Part shown: piece by piece, positions 1 through 64,000 of the stretch
Layout of the letters: every line of letters begins with the position of its first letter
Numbering within the stretch: the stretch's first letter is position 1
Source of the DNA: Actinobacteria bacterium HGW-Actinobacteria-7
GTDB lineage: Bacteria > Actinomycetota > Coriobacteriia > Anaerosomatales > PHET01
Assembly (NCBI GenBank): GCA_002841275.1
Contig: PHET01000002.1
Coordinates: 19,181-83,180, forward strand
Reading direction: 5' to 3'
Length of the DNA: 64,000 bases
Notes under the pieces: model-generated
What the model saw: only the letters and a program-made list of their open reading frames with translations
The model's database searches: none
Told to the model about the DNA's origin: nothing
Made by a program: the position numbers and the translations under genes

Positions 1-2487
1 GACTTCAGTCTATCCAACCGGCTGAGAGCATGCGCTCTCATTCTGGCCACCGCGGTCGTGTTCGTGGCCACCCTCGTTTCGCCTTCTCCCGCGGTCGCTG
101 TTGATCCCCTGTTCACCTTCAACGGCGGTGGTTGGGGTCATGGGATTGGACTCAGCCAATACGGCGCGCAGGGTTACGCCCTCAAGGGCTGGGAATACGA
201 CGACATTCTCAAGCATTACTACCAGGGAACGAAGATTGTCACAAAGCCCGCAGCAACGGTGAAGGTTAACCTCGAAGACGGCGGCTCCGCCCGCAGCCAG
301 TGGCAGATCAAGGCCGGCTCGGTCACAACGTTAACCGTGGCACAGGAGACCAATACCAGCGTTCGCAAAGTCCTGGACAAGACCAAGTCCTACTGGATCA
401 CCACTGTCGGCGGGAACACCAAGGTCTGTGCAGATTCTGCAGGCAAGCCCGGCACCGTACTCCAGACCTTCTCGGGAGGATGCTACGCGACGGCAGGTGG
501 ATTCGTGCAGATGGTGGGCACCAGCGGTCCGCTGAACTACAGCGGTATCCGGTGGCGTGGCACGATCCATTTCAAGCCCTACACGACCACGACCTCAAAG
601 GCCGTCAACTACGTAAACATAGAGCAGTACCTCTATGGTGTCGTTCCGCGTGAGAGCCCGTCGTCATGGAGCTCGGAGGCGCTGAAGGCGCAGGCAGTGG
701 CGGCCCGATCCTACGCGTATCAAGACGCCATCGACGGCAACACCCTCTACTGCACTACCCGCTCCCAGATGTACAACGGCTACGCACGGCCAGGCTACAA
801 TCACGAAGCCTCGTCGACGAATGCGGCGGTAGATGCTACCAAGGGCGAACTGGTCTGGTACGGAACCGAGACCAAGCCGGTCAAGACGTATTTCTCGTCG
901 TGCTCGGGCGGGCATACCGCAAGCATCCAAGATGTCTGGACATCCTCGACCCCCAAGCCGTACTACACCGGCGTAGATGATGCCGATCAGGCGAGCCCCT
1001 ACTACACGTGGCGCAACGGTGCCTACTCGGCCGCCTACGTGGCCGACAAGATCCGCACACGCGACATCAACGGAGGCGGAGGACTTGAGTACTCGGTAGC
1101 AGCTCCTGCGGTCGTGACAAACATCACCACCGAGCGCGCCTCTTCGGGCTACACGCATCACCTCAGCGTGACATGGTCGAACGGCAAGACGTTCCGCATT
1201 CTCGGGGACACGATGCGTAGCGCGCTGGGCCTGAAGTCGACGAAGTTCGGGGTCTCGCGCACATATCCTGTACAGGCGACCACGCGCTTCCAGAACAGTG
1301 ATGCCAAGCTCGCGTGGTCGGGGTACTGGGTGACGCAGTCTCGTAGCGAGCTGTCCGGCGGCACACTCAGCTACTCGGCCATCTCTCGGTCAACAGCGAA
1401 AGCCTCGTTCAGCGGCACAGGCATAGCCTGGATCGGGACTCGCGGACCCAAGTTCGGCAAAGCCGCCGTGTATGTCGATGGCAAGTTGAACCGGACGGTC
1501 GACCTGTATTCCAAGACAACCGCCTACCGTCAGAGCGTGTTCAACGTCACGGCCCTCTCTCCTGGCACACACGTTATTGAGATCGTGGTTCTGCGTCAGA
1601 AGAACAGCGCTAGCGGCGGCTATCTGGTGGGAGTCGACGCCCTCGACGTGATCAACGGCAGTATGTCTCAGGCAACAGCGGAGTTGAAACGATTTGAAGA
1701 CACCGACACGACCTTCGCACTTCTGGGCCAGTGGAAGTCCTTCAGCAACATCGCGTATTCCGCCGGCAGGCATATCTACACCGTCGATCCTGGTGCGCGC
1801 TTCTATGCGACCTTCTATGGCTCGGAGGTTCGGTGGATCGGCAGTTCTTCTCCGAAGTATGGCTGGGCCCTTGTCAGTGTCGACGGAAGTGCCCCGCAGA
1901 AGATCGTGATCACCTCCAGCGCCTACGAGTACAAGAAGGTACTGTTCGCGAAGACTGGTCTGTCTCAGGGCAAGAAGCACACCATCATGATTGAGGCGCA
2001 TGGCTTCGATGAGGCTGTAGATATCAAGGGCTACACCGCAATCGATGCGATCGATGTGCGCGGCGGATGGGTACTCCGCGCAGTGATTCCTGAAGTGACC
2101 GTACAGGAAACCGACAGCGCGGCCACGTGGACCGGGACATGGAGCCAAGCGCGAAGCCGTCTCCTGTCGGGCGGGACACAGAAGTACTCGAAGATTGCGA
2201 GCTCAGAAATGGTGCTCACCTTCGAGGGCACCGGAATCCGACTGATGGGTAGACGGGCGCCATGGTATGGGCAGTCCAGAATCTACCTCGACGGCATCTA
2301 CCAGGGAACCGTAGACCAGTACTCCAGGTATCTCGCCGACCGAAGGACCCTGTGGAGGAGTCCTCAGGTCGCAGTAGGGCGACACGAATTGCGCATCGTG
2401 GTCAAAGGAACCAAGCAGAAGGCGTCCAGCGGAGTCGGCGTCGGGATTGACGCCTTCCGAGTCGCTGGCCGCGCCGTAAGGCCGTAG
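1..2487 (+). CDS. Secreted SpoIID/LytB-domain peptidoglycan lytic enzyme with three C-terminal beta-sandwich repeats (5'-truncated by window edge)
   Basis: Frame +1 is open from base 1 (DFSLSNRLRACALILATAVVFVATLVSPSPAVA, signal-peptide-like). SpoIID motifs GGGWGHGIGLSQYGA, EQYLYGVVPRE, EALKAQAVAARSY, SQMYNG, MRSALGLKST. Three ~125-aa repeats from ~1285. Confidence 0.85.
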   Translation, partial: DFSLSNRLRACALILATAVVFVATLVSPSPAVAVDPLFTFNGGGWGHGIGLSQYGAQGYALKGWEYDDILKHYYQGTKIVTKPAATVKVNLEDGGSARSQWQIKAGSVTTLTVAQETNTSVRKVLDKTKSYWITTVGGNTKVCADSAGKPGTVLQTFSGGCYATAGGFVQMVGTSGPLNYSGIRWRGTIHFKPYTTTTSKAVNYVNIEQYLYGVVPRESPSSWSSEALKAQAVAARSYAYQDAIDGNTLYCTTRSQMYNGYARPGYNHEASSTNAAVDATKGELVWYGTETKPVKTYFSSCSGGHTASIQDVWTSSTPKPYYTGVDDADQASPYYTWRNGAYSAAYVADKIRTRDINGGGGLEYSVAAPAVVTNITTERASSGYTHHLSVTWSNGKTFRILGDTMRSALGLKSTKFGVSRTYPVQATTRFQNSDAKLAWSGYWVTQSRSELSGGTLSYSAISRSTAKASFSGTGIAWIGTRGPKFGKAAVYVDGKLNRTVDLYSKTTAYRQSVFNVTALSPGTHVIEIVVLRQKNSASGGYLVGVDALDVINGSMSQATAELKRFEDTDTTFALLGQWKSFSNIAYSAGRHIYTVDPGARFYATFYGSEVRWIGSSSPKYGWALVSVDGSAPQKIVITSSAYEYKKVLFAKTGLSQGKKHTIMIEAHGFDEAVDIKGYTAIDAIDVRGGWVLRAVIPEVTVQETDSAATWTGTWSQARSRLLSGGTQKYSKIASSEMVLTFEGTGIRLMGRRAPWYGQSRIYLDGIYQGTVDQYSRYLADRRTLWRSPQVAVGRHELRIVVKGTKQKASSGVGVGIDAFRVAGRAVRP

Positions 2488-2490
2488 GGC

Positions 2491-4041
2491 CTACTGCGTC
2501 TGGATGGGCGCGACCGGGACGCGCGAGATGTCCCAGTCCTTGCCTACAACCACCAGTACGGTAGTGCCGAACGTGTACATCCCCCTGCTCTCGACGAGCT
2601 TCGAGCCTGGAGGAAGCATGCTCAACACGAGCTCAGCAGCGGCCTTATCCTTCTTGTAGATCACAAGGGTTTCCTTGTAGACGAACTGGTTCGCGTTGCC
2701 GACGTCGGTCACCTTGAAGGCTCTCGCCTTCAGAATGGATGCCGCCTGGTTGGCACATCCTACGATTCCCGCGCCATTGCGAACCGTGACCGTGACCTGC
2801 GATGGCTTCTTGACGGCCACGACGGCAACACCGGCACTCGTGGCAGCGGTCGACGACGCTTCTGCGGATGCCTTCGGCTTCGGCGTGAAGGGCTCGCCGG
2901 CCTCGAACTTGGTTATGATCTTCGTCATCCCGGCCTCATCGGGCCAGATGAACGGAGTACGCCACGTGCCCGGAAGCGTCGTAGTGTACACGTTGTCACT
3001 TCCGGCACCCTTCAGCGCCTGCGCCGTGCGCATCATCTCCATCAGCGACATGTCTGTGGAGATATGCGGGGCGGCAGTCGAGACGATTCGGGGAATCTTC
3101 GCGACGCTGGTCTTCGTGGCTATCTGCTCAGCGATCGCCTTTGCGAATCGCTGCTGGTTCTTCATGCGCGAGAAGTCCTGGTCGGCGAACTGGTGACGCG
3201 CCCTGACGAAGGTCAGTGCATGCGCGCCGTCGAGACGCTGGTACCCCGCATCGATATGCGAGGCCTTGTCGCCCTTGCTTCGGTCCGCCTCTGTATCGTT
3301 GATCTCGACCGGGACCTTCACCCACACGCCGTCCATCGCATCGACAACCTTCTCAAAGCCTGAGAAGTCGATAGCCATGAAGTGGTTGATTGGGACTCCC
3401 GTGAGCTTTTCGACACTGTCGATGGCCAGCTGCTCCTTGCCCAAGGCGTAGGCGCTGTTGATCTTCGCGTAGCCGTGTCCGGGGATCTGTGCTCGCATGT
3501 CTCTGGGTATAGAGATCATCCAGACCTGTTTGGTCTTCGGGTCGATGCGCGCCAGCATCATGCTGTCAGAGCGGTATGACGTCTCCTTCGGGCGCTTGTC
3601 CACACCCATTATCAGCAGATTGTAGGGCTCCTGCGGCTTGGCCTTCGCCAGATCCACGTTGAGACGTTCCTTGCGCACCACCGTACGCTGCATCGTCGAC
3701 TCGATATGCTTCGCGTACGCGTAGAGCGCGCCAGCAGCCACAACTACCACAAGAGCGAGTATCCCTGCCGACAGCGCCACAATGCGCTTGATTCGGCGGC
3801 TACGGCGCTCGCGCTCGATCCTCAGACGGGCAGGGGCCGCCTCGAGCGAACCTCTGCGGCGGGAACGAGCATCAGACAGCGTGACCCCGTCATCCGGCCC
3901 GCCGTAGGACTGCTCTTCGACGTTGGACGTCAAGGGGCGCTTGCCTGCGGTCCTGGACGGGACCCTGCGTCCCAGGGGACGAGGCGCGCCGGCTCTAGAG
4001 TCGTCGCCTGAACCCCTGCTTCGTGATGAATGCTTACCCAT
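2491..4041 (-). CDS. LCP (LytR-CpsA-Psr) family cell-wall glycopolymer ligase with LytR_C domain
   Basis: One TM helix; NLLIMGVD, RSDSMMLARID, SIPRD, KINSAY, ALTFVRAR, DFSRMKNQQ; C-terminal VTVRNGAGIVG...VVVGKDW. Confidence 0.92.
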   Translation of the reverse strand: MGKHSSRSRGSGDDSRAGAPRPLGRRVPSRTAGKRPLTSNVEEQSYGGPDDGVTLSDARSRRRGSLEAAPARLRIERERRSRRIKRIVALSAGILALVVVVAAGALYAYAKHIESTMQRTVVRKERLNVDLAKAKPQEPYNLLIMGVDKRPKETSYRSDSMMLARIDPKTKQVWMISIPRDMRAQIPGHGYAKINSAYALGKEQLAIDSVEKLTGVPINHFMAIDFSGFEKVVDAMDGVWVKVPVEINDTEADRSKGDKASHIDAGYQRLDGAHALTFVRARHQFADQDFSRMKNQQRFAKAIAEQIATKTSVAKIPRIVSTAAPHISTDMSLMEMMRTAQALKGAGSDNVYTTTLPGTWRTPFIWPDEAGMTKIITKFEAGEPFTPKPKASAEASSTAATSAGVAVVAVKKPSQVTVTVRNGAGIVGCANQAASILKARAFKVTDVGNANQFVYKETLVIYKKDKAAAELVLSMLPPGSKLVESRGMYTFGTTVLVVVGKDWDISRVPVAPIQTQ

Positions 4042-4127
4042 GACCCTCCGTACTGAGTTGATGTTCCTCGGTGACTTCAGCAGGTACCGTGCCCTCAGGG
4101 CACGTCTGCATCAGCCTCGCACAATCG

Positions 4128-5426
4128 TCACAACCGAATGATCGTGTTCTCCGTACGGCCCTTGAGCACGTTTCGCGTGTCGAGTATCAACCCTGCCGAG
4201 GAGACCACGATGTCGTAGTCCACATTCGAGTGCCCCGTGATGATGACAGCGATGTCGGCACCTGAGCATACTTCTGTTGTCAGATCGACACGTGGAACGC
4301 TCAGCCCATCGACGGCGAATTCGTCGACGTAGGGGTCGTGGTACACCACGTTGGCACCCTTCTCCCGGAGAAGACAGACCACCTTGATCGCGGGGCTCTC
4401 ACGCAAGTCGTCGATATCGCTCTTGTACGCCACGCCCATGACCAGCACCGTACTACCCGAAAGTGCCTTGCCGTGGGTATTCAGCGCCGTCATCAGGCGT
4501 TCAACGACGTGATACGGCATGCCTTCGTTGACCTTCCCGGCGAGCTCTATGAACTCGGTATGGAAATCGAACTCGCGCGCCTTCCACGAGAGATAGAACG
4601 GATCGATAGGAATGCAGTGCCCGCCAAGCCCCGGGCCAGGATAGAACGGCATGAAGCCGAATGGCTTGGTCTTGGCGGCGTCAACAACCTCCCAGATATC
4701 GATATCCATCCGATCGCACAGTACCAACAGCTCGTTGACGAGCGCGATATTCACGCAGCGGAAGATGTTCTCCAGCAGCTTGCTCATCTCGGCGGCCCGC
4801 GTCGAGGAAACCGGCACAATCGTCTCAAGGAACGCCCCATAGAACGCGACTGCGACCTCGGTGCACCGCGGAGTAACCCCACCAACGACCTTGGGGGTGT
4901 TCTGCGTGGCATACACCGGGTTGCCCGGATCGACGCGCTCTGGTGAGAATGCCAGATGGATGTCAATACCTACCTTGTGCCCCGCGCTCTCCAGAATCGG
5001 CTGCACAATCTCCTCGGTGGTCCCCGGATAGGTGGTGGATTCCAGAGTGACCAAGGTCCCAGCGGTGATGTGCGGAGCGATTGACTCGGTTGCGGCGACC
5101 ATAAAGGAGACGTTGGGCTCCTTCATCCGGTCCAACGGCGTGGGCACACAGATTGCGATGGCGTCACATTCTGAAGCACGAGAGAAGTCGGTCGTAGCCT
5201 CGATCAGCCCGGCATCGACCAGTCCAGATAGGATGCCGCTGTCGACGTCAGGTATGTAGCTTCTGCCGGCGTTGACTTCGACCGTCTTCTCTTCACTGAT
5301 CTCAAGACCAATAACGTGGTGGCCCGACCGAGCCATCTCGATGGCCAGTGGCAGACCCACGTAGCCCAAGCCTACGATGCCCCAGACCGCCCCGTCCTCG
5401 GCCACTCGCTCTACTTGTCCCACCAC
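4128..5426 (-). CDS. UDP-N-acetyl-hexosamine (nucleotide sugar) dehydrogenase, WecC/WbpA family
   Basis: GLGYVGLP Rossmann motif, CVPTP, ESTTYPGTT, SPERVDPG, GLGGHCIPIDP, DLRESPA. GTG start chosen after GAGAGGGGG RBS. Confidence 0.9.
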   Translation of the reverse strand: MVGQVERVAEDGAVWGIVGLGYVGLPLAIEMARSGHHVIGLEISEEKTVEVNAGRSYIPDVDSGILSGLVDAGLIEATTDFSRASECDAIAICVPTPLDRMKEPNVSFMVAATESIAPHITAGTLVTLESTTYPGTTEEIVQPILESAGHKVGIDIHLAFSPERVDPGNPVYATQNTPKVVGGVTPRCTEVAVAFYGAFLETIVPVSSTRAAEMSKLLENIFRCVNIALVNELLVLCDRMDIDIWEVVDAAKTKPFGFMPFYPGPGLGGHCIPIDPFYLSWKAREFDFHTEFIELAGKVNEGMPYHVVERLMTALNTHGKALSGSTVLVMGVAYKSDIDDLRESPAIKVVCLLREKGANVVYHDPYVDEFAVDGLSVPRVDLTTEVCSGADIAVIITGHSNVDYDIVVSSAGLILDTRNVLKGRTENTIIRL

Positions 5427-5521
5427 TCGGCCCCCTCTCGAAAATGCACCCATGCGAACAATCGACCGATTCTACCCCAGCCGCCAGATCATCGGCCCCC
5501 AGGTCGGTGGGGACGGAACTC

Positions 5522-5944
5522 CTACTTCACCGCGAACATGAGCTCACCGCTGCATGCGAGTTCACCGTCAACACTCGCGCTCGCCTCTCCCCAGCCGATT
5601 GGTCCGCGCGAACGTGTTATTCGGCACTCAAGCCGCAGCTCATCGCCCGGAACAACCTGCCGCTTGAAGCGTACCTTGTCGATACCGGCAAAGAACGCCA
5701 ACTTGCCCTGATTCTCCGGCAGCGACAGCAGCGCCACTGCGCCCACCTGCGCCAGAGCCTCGACGACAAGTACTCCGGGCATGACCGGATACTCGGGGAA
5801 GTGACCCTGGACCCAGAACATGTCTTCTCGGACGTCCAAATAGCCCACGGCGCTTTCGCCGGCAACGTAGTGCTCAACCCGATCAACCAGCAGAAACGGA
5901 TAGCGATGCGGGATGATCGATTCAATGGCTTCCCGGTCGAGCAT
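5522..5944 (-). CDS. fabZ: 3-hydroxyacyl-ACP dehydratase FabZ
   Basis: [40 protein letters not shown]. Confidence 0.96.
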
Positions 5945-6000
5945 CTGAACCCCTCTCGTAGCGCAGGACGTGTCATGCGGATGAGCGGCGGCGGGGTCTC

Positions 6001-7257
6001 TTATGACTCGCGGCGAACGTCCGCGCCCAACGCAGCAAGTTTGTCACAGAACCGGTCGTAGCCGCGATCGATGTGGAAGATGTCACCCACGCGGGTCTCT
6101 CCCTCAGCGGCCAATGCAGCGAGCACCAGTGCGGCACCACCGCGCAGATCGGTACTCCGAACGGGAGCTCCGGAGAGTGACGGGACCCCCTTTACCAACG
6201 CGTGATGGCCCTCGATGCGCACGTCGGCGCCCATCCGCATGAGCTCATCGGCGAACATGAAGCGGTTCTCGAAGACATTCTCGGTGATGATAGAGTTCCC
6301 GTTCGCGAGCGCAAGCATCGCCATGAACTGGGCCTGCATGTCCGTGGGAAAGCCGGGGTACGGCAGTGTCTGGATGTCGATGGCACGCACCGGGCCGTCA
6401 CGCCGAACCGTGACCCAATCGTCGCCTACCTCGACCTCGGATCCTGCCGCCTCCAGTTTGGTGACGACGATCTCGAGGTGTATCGGGTCGAATCCGCGTA
6501 CAGTGACAGGGCCTCCCGTGATCGCTCCAGCGACCAGGTACGTGCCCGCCTCAACGCGGTCCCCTATGACAGTGTGGTCGGCAGGATGAAGCTCGGAGAC
6601 GCCAGTGACGGTCACCGTAGAAGTCCCGCCACCTCTGATGTCAGCGCCCATGGCTCCGAGATAGTTGATCAAGTCGACGATCTCAGGCTCCCGTGCAGCG
6701 TTCTCGATGACGGTCTCACCAGTAACAAGCACAGAGGCCATGAGCAGGTTCTCGGTCGCTCCGACACTGGGAAAATCGAGCGTTACCTGCGCAGGGCTCA
6801 GCCCCTCCGCTGGAACGGTGACGTCTATCGAGCCGTGACCGAAGTGCACCTCGGCGCCCAGGGCCTCCAGACCCCTCAGGTGCATGTCGATCTTTCGAGA
6901 ACCGATGTTGCACCCCCCGGGCATGGCCACGACCGCCTCGCCAAGCCGGGTGATCAAGGGGCCGAGTACGGCGGTCGATGCCCGCATCTGTGCAACGAAT
7001 TCGTAGGGTGCCTCGTGACTCGTGAGCTCGGAGGCGTCGATCTCGAGAACGTCGCCGTCTCGGGACACGTGTGCGCCCAGCGCCTGGAGCACCTGCGACA
7101 TGACCTCGACATCAGCGATGTGCGGCACATTGCGCAGACGCGAGACGCCTGGGGCCATGAGCGAAGCAGCCATGAGTTTAAGGGCGGAGTTCTTGGCGCC
7201 GGATACGCTGACCTCGCCGGTCAGCCGCGCGCCCCCGCAAACGATTATGGATTCCAT
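6001..7257 (-). CDS. murA: UDP-N-acetylglucosamine 1-carboxyvinyltransferase
   Basis: [16 protein letters not shown] (catalytic Cys), [23 protein letters not shown]. Start re-set to MESIIV (418 aa); the ORF-track extension overlaps atpC. Confidence 0.96.
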
Positions 7258-7357
7258 GCTGCCGAGAATACCGCATGCACGGCGTCCGCACCGACCCCGT
7301 AACGCTTCCGTGAACAGTGAGCTATGCGCAGGTGACCCATCAGGGGTCCAAACGCAT

Positions 7358-7389
7358 CGAAGCGGGCCCGTTTGCTCGGGCCCGCTTCG
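7358..7389 (-). terminator. GC-rich hairpin after atpC (probable end of atp operon)
   Basis: cgaagcgggcccg-tttgct-cgggcccgcttcg, a perfect 13-bp stem; weak U-tract. Confidence 0.6.
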
Positions 7390-7411
7390 CAAAGCGTCAT
7401 GATGAGAGCGC

Positions 7412-7837
7412 TTACGCGCCGCGCTTCTCGGCGGTCTTGAGCTGCGTCTCGGCCCAGCTGAGATCCCGGAGGAACTCCTGGCGCTCGTCTTCCGAATCAG
7501 GGGGCAGCTCAGCGAGAAGCTCCTTGACGCGGTCGACAGACTCCTTCGCCCGCTGCATGTCAATCTGGGACACGGCGATCGCGTCATCGGCGAGCACGAT
7601 CACCTTGTCCTCGTGAACCTGCAGATACCCGCCGGAGATCGAGAAGAACTCCCACTCGCTGGCAGAGTCACCGAACTGCAGTCGCACCTCGCCGGGAGCC
7701 AGCTGCGTGACCAGCGGAGCGTGGAGGGGAAGAATGCCCACCTCGCCGCCCAGCGTGGTCGCAACGACCATCCTGACTTCGCTTGTATAGAGAATGCGCT
7801 CTGGCGTGACGATCTCACACAGGAGAGTGCGTGCCAT
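7412..7837 (-). CDS. atpC: ATP synthase F1 epsilon
   Basis: EIVTPER, GEVGILPLHAP, SGGYLQV; last gene of atp operon. Confidence 0.95.
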   Translation of the reverse strand: MARTLLCEIVTPERILYTSEVRMVVATTLGGEVGILPLHAPLVTQLAPGEVRLQFGDSASEWEFFSISGGYLQVHEDKVIVLADDAIAVSQIDMQRAKESVDRVKELLAELPPDSEDERQEFLRDLSWAETQLKTAEKRGA

Positions 7838-7851
7838 AACTTGTGCTCTCC

Positions 7852-9282
<1,431 letters not shown>

Positions 9283-10179
9283 CTAAGCTTGGTCCTCCAG
9301 CGCTGCCGCGCCGCCTACGATCTCAGCGATCTCGGTGGTGATCGCTGCCTGCCGTGCACGGTTGTAGCTGCGAGTGAGCGTGGAGATCATCTCGGTCGCA
9401 TTATCGGTCGCCGACTTCATAGCCGTGCGGCGCGCCCCGTGCTCAGACGCGGCTGACTCCAACAAAGACCGGTAGATCAGCGCCTCGACGTAGGTCGGGA
9501 GCAGGCTCGCCAGAACAGATTCGCTCGTTGGCTCGAAGAAGTACTCGAGATTGCGCCCCCTGGCCTCCACGTCGGCTTCGGCATCAGTGAGTACCGAGTG
9601 CTCGATGGGAAGCAGTTGGTGCGATTCGGGCTTCTGCTCCGCGAGGTTCTTGAATCGGTTGAACAGCAGATACACGGCGTCAATCGAACAATCCCCGTAC
9701 TGGTCCATCACGCGGACAGCCAGTTGGCGGGCGTGCTCGTAGGTCGGCTTGTCCGACATACCTGCGAGAGTCATCGCCGGCTCGATGCCGCGATATCTGA
9801 AGTACCCGGCGGCCTTCTTACCGACGGTAACCAGCTCGACCTCGACACCCTGGTCGGTGAACTCGCGCATCATGCGCTCGGTCATCCGGATGATGTTGCT
9901 GTTGAACGCGCCCGCCAGACCGCGGTCTGACGTGACGGCCAACAACACGATCCGGGAGCGTTCCTCGCGCACTTCAAGCAAAGGATGCGTGACATCGCTC
10001 ACGTTCTTGACCACATTGCCAAGGACCTCGGAGATCGCCAGCGCATACGGGCGAGCGTTCTCGATGCGTGCCTGTGCTTTGCGGATCTTCGCGGTTGAGA
10101 CCATCTCCATGGTACGAGTGATCTGCCGCGTCGAATGGACGCTCGTGATCCGGTTCTTGATGTCTCGAAGCGTCGCCAT
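9283..10179 (-). CDS. atpG: ATP synthase F1 gamma
   Basis: QITRTMEMVS, SDRGLAGAFN, YNRARQAAITTEIAEIVGGA. Confidence 0.97.
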   Translation of the reverse strand: MATLRDIKNRITSVHSTRQITRTMEMVSTAKIRKAQARIENARPYALAISEVLGNVVKNVSDVTHPLLEVREERSRIVLLAVTSDRGLAGAFNSNIIRMTERMMREFTDQGVEVELVTVGKKAAGYFRYRGIEPAMTLAGMSDKPTYEHARQLAVRVMDQYGDCSIDAVYLLFNRFKNLAEQKPESHQLLPIEHSVLTDAEADVEARGRNLEYFFEPTSESVLASLLPTYVEALIYRSLLESAASEHGARRTAMKSATDNATEMISTLTRSYNRARQAAITTEIAEIVGGAAALEDQA

Positions 10180-10185
10180 ACCTGA

Positions 10186-11754
10186 CTACCCCTCGCTCGA
10201 GACGAAGATCGGCTTGTACTCATCCAAAGCCGCGGAGAGCTTGGCCTTGATCTCGTCGGAAAGCTTGGCCTCGTCACGAATAGCGGCGGGGATGTCAGCA
10301 TGCGAGCCTGTCACATACTCGACGAACCCGTCACGGAACGGAACGACGTTGGCAGTCTCCAGATCGTCGAGGTAGCCCTCGGCGCCGGCGAACAGCGCCA
10401 TGACCTGATTCTCGACCGGCATGGGAGCGCGAATACCCTGCTTCAGAAGCTCGACGAGACGCACACCGCGGTTCAACTGAGCCTGAGTGGCTTTGTCGAG
10501 ATCAGAACCGAACTGCGCAAACGCCTCAAGTGATCGGAACGACGCCAAGTCGAGGCGAAGTGTTCCGGCCACCTGCTTCATGGCCTTCACCTGCGCGTTA
10601 CCGCCGACTCGGGAGACCGAGATACCGACGTTGATGGCGGGGCGAACGCCCTTGTAGAACAGATCGGCGGTCAGGAAGATCTGACCATCGGTAATCGAGA
10701 TGACGTTGGTCGGGATATAGGCCGACACGTCACCTGCCTGAGTTTCGATGACCGGCAGCGCCGTCATCGAACCGCCGCCGAGTTCGTCGTTCATCTTGAC
10801 CGCGCGCTCAAGCAAACGGCTGTGCAGGTAGAAGACGTCACCCGGATAGGCCTCGCGCCCAGGAGGACGGCGCAGCGTGAGGGACATCTGACGATACGCG
10901 ACGGCCTGCTTTGACAGGTCGTCGTAGATGCACAGTGTGGCGTGACCGGGGTTGTCCTTGTTCGCAGGCTTGCCGTCGGCGCCGTTGTACATGAAGTACT
11001 CGGCAATGGCGGCACCCGAGAAGGGAGCGAGATACTGAAGCGGCGCGGCATCAGAGGCTGTTGCCGATACGATGATGGTGTAATCCATCGCGCCGTACGC
11101 TGCCAGCGTCTCGACAACACCTGCGACCGTCGAAGCCTTCTGGCCAATGGCGACGTAAACGCAGATGACGCCCTTGCCCTTCTGGTTGATGATCGTGTCG
11201 ATCGCAATCGCGGTCTTGCCGGTCTGGCGGTCGCCGATGATCAGCTCTCGCTGACCACGACCGATGGGCACCATCGCGTCGATGGCCATGATGCCTGTCT
11301 GGAGCGGCTCTGTGACCGGCTGGCGCTCGACAACGCCGATCGCCTTGTGCTCAACGTTGCGGTACCCATCAGCCTCTATGGGACCCTTGCCGTCGAGTGG
11401 ATCGCCAAGCGGGCTGACGATGCGGCCCAGGAAGTTCTTGCCCGAGGGAACACGGACGATACTTCCGGTTGTCTTGACGGTATCGTTCTCTTTGACCTTG
11501 GTGAACTCGCCCAGGAGTACGGCGCCTACCTCGCGCTCGTCGAGGTTGAGTGCCATGCCCATGACTGTGGAGCCGTCAGAGCAAGCGAATTCGAGCAGCT
11601 CGCCTGCCATGGCTCCACGCAGACCTTCTACACGAGCGATACCGTCGCCTACTTCGGCAACCGTACCGACCTCGCGGGCCTCGACGCTGGTCGAAATCGC
11701 ATCTAGCTGCGATCTCAGGACCGCATCGATTGAACCGGCGGTGATCTCCGCCAT
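10186..11754 (-). CDS. atpA: ATP synthase F1 alpha
   Basis: [31 protein letters not shown]. Confidence 0.98.
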
Positions 11755-12324
11755 CTACACATCACCTCCAGTGTGTGCGGTCGAGAGTGTGACACGCGCG
11801 GCTTCGAGCTGAGATGCGATGCTCGCATCCAGACGGCGGCCGCTCGCGCTGATTACTACTCCACCGATAATGGAGGCGTCGATCTTCTCGCGAAGGACGA
11901 CGGCCTTGCCGAAATCGGCAGACAATTTGGCCTTGATGGCATCACGTAGTACATCCGTGAGTTCGACAACGGTGGTGACTTCGACTGCAACGGTGTCGCG
12001 CCGTGCCTCCGCTACCCGTCCGTAGCCCTCGACAATGCTCGAGAGCAGCTCCATCTCACCGCGCTCGGCCATCACTGCCAGTGTCGCCACGAGTGCCGGA
12101 TGCATCGAAGCAAATACCTCGCGCACTACGCTGGCGCGGACAGCAGCAGGAGCCAACTCCCCAACGACCGCATCCCGAAGCTCTGCATGGCCTCGGATCG
12201 TGCGCAGCGCATCTTCGAGCTGACCGCCCACGATGTCGACAGCTGCGTCTGAGCTGGCGGCCTCAAACAGCGCCTCCGCGTACGTCGCAACAATCTGCTT
12301 CGAAAGCGCCCGGCTAATTCTCAT
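11755..12324 (-). CDS. atpH: ATP synthase F1 delta
   Basis: YAEALF N-terminal motif, IDASIIGGVVI, DASIASQL; operon position. Confidence 0.92.
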   Translation of the reverse strand: MRISRALSKQIVATYAEALFEAASSDAAVDIVGGQLEDALRTIRGHAELRDAVVGELAPAAVRASVVREVFASMHPALVATLAVMAERGEMELLSSIVEGYGRVAEARRDTVAVEVTTVVELTDVLRDAIKAKLSADFGKAVVLREKIDASIIGGVVISASGRRLDASIASQLEAARVTLSTAHTGGDV

Positions 12325-12928
12325 TGATGCTACCTGCCTCGCTCACGTACTTCTCTACGACCTTGAGATGATCCTCAGTCGAGAGTTCCGAGCCGATGAG
12401 CTTCCCGGCCACCGCGACTGAGATGCGAGCAACGGATGCCTGCAACTCTGCGATGGCCGCGTTCTTCTCGCCCACGATCGCCTCGCGCGCCTTTGTCAGC
12501 ATGGCGTCGTATTCGACCTGGGCCTTGGCGGTCGCTTCAGTGCGAGTCGCCTCAGCAGCCTGCTTGGCCTGCGCCAGAATGGTCGCCGACTCCTTGCGTG
12601 CCTCGGCCATCGTCTCCTTGTACTCAGCAAGCAGGCGCTCGGCCTCGACCTTGGCGGCCTCCGCCTTCTCAAGAGACTCGCGGATAGTGTCCGCGCGCTT
12701 CTCAAGCATGTCCGAGATCGCGGGCCATGCGAACTTGCTCAGAACCATGAACACGATGAAGAAGGCCAACACGGCGGGGATGAACTCCGCCATCTTGGGG
12801 ATGAGCGCCGACGCCCCTCCGCCGCCACCCTCGGCCTCTGCCTCTGCAGCGTACGCAGCGACAGCCGAGGCAGCGACGAAGGCTCCGCTGAGCCCCATCA
12901 GTGTGATGCTCTTTTTGAAAGCTTTCAC
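12314..12928 (-). CDS. atpF: ATP synthase F0 subunit b
   Basis: TM helix then KFAWPAISDMLEKRADTI and a long Ala/Glu/Lys coiled coil. Confidence 0.93.
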   Translation of the reverse strand: MKAFKKSITLMGLSGAFVAASAVAAYAAEAEAEGGGGGASALIPKMAEFIPAVLAFFIVFMVLSKFAWPAISDMLEKRADTIRESLEKAEAAKVEAERLLAEYKETMAEARKESATILAQAKQAAEATRTEATAKAQVEYDAMLTKAREAIVGEKNAAIAELQASVARISVAVAGKLIGSELSTEDHLKVVEKYVSEAGSINEN

Positions 12929-12968
12929 GGTGAAAGTACCTCCCTAAAGGTATGTGGGAGGTCGGCCC

Positions 12969-13184
12969 TTAGAGCTTGCCCTGGACAAGAATGCCAAGAA
13001 CGAAGCCGAGCAGCGCGAGTGCCTCAACGAAGGCGGCCGACAGGATGAAGACGGTGAAGATACGGCCAGCCATCTCGGGCTGACGCGCAGTGGACTCGGC
13101 GGCCTTGCCGCCGACCATGCCGATTGCGAGGGCCGGAGCGGTGACCGCGAGGCCGTACAGAAGACCAAAGCCGATGAACTCCAC
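12969..13184 (-). CDS. atpE: ATP synthase F0 subunit c
   Basis: 71 aa, two TM helices, RQPE loop, proton-binding Glu in FVEALAL; AAGGAGG RBS. Confidence 0.96.
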   Translation of the reverse strand: MEFIGFGLLYGLAVTAPALAIGMVGGKAAESTARQPEMAGRIFTVFILSAAFVEALALLGFVLGILVQGKL

Positions 13185-13270
13185 GATTCCTCCTTGTGTA
13201 CCGGACCCGGACTTTCCGGGCTCCTTACCAACCTATGCGAACACCGGGACCGACCCGGTGGACGTCCCTT

Positions 13271-14077
13271 CTAGTGCGCTTCCGCAGCGGCGCCAATATA
13301 GACCGCCGAGAGAAGCGTGAACACGTACGCCTGCACGAAGGCCACGAGGACCTCGAGCAGGTACAGTGCGGTCATGAGTGCGAGCCACCCGATGGAGGGC
13401 AGGGCGCCAACGACGCTACCGGCGCTCAGATGCTCGATCATCGGCTCGATGAACAGCGATGTGAGAATCGCGAAGATTCCAAGGATGATGTGGCCGGCGT
13501 ACATGTTGGCAAAGAGTCGTACTGCCAGCGTGAAGATGCGCAAGAAGGACGAGAACACCTCGATAACCCAGATTACCGGTGCGACAGCGAGCGGCACACC
13601 GTGGGGGACGAAGCTCTTCAAGTAGCCCAAGAACCCCTGGTTCTTGAAGCCGACGTAGTTGAAGTACGCAAAGACGGTCGTCGATAGCGCAACAGTCACA
13701 CCCATCGTTCCGGTGGATGGCTTGCAGCCGGGAATCAGACCGATGATGTTGCTGGTGAGAATGAAGAAGAACAGCGTGGCGAGGAATCCAAAGTACTTCT
13801 TGCTGCCATGGGGGATCATCCCTGCCGCGATGTCGTCACGCACGAACTGCGCGAGCGACTCGACCGCATTGGAGACCTTGCTGTCCGGCACCATCTTGAG
13901 GTTCTTCACGGCCACATACATGATGATCGCCAACACCGTGAGCGCCACACACATGAAGAAGATGTAGTTGCTCAGGACGAACTCAGTTGGCTTGTACTCC
14001 TGGCCATTGACGTTCAGCGTGCTCAGTGAGCGAAGAAGTAAGTCAACCTCTTCTGGGAGTTTCTTCAGAACCTCCAC
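13271..14077 (-). CDS. atpB: ATP synthase F0 subunit a
   Basis: LAVRLFANMYAGH (essential Arg), VQAYVFTLL. Confidence 0.96.
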   Translation of the reverse strand: MEVLKKLPEEVDLLLRSLSTLNVNGQEYKPTEFVLSNYIFFMCVALTVLAIIMYVAVKNLKMVPDSKVSNAVESLAQFVRDDIAAGMIPHGSKKYFGFLATLFFFILTSNIIGLIPGCKPSTGTMGVTVALSTTVFAYFNYVGFKNQGFLGYLKSFVPHGVPLAVAPVIWVIEVFSSFLRIFTLAVRLFANMYAGHIILGIFAILTSLFIEPMIEHLSAGSVVGALPSIGWLALMTALYLLEVLVAFVQAYVFTLLSAVYIGAAAEAH

Positions 14078-14080
14078 GCG

Positions 14081-14410
14081 CTAGCTCCTCGTCTCGTCGC
14101 TGTTCTTCGCGAGCCGCCGCAACATTACGACCGCGGCGACACCCAATCCGACTACGAACCCGCCGACCACCGACGAGCCGAACCACACAAATCCGTCTGC
14201 GGCCAGGTGACGATACCCGAAGAGAATCGCGCCCGCCACGATAAGTCCGCCCATTGACGAGACCATGGTGGCGACCAGGGCGAAATCCGCCTTCTCAGCG
14301 GTAGCGAAGCGGGAAGCCCAGAACAGCGGTGCGATGAGACCTGCGCCAACGATCACGCCGAGCATCACGGCGACCACGGGGACCGCCAGCAATTCGCGTA
14401 GCACAGTCAA
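14081..14410 (-). CDS. Small membrane protein at head of atp operon (AtpI-like)
   Basis: Three hydrophobic segments; 3 bp upstream of atpB. Identity inferred from position. Confidence 0.6.
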   Translation of the reverse strand: MTVLRELLAVPVVAVMLGVIVGAGLIAPLFWASRFATAEKADFALVATMVSSMGGLIVAGAILFGYRHLAADGFVWFGSSVVGGFVVGLGVAAVVMLRRLAKNSDETRS

Positions 14411-14495
14411 AGCCCCTGCGTCCCGTCCCCTACCTCAGCCGTTCAACCCTGTCTTGCGAGTCAGGTCGTTCGGTGCCGGCCGACAAACCGCGCAC

Positions 14496-14524
14496 ATCGT
14501 ACACGACCCCCCGCAGGCACACAA
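14496..14524 (-). promoter_or_regulatory. Putative sigma70-type promoter of atp operon
   Basis: Minus strand reads TTGTGT-17 nt-TACGAT, about 85 nt upstream of the first atp gene. Confidence 0.5.
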
Positions 14525-14571
14525 CCCGCCGCAGGCTCCACCCAAGCTCAGATAGCGGAACTGCAGGCCCC

Positions 14572-15663
14572 TCAGGCGTCGTCTTCGTCTTGACGATGGA
14601 CCGACTCGAACAGGCCCAACCAGTACGCCATGAAGGCCGTCACCGCCAGCAGCGCCATCAGCGCCGCAAACCGCATGTACCCAGGTGAGTAGCGTACTGC
14701 GTAGCCGCCCACGGCCAGCGCGGCCGACCATGCGTAGATGATCAGAACCGTCTGCCGTTGGTCGAAACCACGACCTAGGAGCCGATGGTGGATATGCCCC
14801 TTGTCGGCCTCTTGGATAGGGCGATTGTGTCTGAGCCGCCGCAAGATTGCCGACGCCGTGTCGAATATGGGCACCCCCAAGATGATGAGCGGCACTGCCA
14901 AAGCGATGGCGGCGGTCGTCTTCATCACGCCCAAGAGAGAGATTGTCGCCAGCGAGAAACCCAGGAACATCGCCCCTGAGTCGCCCATGAAGATGGAGGC
15001 CGGATGGAAGTTGTAGCGCAAGAACCCCAGGCAGGCCCCGATGAGCGCGGCCGCCAACGCCGCCGCGTCGAAGCGGTTGGCCGGCGCCGCAAGCGCCAGC
15101 AGGCTCATTGCCGCGATTCCGCTTACACCGGCAGCGAGCCCATCCAAGCCGTCGATCAGATTGATCACGTTGGCGAAGCCGACAAGATAGATGATCGTCA
15201 CCGGGATCGAGAGCAACCCGAGCATTACGAGGCCGCCCTGTACGGGATTACCCACGTAGTCGATTCGGAGCCCGGATGCGACGACAACGCCTGCGGCGGC
15301 AATCTGACCGAGCAACTTCGCCCCGGGGGTCAGGTTCACGAGGTCATCGATCAGTCCGACCACGAACATGAGCGTGACACCGCCCAAGACAAGCAGCAAC
15401 CGCGGATCGCCCTCAGCGCGGTGCAGCAGCACCTGATGCCACCCCAGACGCGCTTCGCCGAACACTTGGAAGGCCAACGCGGCGATCATGCCCGAGAAGA
15501 TCGCAACTCCGCCAACACGGGAGATGGGAGTCTGATGGACCTTTCGACCGCCGGGTGTGTCGACGAGCCCGAAGTGTTCCGAGACTCTGCGAACCAGCGG
15601 GGTTATGACAAGCGTGACGATCGCAGCAACCGAAACGAGAGCCAAGTAGTGCAGGATGCTCAC
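14572..15663 (-). CDS. Undecaprenyl-phosphate GlcNAc-1-phosphate transferase (WecA/TagO, MraY family)
   Basis: [41 protein letters not shown]; multiple TMs. Confidence 0.92.
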
Positions 15664-16127
15664 GAGTCGGCCTGCCCAGAACTAGGCACGAACAGCCGTG
15701 GGACAAGGTTCGCCTCAGCCAGAAGCTCTTCAGAGAGCGGATCCGGGTACGGCTCGCGGTACACGATGTCAACGACGCCCGCATTGAGCAGGATCTTGGC
15801 ACACAGAACGCACGGCTGATGAGTGCAGTAGGCCGTGGAACCGTCCATCGCAATGCCGTGCTTGGCCGCCTGGATCACTGCATTCTGCTCGGCGTGGATG
15901 CCGCGACACAGTTCATGGTGGCTACCGGAAGGGATGTTGCGCTGCTCACGTAGGCAGCCGACCTCTTCGCAGTGAGCGAGCCCCTTGGGTACGCCGTTGT
16001 ATCCCGTGGCCAGTATCCGCTTGTCCTTGACGAGCACAGCGCCGGTCGCGCGACGCAGGCACGTGGAACGACCCGAGACCTGCTCTGCGATGGACATGAA
16101 GTAGTCGTCCCAAGACGGACGGGGCAT
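15660..16127 (-). CDS. dCMP deaminase (ComEB family)
   Basis: [31 protein letters not shown] zinc motifs. Confidence 0.93.
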
Positions 16128-16140
16128 CGTCTCGCCCCCG

Positions 16141-16791
16141 CTACTTGGTGCCGAAAAGGCGGTCGCCTGCGTCACCAAGGCCGGGCACGATGTAGCCATG
16201 GTCATTGAGGTGGCTATCGACCGCACACGTGTAGATCTTGACATCCTCGCAGTTGCGAACGACTTCATCGATGCCTTCGGGCGCCGCGAGAATGACAAGC
16301 AGGTTGATCTGCCTGGCGCCCTTCTCACGAAGGAATTCCACCGCAGCGACCGCAGAGCCTCCTGTGGCGAGCATGGGGTCGACGATGAGAACGTCGCGCT
16401 CGGCGATGTCCTCCGGCAACTTGTGGTAATACGCCACGGGCTTCAGAGTCTCCGGGTCGCGATAGAGCCCGACATGGCCCACCTTGGCGGCCGGGATGAG
16501 CTCCAGGATTCCCTCGACCATGCCGAGGCCCGCGCGCAGAATGGGGACGACTGCTACCTTCTTGCCAGCGAGCACCTTCGTGGTGGTCTGTGTGATCGGG
16601 GTGGTAACGGTCGTCTCGGCAAGCTGGAAACTGCGTGTGGCCTCATACGCCTCGAGCATGGCGAGCTCCTTGATGAGCTCGCGAAACTCCTTCGCACCGG
16701 TGGCGACGTCGCGCAGAATCGAAAGTTTGTGCTGGACCAGCGGGTGGTCGACGATCACCACATTGCTGGGAAAGGTGCGCGACTCAGTCAT
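16141..16791 (-). CDS. upp: Uracil phosphoribosyltransferase
   Basis: [43 protein letters not shown]. Confidence 0.98.
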
Positions 16792-16821
16792 GGCAGGACT
16801 CCTCTCGTGCGGGCTGTTGTC

Positions 16822-18066
16822 CTAGAGTTCGGGGTAGAGCGGGTGCAGGCCCAGAAGGGTCTGAACCTGGGCGCGGATGTCATCGAGAACCGCCGCGTCA
16901 TCTCGCTTGAAGATCGTGGTCGCCAGAAGCCTGCCAACGGTCCTGGACTCCTCCTCGGTGAAGCCGCGCGTGGTCATCGCAGCCGAACCGACCCGGATGC
17001 CACTCGTGACGAACGGGCTCTCAGGATCGTTGGGAATCGAGTTCTTGTTGACAGTGAACCCGACCTCCTCGAGGAGCTTCTCGGCCTCTTTGCCGGTGAT
17101 CGACGCAGGACGCAGATCGACGAGCATCAAGTGATTGTCGGTGCCACCCGAGATCAAGCGCAGACCCTGCTCGACCATCGCCTCGCCCATCGCGCGGGCG
17201 TTGACGACGACCTGGTCGATATAGGTCTTGAACTCCGGCTGCATTGCTTCCTTGAACGCAACGGCCTTCGCCGCGATGATGTGCTCGAGAGGGCCGCCCT
17301 GCAGCCCGGGAAAGACAGCCTTATCGATTGCAGCGGCGTGCTCGGCCTTGCACAGGATGAACCCGGAGCGCGGCCCGCGCAGTGTCTTGTGTGAGGTCGA
17401 GGTGACGAAGTCGGCGTGCGGTACGGGATTGGGATGGGCACCGGTCGCCACGAGCCCGGCGATGTGCGCCATGTCCACCATGAAGTACGCGCCGACCTCC
17501 TTGGCGATTCCCGCGAAGCGCTCAAAATCGATGATTCTGGGATAGGCTGACGCACCAGCGATGATCATCTTGGGGCGGTGCTCTCGGGCGAGACGCTCGA
17601 CCTCGTCATAGTCGATCCGCTCATCGGCATCCAAGCCGTACGGGATCACCTTGAACCACTTGCCCGAATAGTTCACAGGGGATCCGTGGGTCAGATGCCC
17701 CCCGTGCGCGAGAGACATCCCCAGGACGGTGTCGCCGGGGTTGAGCATCGCATAGAACACCGCCATGTTGGCCTGTGCGCCGGCATGCGGCTGCACATTC
17801 GCGTGCTCGGCCCCGAAGATCGCCTTCACGCGGTCGCGGGCGATGTCCTCGATACGGTCCACGACCTCACATCCGCCGTAGTAGCGCTTGCCGGGCAGCC
17901 CCTCCGCATACTTGTTCGTGAGCACGGTGCCGGCCGCCTCAAGCACTGCAGGCGACACGAAGTTCTCTGAAGCAATGAGTTCGATAGTGGAACGCTGACG
18001 CGACAGCTCCGCATCGATGAGGGTGGCTATCTCAGGGTCCTGGGCCGGGATGAAACGAAGTGACAT
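16822..18066 (-). CDS. glyA: Serine hydroxymethyltransferase
   Basis: [32 protein letters not shown] (PLP lysine). Confidence 0.98.
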
Positions 18067-18128
18067 ATGTATCGGTTCCTTTCCTATCGGACATGATGAA
18101 GTCGCGTCGCACGGTATCTCGGTCGCCT

Positions 18129-18569
18129 CTACTCTTCGGCGCCGGTGATCTTCTCTACTCGGTTCTGGTGCCTGCCGCCCTCGAATGCGGTCTGGAGGAA
18201 TGCGTCCAAGATGTCCTGATTCACTTGAACCGGGACGAACCGTCCCGATACTGCGACGACGTTCGCATCGTTGTGCTGCCGAGCCAACCGGGCAAACTCA
18301 GGATCGGTGACGTTGGCTGCGCGCACGCCGTGGATCTTGTTCGCGGCAATCGCCATGCCCACACCCGTCCCGCAGACGAGCACTCCGAAATCGGCATCTC
18401 CCCCGGCGACCGCGCGGCCAACGGCTATAGCGTAGTCGGGGTAGTCGACGGACTCCTCCGCCGAGAAGGTTCCCAAGTCATCAACGACGATTCCTTGCTG
18501 CGCCAGGTAGTCCTTCAGGCGCATCTTCTGCTCGAAGCCGGCGTGGTCTGAACCAATAGCAACGCGCAT
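18129..18569 (-). CDS. rpiB: Ribose-5-phosphate isomerase B
   Basis: [30 protein letters not shown]. Confidence 0.96.
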
Positions 18570-18720
18570 ATTCGCGTGAACCCCCTTGGCCGAGCGGTTG
18601 AAAGTGTGCCCGATTGTACCGCAACCACCCGCTGTCGGGGACGCCGTGCGACAAGCTCAGACAACGGGCGCGGGCGCCCGGCCCAGAACGGACCGGACGC
18701 CCGAATGTCACCTGGCACTG

Positions 18721-19371
18721 TCAGCTCTGGGCCGCGCCGCTCAGAGCGCTCGCCATGATCTGATCGGTGGGAACGGCGCCTTCGCGCACGACTTCGGGGG
18801 CATCGCCTGTGCACAGGACAACCGTCGAGGCCATCTGATGCTGGGTCTCGCCTCCATCGAGAACGATGTCTGCGGCAGTGATGATTCGCAGCTCGATCTC
18901 CTCATACGAGTTCGGCGCGTTGTTACCGTGCGTGTTCGCTGACGTCGCGAAGATCGGACCTCCGGCGGCCTGCAGCAGCTCGCGCACTACCTCGTGGTCG
19001 GGACTGCGCAGCCCGATCGTGCCGTCCTCGGCGCGGAAGTCGCGAGGGACCTTCTCGGACGCATTGACCACCAGCGTCACCGCTCCGGGCCAGAATGCCC
19101 TGGCGATGTTGTGGGCGTACTCGGGGACCGAGACGCCCCAGGTGTCGAGGGCGTCTTCCGTCTCAACGAGCAGGGGAATCGGTAGGTTCGCCGGACGCAC
19201 CTTCACCTCGAAGATCTCATGCGGGCCGAACTTCGAGTCAGCCAGCGCACCGAGACCGTATACCGTCTCGGTCGGAAAGACTGCAATCCCGCCGTCACGT
19301 AGCACTGTGGCGGCGAGATTGATCACTTCTGCTGAAGGATCATCCGAATCGATGTGATAGCACTTGGACAT
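18721..19371 (-). CDS. tsaC: L-threonylcarbamoyladenylate synthase (short TsaC/YrdC type)
   Basis: FPTETVYGL, KVRP, WPGAVT, TSANTHG, STVV. Confidence 0.92.
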   Translation of the reverse strand: MSKCYHIDSDDPSAEVINLAATVLRDGGIAVFPTETVYGLGALADSKFGPHEIFEVKVRPANLPIPLLVETEDALDTWGVSVPEYAHNIARAFWPGAVTLVVNASEKVPRDFRAEDGTIGLRSPDHEVVRELLQAAGGPIFATSANTHGNNAPNSYEEIELRIITAADIVLDGGETQHQMASTVVLCTGDAPEVVREGAVPTDQIMASALSGAAQS

Positions 19372-19408
19372 GCTGATCGCCTCCCGTTTTCCGCGTGTCT
19401 ACTCCGGA

Positions 19409-20284
19409 TCAGGGCCGCCCGGCAAAACGTGCCACGACAATCCTGTCGCGACCGGCTAGGTCGGAAACGACCCTTACCTCTTCATACCACTCTTGCGCCT
19501 CTTGCGCTGCGATTCGCACCATTCTTTCGTCGAGTTCAATGGCAATCACGCCACCCGGCTTGAGCCACGCACGTGCATCACCGATAAGGCGGCGGAAGAA
19601 GTCCAAGCCATCAGGACCGCCGTCCAACGCAAGATGAGGTTCGAAGCCAGCGACCTCGCGGGGGAGATCGGGCACGTCAGAGCTGGGAATGTAGGGCGGA
19701 TTCGATATCACCGCATCCAGCGTACCGAGCAGTTCAACCGGCAGCGCCTCGAACAGGTCGCCCACAGCAACCCCCACGCGATCAGCCAGACCGAGGCGCT
19801 GCGCGTTCTCGGCAGCCACATCGACGGCGACCTGCGAGATATCAGTGGCCCACACGCGGGCATCAGTCTTCTCCTGGGCAAGCGAAAGTGCAATGCACCC
19901 GGATCCCGTACAGATATCTGCGATGATAGGGGCACCCATACTGCCGAGCTCGACAAGCAGCTCGCCCACCAGGATTTCGGTTTCCGGTCGAGGTATGAGC
20001 ACTCCGGGCCGAACCTTGAGCACAAGGTGGCGGAAGGCGACTTCCCCGGTGACGTACTGGAGTGGCTCTCCCGCAGCGCGACGCCTCACAGACTCCCGAA
20101 GCACCGTCCGCTCCTCGGGCGCCAAGGGACGGTCGTGGTAGGCGTACAGCTCGAGCCGCGAGAGACCAGTTGCGGCCGAGAGCAACCACTCTGCGCTACG
20201 GCGCGGGTGCTCGTCGCTCCTTTCGGCGAGGAACTCCTGTGTCCAGTCGAGTGCCGCCTTGACCGTCCAGACTCGCTCGCTCAC
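19409..20284 (-). CDS. prmC: Release factor glutamine methyltransferase
   Basis: EPLQYV, LIPRPETE, DICTGSG, SNPPY, ALDGGPDGL. Confidence 0.95.
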   Translation of the reverse strand: MSERVWTVKAALDWTQEFLAERSDEHPRRSAEWLLSAATGLSRLELYAYHDRPLAPEERTVLRESVRRRAAGEPLQYVTGEVAFRHLVLKVRPGVLIPRPETEILVGELLVELGSMGAPIIADICTGSGCIALSLAQEKTDARVWATDISQVAVDVAAENAQRLGLADRVGVAVGDLFEALPVELLGTLDAVISNPPYIPSSDVPDLPREVAGFEPHLALDGGPDGLDFFRRLIGDARAWLKPGGVIAIELDERMVRIAAQEAQEWYEEVRVVSDLAGRDRIVVARFAGRP

Positions 20285-20307
20285 CGGCGCTCCCCTGCCA
20301 CGCTGAT

Positions 20308-21381
20308 CTAGCCTGCGGCGAATGCCGCGAGGCGCTCGGCCCGATCCGCGGCAGCAAGCCCCTCGATCAGCTCACCGATCTCGCCGGCCATGATCGCCGG
20401 CATGTTGTGGATGGTGAGCCCGATGCGATGGTCGGTCACGCGGTCCTGGGGGTAGTTGTAGGTGCGGATCTTCTCGGACCGATCGCCCGAGCCGATCTGG
20501 CTCCTGCGCTGCGCCCCCAACTCCGCCTGCTGCTTCTCCAACTCCACCTCGTAGAGCCTGGCTCTGAGCACACGCATGGCAGCTTCCTTGTTCTGGAGCT
20601 GCGACTTCTGGTTCTGAGACTGCACAACGGTATTGGTGGGGAGGTGCGTGATTCGAACGGCAGAGTCAGTGGTGTTCACCGACTGCCCGCCAGGCCCGCT
20701 TGAGCGGTACACGTCGATGCGCAGGTCGTTGGTATTGATCTGTACTTCGACGTCTTCGACCTCAGGCAGTACCGCAACCGTGGCTGTCGAAGTGTGGATA
20801 CGCCCCTGCGATTCGGTGACCGGTACGCGCTGCACGCGATGAACCCCAGACTCGAACTTCATCTTCGAGTAGACCTTGTTGCCCTTGATCCGGAACGAGA
20901 CCTCACGGAATCCTCCGGTGTCCCCCTCGGATGCATCGATCTCCTCGGGCTTCCATTTCTGTAGCTCGGCATAGCGCACGTACATGCGGTACAGATCGCC
21001 AGCGAAGATGGCCGCCTCGTCACCGCCAGCGCCCGCACGAATCTCGACGATGATGTCCTTGTCGTCGTTGGGGTCCGCAGGAAGCATCATCACGCGGAGT
21101 TCGTCTTCGAGTTGGGGGACGCGTGCCTCGAGCTCTTTGGCCTCTTCTGCCGCGAACTCCTTCATCTCCGGATCGTGCTCGGTCTTCAGAACCTCTTTGG
21201 CCTCGTCGAACTGCTGCATGACGCTCAGATACTCTCTCGCTTTGTCAGCGATCGGGGTCTGAGCACTCTGTTCACGAGCAAGTCGCGTGTACTCCTTCTG
21301 GTCAGCAAGTACCGCCGGGTCGCCCAGTCTCTGGGTCAACTCGTCGTAGGCAGTCAGGAGCTTCCTCAGCTTGTCGCGCAT
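20308..21381 (-). CDS. prfA: Peptide chain release factor 1
   Basis: GGQ motif ([10 protein letters not shown]), PVT anticodon-mimic, next to prmC. Confidence 0.98.
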
Positions 21382-21383
21382 GT

Positions 21384-22415
21384 CTAGACCACAGCTTCCG
21401 TAGTGGGAACACCTTCTGAATCCTCGGCCTCGAGCATGGCTATGGGCTCTCCACGCTCGCCGGCCTCCTCGGCAAGCTCCCGATCGATCACGAGCTGCGT
21501 TGCCACGACCGCGACCTCGACCATGTCGTCATCGGGCTCGCGAGTGGTCATGGCCTGCATCTGGAGTCCGGGCCACAACACGATCTTCACGATCGGGTTG
21601 TCCGAGTGGTTGCCAGCCCACTTGACGGTGACCTCGTAGGCGAGGCCTGCAACCAGAGGCATCAGGATGAGCCGAGAGACTATCAGTATCGCCAGCACGC
21701 CAAGGCGGCTCTCCCAGCCCAGCAGTGCAGCAATCGGCTTCACCGGCACCAGCGAGAACACGAGAATCGCGATGACCATGACCATCAACAGAAACGAGGT
21801 GCCACAGCGCATGTGCTTGGTGGTGAACTGCTGAATCACCGGCACCTCGAGGGGGAGACTGTGTTCGTACGCGTGGATGGTCTTGTGTTCGGCACCGTGA
21901 TACGCGAAGACGCGCTGTATCTCTCCCATCCGGCTGATCGCCCAGATGTAGAGGAAGAACGCGCCGACACGCAACACCCCATCAACGATGTTCCAGGCGA
22001 ACGGGTGGTCCTTCGCCGAAACCATCAGGTTGGTGAGGACGGCGGGCAGCACAATGAACAACCCTATCGCCAGCGCGAGCCCAAAGACAAGCGACAGCCC
22101 GATTTCCTTGCTGGACAGCTGCTCGTCTTCACTCTCGCCGGACATCGATGCTGATATCGAGAATGCCCGCATGGCGAGGGTCAGCGTTTCGACCAGCGCT
22201 ACAACCCCCCGGATGATTGGTTTGCGCATCCAGGCGTGCTTCTTGGCAGCCGAGCGCAGATCGTGCGCCTCAGAGTGTATCGAGCCGTCCGGGGTGCGGA
22301 CCGCAATAGCCCAATTGTACTTGCCGCGCATCATGATGCCCTCGAGAACCGCCTGGCCGCCGATGTGCGTATGGGTGATCGGTCCGTCCAAGCGCTCGAC
22401 TACGCTGTCGCTCAT
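21384..22415 (-). CDS. DUF1385 family membrane protein
   Basis: [31 protein letters not shown]; commonly found near prfA/rpmE. Confidence 0.88.
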
Positions 22416-23101
22416 GAATCCTCCCGTTTGGGGGCACGCGGATAGGGGTCACCGCACGTCATCTTGCCCTCGCGGCACGGACCGCGCCGGCACGGGGCGC
22501 CGGCATCCATGAACACATACGGGGCGGTGGGCACTACCAAGTCGAGCATCTCGAGTGCGAGTGCACGGATTTCCCACTGTGCACGCTTGCAGCAACGCAC
22601 TTCGAAGAAGTGGAGCAACTCGCGTACGTTCATCGTTACGGCGATCTTCGTTTCGGTGGCATTGGGCAGCAGATAGCGAGCATCCTCGGCGCTGACTCCC
22701 GAATCGATGAGGTCACGATAGGCCGCAAACGCCGCCGTGTTGGCCGCGTCAAAACGTTCTTTGACCTTCGGATCCGCCGCGACAGCTGGCGGAACGATGA
22801 ACGCCGGCTCCTGGGCAAAGGACACATACCGCTGCGACTGCTGGTTGTAGCTCGCCAGCCGATGGCGCACCAACTGATGCGTGAGAGCGCGCGACACGCC
22901 ATCAATCGCGAACGTGTAGCTCGCGTGTTCGAGCGCCGAGAAGTGCCCGCTCGTCATGATCGTCTTGAGCACTTTGTGCACGGCGTCATCGCTCATGTGG
23001 TCCATGAGCTCGGCTGCCCCTACCGGCGCGTAGCACAGGCGGGCGGCAACGGCCATCGCTCGCTCAGGCTCGGGCGTGTGGTACAGCAGGCGGACGTCCA
23101 T
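22412..23101 (-). CDS. thyX: FAD-dependent thymidylate synthase
   Basis: GHFSALEH, HQLVRHRLASYNQQSQRY (RHRx7S), EDARYLLP, AQWEIR. Confidence 0.96.
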   Translation of the reverse strand: MDVRLLYHTPEPERAMAVAARLCYAPVGAAELMDHMSDDAVHKVLKTIMTSGHFSALEHASYTFAIDGVSRALTHQLVRHRLASYNQQSQRYVSFAQEPAFIVPPAVAADPKVKERFDAANTAAFAAYRDLIDSGVSAEDARYLLPNATETKIAVTMNVRELLHFFEVRCCKRAQWEIRALALEMLDLVVPTAPYVFMDAGAPCRRGPCREGKMTCGDPYPRAPKREDS

Positions 23102-23153
23102 GAGGCACTTCCTGACGTGAGAACGGCCGAACAACGGGCCTCGGCTACCCAGC

Positions 23154-23192
23154 AAAAGAGGGAGGCGCTTCGACTGGTCGAGGCGCCTCCCC
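23154..23192 (-). terminator. Intrinsic terminator after rpmE
   Basis: gggaggcgcttcgac/gtcgaggcgcctccc stem followed on the minus strand by CTCTTTT. Confidence 0.7.
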
Positions 23193-23224
23193 ATTCTAGT
23201 CGTGCGTGCGCTGCTAGCGCGAGT

Positions 23225-23665
23225 CTACTCGGCGCTCTCCTCGGCAGGGGCCTCAGCCTCGTCGGCGGTCTCGACGGCAGGAGCCGCTTCGACAACCTCG
23301 GCCTTGGCCTCATCGCGGGACACCTTGGTCTCGTACTGAGCTGCCTTGGCGGCCTTCTCGGCAGCCTTGGCCTCGCGCTCCTGCTTGGCCTGCATGGCGA
23401 CTTCTTCGCCGGCCTTGCGACGAGCTTCCTTCTCGGCAGCTTCCTTCTCCAGCGTGACAGCCGCGGCGTTGCCGAACTTGTCGCTGAAGCGCTGGACGCG
23501 TCCACCGGTGTCAACGAACTTCTGCTGACCGGTGAAGAACGGGTGGCACTGGTTGCACAGTTCTACGTGCAGCTCGCCGCCCGCGGTCGAGTGGGTCGCG
23601 AAACGGTTGCCGCATGAGCAGACGACCGTCGACTCCTTGTAATCAGGATGAATACCTTGCTTCAC
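23225..23665 (-). CDS. rpmE: 50S ribosomal protein L31 (Zn-binding type) with long charged C-terminal extension
   Basis: [12 protein letters not shown]...[19 protein letters not shown]; GGAGG RBS before GTG. Confidence 0.95.
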
Positions 23666-23765
23666 GTTCAGACACCTCCGATAGCGCCTTGGTTTCCGAC
23701 CAAGGCTGGACAGCCCGCGTAGTGTATCACCGCTTACCAAGCGCAGCAACGGATACGAGGCTGTT

Positions 23766-25105
<1,340 letters not shown>

Positions 25106-25109
<4 letters not shown>

Positions 25110-25768
25110 GCGTTCTTCACCTTCTCCCAGTCAGCAAGGAAGGACTCGAGCCCACGGTCGGTCAACGGGTGCTTCACGAGGTTCTTCAGTACAGCGAACG
25201 GCACGGTAGCGATGTCAGCGCCCATGAGGGCGGCCTGCGTGACGTGATTGGCCGAGCGAATCGACGCGGCGATCACCTCGACATCGTGGCCGAAGTCGTA
25301 GTTCGCGAGTGCCGTGACCACCTGAGAAAGCTGGTCGATGCCGTCCTCGGAGATGTCATCGAAGCGCCCCACGAACGGCGAGATGTACGAGGCACCCGAG
25401 CGGGCCGCGAGCATCGCTTGGGGAACGGTGAAGCACAGCGTCATGTTGACCTTGATGCCCTTGTCGGAAAGCGCCTTGGTGGCGGCGAGTCCTTCAGGCA
25501 TCGTGGGCACCTTGACGATGAGGTTCGGGGCGATTGCGGACAGCGCCTCACCCTCGCGCACGATCTCGTCCCGATGCAGCCCAACCGTCTCTCCGCTGAC
25601 CGGGCCATCGACGATATCGCAGATGCGCTTGAGGTGGTCGTGGAAGTCCGCGAGCTTGCCACCCTCGCGTGCGTACAGCGTCGGGTTGGTGGTCACTCCC
25701 GCGAGTACACCCCAACTCGCCGCCTCTTCGATCTCGGCGATATTCGCCGTGTCCAAGAAGAACTTCAC
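25106..25768 (-). CDS. tal: Transaldolase / fructose-6-phosphate aldolase family (short type)
   Basis: FFLDTAN, GVTTNPT, VKVP (Schiff-base Lys), SPFVGR, AASIR, HPLTDRGL. Confidence 0.93.
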
Positions 25769-25821
25769 TTAGCCGTTCCTTTCGTTCGTGTCACCGGTCC
25801 TTGTTGACCGGCCCCTGTCGT

Positions 25822-26724
25822 TCAGTTTTCGATTGCGGCGGTGACGACGTACTCGAGCACATCCGCCACGGTTCGGTCCAGCTGGTGGCTGTAGACCACC
25901 GGAATACCGTTCTCACGCGCCAACTCTTCGATGTAGCTGCCAAGCACCCGTATGCTTTCGAACCCCGCACGGTATCTATCGAGGGGTCGCGATCCTTCGG
26001 TCTGCGCTTCTCGGATGTGGAAATGGCTCAGATGGGAATCCTCATCGTTCACACCGATGACGAGCTGAACCACACGAGCACCTTCGAAGCTACGGGGATC
26101 AAGGTATCCCGGCACGAGGTGAATTCCCTCGATGACCATCGACGTTCCCTCGAGGACAGCTCTGGCGATGAGTGACTTCACACCCGAAGACACAACGGCA
26201 GTCTGTTCGCGGAAGCCGACGATGACGGGATTGGCGCCCTGTGGCACCGGGACTCTCAGACCCTTCCACGCATTGAACGCGCTTTCGTGCACCGCGGGCA
26301 TGAGGTCTTGGCTGAATATACCACGCATGACTTCTCGAATGGAATCCGTTGAAGATATACGTGTGATTCCCAGCCGGTGGGCCACCTCCGTGGCGATCGT
26401 GGACTTGCCCACACCGGTGGTGCCACCCACAAGCACGATGAGCGGACGATCGAGCCGAGACACGTCGCCGATCCGCAGGTAGCGGCGGGCGTAGTCCTCA
26501 CCGGCCATCGACTTCAGATACTCGGTGGTCATCTCGCGCAGGCGCTTGCTCGAGACCTTCAGTTCGTCTCTTCCGCGCAGGTCGTCTTGGACCTGCTTCG
26601 CAATCACGTACGCACGACTGGGTGGCAGACCCGTCGCCATGAGCGACTGCGCCAGGAGTCCCTTGCTGAACGGAAGGTCGTGCGCCTTGTCCGTGATGGT
26701 GATAATGGCCCCAGGTTCGGACAT
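25822..26724 (-). CDS. pgk2: 2-phosphoglycerate kinase (ATP-cone + P-loop), archaeal cDPG-pathway type
   Basis: PFSKGLLAQSL ATP-cone-like N-terminus, GGTTGVGKST, STDSIREVMR, EGIHLVPG; start overlaps cpgS stop (TGATG). Confidence 0.9.
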   Translation of the reverse strand: MSEPGAIITITDKAHDLPFSKGLLAQSLMATGLPPSRAYVIAKQVQDDLRGRDELKVSSKRLREMTTEYLKSMAGEDYARRYLRIGDVSRLDRPLIVLVGGTTGVGKSTIATEVAHRLGITRISSTDSIREVMRGIFSQDLMPAVHESAFNAWKGLRVPVPQGANPVIVGFREQTAVVSSGVKSLIARAVLEGTSMVIEGIHLVPGYLDPRSFEGARVVQLVIGVNDEDSHLSHFHIREAQTEGSRPLDRYRAGFESIRVLGSYIEELARENGIPVVYSHQLDRTVADVLEYVVTAAIEN

Positions 26725-28076
26725 CACAATTCCCCTCCGATACGCATCCGGCCGCGCTTGATTGCGAGCCGCGCCGCAGCGTCGACCAGTTCCCCAAGAT
26801 CCTGCCCATCCACGGCCACTGGAACGTTGTCGCACAGAACCGTGGGGACTCCTGCTTCCTCCCCCGCTTCTGCGACCACGTCGATTGCAGCCGCTTTGAG
26901 TTCGGTAACCAGCGTGTCGAACTCACCGGCATACCGGAGCAGATCCTCCCTCAGTCGTGATCGATCGCTGAGGTTGGTACTGACCGCGACGACGTGTGCG
27001 CCGTACTCCTCGGCCAGATACTCGCCTAGCTTGCCCGCGATGGCAGCAGGGGCCGTGGTCGCGAAGAGCACCCTTCGTCCGGCTATCGGTTGCAGCGGAA
27101 CAGGGCGCAGCGTCGTGGCCACAACCGGTAGCTCGGGCGCGATGCGCGCAATCTCCTCGCGGATGCGCTCTACGTCGTGAGCCGACGCTACAGGCTCCTC
27201 GGCCGAGGAGATCACCGCCAGGTCCGCTCGGGAGATGCGGTATGGCCCGAAATAGTCACTGACGTAGCCGGCACCACGGCCCGCCCCGATGACGAGGACC
27301 GACGCATCGGCAAAGACCGGCGGAATCGCCGATCCGGAGCCTTCGAGCACGAGCAGCTCCTTGCCAAGCGAGTCTGCCAGAATCGCTCCCTCGGGCACGT
27401 TGCTGAAGAAGGTCTCCCCCGCCATCCCGCCGCCGCACCGCCGGCATCCTACCGTTGTCACGCGGCTCATGACCGCGTCTTCGTAGTTGTCGCTCGAGGC
27501 GTGCTCACCCTGGCGGGCGAGTTCCAACAGGTCCGGCGTCGTGAGCTCGACCTGGTCTCCGTGGATGAGCTCGGGCTGCGCGGGACCGCCCCGACCCATG
27601 GCCAGTACAACGATATCGAGTCCGGCCGCCTTGAGCTGCCGAGCCACAAAAGCCGATACCGCGGTCTTTCCCACCCGCTTGCCGGTCCCGATGATGCCCA
27701 GCGCAGGCGTGGAAGTGCGCACGCGATCGACCGGGGCCGTGAACACGAAGTCCGCGCCACGATAGTCGACGCCCAGCGACAACGCGAGCGAAGCCAACCT
27801 GAGCCGGTCCGCCGAGGAGACCACTGGCTCATCCGAGAGGTCGACCACCTCGTCGGGAGCATACTGTTCCAGTGCCGCGCGCACCGCGTCCTCGGGAGTC
27901 GCGCCCGTGATCAGCGGCACCCCGTAGGTGGTCGAACCGCGGTCGAGATCGACCTTCTCGGTACCGCCCAGGAATACCGCCGCAACGACCTCGCACTCAT
28001 GAGCGAGCTCGCCCAGCGCGAACCGCACGACCGGCGGGTAGTGCTCCCCGTCGATGAGCGCCACCGCGCGCTTCAC
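26724..28076 (-). CDS. cpgS: Cyclic 2,3-diphosphoglycerate synthetase
   Basis: IDGEHYPPV, GGTEK, DLSDEPV, GTGKRVGKT, MGRGGP, HASSD, GCRRCGGGMAG, EGSG, TELKAAAIDVV match the CpgS family as I recall it. Confidence 0.9.
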   Translation of the reverse strand: MKRAVALIDGEHYPPVVRFALGELAHECEVVAAVFLGGTEKVDLDRGSTTYGVPLITGATPEDAVRAALEQYAPDEVVDLSDEPVVSSADRLRLASLALSLGVDYRGADFVFTAPVDRVRTSTPALGIIGTGKRVGKTAVSAFVARQLKAAGLDIVVLAMGRGGPAQPELIHGDQVELTTPDLLELARQGEHASSDNYEDAVMSRVTTVGCRRCGGGMAGETFFSNVPEGAILADSLGKELLVLEGSGSAIPPVFADASVLVIGAGRGAGYVSDYFGPYRISRADLAVISSAEEPVASAHDVERIREEIARIAPELPVVATTLRPVPLQPIAGRRVLFATTAPAAIAGKLGEYLAEEYGAHVVAVSTNLSDRSRLREDLLRYAGEFDTLVTELKAAAIDVVAEAGEEAGVPTVLCDNVPVAVDGQDLGELVDAAARLAIKRGRMRIGGEL

Positions 28077-28897
28077 TCCGGCTCCCCTTCGCCGAGAAGC
28101 TCGTAGCCACCTGCAGGCGGACCTTCGTTTTCACGCCACCGACAGTAGCGCTTGTTCACGTCATGGAAGTCCGCCACTACCTGAGCGTCGACATACGGCT
28201 CTTTCAGAAGCACACGCACGTGTGAGTCCTCGCGAATCTCGATGACGTTGTAGCAGGGGCGCACCTTGCCGCGCAACCGGTGGGTGCAGCACGTGCCGGC
28301 GTTGACGATGAGCATGTCCTCAAGCCGCCAGACGTTGGGAACATGCTTGTGCCCACACAACACCAGATCGACTCCGTTGTTCGCGAGTACCCGCAGAAGA
28401 TCGCCAGCGTCGTGGACGATGTTGCGCTCACGCCCCGTTCCCGGCACAGGCACCAGGTGGTGGTGCATGGCGAGAACCTTGAACCCGTCGGTGGATTTCG
28501 CGAAACGCTCCTCTATCCATGTGTAGCGCTCGCGCCCCACCCGACCGGTGTCCAGGTCCGGTTCGCTCGAATCGATGCCCAAGATGTGGGCATCCCGGTA
28601 TGCCAACTCGGTGCTGCGCGACCCGAAGAGTTCGGTGAAGTGCTCATCACCCACATTCCTCGCGTCATGGTTGCCCAGCAGCACGACCCTTCTATTGCAG
28701 GCGATGCGCTCGATCAGACTGTGAGCCGCCTCGAACTCGTGCCTGAACCCCATGTCAGTGAGATCCCCCGTCACCACCACGATGTCGGGGCACAGCAGAT
28801 TGAGTTCGTCGATCACCCGCTTGGCGAGCGAGGGGATGTGATACCGCGACCCGCAGTGCAGGTCGGAGATGTGGGCGATGACCGTCGGCTCACTCAC
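28073..28897 (-). CDS. Calcineurin-like metallophosphoesterase (Icc/CpdA-like)
   Basis: All five metal motifs: SDLH, TGDLTD, GNHD, MHHH, GHKH; GTGA overlap with cpgS. Confidence 0.9.
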   Translation of the reverse strand: MSEPTVIAHISDLHCGSRYHIPSLAKRVIDELNLLCPDIVVVTGDLTDMGFRHEFEAAHSLIERIACNRRVVLLGNHDARNVGDEHFTELFGSRSTELAYRDAHILGIDSSEPDLDTGRVGRERYTWIEERFAKSTDGFKVLAMHHHLVPVPGTGRERNIVHDAGDLLRVLANNGVDLVLCGHKHVPNVWRLEDMLIVNAGTCCTHRLRGKVRPCYNVIEIREDSHVRVLLKEPYVDAQVVADFHDVNKRYCRWRENEGPPAGGYELLGEGEPE

Positions 28898-28918
28898 GTC
28901 GGACCCCCTCGTCTGTGC

Positions 28919-29971
28919 CTACCGCGGCAGCGCGCTGCGCACTGCCGCGTCACGGTTTCCGGACAACGCCTCGAGATTCCCAAGCTGGCGCGAGATACCC
29001 AGAAGCGAACCCAGCAGGTCGCCGAACTGGTCCTCGTAGGTGATGGTCTCGTACTTCCCCTTGATACCGCCGCGTTTGGCCGCCGCGTCCATCGCATCCT
29101 GATAGGTCCCGAGCCTGTCGATCAGTCCGAGCTTCTTTGCCTCTTCGCCGTTCCACGCCCAGCCGGTGGCCATGCTCTCCACCTGCGATCGGGGGAGACT
29201 GCGCCCCTCGGCGACGATATCGATGAACTGCCCGTAGGCCTCATTGACCGAACCCTGTATGAGCGCGCGTTCTTCTTTTGAGAGCGGCCGGTAGAGACTG
29301 CCCGCGTCCTTGTACTTCCCTGCAGTGATGACCTGGAAGTTGACTCCGACCTTGCCGAGCAGCGCTCCCACGTTGGGAATCTCCGAGATCACACCGATGC
29401 TTCCAACCGCCGAGCCGGGCATCGCCCATATCTCATCTGATTGTGACGCGATCATGTACGCCCCCGACGCGCCCACATCGCCCACCGACACAACGACAGG
29501 CTTCGAGCACTGCTTGATGTAGCGCGCGATCTCCTCGCTTGCAGCGACCGTCCCTCCGGGAGAGTCGACCCGCAAGACTATCGCCTTGACCCGTACGTCT
29601 TCCTCGGCGCGCTTGAGCAGCTCGTAGAAGTATTCCGGGGTCACTACACCGCTCACATTCGAGCCAGAGCCGGCGATCACTCCATCGACATGGATGACGG
29701 CTACTGCTCCTCCGCCGCCTGTCGCACCGGAGTTGAAGCCCTTCCCAGCCAGAAGAACGAAGGGTATCGTGCACGAACCGACGATGAGCAGCATCAGAAG
29801 CGCGACTCCCAGCGTCCACCAGATCCACGCCTTGCTACGCCGCGGCACAGCGGACGTGACCGACGGCACCGCGGTCACATAGGCCGGAACTACGCCCACC
29901 TGCTGCGGAACCGTCGGAATCCTGGACGTGCCGGCTTCAGGTGGGATCGGGGGGTGACCTTGGTCAGCCAT
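28919..29971 (-). CDS. sppA: Signal peptide peptidase SppA (S49)
   Basis: One TM, RVDSPGG, ASGAYMIA, GSIGV, GKYKD, GLIDRLG. Confidence 0.92.
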   Translation of the reverse strand: MADQGHPPIPPEAGTSRIPTVPQQVGVVPAYVTAVPSVTSAVPRRSKAWIWWTLGVALLMLLIVGSCTIPFVLLAGKGFNSGATGGGGAVAVIHVDGVIAGSGSNVSGVVTPEYFYELLKRAEEDVRVKAIVLRVDSPGGTVAASEEIARYIKQCSKPVVVSVGDVGASGAYMIASQSDEIWAMPGSAVGSIGVISEIPNVGALLGKVGVNFQVITAGKYKDAGSLYRPLSKEERALIQGSVNEAYGQFIDIVAEGRSLPRSQVESMATGWAWNGEEAKKLGLIDRLGTYQDAMDAAAKRGGIKGKYETITYEDQFGDLLGSLLGISRQLGNLEALSGNRDAAVRSALPR

Positions 29972-30074
29972 CAGGCGCCCTTTCGAGGATTTGAGCACCA
30001 CCGAATGTCAGATGGGGTGCGGGGATACAGATGATTCTTCCCCAGCAAGGGGGGTCGGTCAATCACGCGAGGCC

Positions 30075-30992
30075 TTAGAGCAGCCGTGCCCCTGTGCGAT
30101 CCACTCTCAGCGCCTGCGGTGCGCGGCGCGTCCCAAGTGCACGAATGCGCTCGGCCGCCCTGTCGGCGACCTGCTGCGCAAGAGCGTGTGCGAGTTCATC
30201 AGTGTCGCCTGCAACCAGCCCGATCACCGTGGGCCCTGCGCCGGAAAGGGCCACTCCGGCTGCGCCGGAGTCTCTCAGGATGTCATGGACCTCTCTCAGG
30301 TCAGCGACCGCAGCGGCCCGGTACGGCTCATGCAGTCGGTCCGCAAGTGCGGCACCCAGAAGCTCCGGTCTGCCCACCGCGATGGATGCCGCGAGAAGTC
30401 CTGCGTGAGCCACATTGAACGCCGCATCTTCGTGGGGCACTGCGTCAGGCAACATCGCGCGGGCCACGCGCGTAGCGAGCTCGGCGATCGCGGGCACTAC
30501 GACTGCCGCGAGACCGCGTGCAGGCTCAAACCGCGCGAAACGCGGGCCACCAACATCGGTCCAACATACGGTGAAACCACCCACGAGCGCTGCGGCGACG
30601 TTGTCCGGGTGCCCCTCGATCTCTGTGGCCAGCTCAAGAACCCGCTGCTCTCCAAAATCGACGCCGACAAGTGCCTGACCCAGCAAGAGTCCCGCGATGA
30701 TGGCTGTTGAGGACGAACCCAGTCCCGAACCCGTGGGCACCTGATTGACGCAGCCTATCTCGGCCCGCAGCTCGGGGTGCCCTGCCTCGGCGAACGCGCG
30801 CGCCATGGCCACAGCGGCAAGGTTGGTTCCGTCGGTTGCCAGCGCGCCGGCTCCCGCACCCGAAACCACGACTCGCCACTCAGGCGCGAGTTCCGCCTCG
30901 AAGCGGTTGTGCAGATCCAAGGCGAGGCCGAAGCTATCGAACCCCGGACCGAGGTTGGCCGATGTAGCCGGAACGAGAACCGCAGCTCCCAT
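30075..30992 (-). CDS. thrB: Homoserine kinase
   Basis: VPATSANLGPGFD, PTGSGLGSS, EGHPDN, SGAGPT. Confidence 0.96.
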   Translation of the reverse strand: MGAAVLVPATSANLGPGFDSFGLALDLHNRFEAELAPEWRVVVSGAGAGALATDGTNLAAVAMARAFAEAGHPELRAEIGCVNQVPTGSGLGSSSTAIIAGLLLGQALVGVDFGEQRVLELATEIEGHPDNVAAALVGGFTVCWTDVGGPRFARFEPARGLAAVVVPAIAELATRVARAMLPDAVPHEDAAFNVAHAGLLAASIAVGRPELLGAALADRLHEPYRAAAVADLREVHDILRDSGAAGVALSGAGPTVIGLVAGDTDELAHALAQQVADRAAERIRALGTRRAPQALRVDRTGARLL

Positions 30993-30996
30993 GCGA

Positions 30997-32283
30997 CTAG
31001 ATATCTTCTACACGGATGACGGCTGCAGTACGCGACACCACGTCAAGCGCCTCGATCTCGGACAAGGCCGAGCGCACAGACGCTTCACGGGCACAGTGCG
31101 TGACGTACACGATTTCGGCCACGCCCTCCTCCGCCCGCTTCTGGATGACCGAGGCGATCGACACCTCATGGGCGCCAAACACACTCGCGACGGCCGCGAG
31201 CACGCCGGGCTTGTCGGCGACTTCGAGCCGGATGTAGTAGCCGGTTTCGAGATCTGCGATGTCGCGCAGAGGCAGCACCTCGGTGCAGGTGCACCCCACA
31301 GTGGGCGCGCTGCCGCTCTGGATGCGACGAGCGACCTCGATCAGGTCGCCCACCACAGCAGAAGCAGCAGGCAGTGAGCCTGCACCCTCGCCAAAGAACA
31401 TCGTCTCACCCACAGAGTCGCCCACCACGTAGATCGCGTTGTAGACGCCGTTGACACTAGCGAGAGGGTGAGACGTGCGGATCATCGTAGGATGAACGCG
31501 AATATCGACACCGGAGTCGGTACGGCGTGCGATTGCGAGCAGCTTGATGGTGCTGCCCATCTCGCGCGCATAGGCGATATCGGCGGGTGAGAGCGAGCGG
31601 ATTCCCTCGGTGGGAACCTGACTCATCACGACCCGGCTGTTGAAGGCGATGGAAGCCAGAATGGCAATCTTGGCAGCGGCGTCGTGGCCGTCCACGTCTG
31701 CGGTGGGATCCGCCTCCGCGAAGCCGCGGGCCTGCGCCTCGGCGAGCACCGTATCGTAGTCGAGCCCGTCGTCGGCCATACGGGTGAGCATGTAGTTGGT
31801 TGTGCCGTTGACGATTCCCATCACGGTGACGATCTCGTTGCTGGTCAGGGAGTGCTTGAGCGGTTCGATGATGGGGATTCCGCCGCCGACCGATGCTTCG
31901 AAGCGGATGTCGACGCCCGAGGCTTCCGCCGCCACCATCACCTCTTCGCCTGAGGTCGCCATCAGCGCCTTGTTGGCGGTCACGACGCTCTTGCCGGACG
32001 CGAGCGACTTCAGTACGACGTCACGCGCGATACCCGTCCCGCCGATAAGCTCGATGATCACATCGAGTGACGGATCGTCGATGAGCGCCTGGGCATCATC
32101 GGAGCACGCCTCGGCGGCAAGGCCTAGATCAGCGAAGCGGGCAGTATTGCGATCGGCGAACCGGGCCAGCTCGATATCGACTCCGGCACGACGTCGGAAG
32201 TCCTCACGATGACGGCCCAGGATCTCTATGACACCGGATCCAACGGTGCCAAGGCCGATAAGACCAACACGGATGGTGCGCAT
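30997..32283 (-). CDS. hom: Homoserine dehydrogenase with C-terminal ACT domain
   Basis: GLGTVG, VVTANK, FEASVGGGIP, NGTTNY, EADPTADVDG, DKPGVLA. Confidence 0.96.
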   Translation of the reverse strand: MRTIRVGLIGLGTVGSGVIEILGRHREDFRRRAGVDIELARFADRNTARFADLGLAAEACSDDAQALIDDPSLDVIIELIGGTGIARDVVLKSLASGKSVVTANKALMATSGEEVMVAAEASGVDIRFEASVGGGIPIIEPLKHSLTSNEIVTVMGIVNGTTNYMLTRMADDGLDYDTVLAEAQARGFAEADPTADVDGHDAAAKIAILASIAFNSRVVMSQVPTEGIRSLSPADIAYAREMGSTIKLLAIARRTDSGVDIRVHPTMIRTSHPLASVNGVYNAIYVVGDSVGETMFFGEGAGSLPAASAVVGDLIEVARRIQSGSAPTVGCTCTEVLPLRDIADLETGYYIRLEVADKPGVLAAVASVFGAHEVSIASVIQKRAEEGVAEIVYVTHCAREASVRSALSEIEALDVVSRTAAVIRVEDI

Positions 32284-32399
32284 GGAGAACCTCCGGGAGA
32301 CGTTGTTGAGACGCACTGAATGGCGTGCAGCCTATTCTACCCGAGAGTGGCCGCGAGCCACCGGTCAGACGGACAAGACCCGCCGACGCACCGCAGCCG

Positions 32400-32792
32400 C
32401 TACGGTGAGCCCTTGGCCCAGTGCAGGTACTCAGCCAGGTCGGCCTCTCGCGCCTCAGGCGTACCAAGCTCCAGTTCACGCCGATACTCCGCGGCGGCGA
32501 TAAGATCACGCGGCTCCATCCGCGCCACACCGACCCACATCTCAAGCTTGGCCAGATTGCCATCGCTGACCTTAAGCGCCGCCAGCATCAGCCGACACGC
32601 AGTCTCGTCCGCTTCCTCACCGCAGTCCGGTGCAGGAGCGAGATCGGCGAGATAGACAGCGGCGTGCGTGTGGGCGGGCGCGGGGAAGCATTCGCGCAAC
32701 CGCGCATTCACTGTCCGAGAATCCCAAAACGACGCCTTGTACCCGAGCTCATCAGGGTGGTTCGGTTCCGGCGTCTCCACGCTGCTACTCAA
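32400..32792 (-). CDS. Hypothetical protein (130 aa)
   Basis: Fills the gap between hom and the thioredoxin gene; TTG start overlaps the upstream stop; protein-like helical composition (RLMLAALKVSDG...RDLIAAAEY). Confidence 0.65.
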   Translation of the reverse strand: MSSSVETPEPNHPDELGYKASFWDSRTVNARLRECFPAPAHTHAAVYLADLAPAPDCGEEADETACRLMLAALKVSDGNLAKLEMWVGVARMEPRDLIAAAEYRRELELGTPEAREADLAEYLHWAKGSP

Positions 32793-33201
32793 GACCCTTG
32801 TCGATGAATGTGCGCAGGGTCGAGGCGTCGGCCGCGCCGTCTAGCCGGGCAATCTCGGTCCCATTCGTGGCGACGATTATCATCGACGGAAGGGTGGTCA
32901 CCCGATGATCGTCAGCGATCTTCGCACTTGACTCGTCTGTGTTCACCGCGCCGTAGATCACGAACTCGACCTTTCCCGCATACTCTGACTGTAACCCGTT
33001 GACCACGGGCCTCATCTCAGCGCACGAGGGTCAACTTGGGTCGCCGAATATGTATAGCGTAGGCAGCCCGGAAGCCGATGGCGCCCACACCGTTCCGGGC
33101 GCGGCCCCGTCAGCCACCTGTGTCGAGACGCAGCCCCCCGCACCCACAACAAGCAGCGCGAGGAACGCCATCATCACCAATATCGTGCGGAGCCTGATCA
33201 T
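32785..33201 (-). CDS. Probable selenocysteine-containing lipoprotein thioredoxin (UxxC), 138 aa
   Basis: ATG 33201 gives MIRLRTILVMMAFLALLVVGAGGC (lipoprotein-like signal)...LPTLYIFGDPS-[TGA 33031-33033]-PSCAEMRPVVNGL...TTLPSMIIV. The frame continues into the 76-aa ORF-track fragment, and TGA occupies the first Cys of CxxC. Confidence 0.85.
32993..33011 (-). promoter_or_regulatory. Putative bacterial SECIS element
   Basis: mRNA GGCCCGU-GGUCA-ACGGGUU: 7-bp stem with a G-first apical loop starting 26 nt after the UGA. Confidence 0.7.
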
Positions 33202-33262
33202 CGATCAAGCATACCCGAGCCGAGCCGACGCGTGAACGCCGCGCCGCTCCTCCCGCCGAGCC

Positions 33263-34624
33263 TCAGCCCAACTCACACTTCATCAGATCGTCGTAGGTCT
33301 CGCGCCGCACGGCCCAGCGCCAGCCACCGTCGACGACGAACACGACACCGGGGCGCACCTGCTTGTTGTAGTTGCTGCTCATGGACTGGCAGTATGCCCC
33401 CGTTGCGCACACACACAGGATGTCTCCGACATCCGGGCACTGCAGAGGCGCATCGTTGACTACGATATCCCCGCTCTCGCAGTGCTTCCCCGCGACCGTG
33501 GCCACCATCTCGCGCGGCCTGTCCGCCTTGTTGGCGATCATCGCCTCGTAGTGCGCATCGTAAAGGGATGTACGGATGTTGTCTGACATGCCGCCATCGA
33601 CCGCCACATAGGTGCGGATGTTGGGAATCTCCTTGATCGAGCCCACGGTATAGAGGGTCACACCCGCATTGGCAACGATAGAGCGTCCCGGCTCGACGGC
33701 CATGCGCGGCACGGTCAGCCCGTGCTTCTCGCACTCCGCCTTGATCCCGTCGACCACCACTTTGCCGTAGTCCTTGATTGTCGAGGGCTCGTCCGGAATG
33801 CCGTAGGCGATGCCCAGTCCGCCGCCCGTATCGAGCATGCCGACCCCGACGCCCGTCTCGGCCTTGATCTCAGCGATGAACTCGACGATGACCTCGATGG
33901 CCTTGGAGAAGCTGTTCAGGGCGAAGATCTGGCTGCCGATGTGCATGTGCAGCCCGTCGAAGTCCAGTCCGGGCAGCTCGATTGCCCGCTTCACGGCAGC
34001 CATCGCGAGTCCCTGATTGCGGCCGAAGCCGAACTTGGAGTCCTCGGCGCCGGTCATGATGAAGTCGTGCGTGTCTGCCTCGACTCCCGGGGTGACGCGC
34101 AGGAGCACTTTCTGGTTGATGCCTCGCTCACTTGCCAGAGCGCTCAGGCGGTCCATCTCCTCGAAACTGTCGACAACGATGCGGCCAACCTTGGCATCGA
34201 GACACTCGGTCAGCTCGACAGGGGTCTTGTTGTTCCCATGGACATAGATGCGATCCATCGGAAAGCCCGCTCGGCGCGCGAACGCCAGCTCTCCACCGCT
34301 GGAAACGTCCAGGCAGCACCCCTCGTCAGCCACGATCTTCAACATGGCAAGCGACATGAATGCCTTGCCCGCGTAAACGACGTCCACGTCTTTCCAGTGA
34401 TAGGTGGTCCACTTCACATACTCCGAAAGCTGGTGGCGGATGGTCGCCTCGTCCATCACGTAGACCGCGGTTCCCGCTTCGGCTGCGAGATCGACCATAT
34501 CCACTCCGCCGATCCACAGGTGGCCATCTTTCACCTGCGCGGTCATGGGCAGCACGGACATGAGGTCGTGACCCGTCTTGAGGTCCGGCGTCGCCGGCGG
34601 TCGCGGTGCGCTGGGTCTACCCAT
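33263..34624 (-). CDS. lysA: Diaminopimelate decarboxylase
   Basis: YAGKA (PLP Lys), HGNNK, SKFG, HIGSQ, EPGR, HCESGD, TGAY. Confidence 0.96.
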   Translation of the reverse strand: MGRPSAPRPPATPDLKTGHDLMSVLPMTAQVKDGHLWIGGVDMVDLAAEAGTAVYVMDEATIRHQLSEYVKWTTYHWKDVDVVYAGKAFMSLAMLKIVADEGCCLDVSSGGELAFARRAGFPMDRIYVHGNNKTPVELTECLDAKVGRIVVDSFEEMDRLSALASERGINQKVLLRVTPGVEADTHDFIMTGAEDSKFGFGRNQGLAMAAVKRAIELPGLDFDGLHMHIGSQIFALNSFSKAIEVIVEFIAEIKAETGVGVGMLDTGGGLGIAYGIPDEPSTIKDYGKVVVDGIKAECEKHGLTVPRMAVEPGRSIVANAGVTLYTVGSIKEIPNIRTYVAVDGGMSDNIRTSLYDAHYEAMIANKADRPREMVATVAGKHCESGDIVVNDAPLQCPDVGDILCVCATGAYCQSMSSNYNKQVRPGVVFVVDGGWRWAVRRETYDDLMKCELG

Positions 34625-34707
34625 GGTGATCCCCTTCGAGAAAGTTCTTAGCTCACACTAAGTCCAACAATTCGTTGATACTAATCTATCTCGTCTCGTG
34701 CGACAAG

Positions 34708-36417
34708 TCACATGCTCTCGGGAGCGCTGACTCCCAGCAGCGCGAGAACACAGCGTAAGGCTCGCCGTGCCGCATCCACCGCGTACAGGCGCGCAGCGGT
34801 CAGTTCCACATCATCGCTGACGACACGACACCGCGTATAGAACTGATGGAAGCCAGTAGCCAGGTCCTCGGCATAGCGCGTCAGTTTGTTGGGGGCCAGA
34901 TCACGCGCAGCAGCCTCGACCACCTCCGTGAACTCGCCTAGGCGGCGCATGAGTGCCAACTCAGCAGGCGCATCAAGGAGCGACAGGTCAGCTGTGGGTC
35001 GGACGACCTCGACAGCGAGCGAATCCGCATCCACAGCCGTGGATGACACCGCCTCCCCTGCCGCCTTGCGCATGATCGAACAGATGCGGGCGTGTGCGTA
35101 CTGCACGTAGAACACCGGGTTATCGGCCGACTGCTGACGTGCAAGTTCGATATCGAAATCCACCTGCTGATCGGTGGAGCGCCTCAGGAACCAGTAGCGC
35201 GCGGCATCAGCACCAACCTCATCAAGCAACTCCTCGAACGTAACCATCTCACCCGTGCGCTTGCTCATGCGCACGGCCTCGCCGTTGCGGAAGAGGTTCA
35301 CGAGCTGGCCGATGACCACATCGAGTTTGCCTTCGTGGCCCAGCGCCGCGCATGCGGCCTTCATCCGGGCCACATAGCCGTGGTGATCGGCGCCCCAGAT
35401 GTTGATGACCCGGTCGAAACCGCGATCGAACTTGTTCTTGTGGTACGCGATATCCGCCGCGAAGTAGGTGTACTCCCCGTCAGCCTTGACCAGGACCCTG
35501 TCCTTGTCGTCGCCGAAGTCGGTCGAACGGAACCACGTGGCACCATCCAGCTCGAAGATGTACCCCGCATCCCGCAGCGCGGCGATGCCGTCCTCGACAG
35601 CACTCGGCCCGCCGCCGGGGGCACTCGCGTGAAGCGTTCTCTCCGAGAACCACACGTCGAAGTCGACTCCCATTCCATGGAGCACGCGCTTCAGATGCTC
35701 GAGAACCTGCACGTACGCCTTCTCGCGGAAGTACTGCTCGCGCTCGTGTGGCGCGGCGTCGAACCAGCAGGTGCTTTCGGCCTCGAATATCTCCCGAGCG
35801 ATCTCCGTGATGTAGGCGCCCTGATACCACTCGTCAGCGAACTCGACTTCAGCGCCGCAGAGCTCCAAATAGCGGGCCGAGACGCTCGCGCCGAAGATGT
35901 CCATCTGGACACCGGCGTCGTTGACGTAGAACTCGCGCTCGACCTTCCACCCAGCGTGCTCAAGCACGCGGGCCATCGCATCGCCAAGCGCGGCCCACCT
36001 GCCGTGACCGACGTGCATGGGGCCGACGGGGTTCGCCGAGACGAACTCGACCTGGACGCGCCTGCCGTGTCCGATGTCGACCCGCCCGAACGCGCGGTCG
36101 GCCTCGGATGCCTCTTTCAGTACGCGCTGCAGTGCCATCGGGGAGAGGCGCAGGTTGATGAATCCGGGCCCCGCTATCTCAACGGCGGCAATGTCGGCAT
36201 CTTCTGAGAGATGCGACGCGATGACCTCGGCGATCTGGCGCGGGTTCATGCCCGCTGACTTCGCGCTTCGCATCGCGACACTCGTGGCCCAGTCGCCATG
36301 AGATGGGTCACGCGGGCGCTCGACCGCGGGGTCGGGAACCTGTTCGAGCGGAAGCTCACCAGCGTCGATTGCAGCAGTGATCGCAGTGGTGACAAGCGCG
36401 GAAATGGCGTCTCTCAC
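34708..36417 (-). CDS. argS: Arginine--tRNA ligase
   Basis: GPGFIN, SANPVGPMHVGHGR (HIGH-like), GADHHGY, MSKRTG, YVQYAHAR. Confidence 0.97.
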   Translation of the reverse strand: MRDAISALVTTAITAAIDAGELPLEQVPDPAVERPRDPSHGDWATSVAMRSAKSAGMNPRQIAEVIASHLSEDADIAAVEIAGPGFINLRLSPMALQRVLKEASEADRAFGRVDIGHGRRVQVEFVSANPVGPMHVGHGRWAALGDAMARVLEHAGWKVEREFYVNDAGVQMDIFGASVSARYLELCGAEVEFADEWYQGAYITEIAREIFEAESTCWFDAAPHEREQYFREKAYVQVLEHLKRVLHGMGVDFDVWFSERTLHASAPGGGPSAVEDGIAALRDAGYIFELDGATWFRSTDFGDDKDRVLVKADGEYTYFAADIAYHKNKFDRGFDRVINIWGADHHGYVARMKAACAALGHEGKLDVVIGQLVNLFRNGEAVRMSKRTGEMVTFEELLDEVGADAARYWFLRRSTDQQVDFDIELARQQSADNPVFYVQYAHARICSIMRKAAGEAVSSTAVDADSLAVEVVRPTADLSLLDAPAELALMRRLGEFTEVVEAAARDLAPNKLTRYAEDLATGFHQFYTRCRVVSDDVELTAARLYAVDAARRALRCVLALLGVSAPESM

Positions 36418-36520
36418 GGCTGTAGAACCTCTCGCCCGGCATGCTGATGTGACCAGCAAGTATAGCGCATGGACATCTCGGCCCACGCCCGTCAGGGCGA
36501 GTCGCGATCACCCGGTGGTG

Positions 36521-36739
36521 CTATGCGGTCACGAGCAGCGTATCCGCGTATTCGCCATCGTTGGGGAACATGTCATGGGGAACACGATCGCGACCGAGGC
36601 TCTCGAAGATCCGGTGTCGCGCACAGGTGAAATGGTCACCCAAGCAGTACCGGTTCTTGAATATGTCGGCCATTGCAGGCATGTTGTCCATCTTGTCGTG
36701 GAAGAACGGGCATCCAGGCAGGCATTCGCATTCGTTCAT
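36521..36739 (-). CDS. Small Cys-rich hypothetical protein (72 aa)
   Basis: AGGAAGGAAG RBS; MNECECLPGCPFF...RYCLGDHFTCAR...VPHDMFPN. Confidence 0.75.
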   Translation of the reverse strand: MNECECLPGCPFFHDKMDNMPAMADIFKNRYCLGDHFTCARHRIFESLGRDRVPHDMFPNDGEYADTLLVTA

Positions 36740-36755
36740 CGAGCTCACTTCCTTC

Positions 36756-37217
36756 CTAGTGACGGACGAGGGCCGCGGAGAAGCGCTTGGGGAGCAGACC
36801 GTAGAGATAGCACCCCAGGCAGAAGTCCGCGAACGCATCCAGTGAGGCGACTCCGATGAAGAGCGCCGCCACAACGTTGAACCAGAACATCGAATGGAAC
36901 GAATACGCCATCATCAGGGCAATGCTCGACATCAACCCCGCCAACAGCGCAGCGAACCGCTTGGGGGCGGAGTCGACACGCCTGCTCTCGAGCTCGAGCA
37001 TCCTGACTACGAACCTTGAGACCATGCAATTAGGGCTACAGGCGAAACCGGCCACGATCTTGACAAGGTAGTCCAGCGCCAGATAGCCGAGAATCCAAGG
37101 TGACTTCGTGACGACCGCCGCAACCAACAAGGCGACAACCAGTGTCGCGTTCACACGTGCCGCAGCCTCGTCGACTTTCTCGCCCCCAATGGGACATTGA
37201 GCCACTCGTTCCACCAT
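36756..37217 (-). CDS. DUF4395-like membrane protein
   Basis: VDEAAARVNA, APKRFA, FCLGCYLY; about four TMs. Confidence 0.8.
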   Translation of the reverse strand: MVERVAQCPIGGEKVDEAAARVNATLVVALLVAAVVTKSPWILGYLALDYLVKIVAGFACSPNCMVSRFVVRMLELESRRVDSAPKRFAALLAGLMSSIALMMAYSFHSMFWFNVVAALFIGVASLDAFADFCLGCYLYGLLPKRFSAALVRH

Positions 37218-37333
37218 CTTGATCACCGCCCGCTGCTTGGTTCGCAACGCCCGCTTTCGCAAGTCCCCAAGTAACCTATCGGCACCTTAAGGTTGAGCAA
37301 TATACCCTGTGGGGTTCCGGTTCTCGAGGGCGG

Positions 37334-37801
37334 TCACTTGTGGTAGGGCTCGCCTCTGGCGATACGGAAGGCGCGATAGACCTGTTCCAGCAGCACGATT
37401 CGCGCGAGATTATGCGGCAGAGTCATCGGCCCGAAAGAGAGTCGCTCGTCGGCCTCTGCCAAAACCGGCGCGCCCAAGCCAAGCGAGCCACCGATGATGA
37501 ACGCGACATGGCTGCGTCCTTCAAGACCGAGTTGGCCCAAACGTGCCGAGAAGCGCTCGCTGGACAGCTGAGATCCGGCAATCTCCAGCGTTATCACATA
37601 GGCGCCCGCTGGGAGGGCCTTCAAGACATCTGCGGTCTCATCGGCGAGAGCTCGTGCTTCGCCGCCGCGCCCCGGGTCGCGGTCGGCCACTTCGACCACA
37701 CGAACGTCGGCGTACGAGCCCATCCGCTTGAGGTACTCGGCGGCGGCGTCACGCCAGTAGGATTCCTTCAGTCTGCCTACTGCGATGAGTGTGATTCGCA
37801 C
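37334..37801 (-). CDS. rlmH: 23S rRNA pseudouridine-1915 N3-methyltransferase
   Basis: AVGRLKE, FIIGGSLG, MTLPHNLAR, EQVYRA...GEPYHK. Confidence 0.96.
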   Translation of the reverse strand: MRITLIAVGRLKESYWRDAAAEYLKRMGSYADVRVVEVADRDPGRGGEARALADETADVLKALPAGAYVITLEIAGSQLSSERFSARLGQLGLEGRSHVAFIIGGSLGLGAPVLAEADERLSFGPMTLPHNLARIVLLEQVYRAFRIARGEPYHK

Positions 37802-37808
37802 GGCTGCC

Positions 37809-39170
37809 TTAAGGGCGATCAGCGTCGGAACCGAGAGTCACCTGAACGGTACGTTGCGTGTCGCCTCGCACCAACTGCACAGGGATGGTATCCCCGATCT
37901 TGTTCTCTCGGATCACGGTGAACACATCATCGACTCCGGTGATCGTCTTGTCTCCGATCTTGATGATGATGTCCCCGCGCTGGATGCCAGCGGCTTCAGA
38001 CGGCGAGTTCGGCTGCACGAAACGAACCAGCGCACCGGACTGAACCGGAAGCCCGAACTGTGTGGCAAGCGCCTCGTCGACGGTCTCGGTGCTGACTCCC
38101 AGGTAGGGATGCACTGCACGACCGTTGTCGATGAGTTGCGTCGCAATATCGAGCGCGAAGTCGACAGGGATCGCAAAGCCGATGCCGGCGGACTGCGGGG
38201 CGCCGACCGAACCTGAAGGCGACTGGATGAGCGTGTTGATTCCAACCAGCTTGCCGCTGGAATCGACGAGCGCACCTCCGGAGTTGCCTGGGTTGATAGC
38301 CGCATCGGTCTGGATGAGGTTCGTGTAGGTCGTGAGGTCGTTTTGGCCAGACACCAGTGACGAACGGTTGAGAGCCGACACGATGCCTACTGTCACCGTC
38401 TTTTCAAGGCCAAAGGGGCTTCCCACGGCCATGACGTACTGCCCTACCTTGAGGTCCTTGGACTCACCGGGCTCGATGGCTGGGTAGTCGCCGTCCGGAA
38501 TCTTGATGACAGCAAGGTCGCTCGACGGATCAGTGGCCACAACGGTCGCGGTGAGATCCTCCACTCCCACGGTCACAACAAGCCGAGAGGCGCCTTCGAC
38601 AACATGGTTGTTCGTGAGGATGTATCCGTTCTTGCGAATGATGACCCCTGAGCCGTTTCCGACATCCTGTGTGACCTGTTGGCCGGAGAAGGGGTCGTAT
38701 CCCGCTTGGCTGATCGTCACGTTCACCACGGACGGAACCACCTTGGCGGCAACAGCCTCGGAGACATCGGCCATGCTGCTGCCGGCTTTGATCGTGACCG
38801 CCTGCGTTGCAGCGACGGGCTTCGGCGCGCTGGCGGTAGACCGGAGCGGCTGCGAGCCGGGCATCAGGCCGAGCGCCCACACGACCGCCACGGACACGAA
38901 CAGCCCTCCGACCACGGCCCCCACCGCAGCAGAGCTGACCACGGCAGCACTGGACCAGCGCTTGCGCACCGCTGGCTCCTCGCAGGGCTCGTCACCCTCG
39001 CCGGTGTAGTCGCAGACTGGAAGCTCTCCGCTTACTTCGGTGTACATGACGGCACCCGAAGCCTCTTGTATCGGATGGGGTTCTGGGTCGGCCATCCAGG
39101 AGATAGCATCGCCTTCTGCACCGTCAGGCTCGGGGGTAACGGGTTTCGTGAACTGCTCGTTGTCGCTCAT
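37809..39170 (-). CDS. HtrA/DegP-family serine protease with PDZ domain
   Basis: TM anchor, GSGV, TNNHV, DLAV, QTDAAINPGNSGG, single PDZ. Confidence 0.95.
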   Translation of the reverse strand: MSDNEQFTKPVTPEPDGAEGDAISWMADPEPHPIQEASGAVMYTEVSGELPVCDYTGEGDEPCEEPAVRKRWSSAAVVSSAAVGAVVGGLFVSVAVVWALGLMPGSQPLRSTASAPKPVAATQAVTIKAGSSMADVSEAVAAKVVPSVVNVTISQAGYDPFSGQQVTQDVGNGSGVIIRKNGYILTNNHVVEGASRLVVTVGVEDLTATVVATDPSSDLAVIKIPDGDYPAIEPGESKDLKVGQYVMAVGSPFGLEKTVTVGIVSALNRSSLVSGQNDLTTYTNLIQTDAAINPGNSGGALVDSSGKLVGINTLIQSPSGSVGAPQSAGIGFAIPVDFALDIATQLIDNGRAVHPYLGVSTETVDEALATQFGLPVQSGALVRFVQPNSPSEAAGIQRGDIIIKIGDKTITGVDDVFTVIRENKIGDTIPVQLVRGDTQRTVQVTLGSDADRP

Positions 39171-39319
39171 ACTCACACCTCTTCGTCACTGAAGTGTCGG
39201 TTCGAATCCGAAGGACGCCTAGCAGCAACGATTGTACCCGCGATGTAGTGCCTCACCTGGAACGGGCAGCGTTTCACAGAAGAAGTACAGAACCTCGTCA
39301 CCCGGAACCCACGGTTCCT

Positions 39320-40738
39320 CTAGGACAGGGAGGCCTGCAACAGGCTGATGAGCGGCTCGGCGATCAGCCCGAGGCCCAGACTGAGTCCGGCGAGCACGAC
39401 GATCACTGTTCCTGCCAGCGCGGGGGCTTGCGGATACTCCGTCGCGTCCACAGGAGCAGGGATGCCGGTCTCCTCAGGAGCGCCCTCGCCCGGCGTGAAC
39501 ATCGCGCGGATGACCGCGAACGCATATCCGCCTGCGACCACGCTCATGAGTACGGCGATGAGAACCGGGATGAAGTAGCCTGCGCGGTATGCGGCCGACA
39601 ACACGCCAAGCTTGCCGTAGAAGCCCACCATCGGCGGGAATCCTATGATGGAGAACAGATAGACCACTGCCGACCAGGCAGCGACCGGCCGACGCTTTAC
39701 CAGCCCGGCGATGTCAGCGAACGTGCCGCCCTCTTGGGCGACCACGAGCATCAGCCCCAGCACGCTCACCGCATACACCGCGACAAGAAAGACGGCAGAC
39801 GCATAGCCTGCTGGCGTCGCAGCGGCCACGCCCAGCATCATATAGCCGGCCATCGATATGCCGGAGTACGCGACCATGCGACGAACGTCGGTCTGGACCA
39901 GGGCGGCGAAGATACCCAGAGGTATCGAGACGACTGCGCAGATCATCACAACGCGCGAGAGCCCGTCAGAGGTCGGCAAGACCTCTGCCAGCAACCGCAC
40001 CATCGCGTACACCGGAGCGATCTTGGAAATCGCGGCCACGAACGCCACCGATGCAGACGGTGCACCCTCGTTGGCGTCGGGAACCCAGTAGTGGAACGGG
40101 GCGGCGGTCATCTTGGAGAGAAAGCCGACCAGCACCAGCACGCTCACCGCGACGCCCAGCCAGGCTGGGCCGGCCACCTGCAGCGGGCTGTACGACGTGT
40201 GCTGGTTCATCCCAAACACGAAGGACAGCCCGTACGCCATGACCAGGCTCGTGAGGACGGACATGAGGAAGTACTTCAGCGCACCCTCAAGACTCCGCTT
40301 GTCCTCGGCCGAGTAGCCCATCAGCACATACGCCGGCATCGTGGCGAGCTCGAGACACAAGAACAGCGTGACCAGATCGGACGCTGAGATGAGGAGCATG
40401 CTGCCCACAGTCGAGAACAGCGTGAGCGCAACCGCCTCGCGGGCACGAACGCCCGCCCAACCACGTGCCGCAACCCAGAGGAGGAACAGCGAGGTCAGCC
40501 CCGCGATGCCCGAGCGAAGCATCAGCGTCGTGGTCCCGTGAGTGAACGTAAGCATCGAGCCGAACAACGCTTCTGGTACCGGCACGAGCCACACCACGAC
40601 CGCCGCCATTGCAGCTGCTGCAGCACCTACCATCGCGGCGACCCTGTCACCGCCAAGCAGGTCGGCGAAGAGCGCGACCAGCGCTGCCACCAGCACGATC
40701 AGCTCTGGGATGAGTACGGCATACTGCTGCATCGTCAT
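39320..40738 (-). CDS. nuoN: Complex I-like subunit N
   Basis: LCLELA, EGALKYF, KMTAAPFHYWVPD, RMVAYS, GFYGK. Confidence 0.92.
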   Translation of the reverse strand: MTMQQYAVLIPELIVLVAALVALFADLLGGDRVAAMVGAAAAAMAAVVVWLVPVPEALFGSMLTFTHGTTTLMLRSGIAGLTSLFLLWVAARGWAGVRAREAVALTLFSTVGSMLLISASDLVTLFLCLELATMPAYVLMGYSAEDKRSLEGALKYFLMSVLTSLVMAYGLSFVFGMNQHTSYSPLQVAGPAWLGVAVSVLVLVGFLSKMTAAPFHYWVPDANEGAPSASVAFVAAISKIAPVYAMVRLLAEVLPTSDGLSRVVMICAVVSIPLGIFAALVQTDVRRMVAYSGISMAGYMMLGVAAATPAGYASAVFLVAVYAVSVLGLMLVVAQEGGTFADIAGLVKRRPVAAWSAVVYLFSIIGFPPMVGFYGKLGVLSAAYRAGYFIPVLIAVLMSVVAGGYAFAVIRAMFTPGEGAPEETGIPAPVDATEYPQAPALAGTVIVVLAGLSLGLGLIAEPLISLLQASLS

Positions 40739-42207
40739 GACCTCACGAGTGTCTGGGTCAGAATCTTTATCGCCGGGTCGATGAAGTCCAGAAGCACATT
40801 CCAGTTCAAGCCGATGATCACGGTGATCGCCATCAGCGGACCCGCAGTTAGCAGGTCGATCGGACGCGCCTCGGGCATGCTCTTCTCGACCGTCTCGGTG
40901 GGCTCACCGTATACCACGCGATAGATGACCCACAGCATGTACGCAGCGCCCAGCAGCATTCCAACACCCGCGACGACCGTATAGAACTTGGGCAGCTCTG
41001 ACTTCCATGCGCCTACGATCACAAGGAACTCCCCTGCGAAGCCCGCTAGCCCGGGAAGCCCAAGGGACGAGATCGCAGCGAACGCGAGCATGCCTCCCAG
41101 AACGGGAGCTTTCTTCCCCACCCCTTGGAGGTCGGGAGCCATTCTTGTATGCGCACGGTCGTAGATCATGCCCACCACCAAGAACAGCAGGCCGGTGATG
41201 ACGCCATGGGCGAAGGCAAGAATCATCGCCCCGTCGAGACCTTCTTGGGTACCGGATGCGATACCCAGCATCGCGAAGCCCATGTGCCCGACTGATGAGT
41301 ACGCAAGCATCTTCTTCAAGTCGGGCTGCCAGAACGCGACGACAGACCCGTACAGGATGGCGGCACATGCCATCGCGCCGACGAACCACGCCCACTGGTG
41401 GGCTGCGTCAGGCAGCATGGGCAGCGAAACCCGAATCAGACCGTAGGTGCCAGTCTTGAGAAGGACGCCGGCCAACGTGACCGAGCCCGCGGTGGGAGCC
41501 TGGATGTGCGCATCAGAGTGGCCCGTGTGGAACGGCCACACCGGCACGCGCACCGCGAAACCGAAGTAGAACAGCCCAAACACCCACATCTGGAAGCCCA
41601 CCGGGAAGTTGCGATTGGCTAGTTCGACCATGTCCCACGTGCCGCCCTGAGGGTGCAGGTAGATTGCCAGGATACCCAGAAGGATGAGCACTGAGCCCAA
41701 GAGCATGTAGAGGAAGAACTTGAGACTGACATAGCTGCGGTCCTCTTTGCCCCACCACGCGATGATGAAATACATGGGGATGAGGACCCACTCCCAGTAC
41801 ACGTAGAACAGAGCGAAGTCGAGCGCCATGAAGACGCCGTTCATCCCCGCCTCAAGCAGCAGCAGCATCACGAACCAGGTCTTGGGCCGGTGGTCCGTGC
41901 TCCACGATCCAAAGACGACGATCAGCGAGAGTAGAGCAGACAGTACGATCATGGTCACCGAGATGCCGTCGACGCCCACGAAGTAGTTGATGCCAAACGA
42001 AGGAATCCACGGGATCTTCTCGATGAACTGCATGCCCGCAGCACCACGATCGAACGAAAGTGCCATCCCGGCGACGATCACCAGATCCACAACCATGAAA
42101 CCGGCAGTGACCCACTTGGCCAGCGACAGGCCTCGGCTGTTAGGGATACACATGACTGCAGCGGCGCCCAAGGCCGGCAGGAAGGCGATGATGCTCAAAA
42201 TGGGCAC
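40735..42207 (-). CDS. nuoM: Complex I-like subunit M
   Basis: GVDGIS, FYVYWE, KFFLY, LLKTGTYG, AYSSVGHMG, GLPGLAGFAGEF. Confidence 0.93.
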   Translation of the reverse strand: MPILSIIAFLPALGAAAVMCIPNSRGLSLAKWVTAGFMVVDLVIVAGMALSFDRGAAGMQFIEKIPWIPSFGINYFVGVDGISVTMIVLSALLSLIVVFGSWSTDHRPKTWFVMLLLLEAGMNGVFMALDFALFYVYWEWVLIPMYFIIAWWGKEDRSYVSLKFFLYMLLGSVLILLGILAIYLHPQGGTWDMVELANRNFPVGFQMWVFGLFYFGFAVRVPVWPFHTGHSDAHIQAPTAGSVTLAGVLLKTGTYGLIRVSLPMLPDAAHQWAWFVGAMACAAILYGSVVAFWQPDLKKMLAYSSVGHMGFAMLGIASGTQEGLDGAMILAFAHGVITGLLFLVVGMIYDRAHTRMAPDLQGVGKKAPVLGGMLAFAAISSLGLPGLAGFAGEFLVIVGAWKSELPKFYTVVAGVGMLLGAAYMLWVIYRVVYGEPTETVEKSMPEARPIDLLTAGPLMAITVIIGLNWNVLLDFIDPAIKILTQTLVRS

Positions 42208-42211
42208 TCGG

Positions 42212-44044
42212 TCACACCCCTGTCGCGAGAACGGCTACCAGCACGAGAACGAGAACGGCAGCGACAACGAGCCGCTGGTACACCTGCACACGCCCGGCCT
42301 GTAGGCGACGGAGCTGGGTGCCCGCCTGGCGGCATGCCACGCCTACGCCGTTGACTATGCCGTTGATGACCTTCTTGTCGAACCAGTTGACCTTCTCGGA
42401 GAGCCGGTTGTACCCACCGGCGATGTACTGCTCGGCCACTAGGTCCAGGAAGAAGCGGTTCGTCACGATCATGTACACCTTGGACGCGCGAGCGCGTACG
42501 GCCTCCGGATCGCGTCCGTTGCCGAAGAGCGCCCACCCGAGCCCGATACCCGACAGGGCGACGATGGTGGACGCACCACCCATGACCAGACTCGGCCACT
42601 CGGTCTCGCTACCCAGGAACTCGCCGAATACGAGCGTCGTTGCACCGGCGAGCACCGACAGTAGCGCCAGCACGATCATGGGCGACAGTATCTTCATATC
42701 AGACTCATGCGCATGACCCGCCTTGCGCGGCGTTCCCGAGAAGACCCGGAACCAGAGTCTCGCCATGTAGAACGCCGTCAGAAACGCCGAGGCCAGCGCC
42801 ACCGAGTAGATCACGTAGTGACCCTCACGCCACAGATGATCGAGAATCAGGTCCTTGGAGAAGAACCCCGAGAACGGCATGATGCCCGAGAGGGCCAGCG
42901 TTCCCACCGTGAAGGTCACGGTGGTCACCTTCATGCTCTTGCCGACCCCACCCATCTCGCGCATGTCCTGCGTGTGGAGTGAGTGGATGATGCTACCGGC
43001 GCCCAGGAAGAGCAGGCTCTTGAAGAACGCATGGGTGAACAGGTGAAACATCCCGGCCGATACGTTGCCGGTTCCCAGGCCCATGAACATGAAGCCCAAC
43101 TGAGAGATGGTCGAGTACGCGAGGACCTTCTTGATGTCGTGCTGCACCGAGCCCATCGACGCAGCGAGCAGCGCGGTGGTCGCACCGATGATCAGCACCA
43201 CCTGTAGGGCGACACCCGAAGCCTCGAAGATCGGCAAGGAGCGGGCCACCAGGAATACGCCGGCCGCAACCATCGTCGCCGCGTGGATCAATGCCGACGC
43301 GGGCGTGGGGCCCGCCATGGCGTCAGGCAGCCAGATGTGAAGCGGGAACTGCGCGGACTTGCCCATAGCGCCGAAGAACAGCAGCAGGGCGATAGCTGTG
43401 GCCACACCCGGTCCCCACGTATGAGCGGAACCGAGCACCGTGGGGATATCGAACGATCCGACAGTCGCCCACATGTAGGCCAGTCCAATGGCGAAGCCCA
43501 CATCACCGACACGGGTTGTGAGAAACGCCTTGATGGACGCCCTGCGCGCCTCGTCGTTCGTGTTCCAGAAACCGATGAGCAGATACGAACAGAGCCCCAT
43601 GACCTCCCACGACATGTAGAAGAGGAGGAAGTCGCCAGCGAGCACCAAGGTGAGCATCGCTGCGGTGAAGAGCGAAAGTACCGCGTAATACCAGCCGATG
43701 CGCTCCTCGCCCTTCATGTAGGAAAGCGAGTAGACCTGGACGGCCATGCCCACGATGGTCACCACGAGCAACATCAGCGCCGCGAGCGCATCGAGCCTCA
43801 GCGAGATGTTGAGCGGCACCCCACCGATGACACCGATGGTGTACGACGTGAACTGCGCACCGTGCTCCGCGAGCTTCTCGGCACCAGGAAAGACCGTAGA
43901 GAAGGCCATCAGTGACAGCACAAGCGAGACCGCCATCGCCCCGATCGGCAGGAACAGCATCTTCGTGCGAGTTGCGCGCGGCAGCAGGAAGAACAGGAAG
44001 AACACCAGTGCCGGAATGAGAGGGATGGCGACCAGGATATTCAC
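42212..44044 (-). CDS. nuoL: Complex I-like subunit L
   Basis: WEVMGLCSYLLIGFW, GKSAQFPLHIWLPDAMAGPTP, HAFFK, GFFSKD. Confidence 0.95.
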   Translation of the reverse strand: MNILVAIPLIPALVFFLFFLLPRATRTKMLFLPIGAMAVSLVLSLMAFSTVFPGAEKLAEHGAQFTSYTIGVIGGVPLNISLRLDALAALMLLVVTIVGMAVQVYSLSYMKGEERIGWYYAVLSLFTAAMLTLVLAGDFLLFYMSWEVMGLCSYLLIGFWNTNDEARRASIKAFLTTRVGDVGFAIGLAYMWATVGSFDIPTVLGSAHTWGPGVATAIALLLFFGAMGKSAQFPLHIWLPDAMAGPTPASALIHAATMVAAGVFLVARSLPIFEASGVALQVVLIIGATTALLAASMGSVQHDIKKVLAYSTISQLGFMFMGLGTGNVSAGMFHLFTHAFFKSLLFLGAGSIIHSLHTQDMREMGGVGKSMKVTTVTFTVGTLALSGIMPFSGFFSKDLILDHLWREGHYVIYSVALASAFLTAFYMARLWFRVFSGTPRKAGHAHESDMKILSPMIVLALLSVLAGATTLVFGEFLGSETEWPSLVMGGASTIVALSGIGLGWALFGNGRDPEAVRARASKVYMIVTNRFFLDLVAEQYIAGGYNRLSEKVNWFDKKVINGIVNGVGVACRQAGTQLRRLQAGRVQVYQRLVVAAVLVLVLVAVLATGV

Positions 44045-44047
44045 CGG

Positions 44048-44359
44048 TTATCCCCTCAGCTCGTTGATATGGTCAAGCTCGACGGTCTTGGTCTGGCGAT
44101 ACAGAGCGATGACCAGTGCCAGACCCAGCCCGATCTCGGCGGCGGCAACTACCATCATGAACATCGCAAAGACCTGCCCTGTCATCTTCTCGGGAGTGAG
44201 GAATCGGGAGAACGCGACGAGGTTGATGTTGACCGCGTTGGCCATGAGCTCAAGAGACATGAGCACCATGACCGCGCTCTTCTTGGAGGTGACTCCGTAG
44301 AGTCCCAGCGAGAACAGGAGAGCGGCAAGCAGCAGGAATGCGGGAAGCCCGACCGTCAT
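44048..44359 (-). CDS. nuoK: Complex I-like subunit K
   Basis: SLELMANAVNIN, GQVFA, AAAEIGLGLA. Confidence 0.93.
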   Translation of the reverse strand: MTVGLPAFLLLAALLFSLGLYGVTSKKSAVMVLMSLELMANAVNINLVAFSRFLTPEKMTGQVFAMFMMVVAAAEIGLGLALVIALYRQTKTVELDHINELRG

Positions 44360-44862
44360 GAGCGCTTCACCCCCCCAGACCACCACACCGCACCAACCAG
44401 TGCGACGAGAAGAATCAACGAGGCGAGCTCAAAAGGTAGGACCCACGTCGAGAACAGCTCGAGACCCAGCTCGGTGACGCCTGGGGCGACGCTGGGCAGC
44501 GAGTCGGGGTAGGCCGGGACTAAGGACAGCACCATGAAGCATGCAAGCGCCGCGAACGAAACGGCGAGTGCGAGAGCGGGCAGCGAGAAATCGATGGGAC
44601 GAACCGCATCTGCCCGGCGGCGCAAAGTGAGCATGACTACGAACAGCACGAGCACCGCAACCGCACCGGCGTAGACCAGAAGTTGCACCAGCGCGAGAAA
44701 CTCGGCCGAGAGAAGCAGGTAGAGCCCCGCCGTCGAGACCATGCTGGCGAGCATCCAGAAGGCCGCGTGCACCACGTTGCGCGAGAACAGCATCATGGCA
44801 GCGCAGCCCAGGGTGAGCAGACCAAGGATGGCGAATGGGATGAGGGCGACCGTCGGGCTCAC
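44356..44862 (-). CDS. nuoJ: Complex I-like subunit J
   Basis: NVVHAA, QLLVYAGAV, LPFELAS. Confidence 0.93.
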   Translation of the reverse strand: MSPTVALIPFAILGLLTLGCAAMMLFSRNVVHAAFWMLASMVSTAGLYLLLSAEFLALVQLLVYAGAVAVLVLFVVMLTLRRRADAVRPIDFSLPALALAVSFAALACFMVLSLVPAYPDSLPSVAPGVTELGLELFSTWVLPFELASLILLVALVGAVWWSGGVKRS

Positions 44863-45344
44863 GATGCATCTCCCTCCGAAGCGGAAGCGGGCTGCGCCGG
44901 GGCGTCCGGAGTCGCGGGCTTCTCGCGCTTGGGCTTGTAGGCGGGTGTGTCAGTGATGAGGTCGTACTCCAGTGTGTCCGGGTCCACGCGGGCGAGCTCG
45001 TAGTCGTGGCTCATTGCGATTGCACTGAAGGGACAGGCCTCAACACACAGCCCGCACATCATGCAAGCCCCAAGTTGGTACGAGAAATGGTTGATGTGCT
45101 TGCTGCGATCTTCGTTGGTGGTCACGTCCAAGGCCAAGACATGGTCAGGACACGTCTTCACGCAGGTACCGCATGCGGTGCAAACCGGGACACCCTGCGC
45201 GTCGCTAAGCGGCACAACGGTCCACCGGGCACGCTCGGGCAGTTCGAGCTTCTCGAAGGGGTACTGCAACGTGATGGGGCCCCGACGCATGTTGCGCATG
45301 GAGATCCTGAGTCCGTTGACAAGCCCGCTTCCCCATAGCTTCAT
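44859..45344 (-). CDS. nuoI: Complex I-like subunit I (2x[4Fe-4S])
   Basis: CTACGTCVKTCP and CMMCGLCVEACP. Confidence 0.93.
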   Translation of the reverse strand: MKLWGSGLVNGLRISMRNMRRGPITLQYPFEKLELPERARWTVVPLSDAQGVPVCTACGTCVKTCPDHVLALDVTTNEDRSKHINHFSYQLGACMMCGLCVEACPFSAIAMSHDYELARVDPDTLEYDLITDTPAYKPKREKPATPDAPAQPASASEGDAS

Positions 45345-46327
45345 CGGGCCACCGCCTCAACGAGCTTGACGGCGACACCGGTCACGAGCAGCCACGCGAG
45401 GTTCGCGGGCAGAAGCACTTTCCATCCCAGCTGCTGCAGCTGGTCCACTCTCACGCGCGGGAACGTTCCTCTGATCCACATGAAGAAGAAGATGACGAGA
45501 TAGGTCTTGGCGACGAATACGATCGGTGCGAATCCGGCCTGTATCTGGGCGGGGATGAACGGCAGCGACCATCCGCCGAAGAACAGGGTCACCGTGAGTC
45601 CGGCCATGATGAACAGGTTGCTGAACTCGGAGAGGAAGAGCAGCCCGAACTTCATCGAGGCGTACTCGCTCGAGAACCCGGCGACCAGTTCGGACTCCGC
45701 CTCAGACATGTCGAACGGTGTCTGGTTGAGCTCGACCAGCGAGGCCACAACGAAGAGCAGCAACGCCGGGAACTGCGGGATGAAGAACCACAGCTTGTCT
45801 TGGGCGGCGACGATATCGTTCAGGTTGAGGGAGCCGACCATCAAGACAACGGGCAGCGCCGAGAGGAGCAGCGGGACTTCATAGGCGATCTGCTGGCCCA
45901 CTGCGCGCATCCCGCCAAGCAGAGACCACTTGTTGGCGCTCGACCAGCCCGCCATGAGGATGCCCAGGGGCACCAGCGACATGATGCCGAAGGTAAACAG
46001 TAGACCAGTCGCGAGGTCGGCCATCGCCCACGTCTTGGAGAACGGAAGGGCGGCGTAGGCCGCAAGCGAAGGGATGAACACGACCGCGGGCGCGAGGAAG
46101 TACAGTGCCTTGTCGACCGCGCGCGGTGTGGGGTCCTCCTTGGTCAGCAGCTTCAGAACATCGGCGACCGTCTGGACCGTGCCGTGCCAGCCCACGTTCA
46201 TCGGGCCAAGGCGCACGTGAAGATGTCCGAGAACCTTCCGCAGCATGTAGATGAGCACGACTCCGTTGAGGAGCATGAGCCCAAGCCCCGCGAGCACCCT
46301 CAGACAGGCGACCAGTATCGGGTTCAT
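45341..46327 (-). CDS. nuoH: Complex I-like subunit H
   Basis: ADVLKLLTKED, NKWSLLGGMR, PFDMSEAESELVAG, PRVRVDQ. Confidence 0.95.
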   Translation of the reverse strand: MNPILVACLRVLAGLGLMLLNGVVLIYMLRKVLGHLHVRLGPMNVGWHGTVQTVADVLKLLTKEDPTPRAVDKALYFLAPAVVFIPSLAAYAALPFSKTWAMADLATGLLFTFGIMSLVPLGILMAGWSSANKWSLLGGMRAVGQQIAYEVPLLLSALPVVLMVGSLNLNDIVAAQDKLWFFIPQFPALLLFVVASLVELNQTPFDMSEAESELVAGFSSEYASMKFGLLFLSEFSNLFIMAGLTVTLFFGGWSLPFIPAQIQAGFAPIVFVAKTYLVIFFFMWIRGTFPRVRVDQLQQLGWKVLLPANLAWLLVTGVAVKLVEAVAR

Positions 46328-47532
46328 CGGTCGATCTCCCCAAGTACCAGGTCGACGCTGCCCGCAGTGACAATCGCATCGGCGATAAGCGAGCCGGGCA
46401 TGATGGCCTCGACGACCTGCAACGCGTAGAGCGCCGGGGGTCGGTAACGCAGGCGATACGGCGTGTCCGAGCCGTCAGAGACGAGATGGACACCCCACTC
46501 CCCTCGCGGTGATTCGACTGCAGCGTAGGCTTCGCCCGCAGGCGGGCGGAGCACCTTGGGAACCTTCGCGGTGAAGTCACCCTCGGGCATCCCGTCGAGG
46601 CACTGGCGAATCATACGGACCGACTGCCTCATCTCCTCCATGCGCACGGCATAGCGGGCCCAGCAGTCGCCCTCGGTTGCCATTGGCACCGTGAAGTCGA
46701 GCTTCTCGTAGGCGGCGTACGGACGATCGCGGCGCACGTCAAAGCCCACGCCGCTCGCTCGGAGGTTTGCCCCGGTCAGCCCAAATCCGATAGCGGTCTG
46801 CTTGTCGATCACGCCAACGCCGTGGACACGACTCTGGAAGATCTCGTTGCCGCCCAAGAGCTGATCGTGCTCTTCGATGTGAACGTCAAAGATGTCGACG
46901 AATGCTCTGAGCTTCTGATCGATTCCCGCGGGCAGGTCGGCGAGCACACCACCCGGGCGGACGTAGTTGAACATCATTCGGCTACCGCTGACCGCCTCGA
47001 GGATGTCGAGCAGGTCCTCGCGGTCTCGGACCGCGTAGAGGAACTGGCCCATCGCGCCCGCGTCCAACCCGAAGGTCCCGTACCACACCAAGTGCGAGGC
47101 GATACGGTTGACCTCACCCATGAGCGACCGGATCCAGTGTGCCTTCTCGGGAACCTCGATCTCGAGGAGCTTCTCGGTGACCATCGCGGCCGCGAGTTCG
47201 CCGTGGATGCCGGACGTGTAGTCGCCGCGGTCCATGAGCGTGCCCAGCGCGTTGTAGCGACGGTGCTCCGCGAGCTTCTCGATACCACGGTGTAGGTAGC
47301 CGATCGACATCTCGGCGCCAACGACCTCTTCGCCGTCGGCCTCGATGATCATCCTCAACACCCCGTGCGTTGACGGGTGCTGGGGGCCGAAGTTGACGAC
47401 CAGGTGCTCGGTCGTGACCTCATCGACGCCCGAAGGCACGCGACGTAGGCCAACGGGAAGCTGAGCGGGAACGTACGCGCCTTCGGATACAGCCGCTCCG
47501 ACCGGCGCCGTCAGGTTCGGGTCCTGTGTCAC
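46324..47532 (-). CDS. nuoD: Complex I-like subunit D
   Basis: NFGPQHPSTHGVLR, GYLHRGIEK, ESPRGE, GEIDR; no Ni-binding CxxC pairs. Confidence 0.95.
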   Translation of the reverse strand: MTQDPNLTAPVGAAVSEGAYVPAQLPVGLRRVPSGVDEVTTEHLVVNFGPQHPSTHGVLRMIIEADGEEVVGAEMSIGYLHRGIEKLAEHRRYNALGTLMDRGDYTSGIHGELAAAMVTEKLLEIEVPEKAHWIRSLMGEVNRIASHLVWYGTFGLDAGAMGQFLYAVRDREDLLDILEAVSGSRMMFNYVRPGGVLADLPAGIDQKLRAFVDIFDVHIEEHDQLLGGNEIFQSRVHGVGVIDKQTAIGFGLTGANLRASGVGFDVRRDRPYAAYEKLDFTVPMATEGDCWARYAVRMEEMRQSVRMIRQCLDGMPEGDFTAKVPKVLRPPAGEAYAAVESPRGEWGVHLVSDGSDTPYRLRYRPPALYALQVVEAIMPGSLIADAIVTAGSVDLVLGEIDR

Positions 47533-47990
47533 CGGGACCGCACCTCCTCGGCGCTTCTGATCTCGACACGCTTGAGCAGCATCGGCTCGAGCCCGTCGGT
47601 GGTCAGCAACCTCTTGGGGTTGGGATGTCCGCTGAGCTTCAGGCCGAACATCTCTGCGACCTCACGCTCGGGCATCAGTGCTGCGGGGTAGATCTCCCAG
47701 ACACTGGGAAACCCGTCGTCGTACTCCACGCTCGTACGCACGTAGACATCCTCATCGCGCGAGAGTGAGCGCAGGTGGTAGGTGATCTCGACGAGCTCAC
47801 CCGTATCGACGCCAAAGAGATCCACCATGAAGGTGAACTCAGAAGACGAATCGCGTAGCGCGCTCAGCAACTGCAAGAGCTCCGCATTCTGCGCGCGCAC
47901 AATCACGCCCAAGGAGGTCTGCTCGACCTCAACGGACGTCAGCCCAGCGCTTCTGAGAGCGCTAGTTATCGCGGTTACGTCGGGCTGCAA
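47529..47990 (-). CDS. nuoC: Complex I-like subunit C
   Basis: [39 protein letters not shown]; TTG start after GAGGAG. Confidence 0.9.
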
Positions 47991-48468
47991 CGCGCTCCTC
48001 GCTCGCTTTCTTGATCTTGTTCTGGAGCTCGATGAACGCGAAGTGCACGCTCTCCGGCCGCGGTGGGCATCCGGGGATATAGACATCGACGGGAACGACC
48101 TTGTCGACGCCCAGAAGGACGTTGGGGTACTCACGGAACGGACCGCCGGTGCAGGAGCATGCACCCATCGCCACGACCCACTTGGGCTCGGGCATCTGGT
48201 CGTAGAGGCGCTTGACCGATTCGGCCATCTTGCGATTGACCGTGCCCGCGACGATCATGACATCTGCTTGGCGCGGGCTGGCGCGGAAGAAGACTCCCAT
48301 GCGATCGAAGTCGAAGCGGGGGCCCGATGCGTGCATCAGACCTTCGATGGCGCAGCAGGCGATGCCGAACGCCAGGTACCACAAGGAGTTGCTGCGGGCC
48401 CAGTCGAACAGCTGCTCGCTGCGAACGAACACGATGGAATTCTCTCCGGTGAGCTTGTCTAGCGCCAC
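47962..48468 (-). CDS. nuoB: Complex I-like subunit B
   Basis: [27 protein letters not shown]. Confidence 0.95.
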
Positions 48469-48821
48469 TTGAGAGCACCCTCTTTCCACGCATAGGCCAG
48501 ACCGCCGAAGAGAATCGCGATGAAGACGATCATCTCGGTGAACACAAACCATCCGGTCTGCTTGAACACCACGGCCCAGGGATAGAGGAACACCGTCTCA
48601 ATGTCGAAGATCACGTACAGCAAGGCGTAGACGTAGTATCCGACGCGGAACTGGATCCACGGAGAGCCGATGGTCTCCACGCCGCACTCGTAGGTCTCGG
48701 CCTTCTCTGGCGTGGGGTTCTTGGGACTCAGCAGCCATGACGTGGAGAGCGCGACGGCGACGAACAGAGCGCCGATGACGACGAAGGCTGCGACCACTAT
48801 GAGATCGAGCGACGCCGACAT
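48459..48821 (-). CDS. nuoA: Complex I-like subunit A
   Basis: [27 protein letters not shown]. Confidence 0.95.
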
Positions 48822-49071
48822 GGTTTCTGAGACCACCCTTCCCCTGAATAAGCCCGCTGGAATCACCGCAAACAGGCGATGTTGATGCGCCGTACACGCC
48901 TTGTGTTTCTCCGGACGGCGCAACGGATACCGAAGTAAACACACGCCTCCGCCTCAACTACCAGCAAGGTACGTCTCTGCGTCGGTGAACGGCGCCGCGC
49001 CAGCGGTGAACGGCAGGAAACGGCCGCCTCAGCCGCTTACCGACGCCGCCGGGACTGCCCCGAGAATGCGA

Positions 49072-49097
49072 GAAGGCGGCCCATGAGGACCGCCTTC
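49072..49097 (-). terminator. Hairpin downstream of tRNA-Thr
   Basis: gaaggcgg...ccgccttc 8-bp inverted repeat about 10 nt past the tRNA 3' end. Confidence 0.55.
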
Positions 49098-49106
49098 GAG
49101 TAGTTG

Positions 49107-49182
49107 TGGAGCCGACGAGCGGATTCGAACCGCTGACCTGCGCATTACGAGTGCGCTGCTCTACCAGCTGAGCTACGTCGGC
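49107..49182 (-). tRNA. tRNA-Thr (anticodon CGT)
   Basis: Minus strand GCCGACGTAGCTCAGCTGGTAGAGCAGCGCACT-CGT-AATGCGCAGGTCAGCGGTTCGAATCCGCTCGTCGGCTCCA; 76-nt cloverleaf with encoded CCA. Confidence 0.97.
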
Positions 49183-49200
49183 CTATGTACTGCTGTCACG

Positions 49201-50436
49201 TCACGCTTGCGGTGCCGCGTCCCCGCCACCGCCACCCGACCTGCGCCGCCTGCGGCGCTTCCTTCCTGCAGCGGGCTGATCCCCGCTCTTCGCCTCGCCG
49301 CCGCCTTGCGGCTGCTTCGAAGGCTGCTCGCTCGCTGCCTGCCTCGCCGGCTCGGAAGCTGGCGGCTGGGCCGCGCCTGAACCGCCACGGCGTCTGCGTC
49401 GACGCGGGGTACCGCTCTTCTCCGCCGATGACTCGGCCTGCGGAGCATCTTCGCGCTCCCCGGACTCGGCCACCGAGACACGCTCACGTCTCTCAGGACG
49501 CTCCCGCTTCTGCGGAGCCGGCTGCGGAGCCTTCATCACCGGTTCGAACTCGACCTCGTCCTCGGCGACCATCGCGATCGCTGCGGCATGGCCGGCTTCA
49601 GCAAGCACTTCTCGGTCAACCGAACACGGACAACCGCTGCCCTTCGAGCAGCACATCCCGCTCAGCGGAACGGTGATACGGTCGCCGCCCTCGAAACGCA
49701 TCGTGACGGTTTCCTTCGGCGTGTTCAGCTCTGCGACCTTGGCCAGTCCTACAGCCGTCTCGATGATCGCACCACGCTTGGGAGCCCGACCCTTGAAGTC
49801 CTTGTAGGCATCGAACTCGTAGCGCAGACAGCACATGAGTCTGCCGCAAAGCCCGCTTATCTTCAAGGGGTTTAGGGGCAGATCTTGTTCTTTTGCCATG
49901 CGAATCGAAACCGGGTGGAAATCGCCCCCGAAGCGCACACAGCACAGCATCTGTCCGCAGTGGCCCACACCGCCCACCGCGCGCGCCTCATCGCGCACAC
50001 CGATCTGGCGCATGTCGACCCGCGCGTGGAAGTTCGCGGCCAGATCCTTCACCAGCTCGCGGAAGTCGACACGCTCCTCCGCCGAGAAGTAGAAGATGAT
50101 CTTGTCGCCATCGAATACGTACTCGACAGCCACCGGCTTCATGTCCAGACGATAGTGCTCGACGAGTTCCCTGAACACAGGGAGTGCCTCGCGCTCCTTG
50201 AGCTCAAGCTCTTGGGCATAGGCCAAGTCACCCTCGTCCGCAACGCGGAGGACGGGCTTCAACACACTCGGCACGGATCCAGCAGCCACCTCACAGGGGG
50301 GCTGAACCACGGTACCGAGCTCTAATCCTCGCTCGGTCTCGACGATAACGAGATCGCCCTCGACCGGCTCTGTGCCGGCAGGGTCGAACCAGAGAGTCTT
50401 CGAGAACCGGAGCCTCACTCCCACTATCGTGGGCAT
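49201..50436 (-). CDS. PSP1-domain RicT/YaaT family protein with low-complexity C-terminal tail
   Basis: RVDFRELVKDLA, RQIGVRDEA, CGQMLCC, SIRMAKEQ, SGLCGRLMCCLRYE; follows holB as in Firmicutes. Confidence 0.92.
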   Translation of the reverse strand: MPTIVGVRLRFSKTLWFDPAGTEPVEGDLVIVETERGLELGTVVQPPCEVAAGSVPSVLKPVLRVADEGDLAYAQELELKEREALPVFRELVEHYRLDMKPVAVEYVFDGDKIIFYFSAEERVDFRELVKDLAANFHARVDMRQIGVRDEARAVGGVGHCGQMLCCVRFGGDFHPVSIRMAKEQDLPLNPLKISGLCGRLMCCLRYEFDAYKDFKGRAPKRGAIIETAVGLAKVAELNTPKETVTMRFEGGDRITVPLSGMCCSKGSGCPCSVDREVLAEAGHAAAIAMVAEDEVEFEPVMKAPQPAPQKRERPERRERVSVAESGEREDAPQAESSAEKSGTPRRRRRRGGSGAAQPPASEPARQAASEQPSKQPQGGGEAKSGDQPAAGRKRRRRRRSGGGGGDAAPQA

Positions 50437-51548
50437 CGTAAGACCTCCCGGAGATCGAACAGCATGGCCTCGACGGCCAACTGTGGGGTCACATTATACG
50501 AAATACGGCGACGGGCCTCGTTTACGGCCCCTAACGCACTTGCGGCTGCACCTGGAGTGATGACCGCACCAACTTCCTCCATCGCATCGAGCGCATCGAT
50601 GTTGACGGCCAAATCACCAACTCCCTGAGATAGTGTCAAGCAATCGCGAAGCCAGCTCTCGGCAACGTTGAGGACTTCGGCGACCCCTTCGCGTTCACGA
50701 GCCGTCAGCTCACGCTTGTGCCGCTCCTCGATGGAGCGGGTCGAACCCTTGCCCATGAACTCTGTTCGCGCAGCGAGTTCGGCCGCCTGAACCTGCTTGA
50801 CTTCGTCGAGAGGCGCCTTCACCGCAGTGAGCAGTTCCTTGGCAGCCACGAGCACATCGTACTCGTCCATCGACGAAAGGTCTTTCAGACTGCGAAGAAT
50901 GACGTCTCGGGCCGCCCGCCGAGAAGGGCTTGCCAGGAAGTCCCGGGCTCGGGCAACCACTCCGCCCACCGCGGCCAGCGCGGCCGCCGCCTCTGCCGGA
51001 TCCGCGCCGGACTGCGCCACGAGCACCGCGGTTGCCTCGGAAGGCGGGATGCGCCGGAACCGAACCACTTGGCACCGCGAAGCGATGGTTGGGATCACTC
51101 GCTCATAGGTGTGAGCCAGCAAAATGATCACGACATCTGCAGGCGGCTCCTCAAGCGTCTTGAGAAACGCATTGGCCGCCTTGTCGTTGAACAGGTCCGC
51201 GCTCTCGAAGATGTAGACCTTGTAGGGCCCTTCGATGGGCGCCAGCTGGACATCGTGTATGACATCGTCAATCTGGTCCTTCAGATACCCTGCTGTGCCC
51301 TCTGGGGTGATGATGCGCACGTCCGGGTGTACGCGCCGGCGGATGCGGCTGCAAGCCGGGCAACCGCCACATCCGTTGTCGCCGCAGAACAACGCGCAGG
51401 CAAGAGCCAGCGCGGCCGTCTTCTTGCCCCCGCCAGGAGGACCCACAAAAAGGTATGCGTGGCCTACTCGGCCAGCCTCGGCCACGGTCCGCAGAAACGA
51501 CGTGACCCTTGGCTGACCCACGATGTCATCCCAAGCACATCGTGGCAT
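50424..51548 (-). CDS. holB: DNA polymerase III delta' subunit
   Basis: HAYLFVGP, C4 zinc site with HPD, ANAFLKTLEEP, TIASRC. Confidence 0.93.
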   Translation of the reverse strand: MPRCAWDDIVGQPRVTSFLRTVAEAGRVGHAYLFVGPPGGGKKTAALALACALFCGDNGCGGCPACSRIRRRVHPDVRIITPEGTAGYLKDQIDDVIHDVQLAPIEGPYKVYIFESADLFNDKAANAFLKTLEEPPADVVIILLAHTYERVIPTIASRCQVVRFRRIPPSEATAVLVAQSGADPAEAAAALAAVGGVVARARDFLASPSRRAARDVILRSLKDLSSMDEYDVLVAAKELLTAVKAPLDEVKQVQAAELAARTEFMGKGSTRSIEERHKRELTAREREGVAEVLNVAESWLRDCLTLSQGVGDLAVNIDALDAMEEVGAVITPGAAASALGAVNEARRRISYNVTPQLAVEAMLFDLREVLRCPR

Positions 51549-52192
51549 CAGACAGAGCCCCTGCCATCGAGTGGACCGACAAGATCTGCGACCATGGCCC
51601 ACACGCGCTGTTCCACTTCGTCGGCGGTGCCTGAAGCATCGACCACGCGCACTCGCCGTGGCTCGGCCGCGGCGATTGCCAAGAAGCCCGAACGCACGCG
51701 CTCGTGAAAGGCCGCGTCCTCGGCCTCCAGCCGGTCCGCATCTCCGGTACCAACCGCGCGCTCGACTCCCACCATCGAGTCGATATCGAACACGAGTGTG
51801 CGATCAGGCACCAACCCTGCGGTGGCGGTCAGGTTCAACTGGGTGACTTCGCTGAGATTCAGGCCGCGCGCGTAACCCTGGTAGGCAGTGGTCGAGTCGA
51901 AGAACCGGTCACAGATGACCACTTCTCCGGCAGCCAGAGCAGGCTCGATGACCTCTGCCACGAGCTGTGCTCGGGCGGCCTCGTACAGTAGTAGTTCAGC
52001 TCGCGCATCCATGCCACCGGACTGAGGGTCGAGCAGGATGTTACGAACCGCCTCACCGATCTCGGTGCCGCCCGGCTCGCGAAGTGCCCGCACGGGCACC
52101 CCGACCGACTCGATTCTCCGAACCAGGCGCTTGAGCTGTGTCGACTTGCCCGAGCCCTCGCCGCCTTCGAGAGTGAGGAAGAGTCCTCTCAT
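51548..52192 (-). CDS. tmk: Thymidylate kinase
   Basis: EGGEGSGKST, REPGG, DRFFDSTTAYQG. Confidence 0.96.
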   Translation of the reverse strand: MRGLFLTLEGGEGSGKSTQLKRLVRRIESVGVPVRALREPGGTEIGEAVRNILLDPQSGGMDARAELLLYEAARAQLVAEVIEPALAAGEVVICDRFFDSTTAYQGYARGLNLSEVTQLNLTATAGLVPDRTLVFDIDSMVGVERAVGTGDADRLEAEDAAFHERVRSGFLAIAAAEPRRVRVVDASGTADEVEQRVWAMVADLVGPLDGRGSV

Positions 52193-52194
52193 GA

Positions 52195-52767
52195 TCAGCG
52201 CTCCCCCTCGGACTGCGCACGCCATGCGGCGCGGGCGTCCGCGTACAGGTCTGCGCCTTGAGTATCGATAGCCACGAACACAGGCAGGCCCTCCAGCTGC
52301 ATGCGAACCAGCGCCTCGGTGCCCAGCTCGGGCCAGGCCACGACCTCTGATCCAGCGACGAACGTCGCCAGGAGCGCTGCGGCGCCACCTACCGCCGCGA
52401 AGTACACGCTGCCGGTGCGGACACAGGCCTCACGCACCTCGGCGGATCTCAAGCCCTTACCTATCGTCGCAACGATACCGGCCTCAAGGAGCAGCGGAGT
52501 GGTCCCGTCCATCCGTTTGGCGGTTGTGGGGCCTACGGCCCCCGCAGGCCGACCGGCAGCCGGAGGTGTGGGTCCTGCATAGAACAGCGTCTGCCCCTCA
52601 AGCCCGAATGGAAGACGATCGTCACGCTCGAGCGATTCAGCCAGCTTGGCGTGAGTCGCGTCTCGGGCGGTGAACACCGGCCCGTACAGACGCACTTCGT
52701 CACCCACCCGGAGTCCCGCAAGTACCTCGCGACTCACCGGGAGATCGATCCTCGTCGGGCTAGACAT
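52195..52767 (-). CDS. Fe-S hydro-lyase (class I fumarase/tartrate dehydratase) beta subunit
   Basis: TARDATH, YAGP, GPTTAKRM, GKG, ELGTEA. Confidence 0.92.
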   Translation of the reverse strand: MSSPTRIDLPVSREVLAGLRVGDEVRLYGPVFTARDATHAKLAESLERDDRLPFGLEGQTLFYAGPTPPAAGRPAGAVGPTTAKRMDGTTPLLLEAGIVATIGKGLRSAEVREACVRTGSVYFAAVGGAAALLATFVAGSEVVAWPELGTEALVRMQLEGLPVFVAIDTQGADLYADARAAWRAQSEGER

Positions 52768-54247
52768 CGGACACCTGCTCAGTGGTAGCCGGCTCGTCGT
52801 CTGGGCACGGCTCGCAACGCCGCCACTGTAGGGTGCGGAAGCCATATACGGCCGCTCCGACAACGATCAGGGCCGAAAGCTGCAACGTGATACGCGGCCC
52901 GGTGAGCACCATGTTGGCGGGCACCAGCCCGTTTCTCTCGGCGAACCGCATCACGAAACCGCCCAGCAGGTCGTTGAGCGGCGCTGTCACTATCATCGAG
53001 AGCAGCAAGGCGACCCGGATCACGCTCTCCAGCGCGGTGAACACCCGACCGCGGAGCTCATCTGCCGTGGTGCGTACGACGTAGCTGTTTCCCGCCACCG
53101 TCAACGTTGCGATGCACGCCCCGGCGCCTATCGCGAACAGTCCGGCCACGCCGTAGAGCTCCACGCTCGCGAACCCGAACATCGACGCACCGAACGCTGC
53201 CACGCTGCCCGCGAAGAGCAGCTGCAGGCGGATTCGCCGTTCAAGACGCGGGACCAGCAGCGCGCCCACGAACATGCCCAGCGCCATGAAGACGAGCATG
53301 AACGTCTGTGGTGAACCTGACAGCTGCTTGAGCCACACCACTCGGTCGGAGAAGGGAATACCTCCCACCAGCGACGTCACGTAGTCCAGTCCGACAGGGA
53401 TGATCGCCCCTCCACCAAGAATCGCGAAGAAGATCGTGATGAGCAGTCCTCTGAGTTCCTTGTGATCGCGCAAGAAGCGGAAGGAATCCAGCGCGTCTCT
53501 GCCCAGAAGCGAAAGATCGAACCTGCCGACCGGTCTGTGACTCTTGGCGGTCACTCGGATGCTCGTGACGACGGAAGCCGAGACCAGGAAGGTGATCGCG
53601 TCGAGGAAGAAGCCCGCTCGAGGCCCGAGCAGCGCTGGCGACAGCAGGCCCACGAAGTAGGCGACCACCGGCAGATGTGCGGCCGTGACCACGCGGACAA
53701 CAGCTTCGAAACTCGCGAGGATCGCGCCGGAAGCCGTCAGGCCGATGAGCATCGAGGCTTGCTGGGTCGTGTACATCGCACCGTTGGCAGCGGTCACATC
53801 AGCTTCGTCCACCAGATACGGTATGAGTGAATTGCGAGCGGGCCAGAAGAACAAAGATGCCGTTTCCATCAGCAGGACCACGGTGTAGATGACCACGAGT
53901 GAGTTTGAACCTAGAAGCAGCAGGACCAGGAAGAAGCGCACCAGGTCCGCGGTGATCATCACGCGTCGGCGGTCGAACCGATCTACCAGAACCCCCGTTA
54001 CCGATGACAGCACCAAGGCCGGGATGATCTTGGCGATCAAGATGCCGGCAACCGCGAACGAAGAACCGCCCGATAGAGAAGTCACCAAGGGAATCAGTAG
54101 GCCGATGACCAGCCAGTCGCCTATCCCGGACACCAGCTGCGCCGACCACAACCTGCGAAAGCGCGGGTCGCTCATCAATCGGCCGTAGGCACCCTTGGCG
54201 CGATCCTCGAGCGGCTCGTCAATCACGACTGCATCCGGAGATGTCAT
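52760..54247 (-). CDS. MFS transporter
   Basis: FRRLWSAQLVSGIGDW, motif A GVLVDRFDRRRVM, LRGRVF; about 12 TMs. Confidence 0.9.
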   Translation of the reverse strand: MTSPDAVVIDEPLEDRAKGAYGRLMSDPRFRRLWSAQLVSGIGDWLVIGLLIPLVTSLSGGSSFAVAGILIAKIIPALVLSSVTGVLVDRFDRRRVMITADLVRFFLVLLLLGSNSLVVIYTVVLLMETASLFFWPARNSLIPYLVDEADVTAANGAMYTTQQASMLIGLTASGAILASFEAVVRVVTAAHLPVVAYFVGLLSPALLGPRAGFFLDAITFLVSASVVTSIRVTAKSHRPVGRFDLSLLGRDALDSFRFLRDHKELRGLLITIFFAILGGGAIIPVGLDYVTSLVGGIPFSDRVVWLKQLSGSPQTFMLVFMALGMFVGALLVPRLERRIRLQLLFAGSVAAFGASMFGFASVELYGVAGLFAIGAGACIATLTVAGNSYVVRTTADELRGRVFTALESVIRVALLLSMIVTAPLNDLLGGFVMRFAERNGLVPANMVLTGPRITLQLSALIVVGAAVYGFRTLQWRRCEPCPDDEPATTEQVSDV

Positions 54248-55086
54248 GAACCGACCTCGATCGTCACGGACCTCACTGCACAACAGCCCAGGTTGACTGC
54301 CACCGGTAGCGCGGCGATATGACAGGGTGCGGTCAACACCTGGACGCCGATCGCGGTCATGTCCCCACCGAGCCCTGCCGGCCCGATACCTGTGGCGTTT
54401 ACCGCCGAGAGAAGCTCAGCCTCGAAGGCCGCGAGCTTGGGGTCGGCCGACGGCTCGTCAAGCCTGCGCAGCAGTGCCCGCTTGGCGAGACCCGCCACCT
54501 TGTCGAATGTCGCGCCCACTCCGACCCCGATGAGCAAGGGTGGACACGCACCCGTTGCCCGGGCCTCAACGGCCTCCAGAACGACCCGCCGGACCCCCTC
54601 GATGCCAGCGTCGGGCGCAAGCATCTCAACACGGCTCGCGTTGTCGCTTCCGCCGCCCTTCAGCATCACATGCACGGTAGCTCCGGTGCCCGGCCGCCAC
54701 GCGATGTCGACGAACGCAGGTGTGTTGTCTCCGGTATTCGAGCGATCGAACAGTGCGTCGTTCACAAGCGACATGCGCAGATGAGCATCGTGGTACGCCT
54801 GAGCGACGGCGACGTTCACCTCAGCGACCACGTCACCGCACAGACATTCCTCGGCACCTAGCTCAACACGCACCCACACCGTTCCGGTGTCCTGACAGAC
54901 AGGGACTGAATCCGCTTGGGCGATGTCCGCATTCTCGAGAAGCTGCTCCAGCACCGCCTGACCCCGAGGCGAACGCTCAGTCGTGACGGCCGAGCGCAGC
55001 ACGGCCCTGACGTCCTCGCGAAGGCCGCACGCGGCACGTGGAACTGCGTCCAAGACTGCGGCGGCGATTGCGGAGGCCTGAAGCAC
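54244..55086 (-). CDS. Fe-S hydro-lyase (class I fumarase/tartrate dehydratase) alpha subunit
   Basis: CQDTG, NTGDNTP, KGGGSDN, ACPP, GIGPAGLGG, CHIAALPVAVN.GC. Confidence 0.93.
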   Translation of the reverse strand: MLQASAIAAAVLDAVPRAACGLREDVRAVLRSAVTTERSPRGQAVLEQLLENADIAQADSVPVCQDTGTVWVRVELGAEECLCGDVVAEVNVAVAQAYHDAHLRMSLVNDALFDRSNTGDNTPAFVDIAWRPGTGATVHVMLKGGGSDNASRVEMLAPDAGIEGVRRVVLEAVEARATGACPPLLIGVGVGATFDKVAGLAKRALLRRLDEPSADPKLAAFEAELLSAVNATGIGPAGLGGDMTAIGVQVLTAPCHIAALPVAVNLGCCAVRSVTIEVGS

Positions 55087-55087
55087 C

Positions 55088-56023
55088 CTAGCCCCGCAGG
55101 CCGAGCGAGTCTACGGCCTGCGCCACAGTCTGCGCAGACGCCTGCAGTGCGTCGAGTTCGTCATCATCGAGCGGCATGACGGGAATGTCCTCCACTCCCC
55201 CGCGGCCAAGCCGGGCGGGGACACTGAGGTAGACGTCCTCGATTCCATACTGGCCGTCCAGGTAGACGCAGCTGGGGTGTGTGTCGCCGGTATCTCCGAT
55301 GATCGAACGCACCATGGCGACGATGCTCCCCGCGGGTGCGTAGAACGCCGAACCGGTCTTGAGCAAGGCCACGACCTCGGCACCACCGAAGATCGTGCGC
55401 TCGACGAGCGCCTCGACATCCGACTGATCAAGCAGCTGCGTGATCGGCACACCGTTTACCGTGCTGAATCGCGGCATCGGCACCATCGCATCACCGTGGG
55501 CGCCCATCGCAAGGGCTTCGATCTCCGAGATGGGCGCACCGGTCTTGCTCGCAATCGCATAGGCGAACCGCGCAGAGTCCAGTACGCCGCCCATGCCGAT
55601 CACTCTCTGGCTGGGAAGCCCGGACTCCTTCCAGGCAAGGTAGGTCATGATGTCGAGCGGATTTGTGACGCACACGAACACAGCGTCCGGCGAGGCCTGT
55701 GACGCCTGTGCGATCACGCTGCGCATGATGGCGCTGTTGGCCGCCAGCAGGTCATCGCGTGTCATACCGGGCTTGCGAGGCAACCCCGCGGTGATCACGA
55801 CGACGTCAGACCCAGCGGTGTCGGCGTAGTCGTTGGTGCCGACGATGGTCGGCTCGAAACGCTCTATCGAGCGGAGGTGCATGAGATCGAGGGCCTTGCC
55901 CTGTGGCAACCCTTCCGCGACATCGATCATGACGACGTCAGCGACATCGTGCAGCAGAAGTAGCTGAGCCGCAGTGGCTCCCACCTGTCCTGCGCCGACC
56001 ACAGTCACTTTTGGATAGCCCAT
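55088..56023 (-). CDS. mdh: Malate dehydrogenase (LDH-like)
   Basis: GAGQVG, GKALD, TAGLPRKPGMTRDDL (Arg specifies malate), NPLD, LDSAR, HGD. Confidence 0.93.
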   Translation of the reverse strand: MGYPKVTVVGAGQVGATAAQLLLLHDVADVVMIDVAEGLPQGKALDLMHLRSIERFEPTIVGTNDYADTAGSDVVVITAGLPRKPGMTRDDLLAANSAIMRSVIAQASQASPDAVFVCVTNPLDIMTYLAWKESGLPSQRVIGMGGVLDSARFAYAIASKTGAPISEIEALAMGAHGDAMVPMPRFSTVNGVPITQLLDQSDVEALVERTIFGGAEVVALLKTGSAFYAPAGSIVAMVRSIIGDTGDTHPSCVYLDGQYGIEDVYLSVPARLGRGGVEDIPVMPLDDDELDALQASAQTVAQAVDSLGLRG

Positions 56024-56115
56024 CGAACCCCTCTCGGTAACGGATGCGAACGGCGCGCCGCATCGGGCGCGCACCACTCGGATTCTACCATGCGATCAGA
56101 GGCCCAAACCCGAGC

Positions 56116-56829
56116 TCAGTCGGTCGGGCTGCCTTCCGTCAGGTCAGCGGGGTAGTCTACCGGCGCACGCTCGCCATGATGTGCCGCATACCGTTGTTTA
56201 AGTATCGTGGGCAGCTCGGGGAGCGCATCTCGGGGCTCAGGCTGGGCCAGTGGAATCACAACGTCGGCAACCAGCACATCCTCCTCACCGACAGCCTCGG
56301 CGAGTACCTTCCCACACGAGATTATCGCACTGCCACCGTGCCCCGGTTGCCCGGGATCACCTCCGGCAGCCTCGGCAACAAGCACCAGCCCCGCCAGCGA
56401 GTCCGACAGTGCGATGGCCAGCTCCAGGAACGCCTCCGCCTGAAGCTCGCTCTCTGCGCGAGGAATGAGCACAGCGAGATCCGGAGCCGCCGCAGCCAGA
56501 TTCTCGAGTTCAGTTACGTCGAGGACGGCATCTCCGACCAGCAGGGCCATAGTGCCCAGATCCTCCAAGCCATCCGGCGCTGCAGCGAGTCCGGCGAACC
56601 CCTCGGCGTCGGGTGCCAGCTGAGGTATCAGCCGTTGCCCGGCCACACCGCCCAGCTGTAGGAAGAGCATGCCACGATCCGGGTTGTCGTCGCCGTGTAG
56701 CGACGGCACTTCGGGAAAGACCACGAACTCCGCACCGGAGGCCGCAGCTGACTCAGCCGCGGCCATGAGTGCTGCCGCATCTTCCCCAGCCACGCCTCTG
56801 AGGCGGTGTTGAACGACCGCAATCTTCAC
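56116..56829 (-). CDS. Divergent carbon-nitrogen hydrolase (nitrilase-fold) protein
   Basis: MKIAVVQ start, GAEFVVFPE, GGSAII..GKVLAEA..EEDVLVADV; catalytic Lys/Cys not recognisable. Confidence 0.7.
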   Translation of the reverse strand: MKIAVVQHRLRGVAGEDAAALMAAAESAAASGAEFVVFPEVPSLHGDDNPDRGMLFLQLGGVAGQRLIPQLAPDAEGFAGLAAAPDGLEDLGTMALLVGDAVLDVTELENLAAAAPDLAVLIPRAESELQAEAFLELAIALSDSLAGLVLVAEAAGGDPGQPGHGGSAIISCGKVLAEAVGEEDVLVADVVIPLAQPEPRDALPELPTILKQRYAAHHGERAPVDYPADLTEGSPTD

Positions 56830-56898
56830 TATCTTCGCTCCCTGCGCGCGCCGTGACGTGTGTGACAGTTCATGCCCGCCTGGGTGGTGCGACTCACA

Positions 56899-59445
56899 CT
56901 ATTCGGCGGCAGGCTTCTTCTTGGCCGCCGGCTTCTTGGTCGCACGCTTCGCGGCGGGCTTCTTCTTGGCCGCCGGCTTGCGCTTGGCCGCCTCGGCAGC
57001 TTCCTTCTTCTTGGCCTGTTCGGCCTTACCCGGACAGTCCGGGTCGATGCAGATCCTCCACGGCCCGCGTCCCGTCTGTACCACCACGACTGGCGCGCTG
57101 CACGACTCACAGGTCTCGCCGGTGGGTTCGATGGCGCCGCGCTGCGGCAACGGGTAGCTGACCCCGCAAATGTCGTAGTTCGTACAGCGAACGAAACGCT
57201 TGAGCGTGCGCGGTGAGCGCAAGACCTTAAGGTTCCCTTCGCGTCCCTCCTCGGCGCACTTCGAGCACGTGCCGATGATGACCTCAGGCTCGTAGTTCGT
57301 CGCGCAGTTGGGATCCAAACACATCACGCGCGGCTTCGTGCGGAATGCGATGACCCTGACTTGCGGCGTACCGCATTCGGGGCATGCTTCGGGGACCGCT
57401 TCGATCTTGCCCTGCGGCAGAGGGTAGGTGACGTCGCACTCTGGCCAGCCCGAGCAGCCCACGAACTGACCGCGGGTCTTGGCCGAGCTCTTCACCAGCA
57501 GGTCGTGGCCTGACTTCTTGCACACGCCCACCTTCGCGTCAGCAGCGGTCGCCTCCTTCAGGGTCTCGCCAAGCTCAGCGGCCTTGGGGATCAGCTCGTC
57601 CATGATTCTTCCCAGAAGCTCACGCGAGTGCCCGACGACTGTCTCTCGCGTAGTGCGCCCGTTGGCGATCTCGTCCATCTCCGCTTCAAGCTCGGCGGTC
57701 ATGTTGGGCGTGGTGATGCGCGGCGCGAATGCCGAAAGCGCGTCGATGACCGCGCGGCCCAAGCAGGTGGGCTCAACCGGGTCGTTCTCGGCGTAGCGGA
57801 CCTCGATGAGGCGCTCGATGATGGCGTGACGCGTCGCCTTGGTGCCCAGCCCGCGCTTCTCCATCTCCTGGATCAGCTTGCCCTGACTGAAACGGGCGGG
57901 CGGCTCGGTCTGCTTCTCGAACAGCTCAGCACCCAGAAAACCAACCGTATCGCCTTCGTGAACGGGCGGCAGCTGTTCGTCCTTCTTGAGCCCATAGGGA
58001 TAGATCGCACGGAACCCGGGGACCACCAGGATGTCACCCTTGGCTACGAACGGCTCACCGGCAACATCGATGGTGACCTTGGTGCCCTCGATAGTCGCGG
58101 GACCGGACAGTGTCGCCATGAACCGCCGAGCCACCAGGTTGTAAAGTTTCCACTCCTCGGGCTTCATCTTGTCGGTGTCGCCCGCACCAGTGGGATGTAT
58201 CGGCGGGTGGTCCGTGGTCTCCTTGGCGCCCCTCGTGGGCGTGAGCTTGCCTGCCGAGCGGATAGACTTCGCGACCTCACGGTAGACCGGTACCTCTGCC
58301 AGCGTGTCGATGATCGCACCCAGATCGAGCGATGCGGGATAGACGGTGTTGTCGACTCTCGGATAGCTGATGAGCCCGTTCATGTACAAGGACTCTGCGA
58401 TGCGCATCGTACGGCCGGGAGAGAGGCCCTCAGCGGCCGCAGCGGCCTGTAGCGCGGTCGTATTGAACGGGGTGGGCGGCTTGACCTGACGGCGCTTCTT
58501 CTCGGCGGCCGATACCACGCCGCTGGTCGCACCCGAGACGGCGGCCATGACGGCCTTGGCCGTGGCCTCGTCGCTGAAGCGATCTGTCGCGTGACCCGCG
58601 CTGAACTCCGCCTCATCGCCGTGAGAACCCTGTGTACGGAAGCCCGCTTTGACCTGCCAGTAGGTCTCGGGTACGAATGCCTCGCGCTCCTGCTCGCGCT
58701 CCACGATCAGAGCCAGCGTCGGAGTCTGCACACGGCCAGCACTCTTCACGTTCCCGAAGCCGGAGTACTTGGCCATCGTAAGGAAGCGCGTGAGTACCGC
58801 TCCCCAGATCAGGTCGATGTCCTGGCGCGACTCCCCTGCCTGGGCGAGGTGGTCATCAACCTCGGTGAGTTCCGAGAAGGCCCGCTCGATCTCATCGCGC
58901 GTGATCGCCGAGAACCGCGCCCGCTGCACAGGTGCGGTCTTGTTCGCTGCTCGAACGATTCCGCGAGCGTCACTTCCGATAAGCTCGCCCTCGCGGTCGA
59001 AGTCGGTGGCGATCACGATCTCGTCGGCCTTCTTGGCGAGGCTCTTGAGTGCACGGATGAGTTCCCGCTCGGCGGGGACCTTGCCCACCGGCGCCCACAC
59101 AAGATAGGGCAGCGAGGCGAGCTTCCAGGTCTTCAGGTCGACGCCGTCAACGGTGAACGGCTTCTTCTTGGGCCACGGGGGCACCGGCAGGGAGGGAGGA
59201 ATCGCAGCCTTGGTCGCTGCTTCCTCTTCCCATGCAGCCTTCCACGCGCCGTCGAAGACGAGCTGTTGGGGGAAGTCCACCCCAAGGATGTGGCCCTTCA
59301 GACCAACCGACACCCAGTCCTCGCCGTCACGGCGAAACGTGTAGATGGGCGTGTTGTAGACCTTGTCGGTCTTGGGCTTTCCCACGGCCAGGATCTCAGC
59401 GAGCTTCTTGGCCGCGATGTTCTTCTCTGTGACAACAAGCTTCAA
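56899..59445 (-). CDS. topA: Type IA DNA topoisomerase I with C4 zinc ribbons and Lys/Ala-rich tail
   Basis: TEK TOPRIM, ATDFDREGE, SAGRVQTPTL, ISYPR (catalytic Tyr), GLGTKATR, C-terminal CxxC ribbons. Confidence 0.95.
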   Translation of the reverse strand: MKLVVTEKNIAAKKLAEILAVGKPKTDKVYNTPIYTFRRDGEDWVSVGLKGHILGVDFPQQLVFDGAWKAAWEEEAATKAAIPPSLPVPPWPKKKPFTVDGVDLKTWKLASLPYLVWAPVGKVPAERELIRALKSLAKKADEIVIATDFDREGELIGSDARGIVRAANKTAPVQRARFSAITRDEIERAFSELTEVDDHLAQAGESRQDIDLIWGAVLTRFLTMAKYSGFGNVKSAGRVQTPTLALIVEREQEREAFVPETYWQVKAGFRTQGSHGDEAEFSAGHATDRFSDEATAKAVMAAVSGATSGVVSAAEKKRRQVKPPTPFNTTALQAAAAAEGLSPGRTMRIAESLYMNGLISYPRVDNTVYPASLDLGAIIDTLAEVPVYREVAKSIRSAGKLTPTRGAKETTDHPPIHPTGAGDTDKMKPEEWKLYNLVARRFMATLSGPATIEGTKVTIDVAGEPFVAKGDILVVPGFRAIYPYGLKKDEQLPPVHEGDTVGFLGAELFEKQTEPPARFSQGKLIQEMEKRGLGTKATRHAIIERLIEVRYAENDPVEPTCLGRAVIDALSAFAPRITTPNMTAELEAEMDEIANGRTTRETVVGHSRELLGRIMDELIPKAAELGETLKEATAADAKVGVCKKSGHDLLVKSSAKTRGQFVGCSGWPECDVTYPLPQGKIEAVPEACPECGTPQVRVIAFRTKPRVMCLDPNCATNYEPEVIIGTCSKCAEEGREGNLKVLRSPRTLKRFVRCTNYDICGVSYPLPQRGAIEPTGETCESCSAPVVVVQTGRGPWRICIDPDCPGKAEQAKKKEAAEAAKRKPAAKKKPAAKRATKKPAAKKKPAAE

Positions 59446-59580
59446 GGGAGCGCCTCCAGGGCAGCACGGAAGTTTTGCAGCCGAGTATACACACGCCCGT
59501 CAAGCCCGGAAGCAACAAGGCTCGGTAAGACCGTGCTCTCGGCCCTGTCAGAACAGCCTGCGAACAGGTCGGATGCGGCG

Positions 59581-60135
59581 CTAGAAGCCGATCTCCGAAG
59601 CACGGGCCTGCATCGCTTCGAGTGCGATGGTGAGGAACTCCTCGCGTTCGAGCCCCAGCGCCTCATGCCCCGCCATCTGATCACGGTTGGCGCCCTTGGC
59701 GAACGCGCCTTCCTTCCACCGCTTCTTGAGGCTTTTGACTGCCACCCCGGAAAGGTCCTTCTCGGGACGAACGAGTGCTGCGGCCACGATGAAACCGGTT
59801 GTGGGGTCCGCACACCACAACGCATGATCCATGACGCTCTCGCGCGGCGCGTGGCCGGCGTGAGCGAGGATGGCGTGCACCATCTCGGCATCAACGACGT
59901 CTGCGAGCAGCTCAGCGCTCACCTTGCCGTGACGCTCGGGCGACTCTGCCGTCTCGGCGTAGTCCAGATCGTGGAGCAGACCCGCGAGCGCCCAGCGCTC
60001 CCGGTCTTGCGCCGAGAGGCCCAACCGCTCGGCCAGCGCACTCATGATGATCTCGACCGCAACACAGTGCGACACGAGATTGGTCTGCGGGATGCGCTCG
60101 GTCACCAGTGCGTAGGCTTCGTCGCGTGAGATCAT
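59581..60135 (-). CDS. HD/HDIG-domain metal-dependent phosphohydrolase
   Basis: SHC, GLLHDLDY, HG, ILAH, ALVRP, FAKGANR. Confidence 0.88.
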   Translation of the reverse strand: MISRDEAYALVTERIPQTNLVSHCVAVEIIMSALAERLGLSAQDRERWALAGLLHDLDYAETAESPERHGKVSAELLADVVDAEMVHAILAHAGHAPRESVMDHALWCADPTTGFIVAAALVRPEKDLSGVAVKSLKKRWKEGAFAKGANRDQMAGHEALGLEREEFLTIALEAMQARASEIGF

Positions 60136-60812
60136 TTCGGGGACTTCCCGGCAGCGATCCGGACGGTCTCGATGCGCTCCGCCAGCCACTCGGCCCAGGC
60201 GCCGACGCCGTCGCCCTTGGTCGCGGCGATGTGGAAGATCGGCGACTGCGGGTTGAGAGAACGGACCACACCTTCGAACTCCTCGACGTCGAAGTCGAAA
60301 ACCGAGAGGGTGTCGACCTTGTTGAGGATGACCGCCTCTGAGATCTGGAAGATTGCAGGGTACTTGTAGGGTTTGTCATGGCCTTCAGGGACCGAGAGGA
60401 TCATGACCTTGGCGTGCTCGCCCAGATAGAACTCCGTGGGACACACCAGGTTGCCCACGTTCTCGATGATGATCAGATCGAGCGCATCGAGATCGAGCGC
60501 CGCCACGGCCCGGCCGATCATGTCGGACTCAAGGTGACAGGCCCCGCCCGTGTTGATCTGGACCGCGGGGATACCGTGGGCTTTGACCTTCTCGGCATCG
60601 ACCTTGCTCGCGATGTCACCTTCAATGACCGCAATACCGTAGCGATCCCTCAGCGCCGCGATCGTTGCCAGGATCGTGGAGGTCTTCCCGGCTCCCGGTG
60701 AGGCCATGAGGTCGAGGACGAACACGCCCTTCTCGTCGAAACGCTCACGATTGGCCGCCGCCAGCTTCTCGTTCAGATCTAGGATCGGCTTCGAAACGTC
60801 GATGGTCGCCAT
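60132..60812 (-). CDS. hypB: Hydrogenase nickel-incorporation GTPase HypB
   Basis: SPGAGKT, EGD, GGACHL, ENVGNLVCP, DKPYKYP, NKVD. Confidence 0.96.
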   Translation of the reverse strand: MATIDVSKPILDLNEKLAAANRERFDEKGVFVLDLMASPGAGKTSTILATIAALRDRYGIAVIEGDIASKVDAEKVKAHGIPAVQINTGGACHLESDMIGRAVAALDLDALDLIIIENVGNLVCPTEFYLGEHAKVMILSVPEGHDKPYKYPAIFQISEAVILNKVDTLSVFDFDVEEFEGVVRSLNPQSPIFHIAATKGDGVGAWAEWLAERIETVRIAAGKSPK

Positions 60813-60815
60813 GCG

Positions 60816-61202
60816 CTACTCCTGAGCTGTCTCTGGAGACGGAACGTCATCCTCGACGTCGTCCTCGGTCTCGATGGAATCAATCTGAAGCTCGCGTCCC
60901 TGCAGCAGCGACACGTCGAAGCCGTCGCAGCGTGGACACACCATCTGGAAGCGGTCGTGCTCGTAGTCTTCACCGCACGCATTGCAGTGAGAGCGGGCGC
61001 TCACATGGTTCACGGTCAGGGTGGCTCCCTCGGCCAGTGTTCCCGGCGTCAGCGCCTCGAACGCGAACTGCAGCGCGAAGTCCACGACCTCTGTCAGCTC
61101 GCCAACGCTGATGCGGATATCGATGATCCGCTTCGCGCCAGCGGCCTCAGCCGCCTCGAACGAGGCATCCAGAATCCCTTGCGTGATACCCATCTCGTGC
61201 AC
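60816..61202 (-). CDS. hypA: Hydrogenase maturation Ni metallochaperone HypA
   Basis: GTG start yields N-terminal MHE Ni motif; CNAC...CPRC zinc site; GREL. Confidence 0.95.
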   Translation of the reverse strand: MHEMGITQGILDASFEAAEAAGAKRIIDIRISVGELTEVVDFALQFAFEALTPGTLAEGATLTVNHVSARSHCNACGEDYEHDRFQMVCPRCDGFDVSLLQGRELQIDSIETEDDVEDDVPSPETAQE

Positions 61203-61226
61203 GGATTGCCCTTCTGCCACGCGCGA

Positions 61227-62000
61227 CTACTCGTCGGCCTCCACCAGGGCCGCCTGCCGCTGTTCCTTGATCTTCTTGGCGAACACGAACCGTGCCAGCG
61301 CGAGACTTGCCTCATAAAGCACGACCAGCGCGCCGCCCAAAGCACCCATGGTGACCGGAGACCAGTCAGGCGTAGCCACGGCGGCTACCACAGCGAGCAC
61401 GGTGTAGACGTAGCGCCAGCTTTCGCGGAGCTTGCTGTACGGAATCAGGCCCAACCCGATCGAATAGAACACCACGATGGGTACCTCGAATGCGATGCCG
61501 AACCCGACGAACAGCAGCCCGATTCCGGTGAGAAAGCGATCCGCCGCGGGCACGACCTTCACCAAGTTTCCGCCCTGGGCGAACATGAACTGGAACGCTG
61601 GCTTCATGATCACGTAGTAGGAGAAGCCCGCCCCTCCCAGGAACAGGATGACCGAGGCCGCGAACGTGGGCACGAACCAGCGCCGCTCCTTGGGCTTGAG
61701 GGCCGGGAGGAAGAACGCCATGATCTGCCAGATCACGATCGGGCTGAACACGACGATCGAGGCGAACAGCGCCACCTTGAAGCGGAACGTAAACGATTCG
61801 AACGGCCCAAAGACATTGAGCTGGCCACCGGGAAGCATCGCCTTGATCGGCGCGAGAACCCACGCGAGAATCGACGTGTAGAACGGGTCGAAATACAGAA
61901 TCGACGACCCTACGACCAGCGTGATCATGATGATGACGAGTCTCTGCCGTAGCTCGGCTAGATGCTGGAAGAACGGAAGGCGCTTAGGGGAGATAGGCAT
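61227..62000 (-). CDS. tatC: Twin-arginine translocase TatC
   Basis: HLAELRQRL, WQIMAFFLPAL..E, FGIAFEVP, TPD, LYE. Confidence 0.95.
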   Translation of the reverse strand: MPISPKRLPFFQHLAELRQRLVIIMITLVVGSSILYFDPFYTSILAWVLAPIKAMLPGGQLNVFGPFESFTFRFKVALFASIVVFSPIVIWQIMAFFLPALKPKERRWFVPTFAASVILFLGGAGFSYYVIMKPAFQFMFAQGGNLVKVVPAADRFLTGIGLLFVGFGIAFEVPIVVFYSIGLGLIPYSKLRESWRYVYTVLAVVAAVATPDWSPVTMGALGGALVVLYEASLALARFVFAKKIKEQRQAALVEADE

Positions 62001-62015
62001 AGTGTGTGCCGAGGA

Positions 62016-62315
62016 CTACTCCTCGTCTTCCTCCTCGTCGTCTTCCTCGGTTGAAGCCCAGATCGTGGCGGCCTTGGTCGCCTGCTGGACCTCTTCCTTG
62101 ATTTCCACGTGATCGTTCGCTGCGGCACGATCGTTGTCGGCTGAAGGCGAGTAGACCTCGGCGCGGATGACGCGCTCCATGTCCTCTTGGGCGCGCTTGA
62201 ACGTGCGCATCGCCTTGCCCAACATACGGCTAAGCTCAGGCAGCTTGTCGGGCCCGAACACGATCAGCACGAACGCGACGATGATAAGCAGCTCAAAGCC
62301 ACTGATTCCGAACAC
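62016..62315 (-). CDS. tatB: Twin-arginine translocase TatB/TatA-family subunit
   Basis: MFGISGFELLII...FGPDKLPE, amphipathic helix, acidic tail. Confidence 0.85.
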   Translation of the reverse strand: MFGISGFELLIIVAFVLIVFGPDKLPELSRMLGKAMRTFKRAQEDMERVIRAEVYSPSADNDRAAANDHVEIKEEVQQATKAATIWASTEEDDEEEDEE

Positions 62316-62399
62316 AGACCCACCTTCTCGTGAGAACTGACGGCGACGTACAAGAGAGACGTCGTCCGCGAGCGGTACCTGCCGCCTACGATACGAAGT

Positions 62400-62735
62400 C
62401 TAGAAGCGCTGCGCCTCTTCCCCGTCCGAGAAGATCGGAAAGACCTTGTCGAGGCCGGTGATACGGAAGATCTTGAGGATGTTCTCCTTGGTGCAGATAA
62501 TGCGCACACCGCCATCACGTTCGCGTGCTCTGCGCAGAGCGCTCACCAACACGCCCAGCCCTGAGCTGTCAACGAAGCCGACGCCCTCCATATTCAGCAC
62601 CAGCTGGTTGCATCCGCTGTCGAGGCGAGCGACAAGCTCTTCTTTGAGTCGTGGTGCGCTGTAGACATCGAGCTCACCTTTGATGACAACGGTACAGACA
62701 TCGCCTTGCGAGTCACTTGTTATCTCGAGCTCCAT
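62400..62735 (-). CDS. STAS anti-sigma factor antagonist (BldG/RsbV-like)
   Basis: GELDVYSAP, FVDSSGLGVL (phosphorylatable Ser), ILKIFRITGL.KVFPI. Confidence 0.92.
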   Translation of the reverse strand: MELEITSDSQGDVCTVVIKGELDVYSAPRLKEELVARLDSGCNQLVLNMEGVGFVDSSGLGVLVSALRRARERDGGVRIICTKENILKIFRITGLDKVFPIFSDGEEAQRF

Positions 62736-62887
62736 GCGGTATGCACTCCTCGGACTCGGGGACGGTGCTAAGGATTGTACCGCTCGCCGTCTACCCTGAC
62801 CACTTGATATCCCAGCGTGATTCTGATGTGCCGACTCCGGCCAGAAACGGGTACCATCTAACCAGCTCCCGGACGAGGAAGGACAAC

Positions 62888-63238
62888 ATGGCTCTCACCA
62901 TAGACCTCACCCAAGAGCCCACTCACTGGCTGATTGCCCTTGATGGCGACTTGGACTACGGAGAATGTGCAACGTTCAGACTGAGTATCGACAGCGTTCT
63001 CAAGTCGATGCCGCCGGCTACGATCGTCGACCTCTCCCAGCTGGAGTACTTGGACAGCTCGGGACTCGGACTATTGCTCTCGCTTTCCAAGGAGTACGGG
63101 TCGCAAGGCGGAAACCTCATACTCGTCACCAACGAGACGGTCGACAATATCTTGTCGCTGACCCGCCTGAACGGGATCTTCTCCACCGCGCCCACGCTCG
63201 ACGAGGCTCTCCTCATGACCGGTGTCGATCTGATCTGA
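62888..63238 (+). CDS. STAS anti-sigma factor antagonist
   Basis: GGAAGGA RBS; GDLD, DLSQLEYLDSSGLG, LTRLNGIF. Confidence 0.88.
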   Translation: MALTIDLTQEPTHWLIALDGDLDYGECATFRLSIDSVLKSMPPATIVDLSQLEYLDSSGLGLLLSLSKEYGSQGGNLILVTNETVDNILSLTRLNGIFSTAPTLDEALLMTGVDLI

Positions 63239-63263
63239 TCCACCCACAGCTTCGATTGCACGC

Positions 63264-63293
63264 AAAACGGGCGCCTCGACGAGGCGCCCGTTT
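63264..63293. terminator. Bidirectional intrinsic terminator between convergent genes
   Basis: aaaacgggcgcctc-gac-gaggcgcccgttt, with short T-tracts on both strands. Confidence 0.8.
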
Positions 63294-63317
63294 GATTACT
63301 GACTGCAGCAGAGTGGA

Positions 63318-63983
63318 CTACGGCGTGCTTGTGGTCGCCGCGCTCTTCTTCAACGTGTCGATCTGGGACCTGGCGAAGTCCGGGCTGCCGCCGGTCGCGC
63401 CCTTGGGATCGAGTTTGAGGTACTGCTCGAACGCATTGATCGCCTTGGCGGGCTCGCCGACCGTCTGATAGAAGATGGCCACATTGAACCAGGCCGGGCT
63501 GAACGTCGCGTCCTTCTTGAGAACTGCTTCGCCGACCTCGATCGCCTTGTTCGAGTCGCCGGTGTAAAACAGCGTGATCGCGTAGTCCACCTGGACGGTC
63601 GACTCGTCCGGGTTGACCGCAACCGCACGTGCGTACGCATCCTTCGCCGCGGACCACAGAGGAAGATCCGCGCCCATGGTGGACGTGGAATTCTGGCTCG
63701 CCTGCTGCTTCTGAACCGCCCAATCGAAGTACACATTGCCAAGCGACACAAGCGCGGTGTAGCTCGTCGGGTCGCTTTGCAGCAGACTCGTCAACGACGC
63801 GACCTGCGGCTGGAACTGCGCATCAAGCGAGGTCGCCGTGGGTGCCGTAGCGGTGTTCTTTGGAGCCTGGAACGCCTGCCAAGGGTTGGCAGAAAGAGCA
63901 ACGAACGACAGAACGAACGCTACGATCAGGATGATGAGCGTCACACGTACCCATGGCGCCGTATTCGACTTATCGATTGCCAC
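63318..63983 (-). CDS. Membrane-anchored tetratricopeptide-repeat protein
   Basis: N-terminal TM; ALVSLGNVYFD, AWFNVAIFY, AINAFEQYLKLDP TPR-like helices. Confidence 0.85.
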   Translation of the reverse strand: MAIDKSNTAPWVRVTLIILIVAFVLSFVALSANPWQAFQAPKNTATAPTATSLDAQFQPQVASLTSLLQSDPTSYTALVSLGNVYFDWAVQKQQASQNSTSTMGADLPLWSAAKDAYARAVAVNPDESTVQVDYAITLFYTGDSNKAIEVGEAVLKKDATFSPAWFNVAIFYQTVGEPAKAINAFEQYLKLDPKGATGGSPDFARSQIDTLKKSAATTSTP

Positions 63984-64000
63984 CTGACTGTCTCCTTGGC

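Follow-up and report, generated by a model that had tools for sequence, protein, structure and literature searches.

Cyclic 2,3-diphosphoglycerate (cDPG) is described as exclusive to methanogens, and indeed as found only in hyperthermophilic ones, where it is a thermoprotective extremolyte of biotechnological interest (passages on its occurrence in PMC10690619 and PMC12136491). The window (the whole stretch of DNA that was analysed, 64,000 nucleotides from an actinobacterium living in groundwater) raises the question of whether a bacterium can make this compound as well, and where the genes for doing so came from. An earlier note had placed a cDPG biosynthesis pair, cpgS and pgk2, between thrB/sppA and tal-rho. 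Both open reading frames are present on the minus strand at the positions given there and the flanks are as described, with one further gene, mpe (28073-28897), that had been overlooked between sppA and cpgS. In the order of the genes, the locus reads as follows:

30075-30992, thrB, upstream flank.
28919-30001, minus strand, sppA, S49 signal peptide peptidase, upstream flank (Pfam Peptidase_S49, TIGR00706).
28073-28897, minus strand, mpe, calcineurin-like metallophosphoesterase of 274 amino acids (Pfam Metallophos).
26724-28076, minus strand, cpgS, cDPG synthetase homologue of 450 amino acids with a GTG start (match to PDB 8ORU/8ORK).
25822-26724, minus strand, pgk2, 2-phosphoglycerate kinase homologue of 300 amino acids with an ATG start (NF003259, NF008994).
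25106-25768, minus strand, tal/fsa, transaldolase/fructose-6-phosphate aldolase family, downstream flank (Pfam TAL_FSA; TIGR00875 at 262.7 bits against a cut-off of 245.95).
23766-25109, minus strand, rho, transcription termination factor, downstream housekeeping neighbour (Pfam Rho_RNA_bind, ATP-synt_ab).

The junctions show tight packing with housekeeping genes, all on one strand. The mpe stop and the cpgS start overlap by 4 nucleotides (GTGA), and cpgS and pgk2 by a single nucleotide, in a TGATG junction whose common base belongs to both the cpgS stop and the pgk2 start; the stretch GGAGGGGA lies upstream of this second junction, and GGAG-like stretches stand ahead of each start at the junctions of mpe, cpgS, and pgk2. 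On the outer sides, sppA is separated from mpe by 21 nucleotides and pgk2 from tal by 53, with tal and rho overlapping by 4. The pgk2 frame is already open from 26835, but alignments to homologues and to the NCBIfam profile begin only near residue 8 of the 300-residue form; we took the ATG at 26724 as its start. Each gene is present once in the genome. A scan of positions 22000-35500 gave one promoter-like and four terminator-like sites, compared with 1.9 and 6.2 in shuffled sequence, and is thus uninformative about the transcript. The window's DNA was found in three DNA sequencing runs from one groundwater metagenome study, two of which may be its source, with no RNA run among them.

CpgS closely resembles the structurally characterised cDPG synthetase of Methanothermus fervidus. 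The comparison that the earlier note had called for yields a phmmer match to the solved enzyme (PDB 8ORU/8ORK) with an E-value of 3.4e-121, in which residues 2-434 align with residues 4-444 of the chain, near full length and across both the N-terminal dimerisation domain and the C-terminal P-loop domain. A database protein identical to CpgS bears the precomputed family PF27272; searched with Pfam and NCBIfam libraries that lack the PF27272 model, CpgS returned only DUF1611, at a sub-cut-off 17.7 bits, and no NCBIfam family. The ligand residues named in the relevant passages of the M. fervidus structure paper (PMC10690619) map onto CpgS residues E40, K41, K133, R134, K137, T138, D196, E293, T341, E392, and K394. 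In an alignment of 12 Actinomycetota homologues, all of these are invariant except E293, which is at least 90% conserved.

These positions cover each part of the active site. The Walker A motif, GxxGxGK[T/S], is represented in CpgS by GTGKRVGKT at residues 130-138, of which K133, R134, K137, and T138 correspond to M. fervidus K145, R146, K149, and T150. The Mg2+ ligand D208 corresponds to D196, the trans-subunit substrate contacts E45 and K46 to E40 and K41, and the nucleotide contacts E305, T353, E404, and K406 to E293, T341, E392, and K394. For P335, also a nucleotide contact, mapping by hand gave no unambiguous counterpart, and a nearby R-P-x-P stretch is conserved. The claim that the signature motifs are intact therefore holds for the mapped ligand residues of CpgS. 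The two proteins differ in their setting: M. fervidus is a hyperthermophilic methanogen, whereas the window's host is a groundwater bacterium.

Pgk2 is most similar to the methanogen 2-phosphoglycerate kinase (NF003259/PRK04220; the enzyme is covered in the relevant part of the review PMC1224877). NF003259 matches residues 8-296 over model positions 6-291 of 306 (E = 3.6e-88), at 295.9 bits against a curated equivalog cut-off of 343, and NF008994 scores 330.2 bits (E = 1.8e-98) against an equivalog cut-off of 603. The related families NF008995 and NF008996 score far lower, at 156 and 83 bits. As in the methanogen enzyme, an ATP-cone-like N-terminal region may precede a P-loop kinase; in Pgk2 the Pfam ATP-cone match at residues 18-84 is weak (22.6 bits, cut-off 25.8), and the P-loop at residues 97-132 is matched by AAA-type models under their gathering scores. 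A search of PDB sequences with Pgk2 found no structure of the family. Identity to full-length homologues in five methanogen genomes is 37-40%. By sequence, then, CpgS and Pgk2 are both closely homologous to the enzymes of the archaeal cDPG pathway. The 2-phosphoglycerate kinase family is also matched in Thermus, Deinococcus, Haloferax, Sulfolobus, and M. jannaschii, which are not known as cDPG producers, so that pgk2 alone would not be diagnostic.

From these assignments a pathway can be proposed, in which mpe, cpgS, and pgk2 would form a three-gene, translationally coupled cassette within a conserved backbone running from lysA-hom-thrB to rho-prfA. Pgk2, a putative P-loop kinase with an ATP-cone-like N-terminal region, would phosphorylate 2-phosphoglycerate to 2,3-diphosphoglycerate (2,3-DPG). 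A dimeric CpgS would then use ATP to close an intramolecular phosphoanhydride, yielding cDPG, ADP, and Pi as in M. fervidus, and the metallophosphoesterase would open or dephosphorylate cDPG for turnover. What is observed for this cassette is homology, the retention of ligand residues, the order and co-distribution of its genes, and the topology of the trees; both catalytic steps, of Pgk2 and of CpgS, would be those of the characterised archaeal enzymes, from which they are read across.

The third step is the most tentative. Mpe matches Pfam Metallophos (PF00149) at 65.9 bits, against a gathering cut-off of 21.5, falls under every NCBIfam equivalog cut-off, and contains DLH, GD, GNHD, HHH, and GHKH stretches, which we take to be the metal-binding motifs of calcineurin-like metallophosphoesterases. 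Its best solved relatives are Rv0805, GpdQ, and Icc (E about 3e-10), class III phosphodiesterase-like proteins that share the calcineurin-like fold and the metal-binding stretches; the similarity of Mpe to them is only distant, however, and cDPG metabolism is no known activity of those enzymes. In two sets of Actinomycetota loci, mpe adjoins cpgS in 35 of 40 and 36 of 39, and this conserved place suggests a substrate in cDPG metabolism. The gene may accordingly belong to the cassette. That Mpe acts in cDPG turnover, a role suggested by gene neighbourhood, seems to us plausible but less likely than not. No gene is known for the cDPG hydrolase activity of Methanothermobacter thermautotrophicus, a phosphohydrolase expected to act on cDPG, which is the role proposed for Mpe. 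That activity is described as membrane-bound and as inhibited by K+ and Pi (passages concerned in PMC1224877).

Homologues of Mpe at 41-47% identity occur in all five methanogen genomes searched, where they form a clan of their own. We considered these as a sign of a trio shared with archaea and dropped the idea: paralogues outside the cassette in the window's own order are equally similar (45-55% identity) and the archaeal copies group separately, so the archaeal proteins are at most candidate orthologues of the cassette copy.

The earlier note had taken bacterial homologues to be sparse, which the distribution contradicts: a database search with CpgS returned 7997 significant matches among 8000 scored candidates, and of 401 Actinomycetota genomes sampled, 229 contain cpgS. 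Within the window's order 85 of 92 genomes have it, as against none of 108 genomes from the other orders of the class. Synteny shows the block thrB/sppA-mpe-cpgS-pgk2-tal-rho again in other classes of the phylum. In 38 of the 40 Actinomycetota loci that were fetched, and in 32 of the 37 named loci that had sufficient room, pgk2 follows cpgS directly. Across genomes, the identity of CpgS to the window's protein tracks that of Pgk2 (Spearman 0.91, n = 72) and that of Rho, encoded nearby (Spearman 0.87, n = 67). Among seven genomes of the same order that lack cpgS, pgk2 was found in none and mpe was not found in six, and in all five of those examined for gene order sppA is followed directly by tal-rho. 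Joint absence of three adjacent genes can be explained by a single deletion and does not require linked function.

The same data bear on an alternative in which the folds are kept for another bacterial purpose, such as acting on a different phosphorylated acid, making 2,3-DPG only, or producing a low-level cyclic pyrophosphate that serves as a regulator or intermediate, so that no cDPG pool would accumulate. The family of Pgk2 includes other activities (NF008996 is mevalonate-3-phosphate 5-kinase) and extends to the presumed non-producers named above, and Pgk2 itself scores under both equivalog cut-offs. Two genomes, labelled Bacillota and Anaerolineae, carry cpgS without a detectable pgk2. 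Rubrobacteraceae-type genomes carry cpgS as well, with pgk2 unlinked to it in Rubrobacter species, and the passages of PMC3505630 concerned with Rubrobacter solutes do not mention cDPG, which may perhaps be no major solute in such carriers. Set against this, the bacterial proteins show no variation at the positions that bind 2,3-DPG in the solved M. fervidus complex (K145, R146, E45 of the partner subunit, and, as Mg ligands, D208 and T150), and cpgS and pgk2 are adjacent in nearly all carriers, as expected if the product of one enzyme is the substrate of the other. We consider this other function unlikely and favour cDPG synthesis by the cassette.

Where the cassette came from was addressed with trees of CpgS, all of which are unrooted. 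The archaeal proteins group apart in a single clan (SH-aLRT 100); the window's protein falls with others of its order in a clade of 41 rows (SH-aLRT 100). A single clan of all Actinomycetota sequences is compatible with the data (p-AU 0.71) and has a likelihood above that of the free tree. A free quick tree had put the archaeal clan among Actinomycetota lineages; since the constrained tree scored higher, this apparent nesting of archaea is not robust, and we rejected it as evidence of the direction of transfer.

The origin implied in the earlier note, in which an archaeal cpgS-pgk2 pair entered the housekeeping operon of this bacterium by a recent or lineage-specific transfer, could draw on the fact that the characterised enzymes are archaeal and on the identity of CpgS to Methanobacteriaceae and Methanopyri proteins (41-46%), which is about that to other Actinomycetota classes (39-53%). 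The window's CpgS is not nested among archaea, however, the outcome of the phylogenetic check put forward with that suggestion, and this argues against a recent import, as do the recurrence of the gene order across the phylum and the sheer number of sampled genomes with cpgS. The GC content of the cassette (0.60-0.67) is similar to that of its flanks and shows no anomaly. Furthermore, among the 80 best matches there are 35 archaeal loci, and in all 35 neither pgk2 nor mpe lies within about 4 kb of cpgS. In the window, cpgS is translationally coupled to both genes, whereas in these archaeal loci it stands alone, and pgk2 is likewise unlinked in the archaeal genomes searched; no archaeal pair able to move as a unit was therefore seen. 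We regard a recent archaeal import as highly improbable. The cassette is probably an old feature of Actinomycetota that was for the most part passed on vertically.

An ancient transfer between the domains, in either direction, is possible. One version has the operon arising in Actinomycetota and methanogens taking cpgS, perhaps with pgk2 and mpe, from bacteria. The cassette is widespread and fixed in position in several Actinomycetota classes, the 35 archaeal loci mentioned above all carry the label Methanobacteriota (Methanobacteriaceae, Methanopyri, or unclassified), and both the topology of the free quick tree and the distinct Mpe homologues of methanogens would fit such a transfer. The lack of a root and the higher likelihood of an all-Actinomycetota clan count against it. 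So does the composition of the archaeal sample, which is without two carriers named in the literature, the thermophilic Thaumarchaeota (relevant passage of PMC7554672) and Pyrococcus yayanosii. On balance, acquisition by methanogens from bacteria appears rather unlikely. The broader proposal, that cDPG metabolism is an ancestral and common Actinomycetota trait encoded in a fixed three-gene cassette, with Mpe as the cDPG (or 2,3-DPG) hydrolase and methanogens as possible recipients, strikes us as conceivable but doubtful.

If active, what would the cassette be for? The genome has a match of 692.6 bits to the cofactor-independent phosphoglycerate mutase and none to the 2,3-BPG-dependent enzyme, so the mutase reaction does not require 2,3-DPG as a cofactor. 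Our literature search found no report of cDPG in bacteria, in agreement with the earlier statement that native accumulation is not known in the host's group. Since hyperthermophily is absent from many carriers, cDPG seems more likely to serve as a reserve of phosphate, carbon, or energy, or as a polyanionic partner of K+, than in thermoprotection.

An active cassette would mean that cDPG is made by a large share of Actinomycetota, including lineages of groundwater, soil, and sediment that are not hyperthermophiles, and would shift its likely role toward storage of phosphate, carbon, or energy, or toward charge balance. Such a cassette would further supply enzymes of bacterial origin, perhaps easier to express, a compact operon for production, and a concrete candidate gene for cDPG breakdown. 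Within its phylum the window's cassette is ordinary, and automatic pipelines already label CpgS-type proteins '2,3-diphosphoglycerate synthetase'.

The reading frames described in the earlier note as cpgS (cDPG synthetase) and pgk2 (2-phosphoglycerate kinase, 2PGK) are real: both lie on the minus strand and meet at a TGATG junction, in which the cpgS stop and the pgk2 start have one base in common, with GGAGGGGA located upstream of it. The place claimed for the pair, between thrB/sppA and tal-rho, stands as far as the flanks are concerned, but a third gene between sppA and cpgS, encoding a metallophosphoesterase (mpe), had been overlooked.

28073-28897, minus strand: mpe, ORF of 274 aa
26724-28076, minus strand: cpgS, ORF of 450 aa with a GTG start
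25822-26724, minus strand: pgk2, ORF of 300 aa with an ATG start at 26724, its frame open upstream to 26835

We place the pgk2 start at the ATG at 26724 because neither the NCBIfam profile nor the archaeal homologues align to this short form before about its residue 8. The TGA stop of mpe overlaps the GTG start of cpgS (GTGA), with GGGGAG upstream; gaps of 21 nt and 53 nt separate sppA from mpe and pgk2 from tal, and tal and rho overlap by 4 nt. Upstream lie a lysA-like decarboxylase, hom, thrB, and S49 sppA, and downstream tal/fsa, rho, thyX, DUF1385, and prfA. The GC content of the cassette (0.60-0.67) does not depart from that of its flanks, and the host genome (2.53 Mb in 38 contigs, completeness 100%, contamination 0.75%) carries one copy each of cpgS and pgk2. 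The "tal" gene adjoining pgk2 (25106-25768) scores 262.7 bits against TIGR00875 (fructose-6-phosphate aldolase/TalC), above the cut-off of 245.95, so its product may be an aldolase rather than a transaldolase.

A PDB sequence search matches CpgS residues 2-434 to the solved Methanothermus fervidus cDPG synthetase (8ORU/8ORK, E 3.4e-121), and CpgS also matches a second solved cyclic 2,3-diphosphoglycerate synthetase, 9SXB (436 aa, E 3.2e-105). The M. fervidus structure paper lists as residues holding 2,3-DPG, Mg2+, and ADP E45 and K46 from the partner subunit together with K145, R146, K149, T150, D208, E305, T353, E404, and K406 (PMC10690619). Their counterparts in the window are E40, K41, K133, R134, K137, T138, D196, E293, T341, E392, and K394, as mapped from the printed alignment and motif positions, with P335 of the paper ambiguous and outside the mapped set. 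When the window's protein is aligned with 11 homologues drawn from other families of Actinomycetota, every one of these positions is invariant apart from E293, whose conservation is 90% or more. Pgk2 scores highest against two 2PGK models (330 and 296 bits, both below the curated equivalog cut-offs), ahead of the related families NF008995 (156 bits) and NF008996 (mevalonate-3-phosphate 5-kinase, 83 bits); no solved structure was matched in the PDB sequence search. We regard the enzyme assignments proposed earlier for CpgS and Pgk2 as sound predictions from homology. Mpe is a calcineurin-like metallophosphoesterase whose solved relatives are all distant (Rv0805, GpdQ, and Icc, E ~3e-10), and it contains the expected metal-binding stretches.

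A synteny survey, which the earlier note proposed for Coriobacteriia, finds the hom-thrB ... rho block again in other families of the phylum. We compared 40 loci, 20 of them belonging to the window's order and 20 representing other families: the next gene downstream of cpgS is pgk2 in 38 loci, and the next gene upstream is mpe in 35. A second set comprises 41 named bacterial loci whose context is actinobacterial; here pgk2 adjoins cpgS in 32 of 37 loci that offer enough room, and mpe does so in 36 of 39. Where a locus extends far enough to show its surroundings, the larger block hom-thrB-(sppA)-mpe-cpgS-pgk2-(tal)-rho-(thyX)-DUF1385-prfA is found even where CpgS is only 39-53% identical to that of the window. 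The two of the 40 loci without an adjoining pgk2 group with named Rubrobacteraceae in the tree, and their genomes have a pgk2 homologue at another place (37-38% identity). Archaeal cpgS loci carry neither partner (pgk2 in 0 of 30 with downstream room, mpe in 0 of 34 with upstream room); all five searched methanogen genomes have homologues of pgk2 (37-40% identity) and mpe (41-47%) far from cpgS.

Five loci of Rubrobacteraceae type (L008, L009, L105, L116, and L121) have the order mpe-cpgS-...-rho without pgk2; two of the genomes carry that gene at a separate site, and in a third it (G577:C15:3522-4353) forms three adjoining fragments that could represent a frameshift or a decaying gene. Three loci titled Eubacteriales or Reyranella (L042, L049, and L109) have the complete actinobacterial gene order and are either placed within the window's order by the tree or 67-74% identical to it, and hence their MAG labels look wrong. 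The order and strand of the lysA-hom-thrB ... rho-thyX-DUF1385-prfA backbone (19409-34624) are kept in distant Actinomycetota families, making it a handy anchor for comparing insertions and losses.

The earlier statement that bacterial homologues are sparse proved wrong. Of 8000 candidates scored for CpgS in a large protein database, 7997 reached significance; the best 120 matches are 68-100% identical and, where named, are 2,3-diphosphoglycerate synthetases of Coriobacteriia or Actinomycetota MAGs. The gene occurs in 229 of 401 sampled Actinomycetota genomes (215 of 387 after removal of 14 genomes flagged unpublished) and in 86 of 201 sampled from the window's class, namely the window's own genome and 85 of 92 others of its order; it is absent from all 108 sampled genomes of the other orders. 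A pattern scan with one genome per species gave at least 600 stretches; 574 of the 600 listed were confirmed. The best 80 of these include bacteria of the Coriobacteriia, Candidatus Aquicultor, Subteraquimicrobiales, Thermoleophilia, Rubrobacteraceae, and Acidimicrobiia, 35 loci labeled Methanobacteriaceae, Methanopyri, or unclassified Methanobacteriota, and four labeled Bacillota or Anaerolineae. These last four (L088, L092, L074, and L100) have a cpgS of 45-49% identity without nearby pgk2 or mpe; genome-wide searches of two (G575 and G576, of L088 and L092) revealed no pgk2 homologue, and the three Bacillota rows form a separate clade of their own. A few cpgS matches in other genomes (G030:C6, G552:C54, G440:C9, G380:C12, G372:C20, and G569:C18) contain a single in-frame stop (TAG, TAA, or TGA), which could reflect sequencing errors or pseudogenes.

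cpgS is missing from seven genomes of the window's order. None of the seven has pgk2 (the sole match scores 19 bits, E 5e-4), six lack mpe, and the seventh has a paralogue-type match (52% identity) at another place; in the five examined, tal-rho comes straight after sppA. This pattern fits joint loss or gain of mpe, cpgS, and pgk2, although one deletion spanning adjacent genes would produce it whatever the genes do. The 86 of 201 genomes of the class counted as having mpe include at least five with a paralogue only (including loci L034, L039, and L040). This second metallophosphoesterase, 45-55% identical to Mpe, occurs at another place in many genomes of the order (for example, G081:C1:346394-347086 and G042:C1:1266832-1267536, L140-L149), and three loci devoid of the cassette copy have no other. 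In the Mpe tree, of the same shape as that of CpgS, eight archaeal copies form one clan (96), and ten same-order paralogues form one clade (99) placed among the cassette copies.

The lineage-specific import of the genes from archaea implied by the earlier note is contradicted by the data. In a quick CpgS tree of 98 rows, built from the best segment of each of 120 loci after dropping seven (coverage <0.85 or internal stop) and leaving out 16 of 32 Methanobacteria-labeled rows, a single branch sets the 19 archaeal rows apart from all others (SH-aLRT 100). Rather than nesting among archaea, the window's CpgS falls within a clade of 41 rows from its own order (SH-aLRT 100), nearest to same-family genomes, and the gene order recurs across the phylum. 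Left unconstrained, the tree places the archaeal clan among certain lineages of Actinomycetota; one that keeps together 75 rows (all Actinomycetota and five unlabeled or mislabeled rows with actinobacterial gene order) has a log-likelihood 9.4 above it and is not rejected (p-AU 0.71), a test weakened by the group having been chosen after the first tree. Because the trees are unrooted, an ancient exchange between domains could have run either way. Identity to the window's CpgS tracks the identity of the neighboring housekeeping proteins (Spearman 0.87 for Rho, n=67; 0.81 for Tal, n=61; 0.76 for Hom, n=42), as expected under co-inheritance, with p-values exaggerated by the mutual relatedness of the loci. 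The cassette is ancient and fixed in position.

By homology and neighborhood, Pgk2 would phosphorylate 2-phosphoglycerate to 2,3-DPG, which CpgS would cyclize with ATP via the mechanism proposed for the archaeal enzyme (PMC10690619); translational coupling would hold protein levels in step, and Mpe may hydrolyze cDPG or 2,3-DPG, providing turnover. The host has a cofactor-independent phosphoglycerate mutase and no match to the 2,3-BPG-dependent type, and 2,3-DPG is therefore unneeded as a mutase cofactor. The only sequencing runs with the window's DNA are recorded as groundwater metagenomes, and cultured members of OPB41, a Coriobacteriia lineage suspected to be the window's order, range from mesophilic up to growth at 25-77 °C (PMC9686372); a strictly thermoprotective role of cDPG is thus unlikely. 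A reserve or charge-balancing role, as considered for M. thermautotrophicus (PMC1224877), seems more plausible to us.

The earlier note knew of no demonstration of native cDPG in this group, and the literature searched agrees: the top-ranked matches for Actinobacteria, Coriobacteriia, OPB41, Rubrobacter, Acidimicrobiia, and Thermoleophilia include no report of bacterial cDPG or of the cassette, the passages retrieved from a paper on cultured Anaerosomatales mention neither, and the papers listed as naming the synthetase concern archaea or are general reviews throughout. A 2005 comparison had already singled out the 2PGK (COG2074) of Thermus and Deinococcus as "archaeal" (PMC1274311). The window is an ordinary example of a cassette common in the phylum and already named by annotation pipelines. 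What remains of interest is that cDPG, so far as our searches show, has never been sought in bacteria, together with the antiquity and fixity of the cassette and its conserved phosphoesterase, a testable candidate for cDPG turnover.

Follow-up and report, generated by a model that had tools for sequence, protein, structure and literature searches.

A predicted selenocysteine-containing thioredoxin-fold protein with an export signal, encoded across an in-frame UGA and truncated in databases

Thioredoxin (Trx)-fold proteins in which selenocysteine (Sec) takes the place of the first cysteine of the CxxC motif (UxxC) make up the most common group of selenoproteins in bacteria, and one more of them is therefore unsurprising. 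The locus described here lies on the minus strand of the stretch of 64,000 nucleotides that was analyzed (the window). By description, its predicted product resembles the known UxxC proteins in that (i) the best Pfam families are the same (PF13098 and PF00085), (ii) Sec stands for the first Cys of CxxC, and (iii) the SECIS element lies just downstream of the UGA within the coding region and Cys-containing homologues exist. It differs in that a minimal domain of 92 residues is placed behind a lipoprotein signal, transmembrane (TM) segments, or a rhodanese domain and in that the SECIS is fixed in the codons for P-V-V-D/N-G/R-L. The protein type is already known, and database entries of the family are truncated throughout an entire order of subsurface Coriobacteriia.

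Among solved structures, the closest folds to the predicted model are thioredoxins of the TrxA type (PDB 1fb0, 4ba7, and 2h74), with a Foldseek probability of 1.00, an rmsd of 1.3 to 2.4 Å over 90 to 99 columns, and TM(target) values of 0.75 to 0.81 for the best matches. The window protein has no counterpart of the strand and helix at the N terminus of TrxA, has U-P-S-C where TrxA has W-C-G-P-C, and carries an export signal, whereas TrxA is cytoplasmic; the genome encodes a separate TrxA of its own (L049, with WCGPC). Proteins of the ResA/CcsX/TlpA type are CcdA-dependent extracytoplasmic thiol reductants of monoderm bacteria. Like these, the window protein is predicted to be a membrane-tethered Trx fold outside the cell, and its genome contains CcdA, CcsA-type genes, and many c-type cytochromes. 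Unlike these, it has no match to Redoxin or AhpC-TSA (both absent among the seven Pfam families retrieved at an E value of ≤0.01), has no TlpA-type insertions, and would use Sec. Its gene is not beside ccdA or ccsA, and we infer the functional link.

The SECIS of Escherichia coli fdhF has a GGUC loop. Two FDH-type Sec sites in the genome studied here bear hairpins with GGUCU loops, and the hairpin of the window gene has GGUC in common with them, although its loop lies 26 nt from the UGA, compared to 18 nt at the FDH sites. In comparison with fdhF-type elements, no bulged U is evident in the window hairpin, and its sequence is constant over three protein architectures; alike are the small apical loop starting with G-G-U, the stem of 6 to 7 bp, and a spacing within the 16 to 37 nt given in the available text of PMC13188914.

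A single reading frame interrupted by one UGA

As originally predicted, one frame runs on the minus strand from the ATG at 33201 through a single TGA to a TAG at 32787..32785. The full coding sequence (32785..33201) comprises 138 codons, including that for Sec57, and has exactly one internal stop, a TGA that forms codon 57 of the minus-strand translation (33033..33031). The read-through protein begins with MIRLRTILVMMAFLALLVVGAGGC, continues with PTLYIFGDPS-U-PSC, and later contains TTLPS; the PTLYIF strand, the U-P-S-C at the CxxC site, and the TTLPS segment named in the original prediction are thus all present in the translation. On inspection, no Shine-Dalgarno sequence is evident upstream of the ATG.

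The list of open reading frames yields only two halves of this gene, one of 56 residues (33031..33201) and one of 76 residues (32785..33015; MRPVVNGL...). The latter is called instead of the whole gene and corresponds to the database entry for the window (P0002); its relatives P0003 to P0005 are shortened likewise. Among the 120 best database matches, 115 are truncations of 71 to 76 residues, and these stubs carry the name "thioredoxin family protein." The expectation that the full gene would be missed and that automated annotation would truncate it was therefore correct. On the sequence evidence given below, we conclude that the locus is a real but misannotated gene, predicted to encode a small exported redox protein of the thioredoxin type that contains Sec.

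Conserved UGA column and SECIS hairpin, and the Sec machinery of the genome

The UGA (33031..33033) occupies the first position of U-P-S-C, and the codon for Cys60, the putative resolving cysteine of U-x-x-C, is found at 33022..33024. Of the 30 homologous loci fetched (30 to 77% identity), 29 share the TGA at this column. Cys stands there instead in P0006, P0007, P0009, and L044 to L047. Residues on both sides of the UGA are invariant in the homologue alignment, namely, F52, U/C57, C60, P65, V66, V67, P105, G114, and G122. The alignment with a homologue from the same genus (68% identity over residues 6 to 137) spans the TGA; upstream of it, third codon positions account for 34 of the 58 differences, and the change is synonymous in 18 of the 40 differing codons. 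This third-position bias indicates that the upstream part is still coding. Contigs from two sequencing runs (X1 and X2, which belong to one study and are possibly source samples) cover the TGA with zero differing letters, which argues against an error for TGC or TGT. Three DNA runs bear the locus, all from one groundwater study, the third (X3) being without coverage of the TGA; no RNA runs are listed among those containing the locus.

The SECIS core hairpin GGCCCGU-GGUCA-ACGGGUU (32993..33011, minus strand), taken from the minimum free energy (MFE) structure, overlaps codons 64 to 70 (R-P-V-V-N-G-L), and its 5-nt loop begins 26 nt past the A of the UGA. The 60 nt from the UGA fold with −28.6 kcal/mol (RNAfold MFE; z = −3.53), a stability reached by 1 of 200 shuffled sequences. 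An extended lower stem around the core (32975..33030, minus strand) forms part of this fold of the window sequence; it is weakly supported, since it lies outside the consensus structure of the homologues. According to the available text of PMC13188914, bacterial SECIS elements have an apical loop of 3 to 9 nt, an upper stem of 4 to 16 bp, a G in the first two loop positions, and 16 to 37 nt between the UGA and the loop. The GGUCA loop, the stem, and the spacing of the window hairpin all fall within this model, in agreement with the initial description of a SECIS-like stem-loop with a G-first loop. A search of positions 32250 to 33300 against Rfam gave nothing at the gathering score and no bacterial SECIS match; a match to neisseria_FSE on the opposite strand (23 bits versus 50) was below the threshold and was taken as chance.

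The same hairpin recurs in the 29 fetched loci with TGA, and their comparison provides further evidence for it. (i) In the helix formed by columns 24 to 29 and 35 to 40, 173 of 174 cells are paired, around a GGUCR loop, whereas controls slid along the alignment gave 19 to 49% pairing. (ii) Two pairs covary, 24-40 (GC, GU, AU, CG, and UA) and 27-37 (UA in 15 and CG in 14 sequences), with changes on both sides in 19 cells; none of 500 shuffles reached the observed pairing or covariation score. (iii) The Pro codon CCC occurs with the partner GGG and CCU occurs with AGG or AAG, and further compensatory variants are UUG/GAA and CUG/GAG. (iv) RNAalifold independently recovered the same core helix. 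The hairpin is missing in all 11 non-Sec homologues, and none of 30 sequences in a second non-Sec set, which was used only as a negative control because its single-protein search patterns favored ...EYAG... and retrieved mostly ordinary WCGPC thioredoxins, has all six hairpin pairs. As we read the alignment, the SECIS stem and loop impose on helix 1 both its invariant P-V-V and its alternation between G and R; the Cys forms are without this constraint on their helix 1 residues. The hairpin would thus offer a clean natural case in which a protein sequence is constrained by a signal in the RNA.

The original prediction implied selA, selB, selC, and selD elsewhere in the genome, and all four were found: selA (517 bits), selB (SelB wing domain, 57.7 bits), selC as a tRNA-Sec with the anticodon TCA (UCA) (69 bits), and selD (372 bits), which itself has Sec at the canonical site (...SKAG-U-AAK...). 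A complex of SelB, GTP, and Sec-tRNA(Sec) would bind the hairpin and place Sec at the UGA at 33033..33031, and TGA would act as a stop elsewhere in the genome.

Two explanations without Sec have to be weighed against this reading. The locus might be a nonsense-inactivated Trx-like gene or contain a miscalled base, so that only the 76-residue C-terminal piece or nothing is made; TGA is indeed an ordinary stop in this genome, terminating the adjoining lysA, and gene callers report that piece only. The conservation of the UGA locus effectively refutes this explanation, to which we give next to no credence: apart from the recurrence of TGA in the fetched loci, the coding signal upstream of it, and the agreement between the runs, the joint UGA-Cys-hairpin signature was matched 147 times, in 119 of the 146 genomes of the order (a reversed control pattern gave 0 matches), and the 76-residue piece would be without the active site and strand 1. 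It is likewise very improbable that the UGA is decoded as Trp or Cys, whether near-cognate read-through or a reassignment across the lineage is invoked. One JGI family protein (P0008) has W at this column, which could reflect a TGG allele or a translation of TGA as W. Nevertheless, TGA terminates neighboring genes, the genome has the full Sec machinery, the hairpin is specific to the UGA forms and places its G-first loop at a distance consistent with the bacterial SECIS model as given in the available text of PMC13188914, and Trp would abolish the chemistry at this column, with which the nucleophilic Cys of CxxC is aligned.

Predicted fold and distribution of the family

The read-through sequence matched Thioredoxin_2 (PF13098, 37.6 bits) and Thioredoxin (PF00085, 35.2 bits), both above the cut-off, and the family profile matched PDB thioredoxins with E values from 1e-19 to 1e-12. 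It scored below the cut-off for the TrxA equivalog TIGR01068 (35.2 versus 96.8 bits) and for SaoT (NF040730, 16.6 versus 65 bits), and no other NCBIfam selenoprotein model was matched at an E value of ≤0.01; NCBIfam is thus without any model that covers this Sec-Trx family. The AF2 model has pLDDT values of >96 over residues 41 to 138 and the order beta-alpha-beta-alpha-beta-beta-alpha. In this model, U57 follows strand 48-52 and lies at the N terminus of helix 1, U57 and C60 being at the start of helix 58-73, and the invariant Pro105 of T-L-P-S (codon at 32887..32889), the predicted "cis-Pro" position of the thioredoxin fold, lies ahead of strand 106-110. The modeled read-through product thus combines the fold, the U-x-x-C motif, and the conserved proline of thioredoxin-fold proteins.

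In the phylum sample, nearly all members of the family fall in a single order of Coriobacteriia, probably Anaerosomatales/OPB41. The family occurs in three architectures, namely, the short lipoprotein form, a TM-anchored form, and a rhodanese fusion, the latter two placing the domain after TM segments. The adjacency of lysA and the Sec-Trx gene (trxU), or of trxU and hom, recurs in L016, L028, and L056, and the neighbors of other homologues vary (MFS, peptidase M42, GGDEF, CWB2, and DNA alkylation repair). The neighbors lysA and hom give no functional clue. In the gap to hom (about 32317..32784), there was no Pfam match for the frames of 130 and 119 residues, no Rfam match, no promoter-like site, and no nucleotide conservation with respect to the congener L056. 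A single terminator-like site inside the region coding for the signal peptide was taken as a chance match. Our literature searches found no article tying selenoproteins to Coriobacteriia in a relevant sense, the matches being on the gut or nutrition, and none that joins selenocysteine with Anaerosomatales or OPB41; the main texts of BSepDB and deep-Sep mention neither thioredoxin nor Actinobacteria, and their supplements may list the family.

Export and possible redox role

Residues 1 to 23, MIRLRTILVMMAFLALLVVGAGG (33133..33201, minus strand), form a predicted signal peptide with Arg3, Arg5, a hydrophobic core, and small residues before Cys24. The AF2 model gives this region low pLDDT values and shows no secondary structure there, and other short forms have equivalent N termini. 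Cys24 (33130..33132, minus strand; G-A-G-G-C) is the putative lipidated first residue of the mature protein. The classical lipobox is L-[AS]-[GA]-C, from which VGAGG-C of this copy departs, being atypical at −3. A permissive PROSITE-style lipobox pattern was matched in 10 of the 11 short forms, with an unchanged spacing to the domain, and the exception (L040) has AWGC there, but the pattern is not specific, as it also matched two TM helices (L019 and L021). These two points would fit an uncleaved signal anchor or a soluble secreted form of the same selenoprotein. We consider such a form quite improbable, since a Cys preceded by small residues is found at the same distance in all 11 short forms, several of them with classical boxes (LAGC, LSGC, and VAGC), and the genome encodes three Lgt proteins and LspA. 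Export as a lipoprotein, as first proposed from the lipoprotein-like signal, is thus the probable route: the precursor would cross the membrane via the Sec translocon, Lgt and LspA would lipidate and cleave it at Cys24, and the Trx domain would be tethered outside this monoderm anaerobe, where its selenol/thiol pair may exchange with disulfides of exported proteins. Taken together, the Sec machinery, the UGA column, the hairpin, the Trx fold, and the lipobox-like Cys support the initial reading as an extracytoplasmic Sec-dependent thiol-disulfide oxidoreductase, and we hold it highly probable that the product of the locus is a precursor of 138 residues that gives rise to an exported minimal Trx-fold protein, probably anchored by a lipid, with the Sec nucleophile in U57-P-S-C60.

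The direction in which this protein works is less certain. There is about an even chance that it acts as a reductant, with one of three CcdA-type electron importers keeping it in the reduced state, and that it serves, for example, the thiols of apocytochrome c. The genome has three DsbD_TM/CcdA matches, four CcsA-type matches, and 35 frames with at least four CxxCH motifs (multiheme cytochrome-like), and the homologue in L018 adjoins a multiheme cytochrome gene. Against this role, ResB was not found in the genome. A different job of the same selenoprotein, as a DsbA/DsbC-like oxidant or isomerase, a scavenger of peroxides or electrophiles, or in sulfur or selenium handling, is possible but rather unlikely. 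The motif X-P-x-C, with Pro following the nucleophile, also occurs in oxidizing Dsb proteins, and the sister architecture, in which the Sec-Trx module is fused to a membrane-anchored rhodanese, hints at sulfur transfer. Moreover, a Cys-containing Trx-like gene already lies beside a CcdA on contig C38 of the same genome and could be the cytochrome maturation reductant instead. An oxidant would require reoxidation, and neither DsbB nor VKOR was found in this 100%-complete genome; the three CcdA homologues would supply reducing power outside. The available text of PMC9686372 bears on both sides, as it describes the cultured Anaerosomatales as respiring sulfur, thiosulfate, or Fe(III), which fits sulfur handling, and the relatives of this organism as strict anaerobes, which argues against an oxidant.

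The annotation error spans the whole order. The family hints at redox reactions outside the membrane that depend on selenium, in subsurface Coriobacteriia that have been little studied and rely on numerous c-type cytochromes. A bolder proposal, which we consider unlikely as it stands, is that the Sec-Trx module is the main extracytoplasmic thiol reductant of the order, fed by CcdA and serving the maturation of the very large set of multiheme cytochromes c and/or sulfur respiration. If this were true, extracellular electron transfer in a widespread lineage of the subsurface would have a hidden dependence on selenium.

Reading frame, fold and family of Sec-Trx

The Sec-Trx gene is a minus-strand frame of 138 codons (window 33201..32785) that ends in TAG. 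Its sole internal stop is the TGA at 33033..33031, codon 57, at which a mechanical ORF listing splits it into two halves only, of 56 and 76 aa. The original prediction had read this TGA as selenocysteine (Sec, U) in a thioredoxin with U-P-S-C and TTLPS segments and a hairpin behind the UGA, and re-reading of the sequence confirmed every detail. The read-through product starts with MIRLRTILVMMAFLALLVVGAGGC..., followed by PTLYIFGDPS-U-PSC and then ...TTLPS.... Two Pfam families were matched above their cut-offs, Thioredoxin_2 at 37.6 bits (cut-off, 27) and Thioredoxin at 35.2 bits (cut-off, 23.5). In an AlphaFold2 model derived from 29 homologues, pLDDT exceeded 96 from residue 41 onward; the elements were, in order, strand 48-52, helix 58-73, strand 79-83, helix 90-98, strands 106-110 and 116-121, and helix 126-137, with U57 at the N-terminal end of the first helix. 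Confidence was low for residues 1-40, as expected of a signal peptide and linker. The top structural matches in the PDB were thioredoxins (probability, 1.00; rmsd, 1.3-2.4 A; TM[target], 0.75-0.81), and a profile search against PDB sequences was in agreement. Classical TrxA was ruled out (35.2 bits versus a cut-off of 96.8), and none of the curated NCBIfam selenoprotein models covered the protein, the thioredoxin-like SaoT (NF040730) giving 16.6 bits versus 65.

Two surveys (PMC13188914, PMC9312934) state that most selenoproteins have a thioredoxin-like fold and list among the bacterial families "Thioredoxin (PF00085), UxxC" and "Thiol:disulfide interchange protein (pfam13098), UxxC." Sec-Trx is of that kind; UxxC thioredoxin-fold selenoproteins are thus already known, and the gene is a further member. 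In the literature searched, no paper connected selenoproteins to Coriobacteriia in any relevant way, or selenocysteine to Anaerosomatales or OPB41; the supplements of database and prediction papers may contain an earlier listing.

Sec-Trx is flanked by argS and lysA upstream and by hom and a GHMP kinase gene downstream. A gap of ~470 nt (window 32317-32784, minus strand) separates its stop from hom and holds a frame of 130 aa (32400..32792, minus strand) with no Pfam or Rfam match; the gap was not conserved at L056, the homologous locus of a congener. Translation of hom may actually begin at the ATG that follows GGAGG near 32276. Elsewhere in the window, Rfam searches identified a tRNA gene (49110-49182, minus strand; RF00005, 72.8 bits) and a match to the L31-Coriobacteria ribosomal-protein leader (23673-23706, minus strand; 33.9 bits, barely over the gathering score of 33), which fits the class assignment.

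Conservation of the UGA and of the SECIS hairpin

The read-through query matched 58 of 61 related genomes, and in 56 of the 61 one or more of the matches contained a single TGA (hand count of the match table). The TGA column was shared by 29 of 30 fetched loci, in which it falls within F-(Y/E)-(Y/F)-x-x-x-x-U-(P/Q)-x-C. The exception, L041 (G011:C17), is a transmembrane (TM)-anchored, redox-dead relative in which neither the two redox residues (GDPG-NQQQS) nor the hairpin survive. In an alignment of 29 family sequences (A2; 30-77% identity to Sec-Trx), the invariant columns were F52, U/C57, C60, P65, V66, V67, P105, G114, and G122. Cysteine forms exist too, namely, P0006, P0007, and P0009 (FYTDW-C-PxC) and the four CPFC lipoproteins L044-L047. 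P0008, a full-length lipoprotein form of 136 aa from JGI, has Trp at the Sec column (FYTDW-W-PSC), due either to a TGG allele or to a translation in which TGA was read as W. L056, 73% identical to Sec-Trx, has TGA as the Sec codon as well; upstream of the UGA, third codon positions hold 34 of the 58 nucleotide differences between the two, and 18 of the 40 differing codons are synonymous. This bias indicates that the stretch before the UGA is coding. The Sec-Trx locus is a real gene.

The hairpin GGCCCGU-GGUCA-ACGGGUU (window 33011..32993) has its loop 26 nt past the UGA. Its features agree with the published bacterial SECIS model (PMC13188914: loop of 3-9 nt, stem of 4-16 bp, G in the first two loop positions, and spacing of 16-37 nt). 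Folding of the 60 nt that start at the UGA gave -28.6 kcal/mol (z = -3.53), a value equaled by 1 of 200 shuffles. In a gap-free alignment of these 60 nt from 29 loci, RNAalifold returned one helix only (columns 24-29 with 35-40), in which 173 of 174 cells were paired; pairing dropped to 19-49% when the 3' partner was slid by 1-3 columns, and none of 500 shuffles matched the observed pairing or covariation score. Pair 24-40 occurred as GC (21 loci), GU (3), AU (2), CG (2), and UA (1), and pair 27-37 as UA (15) and CG (14). The latter couples a synonymous third position of Pro (CCC/CCU) to base 1 of a codon lying four residues further on (GGG for Gly, or AGG/AAG for Arg/Lys). Pair 28-36 showed additional compensatory variants (U-A or C-G, each with Leu/Glu) in the paralogue from the same genome and in other loci.

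An equivalent hairpin was absent from all 11 non-Sec homologues. Among 35 related loci from a single-protein search, all four UGA forms of the family had 6/6 pairs, compared with none of the 30 non-UGA hits (best, 5/6); L080, an unrelated UGTC thioredoxin, had 2/6. The hairpin thus accompanies the UGA forms of the family. Cysteine forms have P-T-V, P-I-V, or P-T-I at the P-V-V site; the conserved SECIS helix indicates that the invariant P-V-V of helix 1 and the G/R alternation are imposed by the RNA.

Selenocysteine decoding, distribution and annotation

The genome of the window, G000 (2.53 Mb, 38 contigs, 100% complete), contains the Sec machinery that the original prediction implied: selA (C34:32442-33542; 517 bits), selD (C34:29881-30807; 372 bits), tRNA-Sec (C2:32383-32475; anticodon UCA, above the Rfam gathering score), and selB (C2:36641-36781; SelB-specific winged-helix domain, 57.7 bits). 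selD and selA are ~1.6 kb apart; tRNA-Sec and selB, on a different contig, are ~4 kb apart. The lone in-frame TGA of selD, in ...SKAG-U-AAK..., indicates that SelD is itself a selenoprotein. Scanning the genome for in-frame TGA codons with a GGUY-loop hairpin behind them gave 13 hits: Sec-Trx, one paralogue, two formate-dehydrogenase-type Sec sites, and nine in apparently noncoding frames. The formate-dehydrogenase-type sites (...HCARL-U-HSSTVAGL..., C15:51172; ...HQARI-U-HSSTVAGL..., C28:44097; both minus strand) carry the hairpin GUGGCC-GGUCU-GGCCGC with its GGUCU loop 18 nt after the UGA and provide positive controls for the SECIS loop from within the genome. Elsewhere in the genome TGA is a stop, as at the end of lysA. 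UGA can thus be decoded as Sec in this organism, and the selenoprotein interpretation is supported.

A signature pattern (TGA-N6-TGY-N12-CCY-NTG-GTC-RAN-RGG, two stem pairs left free) matched 147 times within the order, in 119 of the 146 genomes (82 of 98 high-quality genomes), and a reversed control pattern gave none in the same genomes. By eye, the free stem positions were paired in all listed matches, three via G-U. Across the phylum, sampled evenly at 401 genomes, the signature occurred in G000, in three of four other genomes of its order, in none of the 27 that belong to other orders of its class, and in 3 of 10 from one other family. Two of those three were examined (L098 and L099, from G213 and G269) and encode a TM-anchored thioredoxin-like relative with U-L-V-C, the same hairpin, and the same SECIS codons (SN(Y/F)-U-LVC-LA(G/S)KPVVDGLE), so that the module extends past the order.

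The predicted truncation in annotation was borne out by the database entry for this gene, P0002 (76 aa). Of the best 120 proteins in a search with the A2 profile, 115 were 71-76 aa long; these short proteins start at a Met just past the active site and carry names such as "thioredoxin family protein" or "thiol-disulfide isomerase"; none is named a selenoprotein. The closest named records are uncultured Coriobacteriia MAGs; P0043, a truncated relative labeled Anaerosomatales by NCBI, is nearly identical to L035, from a genome of the same order as G000, which makes that order probably Anaerosomatales (OPB41). The locus is present in three groundwater-metagenome runs of one study.

Export and possible redox role

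The Sec-Trx module is C-terminal in all three architectures of the family. Short forms have it behind a signal peptide; in forms of ~290 aa, it is combined with a domain at the N-terminus plus two TM segments; and in the third type, it is combined with a rhodanese domain and an N-terminal TM segment. The second G000 copy, L050 (C1, ~185,9xx-186,746, plus strand), is of the third type (rhodanese motif CATGARS, module FFTDS-U-PTC), and its SECIS has U-A in place of G-C at pair 28-36. A permissive PROSITE-style lipobox pattern matched 10 of 11 short forms 25-40 residues before U, and also two TM helices, so that it is not specific. Several short forms have classical lipoboxes (LAGC, LSGC, VAGC); Sec-Trx has GAGGC, and the eleventh form has AWGC. 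G000 encodes the lipoprotein enzymes Lgt (three matches) and LspA. We conclude from these features that the domain acts outside the membrane, most likely on a lipid anchor.

Given the UGA, SECIS, Sec machinery, fold, motif, and export signal, all observed in silico, Sec would be inserted at the UGA in a SelB-dependent manner, the protein would be exported through the Sec translocon and lipidated at Cys24, and it would undergo thiol/selenol-disulfide exchange with exported proteins. As to the direction of this exchange, ResB was not found in G000, a Cys thioredoxin-like gene already adjoins one of its CcdA genes, and the neighbors of other Sec-Trx homologues are unrelated genes, all of which count against a reducing role. 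Such a role is favored by three CcdA/DsbD-type membrane electron importers, the absence of DsbB and VKOR from this 100% complete genome, four CcsA-type cytochrome c assembly matches, and a large complement of multihaem cytochromes c, seen as 35 stop-to-stop frames with 4-20 CxxCH motifs (threshold, at least 4) on several contigs, e.g., C32:88697-100922, just outside the window, C2, C5, C12, and C15. Furthermore, the homologue L018 adjoins a multihaem cytochrome gene, and cultured Anaerosomatales are described as strict anaerobes with 17-18 multihaem cytochromes (PMC9686372). On this genomic context, we give roughly even chances to Sec-Trx being a reductant that, for example, may hold apocytochrome thiols reduced.
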